A stretch of DNA of 56,588 bases, counting the filler, from Bipalium vagum (Eukaryota), in the NCBI GenBank assembly GCA_037834085.1. It is 3 parts of 3 records of this genome, joined end to end, with 100 filler letters (N's around TTAATTAATTAA, not from the genome) between each part and the next. Parts side by side here need not be neighbours in the genome. Positions count along the whole stretch, not along the records: positions 18,258 to 37,421 come from JBBMKC010008585.1; 2 more parts are not named here. One strand, written 5' to 3'. The notes beneath the pieces are model-generated. The model ran no database searches and was not told the origin of the DNA. It saw only the letters and a list, made by a program, of their open reading frames with translations. Shown here in pieces: positions 1-56,588 of this stretch. Numbering within the stretch: position 1 is the stretch's first letter; the number at the start of each line of letters is the position of its first letter. The position numbers and the translations under genes were made by a program.

Positions 1-635
1 TTTACTGATTGTTTTGATTTGCACCACCTAAGATTTTGGAGTCAGGTTAAATTTGATACCCTAAATATTGAACAATACAAAAAACCCCATGAAAATCGAA
101 TATTTTGAAAAGTAATTAAGTGTTTTCTTTATCAAAAATTATATGAATAATAATAATATTATGAACATTTTACAAAAAGAGAATTACCAGTACTCACCAA
201 AATCTCAAATATTGTAGAATCTAAAATTATATTACATTTGTAAGGCTGTTAAATGTAAAATAAAGCTCTTAAAACAGTAAAAAGAAAACGGTTGATTGCT
301 TATTGATGAAATGTGCTTATTTTCACCTTGATTTTACCAAGCTAGGCATTTGATGTCACTAACATGTTTCTAAATGAAGTTTGATGAAAGTGTTTATTGT
401 TTTCAAACTAGTTTGATGATAATCACTTACCATTCTACGGGTTTGGTTTTTAGTTAATTTGAAGCAAGTCTAAAACAAATTGCAAGTTGGAAGACCAAGT
501 TAAAAATATGACCAATTTGAAAGATTTTCAACAGAAATAACAAAGTAATCAGTTTGATAATGAATAATATTTTTTCACCGACTTATTATTAATTTGAACT
601 ACACTAAATCTTTTCATATTTTTAAAGAAATTCAC

Positions 636-1227
636 TTGAAATTGTGGGAAAACATTTCTTGTGAGAAGCAGGTGAATAATGGTAGTTGATTTTGCGAATA
701 AATTCATAACCTGATCTCGAGCGTATACATCTTGATGATTAATTTGAAGAACTTGATCTCCTAATTGAATCTCCTGGACGTAGCTGGCTGGTGAATATGG
801 TTCAATCTGTTAAAGAATGTTGTATGCGAAAAATATGAATATCGAGCACTCACTTCCCCAATGAAAATATCTGATATATCAGAATTAAAAGTATTTTGGC
901 AATAAAATAAAGTTAATCCATATTTTTGATCAATACTTTTATGCAGCACAACTTCCTGAAACACAAAACCTTAATAATATTTGTTCAGTTAAATTCGTAC
1001 TTCACACACAAACCCTGACGTCTGATCTTCCTCTTCTTCGGGATCACATTCGGCATAATTAACATCTTCGTACTCATAATCGGGAATATAGTAAATTGAG
1101 CTAACCATAAAGTACAGGACATTAGTCAAAAATTTAATTACTTCGAACTGGACGTTTTCTGATAATAAACTTCATAATCGTTTTCCTGCGGAGGTAGCAT
1201 AGATGCATTAACATAATGTGGCCACAT
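636..1227 (-). CDS. PDZ-domain protein, PDZRN3/PDZRN4/PDZD4 (Slip1)-like; 5' four coding exons, 3' end unresolved
   Basis: Manual splicing on the - strand: exons 1227-1142, 1100-1001, 955-854 and 806-636, with GT-AG introns of 41, 45 and 47 nt, all phase-compatible. Product: MWPHYVNAS...acidic YEYEDVNYAECDPEEEEDQ...EVVLHKSIDQKYGLTLFY...IFIGEIEPYSPASYVQEIQLGDQVLQINHQDVYARDQVMNLFAKSTTIIHLLLTR. This is a complete PDZ fold resembling the second PDZ of PDZRN3. The ATG at 1227 is tentative, because an acceptor at 1233 implies an upstream exon. Confidence 0.8.
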
Positions 1228-3845
1228 TGGTCCTGTAAAATTTTTACTCTCTGTTAGCGTACAATGTTCATTCTTATTAGGGATTTTCTAGAGAAAAACA
1301 TTTCATAAGAACCATGAATTAATAGTATTTACAATTATTAAAGTGAGACTCAGAAAGGTTAGAAGTTTAAAAAGCAATAATTAAAACAAATTATCATATT
1401 TTAAATAAAAATAAAAGGAAAATGGGTACAATTCATTACAACTAAAAGAAATTTAAACATTTTCAAGAAAATTAATGTCTTTTTTCTTTTATTGATATTG
1501 TTCGACAGGTTGGGATACAATGTTTCAGTTATAAAATAAAATATCTCTATTTTCCAATAGTTATAAATCTGACAGTCATAAAGTATACCATTGATCATTA
1601 TCACTTACAATTTATATATTACTAGCCAATGTTTTGCACTGCTTTTAAGGTGATCATTGTCATTATGTCGTTGATAGTATTGTGCTCAAGACATTTTCAA
1701 ATTTTTTGCTTTACTCGTGTATCTCGTGTATCCAAAGTGGATATGTTCATCCGGTCTGAAAACTGTCAATTATTTTCTCTTCTCATTTTCATAGACACGT
1801 TTGATAAAAATGCTAACTATTAATAAGCAAATTATATGTAATCCATTAAATGAAGATTACCATAAAACAAAAATTTCCCAGTTTACAGAAATATATTGGC
1901 TAAATTAGTGAACAGACCAAAAGATATATTCATAAAAAATAGTTGTTATTTTAACTATTGTTTGAGGGGTACGTAGAGTTAAAATGAAGGAAAGATAAAT
2001 AAGCATAAAATAATTTTAGTTAAGTGAGAAAATTATCAATAAACATTTTCACATTGACAAAATCAGCTGATGTCAAAGACCTGAAAAATAAAATAAATTT
2101 CTAAAAAATAACAGAACGTCAGTTATGTGATGATAACGAACACGATTATAGATTGATATTTATTTCAGTTTTTTGATATGAAATATAATTCGAAGGAAAA
2201 TTACACTTAATAATGTTCAGTAATTTTTGGTTTTTCATATTAAGTTTTACAGTGCTTTTTTATAATGATTTTATGAATTTTAAAGGAGAAATTTCATCAT
2301 TTGTCAAAATTCCTCATATTTTCTTAATATTTTATTTTTAATCTTTTCTCTATTAATATCATTTCATACTGCAATCTTCATCAGCAATTCATTTTCCATT
2401 CGATATCATTTTTTTCAGATAATTTTAATTTTCAAAGTTTATTAAAATATAAATTCTTTAAAAAATATCTTTAAAATAAAACTGTCACTTCAAATAAAAT
2501 AGAAAAACTTGAAGCGCTGATCAAAATCAAAATGAAAATAATTCAATGTTAATTTAATTTAATTTATTAACTATCATGCATGATTCGTTATGATCACTGT
2601 AATATTAGCAGAGAATTTTTCTTGTGTATTGATCATAGATCCTAATGTGTCAAGTCGAATTAATTAACCCACGCATTATTACGAATGAAATCCAATTTAT
2701 AGTTTCAATAAAATAATTTATATTAAAAATATTTTTCTCTGAAATTAACTAATAAAATACAAATTTAATGAGTGAAAAAGAAATCTTCAGAAATATTAAA
2801 ATTTATGCATTTGTAACATCAATATTTCTTTATAGGATTTATTATATTATTGTAGTGTGAAGTTAATTTTGCAAATCTTTGGTTTCATAAAGTAAAATAT
2901 AAAATGTAATTAATAAAAAATAATTTTGAATTGAGAAAAAAATTTTCTTTATAATAAACTCATAACCGAAAATGAAAATCAAAATAAATCAATATTGATT
3001 ATTATAGAACGGAAAAACGGTATTTTGAGGTCTGTCTTTAATTTTTTGAAAATAATTCACATTAAATTAGAATAAATAATTAAATAAAGGTAAATTAAGA
3101 AAAAAATATTTTTTTTGAAAAATTAAATCTAATGATTAAAAGAGGTGAGCTTAAATTTCCCAATAACATACACTTCAAATTAATAACATAAAAATAATAA
3201 TAATAAAAAAAATAATAACTCACAATTTCATCACTAAAATTCATTGAAATTAATTATAATAATAAAAAATATAAAATTGAAAATATATTTAAGATTAAAA
3301 ATAATTTTATACTTAAAATTATTGAAATATGATTGGACATTGGAGACGCAGTAATCATATCAATTTTCAAAATAAAAATTAAATATTTAATATCTATTTA
3401 GGTAACTTAAATTTATTGTAAAGAAATTAATTTAAATATATATTTTAAGTTATTATAAAATTTTTAATTTTTTTTAGAAAACGATATTTTTTATTTTATC
3501 GCTACAAAATATATTAATTTACAAATATTATTTTCTACCTTTCAAACATGTACTTAGTATATATCATCTAAGTAATCAATGAAAACTAGTTTTATATAGA
3601 TTAAAATGATTTTAAAGCATTTTAAATTTTTTAAGGGTTTTATTTAGATGATAAATGGATATTCATGAAACTAAAAATCAAAATCTTCGCTTTGTTTAAA
3701 TATTTCAATGAACTTTTATAAAAATGATATTCTTTTAAAAAATTATCAGTTACATAATTAGATTAATTTACTTAAGATATCTTTAGGGCATCCTAATTCT
3801 ATTGTAAAAATTCAAAATAAATTTTTAAAATCAAATTTCTAGAAA

Positions 3846-6800
3846 ATGAATTCAAATGTTTTAAAACTGTTTGATACACATGATATTAAAGATGTCAATA
3901 TTTCAAAATATGGATGGAATGCTACTTTTGACTGGGTTCCTCCAGTTAAATCTAAACCTTTTGCTTATCCAAGATTTAGCCAAATATACGGTTTTATAAC
4001 AATTGCAATTAGGTAATATTATTTCTTGAAATTTCACCGATTAATAACAGTCCAACAGATATTTCTTTTATGTATACAGAAGTAAAAAGAAAGAAGGCAA
4101 AAAGCCATTTATAGATTGTTTAAATCCAGTTGACTGTAATCCTATATACGGAGTTCCTATGGGAGGTATAGGAAGTGGGGCTATTGGAAGGGGCTTTCGA
4201 GGAGAGTTTTGTAGATATAGTCTAATACCCGGGATCTACGAATACCAAGAAGTTTGCGCCAATCAAGTAAGCATTTTTAGAAACAGTGGCACATTTCACT
4301 TTTAATGAAATACCTAAAAATATTTATAAATATGCAAATTTTCTTTGATTTCTGATGGAAATCTACTTGTATTATAAGTGAAACTGAAAAACGTTTATTT
4401 AATTTAAATTGTCATAATCATTATTGAAGTCATTAAATTACGAAAGTATTATGTTATCATGACAAAATATTGTTCATATTGTATTTGCTATGTTTTGTTT
4501 ACACTACCCCGCGTCACAATGAATTGGATCAAGAGTAAGTAACCAAGGTAACAATGGTGTCAGTTCAGATTTCTGAATATGTTGATTTTAATCACTTAAC
4601 TCTTTGAATCATTGTGGCATTAAATTTGTCCCACTTTTTTGATAGTTTGGCTGTACGGTAAGTTATCTTTTAAACCACCTCAATAAGACTAACTTGCACG
4701 AGCACAGCAGCTCGAAATTCATCACATCATGGGAACTAGTTAGTTCATTCATTGATCCGAGTTTCCCTAATTAGATTTTCAACGGGAGAAACATGTATCT
4801 GTGCCTTAAAGGATTGAGAAAATTGATTACAAGCATTTTTATTTACAGGACATTTTCATTAAATATCAAATTATCTTGTTAATTTTTATTATTTCAAATT
4901 TTATTTTATTTATTTTTTTATAATTATATTTGTTCAAACCATATAAATACTCTTTCTGTGATTCTATTTCATTATTATTTATATTGGGTAATTTTACTTA
5001 TTCAACAAGTTTTTTGATAAAAAAAATTATGAAAATATTTCAATATTTTTAAACTCAGAATGAATTTCACAGTTTTTTAAACTGTTATAACTCTATGTAT
5101 TTGAAAACGCTTACCATTCTGAACTCAGGGTCTTCTCATTTATATTATTTCTGCTACAGAAATCACTAAACTTTATTTTTACTGGAGAGTTACAGTAAAA
5201 TCAGATAAAATCATGTCTTCTAGTCAATGTAAGAGTTAATAATTATTATCATAGTCTGGAAATGCCCATATCATGAAATAGTTGCAATGTATAAAATAGC
5301 GGTTAAATAAAAATTAAGTAACAATTATGAGCAGTAAAAAGAAAAAGATATTATCATCGCTGAAAGCAAACAGTCCTTTGATCGTCAACTAGGCCATTTC
5401 GGTTTGCTTAGAGACAAATAAGACTCTATAGGACACTTTGAAGTGTCACATAACTGAGGATTTTTTAAATTAAAAGAATAAATTATGATTTCTTAGCCTT
5501 CTCAAGTAAAAATATTCAAACTGCAATCTTCCAACGTAAAAATGGACCGTTCATAAAGAACTCCTCTCCTTATATTATGTAGTCGGTCAACTCGCTCAGT
5601 CGTTGAAAAGTCAAAATTATTTCCAAAATTATTTCCTTTTAATAAGGAATATTATTATTATTTTGGACTTTTTTTATTATTATGATTATTAATAATATAA
5701 TAATCTAATTATTTATTTTTAAAACCTTTTGAAATCCAATAAAATTTCCGTCGTTCAGTAATCAAAGAAAATAATCTGACTGAAAATGTAAGTCCTAAGA
5801 AAATATTGTAATTTATGATTATGGTAATGAAAAAAGGACATTAATGATTAACTGTTTTTCAAATAATTGTTAATGGTTAAGTGTTTTCTTAATTTGTGGT
5901 AATGAATAGTTAATAAAATAAAATTTGAATATTTACATAATTTAATTCATAATTTATTGATATCACAATTTCAGACAGTTGTTTGTATTAACACGTATTG
6001 ATTTAAATTCCACAAATCTTCAAGCTTTTAATTTGTTTTTTGACATTATAAATCAAAATATTCAAATGAATGTCAAACCATAAAAAATCAATATGTCATT
6101 ATAAATTTTAAAAATACATTTAAAATAAAAAAATTATAATACATGTAATATAATAATATAAAATGCTTGTAATTAATTTACAAGTATGTCTCATTTTAAA
6201 TATTGTCATATTAACAAAGTCATTACATTGTAATTTTAAAATTAAAAATCCCCAAGGTCTGTGACATCCTTTATAGTTTTAATCAATGAAAATGAAATAG
6301 TCATTGTCAGAAAATATTTTATGAAATTCCGTATTTAATATCTGTTTCATAAAGTTACAGGCTCATGTATAAATATTTTTAAAAATTATCTAAAAAATGT
6401 TTAATATATATATATTTATTTATTTATTTAAAAATAACTCAATCCAAAATGAAAACAAGATATTATATAAACATATATAAAATCTTGTCTTATCATTACC
6501 ATTTCGATGTCTTCTCATGTGTCATAACCAGCCCTGGAAATTAAAATTTTCATGTAAATCCTCATCCCCACAAAATTGATTTTTATAATCATTTTTATTT
6601 GTTTCCAAGAAATATCCATCTATACTTTTGATGGTTACAAGGGCTAAAATATTTTTCAATGTTATTCAACTAATGAAAATATTGAATACAAAATCAATAC
6701 CTTATTCCGTTTTTCTTTAAATTAAATAAGAATGTGTTTTGCATGTTGAAATCTGCTGTTATTCTTTACTAGAATATCGTTACGATTCTTTTTAAAGTAA

Positions 6801-9800
6801 ATAAGACATTTTATTTAGTTCAAAAAATTATCCTCATTGTTTTTATTTCTATGATACACCTTATTATATTAGTTCCTGTATTGGCTCTCATCAACTTAAA
6901 AGCTTTTGTATTTTTCGGTGAATATCCATCACTTTGACAATATTGAATGTTTTTTATAAGATTATATTAAAAATTAAAACAAAAAAATGTTCGCTAATTT
7001 CAAATAACTTCATATAAACATTACAATTATTGCTGATTTTCATTTTAAACATGTTACACTTAAACCTGTATATTAATTGGAACAAAATGTAACATGTAAT
7101 GAATGAATATCATGTGATAGATACGTACAGAAAATGGAAATTATGGTTTCATAAAATGTTCTGTTAAAGTAAAGGAGGTAATAAAGATCGCAAATATTAT
7201 GAAAAGGAATATCATTTTTATTAAAGTGGTATCTTAGATCCTAGAATATTAAAAAGTAGAATAGAGGTACTGGAACTATATTGTTTAAAAAATGTCCATT
7301 AACCGAAATAAAGTTGTCTTGTGCAAGTTTAATATTTATTTTACAAGCTTTTCTTTTCCTTTATTCTTGATTTTATTGACAGCTTATTTATATTTCTTAT
7401 TTATGACGTTGAAAAGGCATTAGATGCTTTCGGAAATTAGATATTTCCAATTGTCTTAAATGTACAAGTTGTATTAGACTTAGTGATTGATTGCAAATGT
7501 TAATTCTGAAGTTTCCTTCTTATTTCAGATAATTGATTCGAAAGAAAAAATAATTATTGGTAAATGTAAATTAACCTTTTCTATTTAATATGAAATTCGT
7601 TCATGTTATTTTTTTTGCAAGTTTGCCGCAAATACTTTTTTTATATTTAATGTTTAGAATGTCATTGGATGTTTATTTCTTTTATTAATTTTTATATCGT
7701 TTATCAGTTATTTAAAAAATCAAAAGATAAAATGAATAAAAAAAATTACATAACATAAAAAAATTAAGTAATTTTATTATATTTTTAATTATAAATAAAA
7801 TATTGATAAAATAATTTTAATAAGATTTTATTTAAATAAAGATTTTAATAAATCGTAAATTGTTTTAAAATACAATTTCCTTTGTGATGGATATCTAAAA
7901 AATTTAAACAGTATCATTGATATAATTCCATATAATCAAGAATTATTAATAATATTATTTATTATATTAATATTTAATTATGAAATTATTTTTCATTTGT
8001 TAAGTATGAAAAAACTAAACTGGCTTAGAAATTTATTTGGAAGATTATAAGAAATGCTTAATTGACAAAATTATTTACATAAGATACAGATATTTTTGCT
8101 TAACGTTATTAAATAAATAATTATATCTAAATTGTTCTTTTTACCTATTAATTCATAAAATCGAGAAATATTTCCTTTTTTGAACTTGACTATGTTGAAT
8201 AAACAATATTCAGATATGTCTCATAAATTATCCTTAAACATTTTAGTTTATTTTGATTCTTTTTTAATAAGTTTTTTCCATATATTATATTTACACCCAC
8301 TCTAAGATTTTCTTTGTTTAAAAATATTTCACGTTTTTGATAAAAAATACTTCAAAACAAATCTTTTCAATTGTTTTATATGGTCAACCAAATCAATCGC
8401 TGTATAACATTATTCAAAACTTTCATTTATTTTTCGGATTTATTCTATTTTAACCGTATAATTTTCAAATTACTTGATTTTGATCGATTTATAAACTCCC
8501 TTTGGTAAAAATTAACAAAAATTAGATAAACACAACTAAGGGAACAGTAAAGTGAGAATAAAGAAAATATCAATAGTTTTTTGTTTTAAAAAATAATTAT
8601 ATGATTTATTTTCAAATAGAAACTAAGTTTTGTAACTTCAAAATTTGATAGGTTAACATTGACTAAATTTGTAAATTATTAACATTGATAGATTTAAGTT
8701 AGAAAATACTAATACTAGAATACACTAATAATAATAAAAACTTATTTTGTTCTGGAATTGTTTTTTAGAGATAAAGATTGATCGCGTTTTAATTACTTAA
8801 TCTTGCGAATCAACTATCTCATAAAAATATCTTGAATAAAAAAATAACTGTTAAAAATTGTCCATTTGAAAAGTAAATTTATATTGTTCAACAAAAAAAA
8901 TTAATCCATACGTGGTCCAAATATATCTTAATATAGAAAATATGATGCTGAAGCTGAGAAAATCAATCTACAGCTAAAGTTATAAACAAGATGAAATTAT
9001 CAGATTTGCTGACATTTAAGAACAAAAGAAAAAGTCATGAAATATATCTGAACAGAAAAGAGTAATCAATAGCATTATAAGAAAATTGCTAAAGCTTTGT
9101 TTAATATTAAGTATGGGAATTAACTTTCATCGTTTTTTAATGAAAATAAAGTCGTTTATTTAAATATAAGAAAACGTTTATTTCAGTCAAAATATTTTCC
9201 GTTAACAGCTACAATTTTTACCATCTTTCCGACAAAGAATGGATTCCACGGTAAAAGAAATTTTGATCCTTTAAAGAAATCCATTTTTGATATCTTCATA
9301 TGAATTGAAGGCCTGTCCAGCAAGAAAATCCTGCATGGATTGAAACAAGTGGAAGTCAGATGGCGCTATGTCTGGTGAGTACAACGGGGGGGTAGAATCT
9401 CTTATGTTTCTTTAACTGGTTTTGCAATATGTGGTCTGGAGTTACAAAATGATCTGATCATATCTTAGGTCATATTGTGGTCTCTTGGTACTTATTGCTC
9501 GACTTAAATCGAGTAATTGCTGCTGATTTTCGAAAAATACTGTCTCCCAAAATTATCCCACCACGTAGGAAAATGATTTTAAAACACAATAATTTTAAAT
9601 TTACAATTTCTAATAATTTAACCTTATTAAAACAAACATAAGAATGTCAAAAAAACATTTATTGATAAAATTTTCATCAGTAGGATGTATGACAACCATT
9701 CTTTTCAGCATATTACGCAATTCGGCAAGGACTTGACTGTTCCAAAAGGAATAAAGTTTCTTTGCTCTTTCAGTTGATTATTTAAAGATTCCAGGAAAGC

Positions 9801-12800
9801 AGGTGGTTCCGCATGCTACGTTTGCAATCTCCAGCCAAGTATATCCACAAATGCTCTATAATGAAGAGATCAGGATAGTACGAAGGCTTATGAAAAGTAT
9901 TGATTTTATTTTGCTTTAGAGCAACGATGGAAACTTTAAAAACATGAGGTCGTGCATTGTCATGTTGAAATCAGAGGTTGTACTGTTTCATAAAAGGTAC
10001 AAGGTTTCTCTATGATTTCTTTGGTATACTTTTTACCATTCAAAGTCCCATCAATCATTATCGAAGGGCTTAATTATTGAGAACACATTGTCGCCGATAC
10101 CATAATTGAGCCTTCGCCAAATTGGTGGTGTTGTACGATTCAACAATCTAAAAACCGTTCTGTAATTTGCCGTCTAACTCGAACTCTTCCATCCTGCATA
10201 TCCAAGCAGAACCGTGATTCGTCGGTAAAACCACCTTCTGCCAACTTTTATTAGATCAATTAAGTCTTAGATTTCACCAAATTAACCGGTTAGAATGATT
10301 TAGTGGAATTTTGATAATCGGCCGAAATAAACAAAAACCTAATTGCATGGCACGGCATTATAATCTTCTAAGAGATAGACTTTGTAAAGCTAAGTTCTGT
10401 TGTCTTTGAAACTGGTAAGACTTGGAGCAAGATTACCGAATAGAATGACAAATTGTTCTGCCCATGAGCTCAGTATGTAGACCATTTCACCATAGACCTT
10501 CCTTTAATTCAATACTCTCAGTTTCTTGTCATTCATCAATTCCACCAAAATGTTACAGTTTTTTAGTCCCTACACAGGCTGCGTGTCACCTGACGTTGAG
10601 AGAATCCAGCTTCAAGCAAGGCAACAATTCTTCCTTTTTCAAAATCTATAAGCTCACGGTAAGCCATTTTATACCATATAGAAATCCAAATGATTATAAA
10701 ATCAATATAAACCCCATATACATTACCTAAATAAAAGTTATGATGACATTTGGAATAATAAAAATTCAGTATACCTATCAAATGAATGTTTTTTTAGTCG
10801 TTTTCAAGGTAGTGGGATAATTTTGGCGCACAGTATATTATTTCTGAATTTTGAAGAACCCATAAAGAACTAATTTACAAAAATAAATGTTACATGGTTT
10901 TCTTGGAAATTGTTAAAGACAATATTTTAAATAAATATGTTATGGATTAAAGTGTGTTACTGATATATATTTGATGAACAAATGTATAACACTATATTGA
11001 TGATTATTTGTAAATGTCAATAGAAAATATACCAATTTAACAAATATCTGATATAAATTATTGATTTAATCTGCTTAACAAAAAATTAATTTTTTATCTA
11101 TTCATTGTTCAGACAATTATATAAATCAATGACATTACAAGAAACAATTACATTTTAAATTTATGAGATGAAAAAATTTTTTTCGGCGTTTTCCTTTTTA
11201 TTATCAAATCTTAAAAATCATGGAAGTTTATATATAAGAAAAGTATAAAATGTATAGACGTAAAAATTGAAAAAGTAAAAAAAATAATTTTGCCTGAAAA
11301 TAACAAAATATTCCAATTGATATTGATTTCTAATAATATTGAAGAAAATTCAATAAAGGCCTGTATTCATGTGTCAAATATTACAAAAAAATTGAATAAA
11401 AAAATCTGAAAGACCTTGAGATCAGATTTACTAAGAAAATTTGATAAAAATATTGCACAGAAGGATATGTCATATTAAAAAAATTTTCGATTTCTTTTAT
11501 AAATTAAGAAATGCTGAAATTTTAATATTGAAAGGTAGAAAGAATGATATCGTTATTGATTTTTAAAATTAATGTGAATTTTCTTTCATTAAGATTTATA
11601 ATATATTATATTATTTATTATATTTTTCTTTAATTAAAATTACTAATATATTATGACTTATTCTATATATTCTGTCATCGACAAAAGTCGTTCGCGTCAT
11701 GAAAATTTTTTTAATATGTTGAAAAAAGCGGATAATATTTGATGAAGCAAAATTAATGAGACCGGTTTAACTTTTAAATATTTATCTCTAGTTCTTATGA
11801 TCTTATCAGCATCAGTTTTATCTTGAATTAAGCACAAGACCACTAAGTCATATTTCATATAAAAAATTTACGTTATTCAAGTTACCACCTGAATTTCTTT
11901 AAGAAATAACTACTATCAGTGTTTATTTTCTAATTTGTAATAACGATTAAGAATGTTAAATATGCCACTGTTTCTGGAATTTTCTTTTAAAATCATACGT
12001 GTATAGTTCATTGTTACAGTACGCAAAAGAGGAGTTACTGTATACCAACAAGTTTTATCAATCCACCCAGCTCCCGAAGAAATTCCATCATTAAATGTTT
12101 GGAATTGGCAATTCCCTAGCACGAAAGCTGCATATATTGGTTTATTTCCTCGAGCATGGACCGTTTATGATATTACGGAACAGAAAATAAAATTGTTTTG
12201 TCGTCAAGTACGTATTGGAAACTTTTCAGTTTAGTCTGTAAAACTTTACAACAGGTTTCTCCAGTAATACCCAACGACTATCGAGATTCGTGTTTACCAT
12301 TGAGCTTGTTCAAATGGACGATATTAAATTACAGTAAAGAAAATGTCTGTGTTAGTATTACTTTGGTGATAAAGAATGGAACGGGAAATACGAATAAAGT
12401 TCCTCAGGGTTTGAAGTCTACTCGGTTAAAATACGATGTTTTCGAAGGTTGTTGTATTAAACAGAAAATACGAGACATGGACTGTTGCTACGGGTTAGCA
12501 GTCATGGAAACTGAAACAGTTTCTGTTTCAAGTTGCACATCCATAAAACTGTTTCCTAAACTTACCAATGAAAATTTGCCCGGACCATTTGAATTGTGGA
12601 CCAGTCTGTTGGAATCAGGGGATTTATCGAGTAAGTCAAACCATTTTTTATGGTTCACAATCAGAATTTGATCTAATCACAGAAATGAAAAACGAAGAGG
12701 TCAGTTGTAATAATGCCATAGCTATGGCTACATGTGGAAAAGTAAATGTGAAACCAATGTCGAAATCCGACGAGCTGAGCTTCGTATTCATTTGGCACAT

Positions 12801-15370
12801 GCCAGTTGTACATTTTCGGGATCACCAAGTAAAATATAAAAGGTAAAAAGGTGAATTGATAATTATATGAAGACTTTATTATTTTGGTACTTTAGTCCTT
12901 GAAACTTAAAAATTGACTACCAGAATAGAATATATTAAAACTTTGATTTTTATTAACAATTAATTGCCGTGTTAATGAGTTTTAAAATTAGGTTGGTAAG
13001 AAAATAAAAGCGTTTTTTGTATATTCAAACTTGATAATAGATTCTTTGAAACGCAGAAATTGTTTTACATTTCTCATAAGTTTTTATTAATGGGTGTTCA
13101 ACATATAATGATACTGTCCTCTTTATGTCTCGTAAAACCAAATAATTATGTTTTGTCAAAATCTAAAGAGGATTAACTGAATAAAAGATCAACAATGTCC
13201 AAAATGACAGAATATGGCCAGTTACTCGTGCTGATGTTGATAAGAAAGGTGGTATTAATCAGAAACGGAAATTTCCCAAAGAGTAATGGTTTGGTTGTCA
13301 ATATCTTCCAAAGGTTACAGTCCACTCGTATTTTTTTGAAAAAGGAACAATTAATCAGTACGTTTATATTTAAAAAATACTCAAAGTGGCATAGAAATAT
13401 GGAAATAAGGTTTTTTGGAATAATTGGACATATCCACAAGATGGTGCGACGTGTCATACGGGACGAAAATCAATTAATTGGTGTTCCAACAATTTTGCAA
13501 ATTTATTACAAATCGTTGACTTTCTAATTCACCCGATTTAAATCCTTTGGATTATTGAGTGTGGAATGATTTTGTTCGGAGCATCATGTAGTATCGAATA
13601 ACATCCAAAATGAAATTGATCAGCGAACTGAAGTTAATTTACAAGTATGCAATTGTGGAAAGTTATTATTACTAATTTCTAATTTATATCATATATGTAA
13701 AAGTGATGTTAGAAATATACTAAGTGCTTTATGTAATCAACTTATATGAACCTAAATTTTTTTAAAAAGTTGCTTAAAAAGAAAAAAGTAATATCGATTA
13801 TTTTAAGTTTTTATTGGAACAAAAACAGTTTTGTATATTTAAATTTAACTTTATATTCATAGATTACACATATTTCTTAATGGTAAACTTTTCTCTTATA
13901 CTTTGTAGTACAAAAATTTTATTCATAGGCAGATAATTTTCCCTTGCCTATTCTTTCACCATATTAAAAGAATTGATAACATCATTGATGACATTTGATG
14001 GAATTTTTTCCTCATCGGAAAAATTTCACTGCTAAATTCGTGATTTTCGAGTTAAGAAAAATTGGTCTCATTTATTCAGTTTTGCCCACTCTATTATTTC
14101 ACTTTCATATAAATCAGAGTTGTTTAAGATCGAATTATTTAATATATCTATTGGGATATTATCCTCGTTTGTGATATTTTTGCTAGGTATAACACCTAAA
14201 AATTCGTGAAATGATTGAAAAAGATGTTTAAATAAAATTTTAATTATTGAAGTCTGGATTTCATTTCAAGTTCGAACTATAAAATCAGATTAATAATAAA
14301 AGTGAAGTATTGGGAAATTTCATGAGTTACAAATATGAGGAAACTTGAGGGACAAATGAATCTTTATACAAATTTTTTAGAGCAACTAGGGGATTTTTAT
14401 TTACCTATAATTATTAAATCAAGCTCATGAGTATCTGTTGCGTTTATACATGACATACTCTTGACTCTTTCTTTTATACTTTTCCTTCCATATGCTGCTT
14501 TTTCAAAGATTGCGACATTAGTTTTGTTATGTAAGCCTTTATAAATAAGACCAGTTTCATCAGTGTTTTAAATCTGTTCAAATAAAAAGTCGTTTCAGAA
14601 CACTATAAATGATGAAAAAAGTTTTCGAGATCAATGTATGTCTCAAGCAAAGATTCCTCTCTGTACCTTGGTCTTTTAAGAAGGAAAAAAATTCGTGGAA
14701 GATGACCAACGTTTCAGAAGACTTTTCACATCAAGTGATGACGGACACATTCAAAAAATGAAGTCAGGTTCAAAACGATAGCCGGCTTAAGGCTTAAAAT
14801 CAGATAGATATCTAAAAAAAATTGAATATTTGGGTGACAAATGATTTACGAGGATTTTGATCATCCCTGTAAGATACATATTATCAAGACAGTTCACAGA
14901 TTTCACTTTTAAATTTCCAGAATTATTATTATTAAAACAGGAAAATATAAATTTTATTTAATTTAATGTTAATTTTGTGTTTTTTAATAATATCTGTTTA
15001 ACACTCCTGTAATTCTCTAAGACGATATACACGTTGGTTTGATCACGAAAATCTTGAGCAAGGAGTTATTCAGATGATATCACATTCTTTTAAAAATATG
15101 GTGTCTTGGGAAAGTCAAATAGAAAAATGGCAGAAACCAATTCTCGATAATGAGTACACAATATTTAAAATAATTTGTGTAATTTTCCATTCATTAGAAA
15201 ATATCCTGCCTGGTATAAATCAGGTTTGTTCAACGAGCTTTATTTTATTGTTGATGGGGGCACTGTGTGGTTAGACAGAAAGCTGTCTGTTACAGACTTC
15301 AGTGATAATAATTCTAAAATGGCAAGAATGAAGCATGAAATTGATTTTGGTCTCTTTGGTTATCTCGAAG
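3846..15370 (+). CDS. GBA2: Non-lysosomal glucosylceramidase (GH116), 5' seven exons; remainder lies beyond the contig end
   Basis: Exons 3846-4012, 4059-4266, 12007-12207, 12255-12630, 12665(or 12683)-12842, 15022-15153 and 15198-15370 join in frame with GT-AG introns. Motifs KPFID, [102 protein letters not shown] and FGYLEG match GBA2. No further exon was found before the gap at 18158. Confidence 0.95.
6247..7240 (-). mobile_element. Heavily decayed IS630-Tc1-mariner-like DNA transposon
   Basis: Minus-strand fragments ILVKNNSRFQHAK (resembles ILVMDNARFHH) and FQGWL*HMRR. Very degenerate inverted similarity between about 6250-6335 and 7135-7240. Boundaries approximate. Confidence 0.35.
9183..9537 (-). 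mobile_element. mariner (DD34D) transposase 3' remnant in GBA2 intron 2
   Basis: The minus strand translates to PPLYSPDIAPSDFHLFQSMQDFLAG...FFYRGIHSLSERW*KIVAVNGKYFD*, the canonical mariner YSPDLAPSD motif and C-terminus. Confidence 0.85.
9538..10835 (-). mobile_element. Tc1-family transposon with both TIRs, decayed transposase
   Basis: 27-bp TIRs: TACTGTCTCCCAAAATTATCCCACCAC (9538) vs the reverse complement of 10809-10835, 3 mismatches. N-terminus MAYRELIDFEKGRIVALLEAGFSQRQV, core FTDESRFCL..DGRVRVRR and FQHDNARPH, with stops and frameshifts. Confidence 0.9.
13190..13570 (+). mobile_element. DD37D/maT-like transposase remnant in GBA2 intron 5
   Basis: Frameshifted pieces NVQNDRIW, VMVWLSIS, WTYPQDGATCHT..SINWCSNNF and NSPDLNPLDY*VW. 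The 13195-13527 ORF call is mostly out of frame with these. Confidence 0.75.
14595..14869 (+). mobile_element. mariner N-terminal fragment with a terminal TIR-like end
   Basis: Fragments MMKKVF..DQCMSQAK...FKEG..VEDDQR...TSSDDGHIQKMK (mariner HTH and linker). Ends in TTGATCATCCCTG followed by TA. Confidence 0.6.
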
Positions 15371-18157
15371 GTAAGATTTCTTAATGTTTTTGAATTCTTT
15401 TTAAATAAATAAATTTAAAAAGATGAAGACTATTAAAAAATTATTTATATTATATTATTAATATTAATTAAATTTAAAAGATAATTATTTTAAAAATGTC
15501 TTATTAATATTTCCTCTTTATGATTCCTCCTTTTATGGCTGCTTCCTTATTCCAACCACAATTTGCAAATACATAAATACAAAAGGTAATGTCATTCGTG
15601 TAACATTTCCGAGGTAATAAATCAGTAATGTCAATAGATTCTTTTTTGTTGTAACGTCCAAATCAACGTTAAATGTGCTAAAATAATAATACTTCGAACA
15701 AATAAAAACAAATAATGCCGATAAATAAATGAAATCAATAGTGTAAATTAGGTTAAATAAATTGATAAAAAGTTTAAATTAGAAATCAATTAATGATAAC
15801 AAATCAAATATTAGCAGTGTTGCAGATGGATATAAAACTAGTAGGACTTGAGTTGATCTTGACAGCAGTGAATGTTGTGTAGTGACTTTTTAAGTTCAAT
15901 TTTTATTAATTTGAATTTTTTTCATTGATAACTTTTGATTATTGTTAAAATGTATATAGCATTGTATTTATCGTGACAGTAGTAATAATCTTAATCTTGA
16001 TTGTCACAGAATCGGAATTTTGTTGAAATTTAAGAAATTGATTTATTATGTTAAGTTCGCTTTGAGATAAATAAATAAATTTTGTCTTAACTTGTTTGCA
16101 GAGTTTGGGTTGGCTAAGATCATAGCCATATTTAGTGAGAAGTTCAGTAACGATCTGGTTAATATTTGTTCTAAATGATTAACAAGATGATAAGCGAATT
16201 TTTGATACGGAGAAGAAATTTATTTACAACTAATCGATATCTTAAGCGAATAAATGTTTGTATTTTCTATTAAATTTATCTTTTTATATAATTTATATGT
16301 AAGATAAATTGGTTTTTTATTTAACATATAATACATACAAACATTAAATAAACTATACTCTTCAAAGAATTTTAGTACCAATTCACTGCATACAATGAAG
16401 AACTGCATTTAGTTCAAATATTTATTTTTCAGATTTCGATGAAATATAAATAATATGGTCAAATAAATTTTTTCGTTGTTATTTTACATTTAAAATATTT
16501 TGGTACGGAATATCTTTATATGTCGATAGTAAATATATAATAATTATGCACTTAATTTAAACTAATTCTGTAAGTAATCAATTCTTTTAATAGGTTAGTG
16601 TATTTAAGCTCTTCTAAGACTTGTTTATGTATTTCGGAGTAAACTTAATAAACCTCAAACGATAACATCCTTGGTCAACAAGATAGATAAACTTGAAAAC
16701 TGAATCTTATATAGATAATCAAAATCTATCATTCTTGATCATGGTAATCAAATACTAGTAGTCCATGAGTGATTATATATATATATATATACCACTGCTA
16801 GATTCTTGTGAGACTATCACAGCAGTCAAATCAATCACAAAACATTGATAAAATTAATTTTTAAAAAACATGTTTGACAAAAATATTATTTTTTTCTAGT
16901 CTGAAAATGAATAATTTTTTATTAGATTTTTTCATGATTTCCAATCACGTAGATCTAATTTTGATTAATATTTTAGGTTAATGAATAATTGATTGACAAT
17001 AAAACAATAAATAATGTGAAATCAGAAGATTAATATTTGAAATCGTTGTTTTGATAAAATATTTGGCTTGATTTTTATAATTTTATTATTTTTAATGTGT
17101 AAATTGACTTGATTATTTTTTCACTATTCTATTAAGACATAAGATTTTAAAAAATAATTATATTCATAATATTTATGGTTAAATTTCTAATTAAAATAAT
17201 CTAATTATTTAATTATTTATACAATGTTTCCTTGCGTAGGACGACTGACGTTAGTTAGTAATTAAAAATCGATTATAATTTGGTAATTAAGGGATGAAAT
17301 TTTTTTCTTTTAAATTAAAATCTGAAAATATGCCATAAGATGTTTTCATTATTTTTCATAATTTAATTTGAATCAAGGCATTATCACAAATTTAGATTTG
17401 GTTAATTTTTACTTTAAAATTTCCTATCAAGTAATACCAACAAACGCTCATTGATGGAATATCGACATTTAATTGAATAGTTAAATAAAAAATAGATATT
17501 AGAAAAATTACTCGTTTCCTATAATAAATTTTATCAAGAAACAATTTTCACATAGTTCCTGTACCAAATATTTACCAACTATATTAATATCCCAATATAA
17601 TGGGAAGTTTAATTAATTTTCCAATTCTATCTGGTTTATCGAAGCTATTTATTCAAAGTTTCTAAAATTTATTACTGATGTGAAAAAACGATAATAAAAT
17701 GACAAAAATAATAATCTATTTCATTTAAGTTTAATCTCTAAATATTGTTACATTTTAAGAAAAAAATTTTTTCCTAAACGTCAATAAAAGCCTTAGTCTT
17801 GGTTTTTTGAATTTGCTATGACCAGAAGTTTGATTATTTGGTATTCTAAGGGAAATTAATTTCCCCGTTTGGTATTATCCATTACATTATTGTATTTAAG
17901 ATCACATTGTCTTCTTTATTAGCACAGGAAAATATGGATGTCTTCTTCAATATTACCAGTATGAGGATTTCAAAATCAAAACTAATTTAAATTAGTTTTT
18001 ATTTATTAGGTTGTTTAGAAATGAATGTCGGTTTTATAAATCTATTTTATTTAACGTTAGTTTACCAAAATTTTGTGTTGTTAATATATTTTATATATCA
18101 TTTTAAAGCGTGAAATTTAAATTATATTTTGTAAGCATTTCGTAATTATTTAATTTT

Positions 18158-18257
18158 NNNNNNNNNNNNNNNNNNNNNNNNNNNNNNNNNNNNNNNNNNN
18201 NTTAATTAATTAANNNNNNNNNNNNNNNNNNNNNNNNNNNNNNNNNNNNNNNNNNNN
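18158..18257. other. Artificial contig-joining linker N44-TTAATTAATTAA-N44
   Basis: Exactly 100 bp. The central 12-mer gives stops in all six frames. An identical copy is at 37422-37521. Confidence 0.97.
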
Positions 18258-18591
18258 TATAATTTAAGATATATTTAAGTATTAAAGGTAATTTAATTCG
18301 AAATAAAGACATTAAATATGGATTTTTTTTATTAATTACCTAATTAGAAAAATTAATCAATTAATAATTACTTATAATTATTTTTTATTAATTTATTTAT
18401 CTTCTTCTACTGAAAAATCAATATGTTTTTATTTTTTATTTTTTTTATTGCCCAATTTTATTTAATTTATATTTCTAATTAAATTTCTCACATTAGTATA
18501 AATATATAATAGAATAATTAAAGATGAAAAATAAAAAGATGCAATGCTTAAACATTTCCAAATTTATCTGGCGATTGTTTTTAATTTACAG

Positions 18592-21500
18592 AAATCAATT
18601 TGAGCAATGTTTCTGTATCGGATTCACTCAGATATTCTACATCATATCTACCATTGTCCACCCGGAAGGATCGCTTTAGAGATCGTCATGCTTACATGAA
18701 AATGTATTCGTACAAAGGCTTAACAGATTCTATACATTATCCATCAATTAAGGTATTTGAAAGTAACACAAAATGGTAATATTAAAGCTCAATTTTCAGT
18801 CAATTTTGAAGTCCATTGACAATTGGGATTTCAATATTTTTGCTTTGGAAAGGTTTACGTCAGGTAGAATTTTTATATTGAAGTCTAACTATGATTTATA
18901 TTTATTTTTTCCTATCTTTTTGCATGATTGAAGATTAAATCTTAATGATTACTGTCAATTCTATTTTACAATTTCAATTAATTTCACAGTTGGATTTGTT
19001 ATTCAAATTTTCTTTAAAATCGTAAATTGATTTTGTTTTACCACAGTGCGACACAAAATAGTGCTCACCTTGTAAATTTAAGAAATCTTGATTATTTTTT
19101 AAAGATAATTAAACTTTAAATAATTTTTTACTGATGATAGTCCGAAATATAAGAACATATTTTAACTACTTTTTTATTTAACTTAAACTGGAATTAAATT
19201 AACTCTAATTGGTTTATATGATTAGTAAATTGATTACATTTTGTTGGCAATAATTGGCGCACTATTTTAATTTTTAATTTATTCTACCAATTTCGATTTC
19301 AAAGTTAAATTTTTTACGACATATTATTAGTGAGTATTAATATTTATAAAATTAACTTATTTAAAGTGATTATTAAATTCTGAATATGCCAAATTTAAAC
19401 AAAATATCCAACACTGAGAAACCATTGATTAAATCCTACCTTGAAGCTGGAGAATCAAACAGATGAATTGGAAATAAGATCCATAGGAATGTAAGCACTA
19501 TAGGATATTGTTTAAAAATGGTGATAGTAAAAACCCATAACGTGGCCTCAAATGAAAGCTTTCTGCCAAAACTAAAGAATTGATTACAAACAAAGCCGGT
19601 AATAAATCGATTTCAATTGCCATAATTAAAGAACTTCATTTAAATGTAAGAAAAGAAACTATCACTATAATTGTAAAATAAAAGAAAATAGTGGTTTAAG
19701 CCACTTCTGAACGTCGAATACAAAGTGAAACTTTTACACTGGCCAAAAAATAAACTTACATGGGGTGACAAATGAAAGCATACATCTGAAGTGACGAGAA
19801 GTTTAATATAGACGCAACAGATGAATATACCTTCTATTGGCGTGGGTTGTGAAAAAAAGACATTTTAAAGAGGGACACTGATGAATGTTTTGGGCTTGTT
19901 TTAATTTTAGTGAGAAGTCAAGCCAGGTGATTGTTTTCAGTAAATCAACTGAGTATTATTGACAGATAATCTACTCCAACTTATCACTAAATTCAGTCAA
20001 TTCAGTTCTGTGTTTCAGCAAATTACCCGTTCAACTTTGGAATGGCTAAAGGACAAAAATATTCAGGTTTTGGACTGGTCAAAGTACTCACCGGATCTAA
20101 ATCCCATAGAAAACTAAATATATTTCGTAAGGTTTATGGTAGTGGAAAGAATTCAATTCTATCGATGAGCTACAATCGGCTGTCATTCGCTGTTAAAAAG
20201 ATTTGGATAAATTCATCCTCAAAAAATTGTTAGCTTCTATACCAAATAGAATTGATGACACCATTTATACTCATGACAACTCAATAAATTATTAGAGTTG
20301 TATAAATATCCTTTCCTGTGAATAAAAAATAGATTTTAATAAAAATTCGGCAATTAATTTTAATTTTTTTTTAATATTTTTATTCTTTGCCTGATAAAAT
20401 TGGTAATATTTTGAATTTTTAAATATCTTGTAACAGTAAGATTAAAAGACTAATAGGTAGATTCTGTTAATTTTTACAAACATAAAATCTTTGAACAAGT
20501 GAAAATTTCATTCTTTTAGTGCTAAAATTGATTTTTGTAGCACTGTATTTTAATGTTATGCGTTAAGATACATCTCTGATTTTTCTATAGAAAGCGATAC
20601 AGTTACACAACATTGTTTTTTCATTATTCAAACTGTTAAGCAAAAGAATAAAAGTAATTGTTTGAAATTTCAAATGTATATTTGAACAGCAAGCTCACAT
20701 TCATCCGAATTTCGTTTTCAAGATTTTCTAATTCAAGAAGATATAGAAGTTAAGATGAATGTAGGCGAGGGTTTCCTTAGTTTATGTAGAAATCTAAGAA
20801 TTTTTGTTGAATATTCAAGCATAGAATATTGACTGAATACTTATGCTAAAACGGTTATTTATTAAACTCTGTTTTGAAAAAAATATTAATTTATTAATTA
20901 TTGATTATTATTAATAGATTGATATTAATCGATATTTTGTAATTTTTTAAATTTATTTTAGTTTTTGGATTAGAAATCTTCAATTAAAGCAACCCTTAAC
21001 ATTAAGCATAACTCATTGTTCTAATAAAATTTTCAATATATTTTTCAACCAAATACTACTGGAAATTAATATTAATAATAAATTTTTCTTTGACTATTTT
21101 TTTCAAAAATATAAATAAAAGGTAATTGAAATCAATAAATAAAAATTAATTGAACAATTTATTTTTTATACTTTGAAAAGAATAATTTAAAAAATTTCAT
21201 TAATCAATATATATTTAAAATATATGAGACATTCCAATAAATCCATATTTTCAAAAAATAAATTTATTTATATTATTAATAAATAAAACCAATAAATGTT
21301 TTGCAAGACCTTTAAAAATAAATAAAATTGAATTTCAATATATCCCGAATTGAAATAACAATAATAAGAAGAATAAAATAAAAAATCGAAATCCAGAATT
21401 TCTTTGGTGCTTAGTCTTTTATTTCATGTGGAAACATGAAATTAGAAAATCTTTATGTGATAAATATTAATTAAATTATGGAATATAAGTTCAGGATTGA

Positions 21501-24500
21501 ATTATTAAGGTAAATACGTATAGGCTTGGAAACAAATTAAATTACTTGACCAATTTTCTCTTTCTAAGTTTCAGAAATCAAAAATTATAAAGAAAGAAAT
21601 TTAACAATTATATGGAAATGCCAATTTTTTAAATTTTTAATATAAATAAAAAAAACATTTCTTCCAGAAGAATTTTTATATTTTTTGTTTCTAAAATTTT
21701 AATTTAATTTAGGGCTAAAAAACTTTTTTCCAAATATTTCAGTAAAAAAAAACAATTATAACAAATGAAACATTAAAAAATAAATACTAAATCTTTTTCT
21801 AATAAAACATTGTTTACATAATCTGACTCTCTAATGGATAGATTTTACGGATTAATTCGGATTAATTAATTTTCGGATAAATTACTTTTTTCTCACAAAT
21901 TCTCTCAAAAATTAAATGTTTTCTATTTCTTTTTCTTGCAAACTCTAAGTAATATAAAAACCGACCATTTCTTATATTAAAATACTTGTTTATAAATAAA
22001 ATTATATTTAATTATTATGTAAATATTTAATCGATTATTTGTTTAAATAATTTCGTTGCTAGATACATTTTTAAATATTGTCCCAGAAATGGTTGTTAAT
22101 CTCCACTGTATTGAGTGTTTAGAGCCAATAAAATAATTATAAAATAGTTCTTTTGGATTTTTGTTTATTTACTCTACTTTTACTGAAACCTTTTTTATTA
22201 TTTAATTTTTTAATTTTTTATTAAATAATTTTATGATAAGGAGTAGAGAGAGGAACCCGCAAAGTTTGGGGGGGATTTCTGATGTGACTCTCTAATGGAT
22301 TTCTTTGCAACTGTTAACCACAGTGAGCATTTTGTGGACCCTATAACCCTTGCACACACTAACATCATCGAGTCAATTTGGCAGAAAATAAAAAATAAGC
22401 ACCGAGGCAGATATGGTACTCACAGATCTCATTTATATTCGTATATCACCGATTTCTTGTGGAAATATCAACATAAGAATAGGCGTTTTGAGACAATTGT
22501 GAGCCATATGAACAATATATATCATGTTTTAAAAATATTTATTTATTCAAAATTTACCAAAAAATTTTTTTTGCGGGGGTTATTCTCCATAAGTGCAGAT
22601 TTTTTAAAACTGAAATAAATTTTTGCAAAGAAAGCGGTGAATAGATTTTTCTGTAGATGTTTCATAGAAGCAATTTAGCTATAAAGTAAATTTTCACTCA
22701 GTTACGAATGTAATAACAATTAAAGTCTGTTAATTAAGGTTGCTGCCATTAAATTAATTATTTGTTAGTCTAAATCGAAATGCCTCTAATTCTGTATAAT
22801 AACTATTCCTAACAGAACGGATCTTCAAAAGGCACCAATTTTCATTTCAGACCACATAATTACCATTCAGACTGAAATCTCTTTTTCATATCATTTTTCT
22901 GTGTCCGGTTATGTCTAGTCAATTTTGACCAGAATTTTCATTAATGGCAAAATTGTTATTATTACCATGATTTCGTTGATATGCGAAAATTACATTATAT
23001 TCCAAAAACAAAAAAGATTAGATTAGGTTTTGTAGAGAAGTTCATTAAATTCCAAGGTAACATTTCAATATGAAATATGTAGATAAGACGAAATTATTTA
23101 TGTGAAATCATAGGGAATCAAAAGCATAACATATTTGTTTGAGCAAAGGTCGCAGATTTTTGTGGAAAATGAGAAGGAAATGGTTTTAAATAAAGGGAAT
23201 CAAAATATATTTACGACCTCGGTCCAATAATAATGGATTTGACTCATAGTAATAAGAAGAATTTTAAAAAAGAAGTAAAGAACCTGTTTTAAATACCATT
23301 TAACTAAAAGTGACATTGAATAAGTAGTAGATCAGTTAAAAAATGTATGGGTCAAATGGTTAATTCCGACAACATGAAGTCATTATAATAATTAAAGTGT
23401 GGGTCAGGCCTAAGTTCACGAAATTGAAAATTATATTGTAATAAATCTGTTAGTAAAATTTAACCAATTATTTCATAAAAATAAGGGAGTCTTGTATTTA
23501 ATTTACAAGATAGAGTACTTAGACTTATTGTGGCTAGGCGACTGGTGAAAGGTTAGGCGTTCTTTTTTCCAGATTACAAGCGACTTTATTGAATATTTTT
23601 GTCTGTCGTGTCATTAACATATTTGTAGATTCACTTGGAAGACCCTTGTATACTTATCTTTGCTAATGGCACATTAGCTTTTAATTAGCCTCAATTGCGG
23701 GCAATTGTGAATGTTGTCTGCGTTAGAAACAGTCAATTTTTATAGTGGAATGTGATAAAACATGTTATTATTAACTTATTTGCACTGGTTTTGAAATGTG
23801 ATTTTAAACATTTTTATATTTGTAATTGTATTTTCAATAGTTGGATTCAAAACTCTAAAATTTGTCTTTGTCCGCTTGAGGGTCACATAAAACTTTCTAT
23901 CTTTTAAACAGTTCAGGGTCTCAAAATTATTAGGTGGAGACTCGTACCTTTTCCGAGGGTTTAACAAGACTATCATTAGTCGTTAAGATCTCTCATCTTT
24001 AAATAAAACTGAGACTAAATAAAATAGTTTGGAAATCAGTTTATTTGAATAAAAGTTGTAATCTGGGCATATAAATATAATTTTGGAGTCATTGTGTTGA
24101 ACTGGTGACAGTTAGAAGAACTAACGTAACTCGTAAGTAACTTAACCCAACAAATCCCCCGATACCATTAATAATACAACATTTTATCATAAATGTGTCA
24201 ATACCATTAAAATTTTCAATTATGTATACCTTGGTTCAATAGTGAATTTTATGGAAGCATCTAAATAATATTTTATTATATCCTCGTCTTTTTATATTAC
24301 TTTATATTCCTTTTTATTTTTCTTATGAAGAGTATTAAATGACAATAAATACTTTTCCGAACGTACTTGTACTTGTACTTCAGATGAATGATTTTAATGT
24401 GACTCGAATGTTATTATAAGCAGCATTGTACGTCTGTTGTTTTACCAAGAATAAATATTTTATTGGTGAAGTGTTCTTACAATCAGTGACATTCTGATTT

Positions 24501-24680
24501 TGCTTGAAATAGTTGCCTGTTCCCATTTTAATAAATATTAACTTAATATATAATTTAATTATGTATCATAATTAAATCGTTCAGGAGCTCCTCTCACATA
24601 TCTAGCAATTCATCTTTTTGAAAAACACAATTTAATCAAGCATTTCCATTTGGACATATCGATGCTATTTCAATTTTTGG
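18592..24680 (+). CDS. Class I cyclic-nucleotide phosphodiesterase, PDE7-like; three internal exons (partial gene)
   Basis: Exons 18592-18752, 18800-18863 (64 nt) and 24585-24680 (96 nt), GT-AG and phase-compatible. Product: ...[13 protein letters not shown]|[21 protein letters not shown]|[32 protein letters not shown]. This resembles the start of the PDE catalytic domain, closest by eye to PDE7 (WNFDIF...HLFSLHGLIEYFHLD). The next exon (NPYHN motif) was not found in the contig. Absent from the ORF track. Confidence 0.85.
19044..20545 (+). mobile_element. Tc3/Tc1-like transposon, near full length, decayed, inside a PDE intron
   Basis: Ends CAGTGCGACACAAAAT...ATTTTTGTAGCACTG+TA. Transposase relics [28 protein letters not shown] (19386), [29 protein letters not shown] and RKVYGSGK. 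Confidence 0.85.
22240..22588 (+). mobile_element. Merlin (ISXO2/IS1016-like DDE) internally deleted element
   Basis: [28 protein letters not shown]...[18 protein letters not shown] is the characteristic Merlin/ISXO2 C-terminal catalytic segment. Imperfect inverted ends GGAG..CCCGCAAA / TTTGCGGG..CTCC. Confidence 0.85.
23981..24152 (-). mobile_element. Possible solo/3' LTR remnant
   Basis: On the - strand: purine run GGGGGATT, then TGTTGGGTTAAG, an internal AATAAA, and the end GATCTTAACG. No TSD or internal domain seen. Confidence 0.35.
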
Positions 24681-24821
24681 GTAAGCTTTATGAATATCTG
24701 TTGAAATATAAAAACAACATTAATATTTAATTTATTTAGTTATGAAAATTAATTATTTTTCTTTAAGCCAATAATTACAGTTGATGCTCGCCTTTCCTAA
24801 GCTCGAGGCACCAATAATATA

Positions 24822-25510
24822 CAGGGTGCTCTTTATAAATCGATACAATTTAATACAAAAATTATTTTAACAAAAGCACAATTTATTATTTTACACAATA
24901 TCAATATATTCAAATGTCCACCATGTATCTCATTTCATTTGCGTAAACGTGGAATTTAACTGATACAAGCTTTCCGTATGATCAATGGAGAAGTACCATT
25001 CCAACACTCATCAATCATTTTCTTTGTTTGGTCGACATAGTCAATGTTTGGGTGGTTGTTTGTTACACCAGCGAGAAGTATTCCCCAAAAATTATAATCG
25101 AGAACATTTAAGTCTGGACTCTTGACTGGCCATTGTGTAGGTGTGTTGCGATCTATGCATGCAACTGCGGTTTTACATGTGTGTGCCTTTGCTCCATCCT
25201 GTTGCCATGTCCAAGATTTCTTATTCATTATTTTGTTAATGTCATAAGCATCATTGGATACATTTCGTTTAGGTAAACATTCTGGTTAACAGTATTTTTC
25301 TTCTTAAAATAATTAGGAATACCTTTCTTTTTATCCGTACATCCATCGATAAACCTTAGTTGTGATTTCCAATACCGAGATACTGCTGCATAACACATTA
25401 TGAAACTATAACCTATATCAAAATATCATATCAGTTTTTACTATGACCTCTCGATATATAAGGTCATTTTGACGATTCAGTGGTGACGATAGACTGAAGA
25501 AACCAAACAT
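24822..25510 (-). mobile_element. DD37D/maT-like transposon 3' half nested in the pogo element
   Basis: TIR-type end TA|CAGGGTGCTCTTTATAAATCGATAC. ORF 24956-25228 reads WTWQQDGAKAHT...QWPVKSPDLNVLDYNFWG; the D-to-D spacing is 32 here, compatible with a small deletion from 37. Confidence 0.8.
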
Positions 25511-25554
25511 GTACCATCAAATTGAATTCCATACTTTTGAAAAGAATTTTTTCG

Positions 25555-25780
25555 AAGATTATTATAATGGAAGATGAGAAACCAGTGTGTCTTTATGTTT
25601 AATACAGAAATCTAGAATCTCGTGGACGGGTTACCCAGAAGAAAAGCCACCTAAAATTCTTCGTTCGAAGACCTTTAATCGAAAATTTCTCATCCTATTA
25701 TTAATTAATGAATTTGAGAAAGTTATGGTGGAAGCCAAACAATGAAGAGTTTTACCTTTTGCATGACAAAGCTTCTGTGT
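25555..25780 (+). mobile_element. mariner catalytic-domain fragment nested in the pogo element
   Basis: Pieces IIMEDEK (RIITGDEKW-like), EKPPKILR and FYLLHDKA (LLHDNA-like). Confidence 0.5.
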
Positions 25781-27679
25781 TCGCACATCTCACCGAACTA
25801 TAGTTATAAAGGTTTAAATAAAGAAACTTTTGTTACAACAGATAGGCGGTTTAATCAAAAAACGAAAGAACAATATCTGCAGATTTACTCATAGCAGATC
25901 ATTTGATTAAGGAGGAATGGCCTAAGATTAAAGCATAACATTCATCTGATAATATTTACAACACTAATGAAACAGGGCTTTTCGTCGTGCATTACCTGAG
26001 CACATGTTTATATTTAAAACGGATATTCAAAATGGTTAAAAAATTTCAAAGGACAAATTAACAATCATGTGTTGTATAAAAATGTCTTCTTACAACCGTT
26101 GGTTATTGGAAAGTCAAAAAATCTGCGTTGTTTCAAAGGCTTAAAAATTACCAGCTGACCACTATGCGAATTCAAAAGCTTTGATAATCTAATTTCCAAT
26201 GAATGGTTATTTAAATGGAACAAAAACTTGAATCACAAAAGAGTACTACTTGTTGCAAATTGTACTGCTCATGTGGTTGATGTTTCACTGAAGCACATTG
26301 AAATGTTTTTTTTACCATATAACATACCTTATCCAACCATGCGATCAAGGAATCCTACGAACTTTTAAAGCATATTATCGTCTTGAATTAAGAAGGTAAA
26401 TATTAAAAAAAAAACATAGAGGACAATGGTTAGGTAGTAAAATGGATATTCTATAGGCTTTCCATGTTATATCTATGTCATGGAAAAGTGTCTGACATAA
26501 TTCGGAAATTTTTCAGACATGGTGGATTTTCTGCAGATGATAAAGAATGCGCCTCTGATGAGACGCCTGGTTTTAATCCAAATATTTTCAAAATTGGGTG
26601 TCAATTCATGAAAACATTCAGACTACAACCAGATCTAACAATTTCTAACATTTACCAGATTGTTACTCAAACTGAACCTGAATCATCCATCAAAAATAAA
26701 ACAAAAGAATCTGTAAACCTCCTTCTACTTCTCAAATGGGACAAGATCTTAAGGCTAGGTGTTCAGTATCGATCTGAAGAATTTAATAAACTCTGAATTT
26801 GAGGAACATGTGAAAGATTTATTAAATGAACCAAGAAGCAAACAACAATTTATTATATTTTCAAAAATAATTTGTTATTATATTGTTATTGTTATTCTTC
26901 TTGTTACCGTAACATGGTTTTATATGGACTAAGCTTTAAAATTAGTTAATTCGAAATTTTTATCAATCGGTTATTGTTATTATTTTCATCAGGTCCCGAA
27001 GTTATTATGTTGAGTGACCTCTACTGTTCAAGTATTGGTTTAAGTAATAATTTATAAAATTATAAAATAATAGTATTATTATTAATACTCACATAATATA
27101 TATATTTTAATATAAAATTATAACGTATTATTTATTTTCACGAAACAAGTAATTATTATTTTCACTTATTAAACTAATGCATTCTTAATGAATTCTGAAT
27201 CTTTTTCAAAGTATTTTTTGATTCTCTCATTCACATCGAACAGGGAGGATTAAAATCGATTTTTTAAATAATAATAATTTGAAATGTTATCAAAATATTC
27301 TTGTTAGTTTTAATAATGTTTTATTAAAAAATAAACATGAAAATATCAAATCGCAACGAAGTAAAAATTTATTAGAAAATTAATTCGATGAATTTATTTT
27401 GATTACTTTCAGAGACTGATCTGAATTAACAGAGATTCTAGAAGTTACGGGGAAAAGTATAAAAATTAAATTAACATGAACAAATTTTTTGTACTTTACT
27501 TTGAATAAAAATAAAAATGTAAAAAATAGTCTATGTATTAAAGTCAATAATATTTTTCTTTTGTCTATGGTTCTAATAATTAATAATAATAGTTTAGGTC
27601 TCATCAATTTTTTTATTTTCACATTTTTGTAGGGGATTACTATAAATCTTTCCAGAATTTCATTTTGAGAATGACTAAA

Positions 27680-27745
<66 letters not shown>
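27680..27745. repeat. (AAT)22 microsatellite
   Basis: Direct read of a perfect trinucleotide run. Confidence 0.97.
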
Positions 27746-27746
<1 letters not shown>

Positions 27747-28269
27747 GAATAGTAATAGAAAAATCGATTCCATTAAAATAGGATAACGATTTTCTCGAAT
27801 AAACGATTTTTTTTAATTATGATAAAATATATTTTATTTGAATTTTACAAAAATTTTTATTCAATAATGTTACATTTCGTTAACGATGTCTGATCAGTCT
27901 GGAAATTATTATAGGGACTGAAAGGGGAGATGAGAACATTGTTCTTTTCTCAGAGCCTGACGAGGCTGAAGTCAAATTTCTCATCAATAAATATTAATAT
28001 TTATTTAGTCTTAATTTCGGGAATATGTCGCTTGGTGGGTAACGTTAGCAGATTCCTCACCATGCTCATCAGTGATAATTTGATCACCACTATTATCGTC
28101 CTCAGGAGTCACAGGCCTCCAGGTATTTGGAATCCATCAGGAAAACGTCTCAAGCAAAACTGTCAAGCAAAAGATTCTTTCTTCCCACTCCACCCCCCCG
28201 AAACTGACCCCCCCCCGCACTGACTGTTCAGAAAGATTTACACGGTTTCTATACAATTCCAATGGAAAG

Positions 28270-29546
28270 TTATCTTATTATTTTGTTGGTGTGAGAATTG
28301 ACAATAGAGCTCGGACAGTCCAATTTACGAATGATGGTTTCTTTCGTTGACAATGACACCGAAGGTTTGGACGATGATTTCCGTTTTGGGCAAAACGGTC
28401 CACTGTGCAGATGGTGAATGGAAATACAAAATTCATATATTGACGATTGTTGCTCCCAGTCGTTTTTGGACCATGAAATACTGTAGTATTTAATACAACG
28501 GCCATTCATGTAAAAGTGGGTGAATATCTTCCGGAAATCCGACGACATGATGCAGTACAAGACAAACGTTATGGCATTTTTAAACAAGGTTAACAGGTCC
28601 ATCAAGTCTCCCAAGTAGAGGTAGACACAGTAGCTGCGATGAGATACTTTGGACATGAATTGCATTATCGCGTGGGGCACCTCAGCAATGAGAATGATGA
28701 TGATGATGACAATCAGCAGTCGAGTGGTTCGGTAATGGCTGCCACGGGGTTTACGGGAAAGGTGTGTGGTGGACAAACGTTCAACTATTAAAGATCGTTT
28801 TCTTTCCTCATTCAATACCATACTGCCAGGAGAGCGCCGATAAAGATGACCATTATCAAAGATGGGATGATTTTATCTAGAATGGACACCATCCAGAAGC
28901 TGTAAATGTCGAGAATGGGCATTTCCTGATGACGTGTGGCCTGGTATAACAGACTTTGATTGACGTCGTTTGAGTTGTTGGTTTCAAAGGATTTGTATCT
29001 GATAGTCTGGGTGAAGAGATAGGGAATAATCAAAACGATGTTACACAACAAACAGCCACAAATGATGGTAAACGCTCGACGTTTCAGCTGCTGAACTTGG
29101 TATCTCAAAATGGCGGTGATTTTACATCGTCTGACAATGTAATACCTTAAAATGGCCAGTGCTGCTCCCAACCACACGGTGGTGTTGTGAGATACCAAGG
29201 AGATATTTGAGCATACGAGATAGTAGAAGACCCATCCCCAATTATCGTACCAAGGGTTCACTTTCATCAAGGTTTTCAGATCGATGATGTAAAACTTGAT
29301 CAGCACGGGAAGCTGAACGCAACAGATGATGATATCAAACGATGCCAGTGATAACAATATCATGTTGGTTGATGTTCTCATTCTTTTGTGGTTTAAAACG
29401 AAAACATTGAAGATATTTGTAATAATGGAGATCAAACAAATGAACACTCCGAAATACCCATACAGAGACAGGAACTTGGTATGGAACCCTTCCAGGCTGT
29501 GATCGAGGCAATGATCCTCGATCGAGGAGGTATTGTTTGAATGCAT
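28270..29546 (-). CDS. Rhodopsin-family peptide-type GPCR (FMRFamide/myosuppressin/Srw-like), intronless, split into two overlapping ORFs (TM1-5: 29546-28812; TM6-7 plus tail: 28821-28270)
   Basis: TM1 GYFGVFICLISIITNIFNVFVL, RMRTSTNMILLSLASFD (TM2), HNTTVWLGAALAILRY (TM3), KIIPSLIMVIFIGALL (TM5), RTTRLLIVIIIIILIAEVP (TM6) and DLMDLLTLFKNAITFVLYCIMSSDFR (TM7/H8). A single frame change near 28815-28860 is the only lesion. It may be a pseudogene or an assembly error. Confidence 0.9.
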
Positions 29547-30064
29547 TTAATGTTCAATCTGTGAACTGCTTTCACATACCTAGTGGCGGCCAATGGAATA
29601 TTCGTTCTCTTTCTATTAGTTAACCATTCAGTAAAGCAGGGGGGGAATTTAATAATATAATATAATAATCCTTCCAGTTTTATATTTTGGCTGCATTCTA
29701 CTTTTTTCACAAAACATTTATGTATCATAGTGTTCTCTTTGAACAGGCGTATTAAAGGTGTGTCTCTGGGATTAATTAATAATTAATTTAATTAAATAAA
29801 AATTTAAATTAATTCCTCATTAGAGAAAATTATTAATAATCTCGAAGATCTCAACAAAAGAGAGATTAAAAAGTTTTCTATTCAAAAAATATTATCAATA
29901 AAAAAGGGATTAATCAATTAAAAAAAAGATTATTTTATTAATTTTGTGGAAACACATTTTCGCTCATCTTTATCGGGTGATTAAAGGATTCGTTGAAATG
30001 TTTTATAACGTACGTATCCGATTTTGGAGCTCAGAAAAAAATATAGGGAAATCATTATTAAATA

Positions 30065-30755
30065 CAGTACCTGGCCAAGTTAATTGAATCGATAAGAGAA
30101 AATAATATAAGGCTTTATTTGATCCTTTATTTTATCTTAAACTCAATGTATTTCTTATATCATTATAAAATGACCTTGAGAAAATTTTGAACCAATCTTT
30201 TTATTTTGTTGGCTCTCCTTTGGGTTTCATCAATCAATTAATGCGAACAGGCACGGTTTCAATACATTTATTAACCAAATTCAATATTTCCAAGTCATCA
30301 TTCCAAACTTCCAGGAGGCTTTCTAATAGTTATTTTTTGTGAATTTTGTCATCAATTCTTTGTCTTACGTGATCCCAAATGTTCTCTATTTGGTTCATAT
30401 CCAATAAATTACCAGGCCTAAGGAGTAGATCAACATTCTTATTTGTAGGAAATTTAGTTACGGACTTCGATTCTGTCATCATAACAGGAGGTTCTATTAT
30501 GCATAAATGTATAATTTTTTCCTCTTGAAAACAATGGTCGACATTGTGATAGTAGTTTTTCATAAGATATTTGAATGTATTGATCAAGAATTAGCCTTAC
30601 TCCCTTGCTCTTTTATTACTGATCCTACCATGAAGGATTGGGGATGTTTCATTTTGCTTACCAAGCCGTCTTTGATCATCTTTTCATTAGAAATGCATCG
30701 GAAGAACTTTGCATTGTCATGAAACACCTTAAATACGGATTCATCACTAAAGTAG
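30065..30755 (-). mobile_element. Tc1-family 3' half
   Basis: TA|CAGTACCTGGCCAAG end. Minus-strand FSDESVF and RPGNLLDMNQIENIWDHV ([13 protein letters not shown]-like). Confidence 0.8.
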
Positions 30756-30774
30756 ATATAAGAAAAATACTTTT

Positions 30775-31276
30775 TTCACGTACATACTTTTCGCCATGAC
30801 AACGACTCCAAGCATACATCAAACCTGTGTTATCATTATTTTAAAAAAAGATGGATTACTTCAAATGTTGCAATGGCTTCTGCAATCGTTAGATTTTAGT
30901 CCTATCGAGTTACTTTGAGGTAAGCTTGACTATCAAGTAAGAAATATGTGAACAAACAGCCAATGAGATTTGTGGAATTTCTTGAATGATGCGTGGAACC
31001 AAATAAGTGTAGAAAACTACTTTAAAATGTGGAAAGATTACCTAAAATATGCGCTGTCGTAATCAAAGCAAAAGGATGGTTACATCAATGAAAATTGAGT
31101 ATAACTGTTCTGCGTGTAAAAATAGTGTAAATGTAATCTTAATTAAAAGTATTTGAACTTACAGACAGAAAATAAGTCAAAATCATTAAATAAAAGAAAT
31201 AATACCAGTTGCGTAAGACTAGAAGGTTCAAAATTCACTTTTTCGTTAGGGGTTTCAAATCTTTTGACCAATAGTG
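30775..31276 (+). mobile_element. Tc1-family 3' half of a different family, opposite orientation
   Basis: FRHDNDSKHTS...LQWLLQSLDFSPIELL*GKLD...AVVIKAKG. Ends with the TIR-like TTTCAAATCTTTTGACCAATAGTG. Confidence 0.8.
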
Positions 31277-31974
31277 TGTGTTCAATAATATGTTCAATTT
31301 GATTTTTTCTAAGAAATAAAATCACCGATGTGAATTTGGTGTGAATGTTTAATTAAGTCGATGTTATCGAGTTTAGCTGTTGTAGATTCAAATTTTAATA
31401 ATGTGCTCTATTGTGGAAAGAGGGAAATTGTTTTTACTGTTAGGTTGAATGGAAACAGTTACATTAATCAGAGAGCATTTAGAACACTTAAAATGGAAAG
31501 CAATACATACAGTGAGGACAACAAGAAAGACATTGTAACAAAAAGTCAAAGAATGAGATGGTCTGTGATCTCTGAAAGTCTGGAAGATCATCAATTGAAG
31601 ATGAAAAAGTATGCGAAACAAGTTAGGTTAAGAAAGAAGCTCCCCAGACATTTGAATGATATATAATACTTCGATTACGTTTCATCTTCCTGTTTTATCT
31701 ATTTGGTGTTCTCCAAGTCAAAGCTCATTCTATCCACACTTCTTCCCATGTTCTCTAATCTGATATGTTTATTTATTACTAAAATCTTAATTGTTACTAT
31801 AAATCTGTATTATAATAAATGTGCATTTGCACCAATTATGCACTTACACTGTTGAGATGCATAATTGATTAAATCTTTATCAATTTTCGGTTCATTTAAC
31901 CAGACAAAGGTAAGTCAAATAATTAATTTCAAATCCAGTTTGAAGGTTGAACGATGGTTTGTGAATTTCCTATT

Positions 31975-32162
31975 CATGATTCTCACCTTTCGAGAGAATG
32001 GAGGCAACGATCTTTCACCACATCTGGAACCATGCATCAAAATGGAGATAGAAAGTCAATTAAATCTTTAAGACCTTACAATGATACGGATAATACCACG
32101 GGAACAATTACTTGCGTTTAATCCATCCATGAATCTCACCTTTAAAAGAGATTGGAGGTAAG
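31975..32162. repeat. Diverged ~33-bp direct repeat pair, 153 bp apart
   Basis: CATGATTCTCACCTTTCGAGAGAATGGAGGCAA (31975) vs CATGAATCTCACCTTTAAAAGAGATTGGAGGTAA (32128). Confidence 0.75.
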
Positions 32163-33991
32163 GACAAATTGCCGTAATTGTCTCCTACACCATTATTGCC
32201 AATTATTCATTGGATAATGATAGACCAATGTCTACTGATGATGATCAAGGAACTGGGTTGAATTCCAGAGGAAAATATTAATTACCTTTATGGGATACCA
32301 TGTGGTTGAATCCATTAGGAATAATAATTAATATCAAACCTGGTGGTGTCCCCATAATAACCTGGAATGTGGATTAACCAGGAAACTAGGTAGAATTCTG
32401 GTTGATTCTTATCTTAGCTTGGGCTTGTTAAGGAACCACAAAAATCAAAAACAGAGTATTAACAAACGGAAAAAGACAATATTCGAAGACAATCAAATTG
32501 AGAAGTAAACCTTTATTTCGATGTTATCACTAATAAATCGTTGTAAATTAAATTGATTAATTTTTATTGAGAGGTCCTGAGATAAAAATAACGAAAAGCG
32601 AAATCTTTTCTTTCTTCTCACTTGAGGGAAAGTTGTGCAATATCCCATTTTATTTCAAAAGCGATTTAAGATGAAATATCTTTTTAAATTCAAAATCTAA
32701 CTCCAAGATTCGATAGTTAATATCGATTTTTAAACGACCCTGTTGATGGGTTAGGCTGCCAAATAATTCAAGGCCTAGGTCAAGAAACGTAACAATATTT
32801 TCTTCAGTTTTTTTAAATCAACAGAAAATCTAAATCTTCAAAAAATAATTCCATTAATAATGAAAATTGTTTTGTTCCATAAAAATGTACTCCTCAACAA
32901 AAATTTCTAATTAATTAATAAAAAATTAATAAATTAAAATTTTAATCCATTAATGATGAAAGAAAAATTCCAAAGCTTTTAATGATCAATAGAAAAATGA
33001 GAAATCAATAAAAAAACATGTGAGTAAAAAAATCAATAATTCTTTCTTTATATTCGAATTCTTTTCAAAATATAATTTTAACCAATAATAATTCGTTTAA
33101 ATAATTTAAAATATTGTAATTCTTATCTTAACTTAACGGACAACAATATTGACTTCGTAAAAGAGGTGTAAACAAATAATTTTTATTTTCATAAAAATCA
33201 ATAAAAATTAATTAATTAATTTTTTATTACCAAAGCAAGATCAAATACCATAGGAAAATCTTGAGAAATTAATTAAATCGTAATTGATCTATTTTCCAGT
33301 GGACTATATTACTTAATTCAGTTGAAAGTAGTAATGAAACTAATTACAAAAACCATTGAAGAGGTTATCCGTAACCCAGTCAAATGATTGAAGCTGACAC
33401 CAATTAGGCTGGAAAAGTGGAAAAAGAGGATAATTGATGTTGTCATTGTAAATTCAATCTTTTCCCATCTTCATTTTATTAATAATATTCGTCAAAGGGG
33501 ATGTAAACACAGTCTCGGCTAAATGGGCATTTTGCAAATAAGAAAAAAATGTCTACTGACAGCAACCGGCACCTCTCTTTCCTTTCGAGGGGAGATCAAT
33601 GGCTGGGATAACGTCCCGGTGAGATATCAAAGAGAAGATGATTATTTTGGGGAAATTACACCCGTTTCAATTACTAGTTATTGAATTTTTTAAATCACCT
33701 TTTTTCCTGGAGATCTTACCGTGTTTTGTTGCATGAGATTAAAACCATTTGACGCGGACGTTATGTAAACCATCGAAAACTAAACTTTTTTACCAAATAT
33801 TTTTTTCTAATTCTTTCTCATTTAATCAGATCCAAAGGTCCTCAGGTCTACAGTCAGATAGAAACTTTGATGGTGGCTACCTTCGAATCTCATAGGTCCC
33901 AATCAAGTTAATAAAAAATATAAAAAATAAATATAAAAATATAAAAATATATTTATAAGTTTTAAAATATAAAATATAATTATATAATATA

Positions 33992-34493
33992 TGTCAGTTT
34001 GGCTAATCAAATGTTGGGCTTCTTAACATAAATATTTCATTTAATATCATTAAAAAAAAAACATGTTAAAAACGGTTTATTTATAGAATACGTATTGGTG
34101 ACCTTTGGTAATCTATTTATAGTATATATTAATTCAGTAAAAATCAATAAGAATTAATCAACAATGGTTAACAATATCAATTTATCTGGAGAAGCTCTGC
34201 GTATTCTTATCCTGTATCACTTCAAAAGCAATAAAAATGATTTATATGGCATTTGGTGTGAATGCCATAAGCCCTGAAACCTGCTTTATTTTGTACAGTA
34301 ATTTCGGTTCTAGAGATTTTGGACTTGAAGATCAACCACTTGTTCAACAAAGATTGATGAAGATCTCCTTCTAACAATGATCGAAAATAATTCAACTATG
34401 AAAACCCAACAACTTTCTCAAACATTAAATGTGTTCATGGAACCTTTGAGCGTCATTTGTAAAAGCTGAAAAACCTTATTAGCCAAACTGACA
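33992..34493 (+). mobile_element. Internally deleted mariner (5' half of transposase retained)
   Basis: Perfect 16-bp IR TGTCAGTTTGGCTAAT (33992-34007 / 34478-34493). Internal EALRILILYHFK...FGSRDFGLEDQP...IDEDLLLTMIENN..TQQLSQTLNV..ERHL. Confidence 0.85.
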
Positions 34494-34540
34494 ACCATTT
34501 TGTTTAAACCCGATTTGTTAAAATTAATTTTATAAAAATG

Positions 34541-34792
34541 TCAACATGACCCTTCTATTGATGATGACGGCTCTGTCGACATCATTTTATCCCCTTCAAT
34601 TTCTGGTCGTCTCTTAACAAAGGGCACATTCTTCTGGAAATGCGTAATGTCGTATGCGTAATGTTTGTTAACATTGAATACATCGCATAGACTTTCAATT
34701 GTTTCGTACTGCGGCTGTACTTTGCCAATCTTCATGAGAATCCTCTCATAGTGGATTGAGATTAATATTTTCTTATCATTAGATATCGCCAT
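34541..34792 (-). CDS. Putative 83-aa small protein with a helix-turn-helix-like segment
   Basis: Intact ORF, GC-richer than its flanks. The ATG directly follows a 45-nt GTACGT...TATAG intron (34837-34793) of the size typical here, and there is an in-frame TAA three codons upstream after splicing. TIESLCDVFNVNKHYAYDI fits an HTH pattern. Confidence 0.5.
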   Translation of the reverse strand: MAISNDKKILISIHYERILMKIGKVQPQYETIESLCDVFNVNKHYAYDITHFQKNVPFVKRRPEIEGDKMMSTEPSSSIEGSC

Positions 34793-35639
34793 CTATAATA
34801 ATAATAATCAATATTACATCAATTAAACTAGACGTACAAATGCTTTTTAAAATAAATAAATCGGGTTTTTGTGGTATGGAGTAATTATGTAATTATCTTG
34901 TTCATGTATTTTTTTATTGTTAAAATTTAAATGAATTTTTTTTAATTTACTCAGATAATCGGTAAAATTTAAATATTTGTTTAAATAAATGTACCGTTTC
35001 GTGGGAAATGGTTAATTTAAACAAGTTACTTTGTATGTAAATTAAAATTATTTAAAAAATTGTGGATATAGCTGAATTCTTCTGCTTCATTTAGAAATCA
35101 GCTAAATTATCTGAGCGAAGCCAATTTGTTTTCGTTGCAGCTACCATTGATTTAAACAAACAAATAAATATTAAAATAAATCTCATTTTCGATTTCACAT
35201 TGAGATATGAGTTGTATTTTATTACGATATTTTTCAATATTTTAATATGTGAATTAAATTTTTTTCCAGTTTTTATTCAAAATTCAGAAATTCGACTAGA
35301 CAAATAATTTTTTATTATTTTAATATTTTTTGGAGACCTATTTGCTTTTTAACGAAAGAATTATATAAAGAAATTATAACTTTACTTATATATTAGTCAT
35401 TTAATAATTTAATAAATAATAAAAAATTATAATTATGTTTGGGTCGTACTTTGATTTTAAAAATATTTAAAATATTATAATAATAATATTTATTAAGTCA
35501 TTCGGATACTTTTTAATAGTCTATGCTTTCAAAGATATCTATATTTAATATCTACTTCTCATTGATTTTCGATGTTATCATATTATAATTCTATATGATG
35601 CAAACCTTTTTAATGTAATGATATTATTTTTTAATTATC

Positions 35640-36030
35640 AGTGAAAAAACTACTTATTATGGAACGAATAGTAGAGGAATACCCAAAGCAAATTGTGTAT
35701 AATATATGGGATATATTATAGGTATGCACATGTTTTAGTCTTTTTTTAAAGTAAAAATTAATGTTAATGAAAGGATTCCTCACGAGGTATCAATTGATCC
35801 CCCACATGCATTTACAAGCGATTTATTCACTAAAATTGAAGCATCGAAAGACACCATTAATCGACATTTGAGAAAACTTGGATACCGCTATAAGCGACCT
35901 AGGTTAAATCCACACGAGCTATATATTCAAAGCTTTTGTGTAATCCTACACATGACCTGTTTTGATCTCGCATTGTTACGATAGACAAAAAATGATCTAT
36001 TCTATTAATCAAGAAAAAGAAAATAATGGA
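35640..36030 (+). mobile_element. mariner transposase remnant
   Basis: SKDTINRHLRKLGYRYKRPRLNPHEL (WVPHEL-like) and SRIVTIDKK* (RIVTGDEKW-like). Confidence 0.75.
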
Positions 36031-36773
36031 CGTCACATGATCAACATCTTGTAACATATGGTCCATAATAATATAATAAACAATTTTTTTAATATTATAA
36101 AAAAATAAAAAACTTAATCCAAATTTTAATGACAAATCATATTTTGATATAATAATTTTTCACATCATTTATTTAAAGATGGCTCTTTCACGCTTCGATG
36201 GCTGCAATAAAAATATGAGCTCACTTGATTAAATATTCGGTTACAGAATAATTTGCAAAGTATTTATTTTAGCGATAAATCATTAAAGACTTCTCGGAGA
36301 TTTAGCTGGAATAAATGTTTATCAGAGAAGATTTTATTTATTTATTTATTTATTTAATAAAACGTTCTCATTATGTGACATCTCCTAATTGTCCAGATCA
36401 TGGGATAAATCAGACGCTTTTTTAACTTTACATAACGGATTTCAGTCAAGTCTTTCATAATTTTAGTAAAAATAAATCATTTATCACTTTTTGGGAATGT
36501 TTGAGAAAATGTAATCACATAAAAAGACTGGCCATCACCAACTGATGACACTTTGCAATTCTAAAGGAATATATGAAAATGAAACGAATGGGACTAATTT
36601 GATTACTCTTTTTGAACCGATCTCTTTTATTAAAAGCTTGGGGAAAGTATAAATTATTTATTTTAAAAAAAGCTTTTTACAAAATTCTTTATATTATTAT
36701 ATAATATTTTTTTTGAATAATAATAATGATGATAAAAATAATAATAATAAATAATAATAATAATAAGTTTACA

Positions 36774-37421
36774 TGTTCTGAACGAAAAATAAATCTTTAA
36801 AAAAATAAATAATATATAATTCACATCAATGCATTTTAAAGGAAATAAAAAAATATATAAATAATAACTGAAGTTAATATATATTAAGAATATAAACAGT
36901 TAATTCGTTCTTCATAACAGTATAAAATATAAAAGGTGAAGATGAAAAATATTTATTTAAACAAATAAAAAATAAATAACATCACTCCACCATTGTACAA
37001 GATTATTGGTATTTCTTCAACCACTCGATTCTCCTTAATTTTGTTCCATCTGGACCATTAAGTTTGATCTGGTGTGACGATATAAATTTGATTATCTTAT
37101 AGGGGTCGTCGTAATGGAATTCATTTTTCCTTCTGTTCTGCGGTTCCCTTCTTACTAAAACTTCTTCACCAATTCTGAATTCTCGATGATCTCTCTTGTC
37201 CTTCTCAAAAACACTCATTTTGTAAGCTGCCAAATCTAAATTCCTCGTCACCTGAGCTGTGATCTCTGTTTCTGGAACGACAGTTCCATTCCTTCCAGAG
37301 TGTAAGTTAACTCTATATCTAAATACAATTTCGAACGGTGAGAGTTTTGTAGTGCTCTGCTGAGTTGCGTTGATACTGAATTCTATTCTTGGAAGTAGTT
37401 CAGACCAGTTTCTTTCTAAAC
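36774..37421 (-). mobile_element. Ty3/Gypsy LTR retrotransposon 3' end (integrase C-terminus, PPT, probable 3' LTR), truncated by the contig end
   Basis: Open frame from the gap to the stop at 37003: NWSELLPRIEFSINATQQSTTKLSPFEIVF...FRIGEEVLVR...KNEFHYDDPYKIIK (GPY/F module). It is followed by the purine tract GGTGGAGTGA and a TGTT...AACA-bounded AT-rich segment at 36981-36774 (the LTR end is tentative). Confidence 0.88.
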
Positions 37422-37521
37422 NNNNNNNNNNNNNNNNNNNNNNNNNNNNNNNNNNNNNNNNNNNNTTAATTAATTAANNNNNNNNNNNNNNNNNNNNNNN
37501 NNNNNNNNNNNNNNNNNNNNN
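37422..37521. other. Artificial contig-joining linker N44-TTAATTAATTAA-N44
   Basis: Identical to 18158-18257. Confidence 0.97.
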
Positions 37522-37871
37522 TTCATATAAATAATATAATATAAATCTAGCTTATATCCGAAGGATTATAAGACTAGCTCGATCTAAAATAATTATTACA
37601 AACATTTGGTTGCGTTATTAAACAGACGTGTCTTGTTAGACAAGACATAGTTTGTACTAAATAAGTAAATAAGTACTCAGGCCAGAACCTGAGGATCATT
37701 TAACGTTTTCGCTCCTATTCCTTATATTTTTTTGTTTGACTGTTCATAATTCGCACGCTAAGTATGGCGGTGAATTATATTTTTATTCTTTATGGAGGAC
37801 CTCTGAGCTTAAGTGCGAGAGGGTTTTTCAAAAAAAAAAGAAAATTATAATTAACAAAATCCTTGGTTATC

Positions 37872-38102
37872 AGTCAAGATCGATGTCATTCGTTATCAAT
37901 CATATAATTGTAAATTTTAGACTTTATTTGAGATCAAATAAAAGTATTAAAGCTTATATCGTTCCTTCAGTAAAGTTCCTTCAGTATCGTTCCTTAATTA
38001 AATAACGAACACAACCTTAAGCAACCTTCAACCGATGAAACCTAAGCCCAAATTAAGCTCCGTGTTTAATATCACTTAACCATCCGTCTTAGGATCTTAA
38101 CA
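37872..38102 (-). mobile_element. Possible solo LTR (231 bp)
   Basis: Inverted termini AGTCAAGATC...GATCTTAACA. The - strand starts TGTTAAGATC and has TATAA, then AATAAA. Short internal repeats (GTTCCTTCAGTA). No clear TSD. Confidence 0.4.
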
Positions 38103-38985
38103 AGTAGATAAGCGGATCAGTGCGTTTAGCACGTGGCGGTACGAGTGATTGTAAAAACTTTTGATGTCTGCCTTATGGCATGAATACCAGGTGTAGTCTG
38201 ACTCTTAGCAGATGGCTTTTGTTTGAATAGACTATTTCAAAGCGACCACCAAGTTTGAAGAAGAGTTCACAATCTAGACCCCAGTGGCCAGTTTTGGAGT
38301 CACTAGCTATACCGGCAGCATTTATCGATGGAATTCCAAATTCTTAGCTTTATATATAAAAATTTCTTCTAAAAGGAAATGGCATGAGTTGTCATTAAAC
38401 AGTTTTTTTACATGTGGAATGAAGATTTACCTTGAATATTTGTACTAATGAATGATTTGAATATTTTATACTATATTAAAAATAAGATACAAAGACGTGT
38501 CTGATGGAATATGGATTTAAAAGGTATGTACTAGTTTGATTCTCAAAAAAATTTTTTTTTACTACAAAAATAAAAAATTATTGTTACTTTAAAAATCGTA
38601 ATTGAAAATAGAATTAAAAGACCTAATTATTTAAATTATAATAATATTATTATTAATAACATCAAAATTAAGAATTTTAATTCTGAGTTTTAAAGTATTT
38701 ATTTATTTTAAATGTTGAAGGTTTGCTTAAAATATTTTTATTTAAATGATATTTAACATAAAAAGAATTATGAAAATCTTTCCTATTATATCTTAAAATA
38801 TGTTTTTAAAACCAATTAAAAATATTAAAGTACCTTTAATGTAAAATATACTTTTTAAAATATAAGTCAAATAATTTATCAATTATTTAATATTTTAATT
38901 GGTATTTCTTTTGTTTTATTATAGTAATTTATTCAAACTAAATAAATATAATAAATAACATATTCTAAATGTTTTAATTTATTTT

Positions 38986-41900
38986 ATGGAAAATTCAAAT
39001 CGGTAAGAAATTTATTATTATATTGTGTAATTAAAGGTATTTAAATTCAAAATTTTAAGTCCTGTTCAAAGAGTAACTCCCATTCGTTCTGAATATCCAA
39101 GTCGTTTGGAGTCTAATTTAAATATACAAAGCTCCAGTAGCTTATCGGAATTTTCTCATTGTATTCAAAATAATTTATCTAATATCAATGTTGAAGAATT
39201 CAAAGTAAACACAAATTCCAATAATGACACTACGTCTAGCCAATCAGCTAATATTATCAATTCTCTTCCATTTCTGCAACAAAATGTTAATATTATGAAT
39301 ATTAATTTACCTAATAATACTACAATTTTGCAAAATGTACCTCAAGATTCAGTATCAATTCAAAACCCAAATTTCAAGCAGCCTTTGTCTAACCAAAAAA
39401 CTTTGATTCAACTTCCTGATGGAAGATTAGTGCAATTTGCTCAAAATTTGCAACAGACCACACAACCAATCCAAACTGCGATCTTAGTTCAAATGCCTTA
39501 CAAAGTCGTTGATCAGAATGTTCAAAAAATCAATCAAAACTCAATTGTAGGTATATTAATATTAAACATCTCTAATTTCATGTTTTTAAAGTTTGTCGGT
39601 CGTTATTATTTTGTAATTTAACAGCTTTTCAATAATTTAATTGATAAATTGCTTTTAACCAATGTCCATTAATCTATTATCAACATTATTATTAATTTTT
39701 TATTTATTCAATTTTCATTCAATATCTTTTTAAAGATACCACAGTTCCCTTTCTTTCTTAATCAAGATGATTTTTGTTTTGAAACAAAACCAACTTTGTA
39801 TCTGTAAGGAAAATTTAGCTCATCATTTCCGTGTTATAACGGGAGAAAAGGCATTAGATCACCCAGTTATATTATGTTATACAAACGAATAAAGAGGCCG
39901 TGATAGAGTTTCGCTATTGTTGAACAATCAATTCTGTTTTAATAATTTTGAATCGTTTAAAAAATTCATTTTTTAGGAAACTTGAAATTGATAAAAAGAA
40001 TCTTAGCCACAAAAGGTGCTTTATTTGTTTTTACCATTCATGTTTTCGTAAAATGTATATCGATTTTGAAAATCGATATTCTTTTGCGAAGAATCAATTA
40101 TAATGCTTACAAACACAAGTGGATTTCTCGTTGTTTCCTTTGTATGAAAACAGTTGTCAACTCTGATAATAATTTCTGCTATTGTCTTAAAAATAAAAAT
40201 CTTTTTTCTCTGTTTCTCTATTAAAAATGGGATAAAATATTCCTGGAATATTGAAGAATTGAAATTCTGTCAAAGATTAAGAACGATTTCACATTATCTA
40301 AAATCAATTTTATGTTTATGATAATATTGATTTTTAAAATTCTGTTTTATAGGTTATTTTTAAATTTATAATTCACTTTTGTATTGATTATTCAAGATAA
40401 ATGTCAATAAAGAAATAATACAGTTTTTATAATTTAAAAATCGATCGACCAAAATTAGAATGTGCTATCAATCTCACTGTTAAAGATCATGTTTTGTTAT
40501 AAATTTTTTTATTCGATTGATATCTCGAGTTCTCAATACGAATTACTACATATTGATTTTGTGATTGTCCTAAATTCTTGGAAAGGATTTTTCCATTTGA
40601 TTAGAAATTTATCGGTATGATAATCATAGGTTCAGAATAAAAAAATATTGTTTTCTTAAACATCTGTAAAGAAATTGTCTCAAAAAAATAAAGAATTTTA
40701 TTTTCAAAGTTCATGTTTCTGTTGTTAACAGTGGTGTTTTTGTTGAGTTTTATTCAATTTTTTAAATTTTGGTTTTATATAGCTTATTTTCTTTAAATAT
40801 CAATAGATTATTTAAAAATTTGAATCATATTTCATTTTTCTATTGATTCATCCAAGAAAACTTTCAGTAAACATCTTATAATTTTAAAATCGATCGGCGA
40901 AATTTGAAATTTTCTAATTAAGTTAAATGGTAAATGAAGATCAATTGGAATCTTATTTTTATTAAGCTCGTTATGATTTGATTGATATTTCGACTTATCA
41001 CGCTTAATCGTACACATTGGTTTTCGTAATTGCTTTGATATCCAATTTTCCAATTTGTCAAAAATTCATCGATGTAATGCTTGATTTTAATTGTTTCAGA
41101 ACAAAAAGTTTTTGTTACCTTCCAAATCTGTAGAGAAATCGCCTCAAAATATCAAATCGATTTCATTGGCTAATGGAAACACGATAAATATCAACAGTGA
41201 TCTGATACTGGCACCATCTATAGACCAGGCATCACAGCAGCTAATGAATGATTACCAGAAAACGATTAAAGATCAACTAAATAGCTCCAATTTCGATCAG
41301 AAATTGATAACCACTCAGACCACTACACTGAATTTAGAAAAGGTTGGTGAATATTGATCAATTGACCGATTTCCCACATTTATGTAATTTTTATGTTTCC
41401 ATTTCAGTACCAGGAAATTTGTGCTCTGCTTCACAACAATAAACTGTTGACTAAATTCAATACGAACGAAGAAACGGTGCTTGTGGAGTTTCGGTTGAAT
41501 CAACAGAAATATCAGTTGAGAATGACCAGAAATCAGAAAGTGGAAATGGAGAAAATATTGATTTCCGTTGGAAATCAGCAAAGGCAAATGGAAATTTTGC
41601 AAGTTTATCAAGCGGAGCAAGTGAGTGAAGTGTTTTGTATGACCAATGGTCTAGAGTTTGAACCATGGTTCTAGTTTATCAATCCCAGTCACCTGTCACT
41701 GTACTCGCTTTTTTCTTTGATGTTTGTGGTTTTCTTGATAATCAAAGTGCCTCCAGTCACAATTTTCTTTCTACTTTCTTTTCTTTTTCTCTCTCTATCA
41801 GCGGTTCGGTTACTTGTAACATCTTGATATTTTAAAAATATTGATTTTTTCTGCTCCCATTGATAATTTTATTTTTAACTTTCGTAACAAAGGAGCACAT

Positions 41901-44005
41901 CAATTGTAAAGTTCCATATAGAGAATTTGGCTTGCCATCTATCATCATATAACAGTTTCAATTTTCATTGGTTCAAGAACCACTGTCAATTAATTTCTGA
42001 GACACATACATAACAGAAACATGCACAAGTGTCAGTATCGAATTACGTAACTTTAGGGTCATGCAGTGGAAATTAATTCTTAGACTCAATTTTTACTTTT
42101 TAGAATTTTCATTATTCAATTTATCGCTTGGATAATATAAAAGTTACCTGGCACAATCTTCATTGTTATTTCTACACAAACCTCCAAAACATTTTAATGT
42201 GTAAAAATATATATTAAATTAATATTTAATATTATATAAAAATTACTCAGTTTAATTTCATTGATATTATAATTTGATGGAAAATTATTTTTCCATGAAA
42301 ATAAATAAATTAGGCTCAAATTACAATTTATGGAAATTATAATTACAGACAATGACCTTGTTTGTCAATATTTGAAAAGTGACACTTGGAAATTTGCGTG
42401 CCGTGCTCATCGATTTTTTTGGAAACGGCTTAGTTTTTTTAAAACTATTGGGAAATAAGATTTCTTTGATAGTTCCGTTATTCATAGTCATTTTTAATTT
42501 GGCTTTTGTCCTTTCCCCCATGTTGTTTTATAGTTATATTTTCTTTGTCAAAAATGAGAAGATGGTATATGATTACAATTAGCTTTCTTTTGTAATTAAA
42601 TTGGCCAAAAAATGAACAATTTTTTTCTGGCAGTATTCATGTCCTGTATTATTCAATTTTATTGAATTTTCATATTTTCAAAATTATATATCAATAATAA
42701 TTAAGTTCATCTTTGGTTCTTATTTTCCCAGTTGCCCTGGTTTTTGAAAGAATGTATTGCTTCGTTTTTCCTACTGTGAAAATGAAAATTTCTGATAATT
42801 TACTGACAATTCTATATTGATTTTAAAAAAATGAGATTCGCAAAATTTTTAAAGATTTGAACTGAAAAATCAGTAAAAATAAAGGCAAAAATTCGATTGT
42901 GTTGGACACTATTGAGACTAAAATGGATTTTTTAAAAAATTTAACATTAAAAAGGTAACAGATTGAATGTATTTATTTTATTGATGATATTTTTCGTTAG
43001 TATATATTCCAATCAATAATTATTAATTATGAAAAATTTATTTTATAATTGAATTTAAATCAATTATAGAAAAGTCAATGTTTCTATTAATTTTTTAACC
43101 ATGAGATTAAATGGAGATTTTGGATTTAAATTAATCAAAAATCAATTTTTATTTAAAATCTAAAGAAAGTGTAAACCGATAACCAAATATTAAAAATTGA
43201 AATTTAGCCAAAAAGATTAAAATCCAACCAAATATTTGTTCAAACTTCTTTTTTATAAAAAACTGGAATATTTCAATTTTCAAAAATTTTAGAACATATA
43301 AATAATTCTCTTGAAAAAATATATTATTATCGAATTTCCAATATTTTTTATTTTGATTGTGCAGCGTAGTTTTTTATGCAATAAAACTAATGATTTTCAC
43401 AAATCACAGTGAACGAATTTTTTATGTTACCTTTGGTTTTTCCAACTTATAAAATTTGAAAATCTTCGTCGTTTTTTTAAAATGTTATTCACTCCCCTCA
43501 TCTGGTCAATACTTCTCATTATAGATTATTTTCAAATGACTTATCAATTACGTCTTTAAATTTGATAACGATTTATGAATGGTATATGATCTTTCCACAA
43601 AAATACGGTAGTATTGATTTATTAAGATAAATATTACGCCATATATGTCGGATGGTAACGGTGGTGGTGACGGTGAAAGTTGTGCGAGCGTTGATTTAAA
43701 TGACCTTGCTCTATTATTAATATCAATAAATCAGTATATATGTATATATAGTTCAACCGGTTTTATTACTTGAAAATATTCTTACAACAATATAAAATAA
43801 TAGTAAAATGAAAAACTGCATAAAAAGTTTTTTTATCAAATAGAAATTTACCACTTACCATCGACATACTTCTGTGCGTGGTTGTGAACAAAACAATCAA
43901 TTGAATATTCTAGATACACAGGAGTCTACTAGATTTTTACAATTGCAAAGTTCTCTCAAAATTACGACAATTATTTTTTTCAATTTTATTTATTTTATAA
44001 ATGAT

Positions 44006-44050
<45 letters not shown>

Positions 44051-47000
44051 GAAATTAATAATTACAAAAAATATTTAACAATTGTTAGTAATAGACCTTA
44101 CAAAAATAATATAGATGATCATAATAGTAGCAAACTCAACATATTTTTATGGCAGTTAAAGTGAAAAACTACTTACATCCCATTTCTTGGCTTCTAGCTC
44201 ATTTTTATTTGACTTTATATTCTTGATAACTTTTGTTGACATTTAAATTAGTTTAATTCTCAAATGAAAACGCCGAATAAGGTGTATAATATTGATTTCC
44301 TTTATTGTATATTTATTACATATTTATTTTGTTTTTTCTATTAGGTGTCCAAATAAGTTCTTACCGATTTTATTAAATTGACGTTTCATGAAATATTTTA
44401 TTATTATTACTCAGAAAATCAATTTTTTTATTAGATTAAATTCAATCAAGTGTGTAATTTGATTTTTCAAATATTTTTAAGTCATATTTAAAGTTTTTCA
44501 GCAGTCAAAATGGCGATCAATAAGAAAAAAGGTTTTTTTAATGAAAATGGCATTATTTTGTTGCAAGACCGTTGGGAAAAAGTCATACAATTTCATGGAT
44601 CATATTTTGATTAATAGATATACCTAAAATTAAAAATGTTGACTTTTACTTTTATAAAAAAATTCGGCAAGAACTTATTTGGACACCTAATAATATTGAT
44701 TATCAATAATTTTAAAAGTGAATGAAGTTTTAACCATATCTAAATGTCTTCTATTTTTTGAAAATGACAATTAATCAACTGCTAACTAAAACCACAATAC
44801 TCCACCCCAATCAGTATTTTGATTGATTATTACAAAATCTAATCAATTAAGCGCAAGATGATGCAACAGAGGCCATCGTTAGTTCTCAATCAAATATTAA
44901 ATCAGCCAGCACCGAATATTGTCTGCAATAAGCCGCCAATCCAAGGTTTGAACATTGCAAAACAAGTCTATCCCATCAATTCCGTGCTGTTGACCGTTCC
45001 TCAAAACCAGTTTTGTGACGCCAATTTAGTCCAATCATCTAACGTGATTAATCAATCGAAAAATATCGCAATCCAACCAACAGGTAAAGTGAACCTTTCT
45101 TGTTGGATTTTAATAATAAATCGATACAAATGAAAATTAATCTCAAAAAAGCCCCTTTCCATTTGATTATTACTTTATAGCGTGGAATTACAGCTCCAAT
45201 CATGTACCAATTTTTGCTGATGAATTTTAATTATGGATTATTTTTGTTTCTTATTGATTGGAAGTGAAAGTACCGTTATGGATTTTTATTTATATTTTTC
45301 TTTCTGTAACACTGAAATGAAAAAGAGTTACTACTGTTTTTTCTTTGTTTTTAACTTAATAAAGAAACTGAAAGTTTAAATTTAATGATTCACTGTATTG
45401 TTCATAATTATAACCATTATTATTCTTCTGCTAGACAGTGGCAGTCATGGTTACTAATGGGAAACTCTTTAAATTTGGATTGTACATTAAATTATCTGGA
45501 TATCTAAAATAAAACCCAGTAATTATCAATTAATAATAATAATAACATTCATGTTAATTTTATTGTATTAATAATAATAATAATAATAATTTTTTGCATT
45601 TCTTAAATTATTAATAGTAATTTACTTTAAATATTTTTAATCTTTTTGTCATTTGTATTTATATTTAATATTATATTTATATTTGGGTTTATATTTGGAT
45701 TGGTATTTCCTTTTGATTATTTTTAAAAGAATAATAATAATAGTAATAATAAAATTACTTAATATTATTTATTTTAATTATTAATAAATATTTTTTATAA
45801 TAATAATTATTATTAAATTATTATTATCATTAATTTTATAACTGCTATTAATTTAATCAATATTTTTTCAATGTTACTAATTATTATTATTTTCATTTAT
45901 TTTAATTAATTAATATATTTTAAAAATTTTAGTATTTACGACTATTACATAATTGATATATTTTAAAAATAATTTTAATTTATTAATTTTATTAAAAATA
46001 TTGAAACATAATAACAATTTTTTTGTTATAGTTAATGTTTATATTGAGTTTTATTTTAATATATAAGCTGTTTAAAACAATGGAAAATTGTTTTCCAAAA
46101 TAATTATATTTGTTAAATTTAATTGTAAATTATTGTTTTTTTAAAGAAACTGTAATTGTGTTGTCAATAAATTTATTTCTTTTAAATAATCTCAATGTGA
46201 AATATATGCAATAATCAATTTTCAAGAATCTATTGACTTTTGAATAAAAGGATATCTGATAATTTTCTATTAAAGATATTTACAACTATTAATAGATTTT
46301 TGTTTTAAAAGATGTCGGTAGTTATATTGTTAATCACTATTTCAAAGCTATTTTTAAATAATAATCATTATAATGTCAATTTTTTAAAATCTAATTTATT
46401 AAATATCAACTTTAGTTTAATTTTTACTAATTACTAAAATTTTCTATTTTTAATTTTTTAATATTTTCAAAAATAAATGAAAACAAGTAAATTAAATTTT
46501 CGATTTTAAATTAAAAATCATTATTAGTATAAATATTTCTTCATATTTAATTGATTTTTTAAAAAAATATTATCTGCTTATCAAAAAATGTGAAATTCTC
46601 CCACGAGAAAACTAATTTGCAGATGTGCTACGAAAAAGTACTATTACCAGGAAATTTATTCAATAAAAAATAAATTTAAATAAGAAATGACTGAGCTACA
46701 GATTTCCCACAATTGTGGTTTAAACTTCTCATACTGAGTTTAATAATTCAAATCAGAAGTATTGAAAACTTTCTTCATCACATTATAAAATCGAAAGATA
46801 TTCTTCTTTGATCTGATTTAAAAATTGTCACTTGTAAGCAACAGTAAAATAAAAATTCTAAATAATAACATTAATTTCAATATACGAGCATATAATATCT
46901 TTCTATCTCTCAGTCAGTAATAATAGAATGGGATAGAATTGAAATGTGTTGCACAATTATTTACCATAAAAGTGCTAGTTATATTTTGTGATTTAATATC

Positions 47001-48819
47001 AGAAATGTATTGATTTTCAGGCATTTTTAAATTTCATCAACTTGACATGATTATTGAAGTTGTCTAGATCGCTCAAGAATATTTCTTTTCTCCACATTTA
47101 ATAATAGTTCAGTTATTCTTTCACAATTGCTCGATCTCTTTTTCTGAAGCTTTTTTTAAAAATTGAAAATAAAAAATGTTTATTTTTGATTTTAGTATAA
47201 CCATGATATCAGCCAATTAAATTATTGTGGGTCTTATCAAATTAGAAACTATCGATGCTTAGTATTATATGACATACGATTGTTTTATTAATTATCTGTA
47301 TTATTTTCATTTTTAATCAATCTATTTTTACGATATTATCTTTCGTCTTTTTTCTGATTTAGAAAGATTTTTTGATTAGTGAAATTTTAGAATTTGGAAA
47401 TATGAATATAAAAGACGAGGAATTTACATGATTAAAAAGTTTTGTCGATAAACTATTATTTTAATTTCTTTTACTCCAACGCATTTCTATAGCTTCTCCA
47501 GGTACAAATGGAATCATCCTCGCTACACGGTTACCTATTACTCAACAAACCAACAATACCAGCAACATATTGTCTTCGTCCTCTATAATTCGAGATTGCA
47601 ACAAAAAGACATTGATTCGTCAAAAGAGAAATGTGAAAACCCCCAACACGATAACACTGGCAACAGCGGCACCAACATCAGCAGCGACAACACAACAACC
47701 GGTAAATGCATTGTTCCGAGGCGAATTTCTTCCCAATGCCAATGCAAACAATGAAATGAAGCCGGCCAGATCACGTCGCTATAACAACATGCGAAAAGTA
47801 CTGCTTGACAGTCACAAAGCTGTACTGATGCCAGATTATTTGACACCATTCACGGACATGACGGACGCTGTTCAAAGACTGTTACCATATCACATCTTCG
47901 AGGAAAGCAAGGATGTCAAAACCACCGAAGGTTTTTAACATTTGATTTTTTTCACCAATCAAATCGTGTTGTATTTACAATTTTCAGTGGATAAAATTCT
48001 TGACAACGCTTTCAGCGAATTGAACAAGAAATGTGCCAACTTGAAAAGAATCACTTCTGCTCTTTCGATGAATATATTATTAGTAAGATGATTTACCATG
48101 TTTTTATTGATTTAAAATTGCATTATTCTCTTAAAATAATATTTTTAAAATTATCAATTTCGCATTAATTTATATTTTTTATCGTTTTTTATTATTTTAA
48201 ACAATTCCAATCAATTTTGTTTACATTTCAATGTTTGAAAATTAAATATTAATTCTTAAAATTAATTTTTTTTAATATAATATTGATTAATAAATTATTA
48301 TAATCAATTGTGAAAATAGAGAAAAATAATCAATGTGATTATTGATTGTATTCTTGTTTTTCAATTTGTGCAATACAATGGGTGTCAACAATTTTGAAAA
48401 ATTTAAAGATTTTTATATTTTTTTAAAATTTTACACTCCGTGATAAAATTAAGTAATTTAATTATTTCCAAAAAACACTACAAGTTTTTGGATTATAACT
48501 TTTTAAAAATTCGAATTGTTACTATGCAAATGTATAAGTTCTTTGTCTTTTTAAGAGGAGATATACTTAAGGTACACTTAATTGTCTAATTTTAATCATC
48601 AAAATAAGAATATTTTAAAATTATCATCTTTTACCATTGGACAATTAATAAATGAATAATATTTATGAAAAGAAACGAATATTTTAACTCATCAATGAAT
48701 TTTAGCATTCCCAGGTGTTCTGACGAGTTTTGGTTGCAAAGAAAATGCTGTACAGGTCTGAGAATATAATCTTCAGAAATTCTAATGGAAAATCCATGTA
48801 ACGTTTTCCACAAATCGAA

Positions 48820-48862
<43 letters not shown>

Positions 48863-51800
48863 TCATCCCCAAAAAAGGTTTTTTAAGAACTTTTTGTCGG
48901 AAATATGTACACAGAAAAGATATATTAATGAAATACTTAATCATTATCTTTTACAATGGCACTTCATTAAGAAAATAATTTCATTATACTAGTTTTGTGG
49001 TAACTATCTAGTCTGGAAGTAAAAATAAATTGAGGATTAAATAGAAGAACTAAATTAGTTTTACTAAAAATGTTGAATGAGTGGAACATGTGATAGTTGG
49101 AAGACCTAATTTTTAAATTGTAAAATACGAAATAAAAATTAAACTCTTTAATTTTCCTCTTTGTGATCTGTAGTCGTGACATGTCCTTACCGAGAATTAC
49201 TTCTTTCTATTGAACAAAACTGGAAAATTTTTAAAACTTTTCTCGTTTTGCCTTTCTAGCTTGTTACAATAAACAACTAAAAAATTGTATCACTTGGTTT
49301 TAGCAACTCGCATTTCTCTTTTTCCTGACTATCTGACGCTAAAGTGACTGCAATCGGTTCTCTAGGTCATTGTCTTTGCGATTGTCTTACGTAAATCATG
49401 TATAGCATCATCGAAACCATTAATTCTCTTTGAAATGAAAACTATGGATGATTTTGCTTATAAATTAATAAACTGCATATACTCCGGCTTACTTATTTTA
49501 TCAATTTTCTTTAAATTTCGATCAATCTTTTCCTACTCAATGTCTAGTTCCTTACTAATTTTATTCATTTGAGTCCTTCCAAAATCAAAATTTCTTATTT
49601 TAAAACAGGTGAACAATCTTTGCAATTTCATTTTTCAAATCTAATTTACTGTTTTTCCTTGAAAAAATCCATTAGGTATATAAATACTCCTTTGGCCTTC
49701 GATCTATATTTTGTCCATCATTTCTACACGATTTTAATACACCTTCACCCAATTTCTTTTTTGAAAACTTTGATTTATTATGAGAAAACCTATATTTTGA
49801 GTCCTTTTCTTGAGAATATACAATGAGCAATCAGATGGATTATTAATTTTTTATTATTATTATTAAAATTTTTCAAATGGAATCACTGTTGTTTTTCGTT
49901 ATGATTTTTATACCGATTTTCTCTCTAAATTAATATTTAAAGTCAAATAGTTATTTGAGAAAAAGGGAGAATTTTATTTTTAAAATAGATATTTAATGGT
50001 TATTGGTATTGGTTAACAATAAGGTATTGTTTATAGATGTATAATCATCAAAAAGAAAGTTTGATATATTTCTAAATTTAAACTATACAAATATTAAATT
50101 ATATTTAGACCGTCTCAAGTGAGCATGAAAATAGACTATGGTCGATTTTGACTGTTTAAGCTGTAAATAAAGTACAAATGTTATTGTAATAATAATAACA
50201 AAAATCAATATTTGAACAAGATCGGGGTACTTTAACGATATTATTGAAAACTGTATATTATGGATTTATCACGACAATTTTTTGTTTTTATCAAATTTAA
50301 TATTTTTTAATTCTCACTGCTCTAATTATGTTTGGATGAGGAGGACCGAAAGTTAATAAATCATGTAGAATAGAGTTTCGATTACAATGTACCTTTTTTC
50401 ATGGCCAATATTTTGGTTGGCAATCAAATGGTTGTATATTTTGATGACTTGGCTTCCGTTGAATTTTTCGGTCTCCCAAGTCTTTGAAGTGCAATGTTTT
50501 CTCAGTGGTCGGTGACGATCATTTCCGATATGGTATTTGGTAAATGCTTCGTATGGCGTCGAAAATTTAAACTTGGTAATATGTCGACATTGATTAATAA
50601 AATTTCGTTCCTGGTCATCAAATTACAGTTTAAGAAGGAAAATTGATAACCATTATCGATACGGATCGTCAAATAATAACCGTAAGATTGTAAAAAAGTT
50701 CAACGATTTGCATGTTTCAACCAATATACGCAAAGAAACTGTATTATATGACAACAACGGAATTAATTTTATAAATCACATTGATTTTCTTAAGAGATGA
50801 AACAAAAATAAATCAATTGGAAACAATGATTATTGATGATAACAATTTTTGTTGAAACAATGGTAGAAGTTAGAACTATCTCGTACAACGTCAAAACCAG
50901 AGAAACAATAATATATGTTTGATCATAATAAAGGTAGGCCATAAATATTTAACCCCTCTAGGAAGAATCATTAGAGCTTAATTTTGAAAAGTTTCAATGT
51001 TTCACCGCACATGTCTAATCTTATACCTCAATATCCTAATTTAATTCGATCTCGAATTTTAATAGGTTCCATGATGATGAAACTATGAAATTCGGATTTA
51101 CATAATAAAAACATGTTAACTTATTTCATAAATCTGGAATTATCAGGGTACGTGGTAAAGGACGAAAAGAGCAGTGGACTATTAAAAATTGGAAATACAC
51201 AATAGACATGAAAAAGTAAATTTTTAAAATGTTATTTTGATTAGGTGAGAATTCCTCATGGTTAATATTTCTGATTAAATTGATTTTTTATAAGAAAATG
51301 ATAATAATAATTCAGATTATTGATGTTTTTTAATAGACTTTCAAACAAATGAAATAAAAATTAATATCGACAAAAATTAAAATTATTAAATAAAAATAGA
51401 AATATTCAATTGAAATTGGAAATTCGATAATGATTTGTGAAACTTAAGTAGTCGTTCTTAATCAGTCTAAATTTGATGAAGATTTTAATTAAAACAAATA
51501 AATTTTTGAGTGTGATTTGATATTGTTAAAAATTCATCAAAATCTAATTGATTATTTATTAAAATTAAAAATTACCAGAAAACCAGTTATTTTCAGTTAC
51601 AGACATTATTGATTATCGAATTTAATCAGTGCTAATTAGAAACTGATTTTTATATTACATAAATTAATTTTTCTGTTCACTGAGCTTCAAAAGAATTCTT
51701 TAATATAAAAATCGATATTTCACTTTAATTAAACTTAAAATAAGTTATGATTAAGTTGATTTTTCAAATGAAAATTGATTAATTGAACATTATTTAAGAA

Positions 51801-54434
51801 CAAAAAAAAAACATTTGATTGTGGTTTTTTTCTAAATCTCCAGGTAAATTATTAATTCAGTACTTATTTTTTTATTTCCAATTAATTTTCCGGATTGTCT
51901 TATACTTTCTAAGTTTTTCTTTCATTCATTTCTCGTCACTATTGTTTTTCAAATTAAATAATTGATTATTCTCTATTTTGAAATTGATTACTCTTATAGA
52001 TCTCTTCAGTGAAAATTTAATTGATTGTTATACTAAAATTCGTTTTTTAGACTTCATGGTAAAAGTCATTCGATAATATTTTAAAGAGAGAAATTTTGTA
52101 GATAAAAATATTTTTCTTTTTTAAATGAAAATTAAATAACAGTTTTTTGATTTTTTAAACCAAGCATTGACATGAAAACATTTTGTTGCTTATTGCTGGA
52201 ATCATTTCTTGATTAGAATCATCAAACTTCTATCAATGAGTTCTGAAAATTAGTTTCTTTATCATTAGTTAATATTTTTTAATTGTCACAAACATATATT
52301 TTTGTTATTCTCTAATGATCTATTAGCAATAATTTACAAATTGTCATTTTAACTTATAAAATCGATCTGAATTCACTGACAACTTGATATATGATCATTC
52401 TTTCGGACAATTAATGAAAAATAAAATGTTTCACAAAAGTAGTAAAATCGAAAATTAATTAACTTGTAATCGTTGTTTTAAATTACATTTCATTAAATAG
52501 TTTAATTATATTTATTTTATTTCCTGCTGGACAAAATCATTAAATGAGATCGATTCTTTAATTTGAAACAATTACAAAAATATCGATTTATTTTTAATTG
52601 GTCACAAAGGAAAATATAACTAAAATCGATTTAATTATTTTGACAAATTAACATTTTTCCCATAAATTTTTAAAAATATTTTTCGCTCTTTTTTCCGATA
52701 TTTGTACTTTAAAACTGAATTGTGATTTGTCAGAAAACTGTAATTGTGTGTGTGTGTCATGTGTGCGTCAACAATCCTTGAAATTCTTTTGAAACTATTT
52801 ACATTTTTGTTATGTAGGATGAATGGTTAACTTTCTGGATCACGTGAATTTTGTTTAATGATTTTCATATTTTTTATTTTTTAATATTTACAACAAATAA
52901 AATTCGTTAATTTCAAATAATTTTAATTAAAACTGCAAATTTATAATATTTTGTTATTATTAATTTATTTAATAATTACTTTCATAAAGTATCTTTTCGT
53001 AAAATTATTGATTTTTAATTAAACAAATATTTATTCGTTTATTTTAAAATTGTTTTTTCAATATAATTTTGAGATAAACTGATAAATTGGAGGTTAATTG
53101 TAAGTTGAATTTAATTTATCGATTTCCATACCCAGATTTTTCTGATAAAAATAGATAGCGTGATAAGTTTGAATTTTTAAATAAAATTAATTAATTTCAA
53201 TTATATTTAATTAAAAATTAAGAACCGATGAATTAACTTTTTAAAATAATTTCTTTAATAATTAATTATTATTTTTAAGTAGTTTTCATAAAATTATCTA
53301 TTTTTAATTTTTAAAATATATTATTTTATTGTAAGATTCGTTGCTTTTGTAAAAATAATTATTAGATAAGACCGTTACATTAAGCTTTATTTAAACTGGC
53401 ATTTATGGATTTCCGTTTTCCAAGATTTTCTTCTGATATAAATAGATGACTTGATATTTTGTAATCAACATTTTGTAAACATTTTGTAATCAATTTATTG
53501 ATTCTTTTATAATTTCTTGATAGCACTGATTTTCCAATATAATTCTAATTGGTAGTATTGATTTTTTTAATTTAAGGATGTGTTTTCAATCTGTTATTTT
53601 AATAATTTTCATAAATAAATAAATTGTTTTATTCACTATACATATTACTATTTATGGATTTTCAAACATTGATTTTGATAATTTCTCTACCGTAATCTAC
53701 TATCGATATTTTTGTAAAATGTCAATAACCCTGTTCTGGTTTCTTTTACAGAAAGATAAAATTCCAGAAAGCCTTATCATAAAGAGGATGCGTCTTGATT
53801 TGGAAAAGGACATTTTCGATCACGAAAAACTGATGTACATTAATGGTGATCAGTTACCATTCAATTCGCTTCAATTCGACAAAGATGGAAACACGTGCCC
53901 AATTTCAATCGATTCTCCTTCTTGTTCTCCCCTGCCACCTGCTCTGGAACTACTTCCGTCAACTGATTTCCAAGACAACGAAATCCAGAATTCCCAAACG
54001 GTCTTTCCCGACCTAGCATCATCAGCAGTTGGATATCATCAGTCTTGTGACGATGGTTCTTCGTTTGTAGAATGTCCCATAGCAAGTGGAAGAGGAGGAT
54101 TAGAAGAAGGAGAAGCAGGGGGAGGCGTAAGGGGCTGTGCAGAAGACACGACCATTGTTGATTCGTCAGAAAATCTTCCCGACTCGCTGTGTCACTACGA
54201 CATCCAGGATATTTCCGTCGATGTATGAAAAATTAAATCAATAAAAAAGCTTTTTTATATAAAACGAAACACCGCGCGATTTTGATTATTTTTTTCCAGA
54301 GTATCGATTCTCCGATATCGGAATGTGATTGGAATAATGTGCACGACAAAGATTCTCTGAATAGCGAAATAACGGGAAATCCTCAATCAGAAGATCCGGA
54401 TTTGGATGCAGCAATCAAAAGCATTTTGTTTTGA
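38986..54434 (+). CDS. GLTSCR1-domain protein, BICRA/BICRAL-like (ncBAF/GBAF subunit); 9-exon model, about 776 aa
   Basis: Exons 38986-39002, 39060-39546, 41100-41342, 41408-41620, 44852-45083, 47493-47930, 47988-48082, 53752-54222 and 54300-54434 splice in frame (2331 nt). Q/N/P-rich N-terminal half. GLTSCR1 domain DSHKAVLMPDYLTPFTDMTDAVQRLLPYHIF...PESLIIKRMRLDLEK. C-terminal DLDAAIKSILF* resembles the BICRA-family AIxSIL motif. The 5' exons are less certain than the domain exons, and extra exons could be missed. Confidence 0.85.
44011..44046. repeat. (AAT)12 microsatellite
   Basis: Direct read; explains the poly-Ile run in ORF 43874-44164. Confidence 0.95.
44341..44690 (+). mobile_element. 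Non-autonomous mariner (350 bp) with TIRs and TA TSD, in a BICRA-like intron
   Basis: 27-bp TIRs TTAGGTGTCCAAATAAGTTCTTACCGA (1 mismatch), with TA on both sides. Retains the transposase C-terminus NGIILLQDRWEKVIQFHGSYFD*. Confidence 0.95.
48822..48862. repeat. (TTA)13 microsatellite
   Basis: Direct read. Confidence 0.95.
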
Positions 54435-54451
54435 TAAAAAACTCAACGGTT

Positions 54452-54588
54452 TTGTGTGTGCAAGTGTGTGTGCGTGATCGTGAGTGTTTTGTGTAATCGT
54501 GTTTTGTGTATGTGTGTGACTATCATGTCCCATGTTCTCTTTCTATCTCTCTATCGCTTTCTGTCTCTTTCTCTCTCCCTCTCTGTGT
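54452..54588. repeat. Imperfect TG- and CT-dinucleotide tracts in the presumptive 3' UTR of the BICRA-like gene
   Basis: GTGTGTG clusters followed by CTCTCT clusters immediately after the stop codon. Confidence 0.7.
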
Positions 54589-54940
54589 ACAGATTTTAAA
54601 TAGATGTAGCGAAAGTGTATTTTCGATTTTCCAAAGATCACGACTTCAACGCTATTTAAAAATAACGTTACAAAAATATTGATTTGATTTTCTAAACTTT
54701 TGTGGAAAATAGTTCAGCAATTCGACTGCTGGATTTTTTGTCCGGCATTTAAAGACAGGCCTTCAATAGGTACGATATGAAAAAAATTATCCTTTGCCCC
54801 ACTGTTATATGGTTGTAGAATAAACATTTTTCTTGTTTTTCTTTTTGAACATTTAGGTCTTTCTCAATTGATTTGCACCAATCGTCATATATCGGGTTCA
54901 TCCAAGTTTAATGATATATATATATATATATAATGATTGT

Positions 54941-56134
54941 CTGTAAGAAGTATTCGTACGATCACTTCATTTATAAAATATTTTGATTTATAAGGCAGTA
55001 TAGCACTATTGAAAAATAATTGTAATTACATCTGCAGCATTTTAATGTATCAAATAGCATAAAGATAAAAAAATATTTTATAGGCTTGGGAAATTGGTTA
55101 ATTAAGATCAGAAGAATTATTCTTACGATTATATTTATAACATATAAACAAAAATCTAATAAATGTAACTAGCATGTCTAATATTTTATTGCTCTTCCTT
55201 TCCTATTAAGCACCATTTGACATCTATTCATTGATTGGGTAATTTTTTGCAAAATTCAGAAGGAATTTTTCTATGAGATATACTTTTAATATTTCCTTTC
55301 CGATTATCTCCCTCTCCCTGAATTTTTTTTAAGTAGGCCCATAAATTCATGTCCGGTGATTGACCAACCCATTTCATGACCTCAAGCCGCTTGCTCACAA
55401 TCTTGATCGTATGTTTTGAATCCCTATCATGCTGAAACTTGAAATATTTTTCCATAACAAAGTGTTGGACAGTTAGGCACCAATTTTTCTTTCAAAATAT
55501 TAAGACAGTCTTCTTTTTTCATTATGCAATCGATGAAATGTAATTTCCCTACCCACAACTCGAAAAACATCCTTATACCTTGACTAATCTACCATCATGC
55601 TTAACTGCCGATCGGAGGCATTCTACCTTAATTTCTTCTTTCACAGTTCTCTACGCTGTAATTTTTCTCTCCCAAATACATTAAATTTGCCTCCGTTCAA
55701 CCATAGAACTGTGTCCAATCCATGTGATCACTCAGAAGTTTCCTGACCTACTTAACCTTTTCTTTGAAATGAAAGGTTTTTTCTTAACCATTCGACTGTA
55801 TCTCTCAGTAGGTTTCTAATACTTGTTGGCGAGACAATTATATTATTCGCCTTATTCAATTGTATAGAGAGTGCAACCGCCGAAGCAAGCCGATTCTTTT
55901 TGACACATCTCTGAATAATCCAATCTTTCCTGACAGTTTTTTATTCTTCGCCTATCACTCCGAGGTAGAGACAAGAGGGTCAATCTCACTAAAATATTTA
56001 TTCAGGATGGATTGAACAGTTGACTTTGGGCATTTCAACATCGTGGAGATCTGAACAAAGCTGATTCCATAATTTCTTAATTTTAGAATTACATTTCTGA
56101 AATCAACTGAGTAGTCTTTTGACCTACGTCCCAT
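54941..56134 (-). mobile_element. Tc1-family transposon (IR/DR-type end), near full-length decayed transposase
   Basis: ATG at 56134: MGRRSKDYSVDFRNVILKLRNYGISFVQISTMLKCPKSTVQSILNKY. Also VKKKPFISK, AVKHDGR, FQHDRDSKHT and WVGQSPDMN. Direct repeats AAGAAGTATTCGTACGAT (54945) and AAGAATTATTCTTACGAT (55112) at the 3' end. The 5' TIR was not located. Confidence 0.88.
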
Positions 56135-56423
56135 TTTGTTTTTATTGCTGAAAGAAATTAGAATTCATTCAGATTACATGTTTTTATGATGTAAAATCAA
56201 TAATTAGTTAATAATAAGTACTTACATTTGTTTTAAAAATATGGATCAATAAATATTATTAAAGCAAAATGATATGACCAATACTGTTAGAATATAAATA
56301 TTTGCATAAATTTTATTTTATTTAGTTGTATAATTAAATTTTATAAACAGTTTTGTTAAATGCAAAGAGTTACACCAGTACTGCATAAAAATATTTTTTT
56401 TCATTTTGTGGAGGCTACGTCAA

Positions 56424-56519
56424 CCACAAGCATCAAATCCTTCTACAATACCTAAGCCAGGCGGATCAATCCCACAAGTATCAAATCTTTCTGCAATACC
56501 CAAGTCAGGCAGATCAACC
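56424..56519. repeat. 48-bp tandem repeat, two diverged copies plus a degenerate partial third
   Basis: CCACAAGCATCAAATCCTTCTACAATACCTAAGCCAGGCGGATCAATC / CCACAAGTATCAAATCTTTCTGCAATACCCAAGTCAGGCAGATCAACC. Confidence 0.9.
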
Positions 56520-56588
56520 AATGCAGATATCTAACCTTTTTGATCTTAGAACTGTTATTAGTGATCATCCTAAAAACTTCTTAAAAAC

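Follow-up and report, generated by a model that had tools for sequence, protein, structure and literature searches.

The window, that is, the whole stretch of 56,588 nucleotides of Bipalium vagum DNA that was analysed, carries on its minus strand a receptor gene that falls into two overlapping open reading frames (ORFs), present with the coordinates, ends and frames described in the first-pass annotation. The features of the locus are as follows.

28812..29546, minus strand: ORF1, 244 aa, from the N-terminus and TM1 to most of TM5; residues 1-240 are in the family frame and are followed by AVWY and TGA, the end reading GCA GTA TGG TAT TGA
28825..28827, minus strand: site of the apparent 1-nt deletion, codon 241, of which two bases remain; the exact position is ambiguous by 1-2 bases
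28819..28821, minus strand: ATG, Met243 of the family frame, 15 residues past the TM5 proline P228
28812..28814, minus strand: premature TGA, four codons past the frameshift
28270..28824, minus strand: remainder of the gene in the family frame, with the cytoplasmic end of TM5, a short ICL3, TM6, TM7, helix 8 and the tail
28821 to 28270, minus strand: ORF2, 183 aa from the ATG; its frame is open from 28872

The A of the ATG at 28821 lies 7 nt ahead of the T of the TGA, and stop and start overlap within 10 nt. ORF1 and ORF2 are the halves of one single-exon Srw/DMSR-like G protein-coupled receptor (GPCR). In the Pfam search, ORF1 (51.9 bits), ORF2 (28.7 bits) and the intact orthologue P0003 (81.5 bits, see below) all scored above the cut-off of 22.2 bits for the Srw family (PF10324, 7TM_GPCR_Srw), with ORF1 matching profile positions 3-216 and ORF2 positions 229-315. 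The window gene keeps 23 of the 24 near-invariant residues of the family, and the remaining one (S40) is altered in the intact P0003 as well. The seven TM helices stand in one reading frame in P0003 but not in the window gene, which is frameshifted at codon 241. The locus is a broken member of the Srw/dmsr-1-like peptide GPCRs: it shares with them the scores of both halves above the Srw cut-off and the 7TM fold of its intact orthologue, and it differs by the frameshift in TM5, the long branch of its orthogroup and the lack of any named member. The receptor is an orphan, and its named relatives are about 30% identical and are mostly mollusc 'dmsr-1-like' proteins.

The gene lies on contig C8585 of the assembly (G000), in which it gives one DNA match and its junction pattern occurs once. 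The nearest paralogues are 34-35% identical, and no second allele or close intact paralogue was found in this assembly, which can collapse alleles. A profile search gave 86 Srw matches in the genome, a number that can be compared with the expansion of Srf/w receptors in planarians described in PMC4862687. A search with six motifs in four supplements of that paper gave no match that would name an Srw/Srfa/b/c/PROF1 subcluster. The srw family is spread across protostomes, according to PMC3963977.

A protein search identified P0003 (Logan, 410 aa in one frame), which is 62% identical to ORF1 over 240 aa with no gaps and 63% identical to ORF2 over 164 aa. It aligns with ORF1 without a gap up to L240 and then continues through H-S-M into ORF2. 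A second protein search found P0004 (ENA) and P0006 (JGI), both of 367 aa and differing from each other at one residue, which are 65% identical to P0003. The junction is unbroken in P0003 and in P0004/P0006 (GALL-H-S-M-A-[IL]-NEERK), which all derive from other samples than the window. DNA for P0006 is available as the JGI metagenome contig L016, where the orthologue reads TTG CAC AGC ATG and the window CTG GC AGT ATG; in this alignment the window lacks one base of codon 241, a codon for His in both orthologues. The first-pass annotation had guessed that an extra base behind A-V would fuse the ORFs, which is close, but the base is lacking further upstream, in codon 241. In a tree of 22 rows, in which the window gene was entered with X at the break, the window gene, P0003 and L016 formed one clade with a support of 100/100, and the branch of this orthogroup is long, at 2.41 changes per column. 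When P0003 was compared with 1.84 billion representatives, only P0004 exceeded 40% identity among the best 150 matches.

The annotation had put forward a naturally split receptor, and had named single-ORF orthologues, combined with a lack of ORF2 translation, as speaking against it. Single-ORF orthologues were found as far as the junction is concerned, P0003 being of full length and L016/P0004/P0006 being continuous there; the split arrangement occurs in neither of the two orthologue lineages. Because the relatives keep the junction intact, the window gene looks like an ordinary recently disabled copy and not like a two-part receptor. Most likely, then, it is a null allele or a very young pseudogene of a single-exon Srw/DMSR-like GPCR, with one base missing from codon 241. 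A recent null allele or a 1-bp error had been the fallback reading of the annotation, and the one-base gap relative to continuous orthologues supports it.

Several observations concern the age of the lesion. Between the window gene and L016, pS was saturated at 0.79 (185 ORF1 codons) and 0.94 (105 ORF2-core codons), values inflated by the gap in GC3 between the window gene (0.58) and L016 (0.33), while pN was 0.24 and 0.17, respectively; therefore, both halves have long been under purifying selection. As the annotation had remarked, neither half shows another lesion, as judged against the two orthologues. Since both halves were under long purifying selection and there is no second lesion, the deletion should be recent. 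Among the three orthologues, the odd-one-out core positions number 36 for the window gene, 39 for L016 and 25 for P0003; all six relative-rate tests were not significant (p 0.23-0.52), and no relaxed selection is visible yet. The 424 codons offer 191 single changes to a stop codon. Under a simple model in which indels are assumed to arise at 0-10% of the rate of substitutions, the presence of a single lesion corresponds to less than about 2-5% neutral divergence. Judging from the frameshift, the gene would have lost its function, and the lesion may be a polymorphism. For comparison with the GC3 of the gene (window 28270-29546), 26 paralogue ORFs range from 0.26 to 0.59 in GC3, and their median is 0.385.

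The orthologue L016 appears to have a break of its own. At L016:335-472 (plus strand), a 16-nt deletion in TM1 relative to the window causes a frameshift and the loss of two conserved Asn positions, and the upstream ATG (L016:335) runs for 45 codons to a stop. Both P0004 and P0006 begin at an internal Met, which fits a lesion shared by the two, the DNA basis being the JGI metagenome contig only. Thus, of the three orthologue lineages, one is of full length, as known from its protein sequence, and the other two seem to be broken, each at a place of its own. The TM1 deletion of L016 suggests that the receptor can be lost, and an old, long-conserved orthogroup that is broken differently in two of the three lineages found is a small hint of repeated recent loss. 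In PMC2576165, nematode chemoreceptors, srw included, are described as undergoing birth-and-death evolution with many single-defect alleles. The C. elegans 'flatliner' chemoreceptor alleles treated there resemble the window gene in that a single lesion disables a chemoreceptor-like GPCR gene that is sound in all other respects. However, the window gene belongs to another phylum, and its fully covered paralogues are intact in 35 of 35 cases.

This last count comes from a control with 59 distinct paralogue contigs (the 30 best Srw matches, 20 partial or stop-bearing ones and 9 others). In 35 loci (36.7 kb), the whole core lies in one frame and there is no frameshift; L055, which has a stop near its end, was left out of this count. 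The other 23 contigs match in part, four of them ending at a donor-like GT in TM6. Because none of the fully covered paralogues is broken, the family is not in general decay here, and a few more broken genes may be hidden among the partly matching paralogues. One paralogue, L071 (contig C229007), has a putative 47-nt GT-AG intron in ICL3 (L071:4153-4199), which would explain why it had looked like a second gene split in ICL3. Furthermore, L072-L075 match solely from ICL3 onward or in separated pieces (the two pieces of L072 are 3.8 kb apart). From the putative intron of L071 and this pattern, it follows that one subfamily of the paralogues likely has an intron in ICL3.

An alternative is that the animal has an intact gene and that the base was lost through an error of sequencing or assembly. 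In favour of this, the gene has one lesion only and no sign of relaxed selection, and the assembly is fragmented, with 272,664 contigs, among them one of 38 kb. However, the junction is not a homopolymer, as the annotation had also stated, and no frameshift occurs in the 36.7 kb of fully covered paralogues. The contig statistics suggest short reads, which rarely give such errors. Furthermore, run X1 contains 132 sampled words at a share of 1.00; with about 30 words spanning the break and a sampling of about one word in 10, the chance that none of the sampled words spans it is about 4% (about 96% that one does), although these are sampled words and not reads across the site. Among the X1 contigs left after a filter on the records, none covered 28746-29309, a gap that proves nothing by itself. 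No RNA run was among those listed as containing the gene, which says nothing about its expression. The contigs of X1 (1.84 million records, the longest of 21 kb) differ from those of G000, and thus two assemblies agree, although they may come from the same reads. The agreement of the X1 words argues against an assembler slip, although X1 may be the data behind G000. On balance, we regard an error as unlikely, and a real and recent deletion is likely to be behind the missing base.

If an mRNA is made from the gene with the deletion, it would yield a 244-residue product that ends within TM5. Lacking TM6-7 and the basic cytoplasmic end of TM5, this product would likely be retained and degraded, and ORF2 would likely not be translated to a useful extent. 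One could instead suppose that the 5-TM product is useful in itself, for example by modulating paralogous receptors in a dominant-negative way: the open frame of ORF1 extends over 244 codons, and truncated GPCR isoforms with five TM helices, such as GHSR1b, are known. However, the truncation is recent and is conserved in neither orthologue, and the product ends in AVWY with no basic residue after TM5, so that any effect would be accidental at most. We consider this quite improbable.

The place of the break in the protein bears on the idea of two cooperating halves. We modelled P0003 with AlphaFold2 from a 96-row alignment (mean pLDDT 82.7). The model is a 7TM receptor whose best solved match is CCK1R (TM-score 0.76 by target), followed by other peptide receptors. 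In the model, TM5 is a single helix of residues 210-257, with mean pLDDT in blocks of 91-96 over residues 211-250 and 82 over residues 251-260, and the loop comprises only residues 258-268, about 11 residues. The break at 240/241 would thus fall inside the predicted TM5 helix, 17 residues ahead of the loop, and not exactly at the border of TM5 and ICL3 as the annotation had it; because the predicted helix runs over 210-257, ORF1 stops 17 residues short of the loop. At this place P0003 reads HSMAINEERKR, whereas the AVWY end of ORF1 includes no basic residue. A cut within the TM5 helix would presumably impair folding or coupling.

The ATG at 28821 had been singled out for its strong context, and it does have A at -3 and G at +4. 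However, it is not special in this respect, since the uninterrupted frame of L016 shows this context too (cacagcATGg); the two share it because the Ser codon before the ATG gives A at -3 and the Val or Ala codon after it gives G at +4. Of the seven in-frame ATGs in ORF1, one other (28853) has both A at -3 and G at +4. The column of Met243, which we take to be position 5.65, a G-protein-facing hydrophobic site, is hydrophobic in all 96 aligned homologues (L 44, M 36, I 11, V 5). As read from the codons, the ATG and its context simply follow from a conserved S-M-[AV]. Because the L/M position near the end of TM5 is conserved, spurious restart ATGs are to be expected after frameshifts, and scans of genomes should take account of the fact that any nearby frameshift in this Srw/DMSR-like family yields a seemingly well-placed restart ATG.

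In the split-receptor reading, TM1-5 and TM6-7 would be made separately, by reinitiation or internal initiation at the ATG at 28821, and would reassemble into a working receptor. The overlap of stop and ATG within 10 nt and the retention of the family residues in both halves agree with this proposal, and PMC11093360 provides a precedent: TM1-5 and TM6-7 fragments of the M2 muscarinic receptor reassemble, and M2 with a stop in the i3 loop is partly functional through internal initiation at an IRES. The split M2 and the IRES-made M2tail resemble the window gene in giving TM1-5 and TM6-7 pieces from one message with an in-frame Met before TM6. However, in M2 the cut and the restart lie in the long i3 loop, the IRES is mapped and the natural gene is intact, whereas the cut in the window gene is within the predicted TM5 helix of a receptor with a predicted loop of about 11 residues. 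The likeness to split receptors is in outline only and fails in the position of the cut and in conservation, neither orthologue being split at the junction and the ATG with its context being inherited from a continuous frame. Furthermore, an insensitive search for relatives of ORF1 at 134-427 aa gave none but the full-length P0003, and no stand-alone TM6-7 relative of ORF2 (100-321 aa) was scored among 81 candidates in a search that was likewise insensitive. In the literature on naturally or frameshift-split GPCRs, we found M2tail and a truncated NMUR2 splice variant; others may be in print.

In PMC5972666, reinitiation downstream of a long ORF is described as presumably very rare unless special elements are present. 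That source gives UGGGA as the core of the termination-reinitiation element TURBS and also mentions some viral reinitiation sites without motif 1, which leave room for other modes of reinitiation that may operate. We found no TGGGA or TGGG motif (UGGGA in mRNA) within 120 nt upstream of the stop. The window gene resembles the TURBS sites of caliciviruses and influenza B in having a start codon near and upstream of the stop, but it differs in the lack of the UGGGA motif 1 and in that its overlap is explained by a 1-nt deletion beside a conserved Met codon. Reinitiation at a split receptor, the headline of the first-pass annotation, is thus not supported, being absent from the orthologues, relying on an inherited ATG, cutting the TM5 helix and lacking UGGGA, and we consider it very improbable. 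It would be just as surprising if a chance 1-nt deletion, having put a stop behind an inherited Met codon, had left a working two-chain GPCR encoded by one message, with a TM1-5 chain and a chain of the TM5 tip and TM6-7, an accidental 'pseudo-pseudogene'. A split form that worked would be a GPCR of two chains found in nature, the counterpart of the engineered split receptors, and would show that a frameshifted receptor gene could stay active via reinitiation after a long ORF. In its most likely state, as an orphan receptor copy that broke recently, the gene matters little by itself.

In principle, recoding could give a full-length or nearly full-length receptor, the routes being splicing and a -1 ribosomal frameshift. 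On paper, the frame is regained with any of 16 GT-AG pairs (25-250 nt), and short introns occur in this genome, the putative one of L071 among them. However, each of the 16 pairs deletes about 15-71 residues with aligned counterparts in the orthologues, and we rejected rescue by an intron since all of the candidates take out aligned coding sequence. The 80-nt GT-AG intron (28818-28739) pointed out in the annotation does restore the frame, but at a cost of about 27 residues; it would leave about 20 residues from P228 to T275, compared with 35-64 in 96 homologues. The AT content of the candidates is 52-60%, and the acceptor of the 80-nt one is poor in T, whereas the putative L071 intron is 70% AT. 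As for frameshifting, no X-XXY-YYZ slippery heptamer was found in the ORF1 frame at 28875-28814, in agreement with the annotation, and a -1 shift before codon 240 would replace TM5 with polar residues. Recoding of either kind is hard to credit. An excision footprint of a Tc1/mariner element, which has the form TA-TGG-TA and a net gain of 5 nt, was also rejected as the origin of the junction, where TA-TGG-TA occurs, since the window has lost 1 nt instead of gaining 5 nt relative to the orthologue, and the heptamer is matched by conserved codons in the alignment.

The surroundings of the gene contain transposon remnants (window 22283-22618, 24956-25285, 30330-30590 and 37003-37421). Among these are an IS1595/Merlin-like DDE sequence (Pfam match) and a weak DDE_3 match (E 0.077); two further remnant ORFs, with no Pfam match, look Tc1-like and Gypsy-like to us. 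A (TAA)28 microsatellite lies at window 27676-27757, and two G runs (minus strand) lie just downstream of the stop of the gene at 28190-28217.

Three different open COX1 sequences were found in the assembly, L037 (C253947), L038 (C246471) and L039 (C253320), in addition to many decayed copies. In L037, the best COX1 contig, AAA reads as Asn and ATA as Ile at codons that we take to be conserved COX1 motif positions, which fits NCBI table 9, a code common to flatworms and echinoderms. Of these two, the COX1 motifs and the 86 Srw matches in the genome point to a flatworm. L038 is similar to but distinct from L037, and L039 is more distant. Because of these two further, different COX1 sequences, the assembly seems to include some foreign DNA or nuclear copies; prey, a second species or nuclear copies are possible sources. 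The other parts of the stretch contain exons of a GBA2-like glucosylceramidase (window 12171-15274; PF12215, below the cut-off) and a GLTSCR1/BICRA-like gene (window 47465-47938; PF15249).
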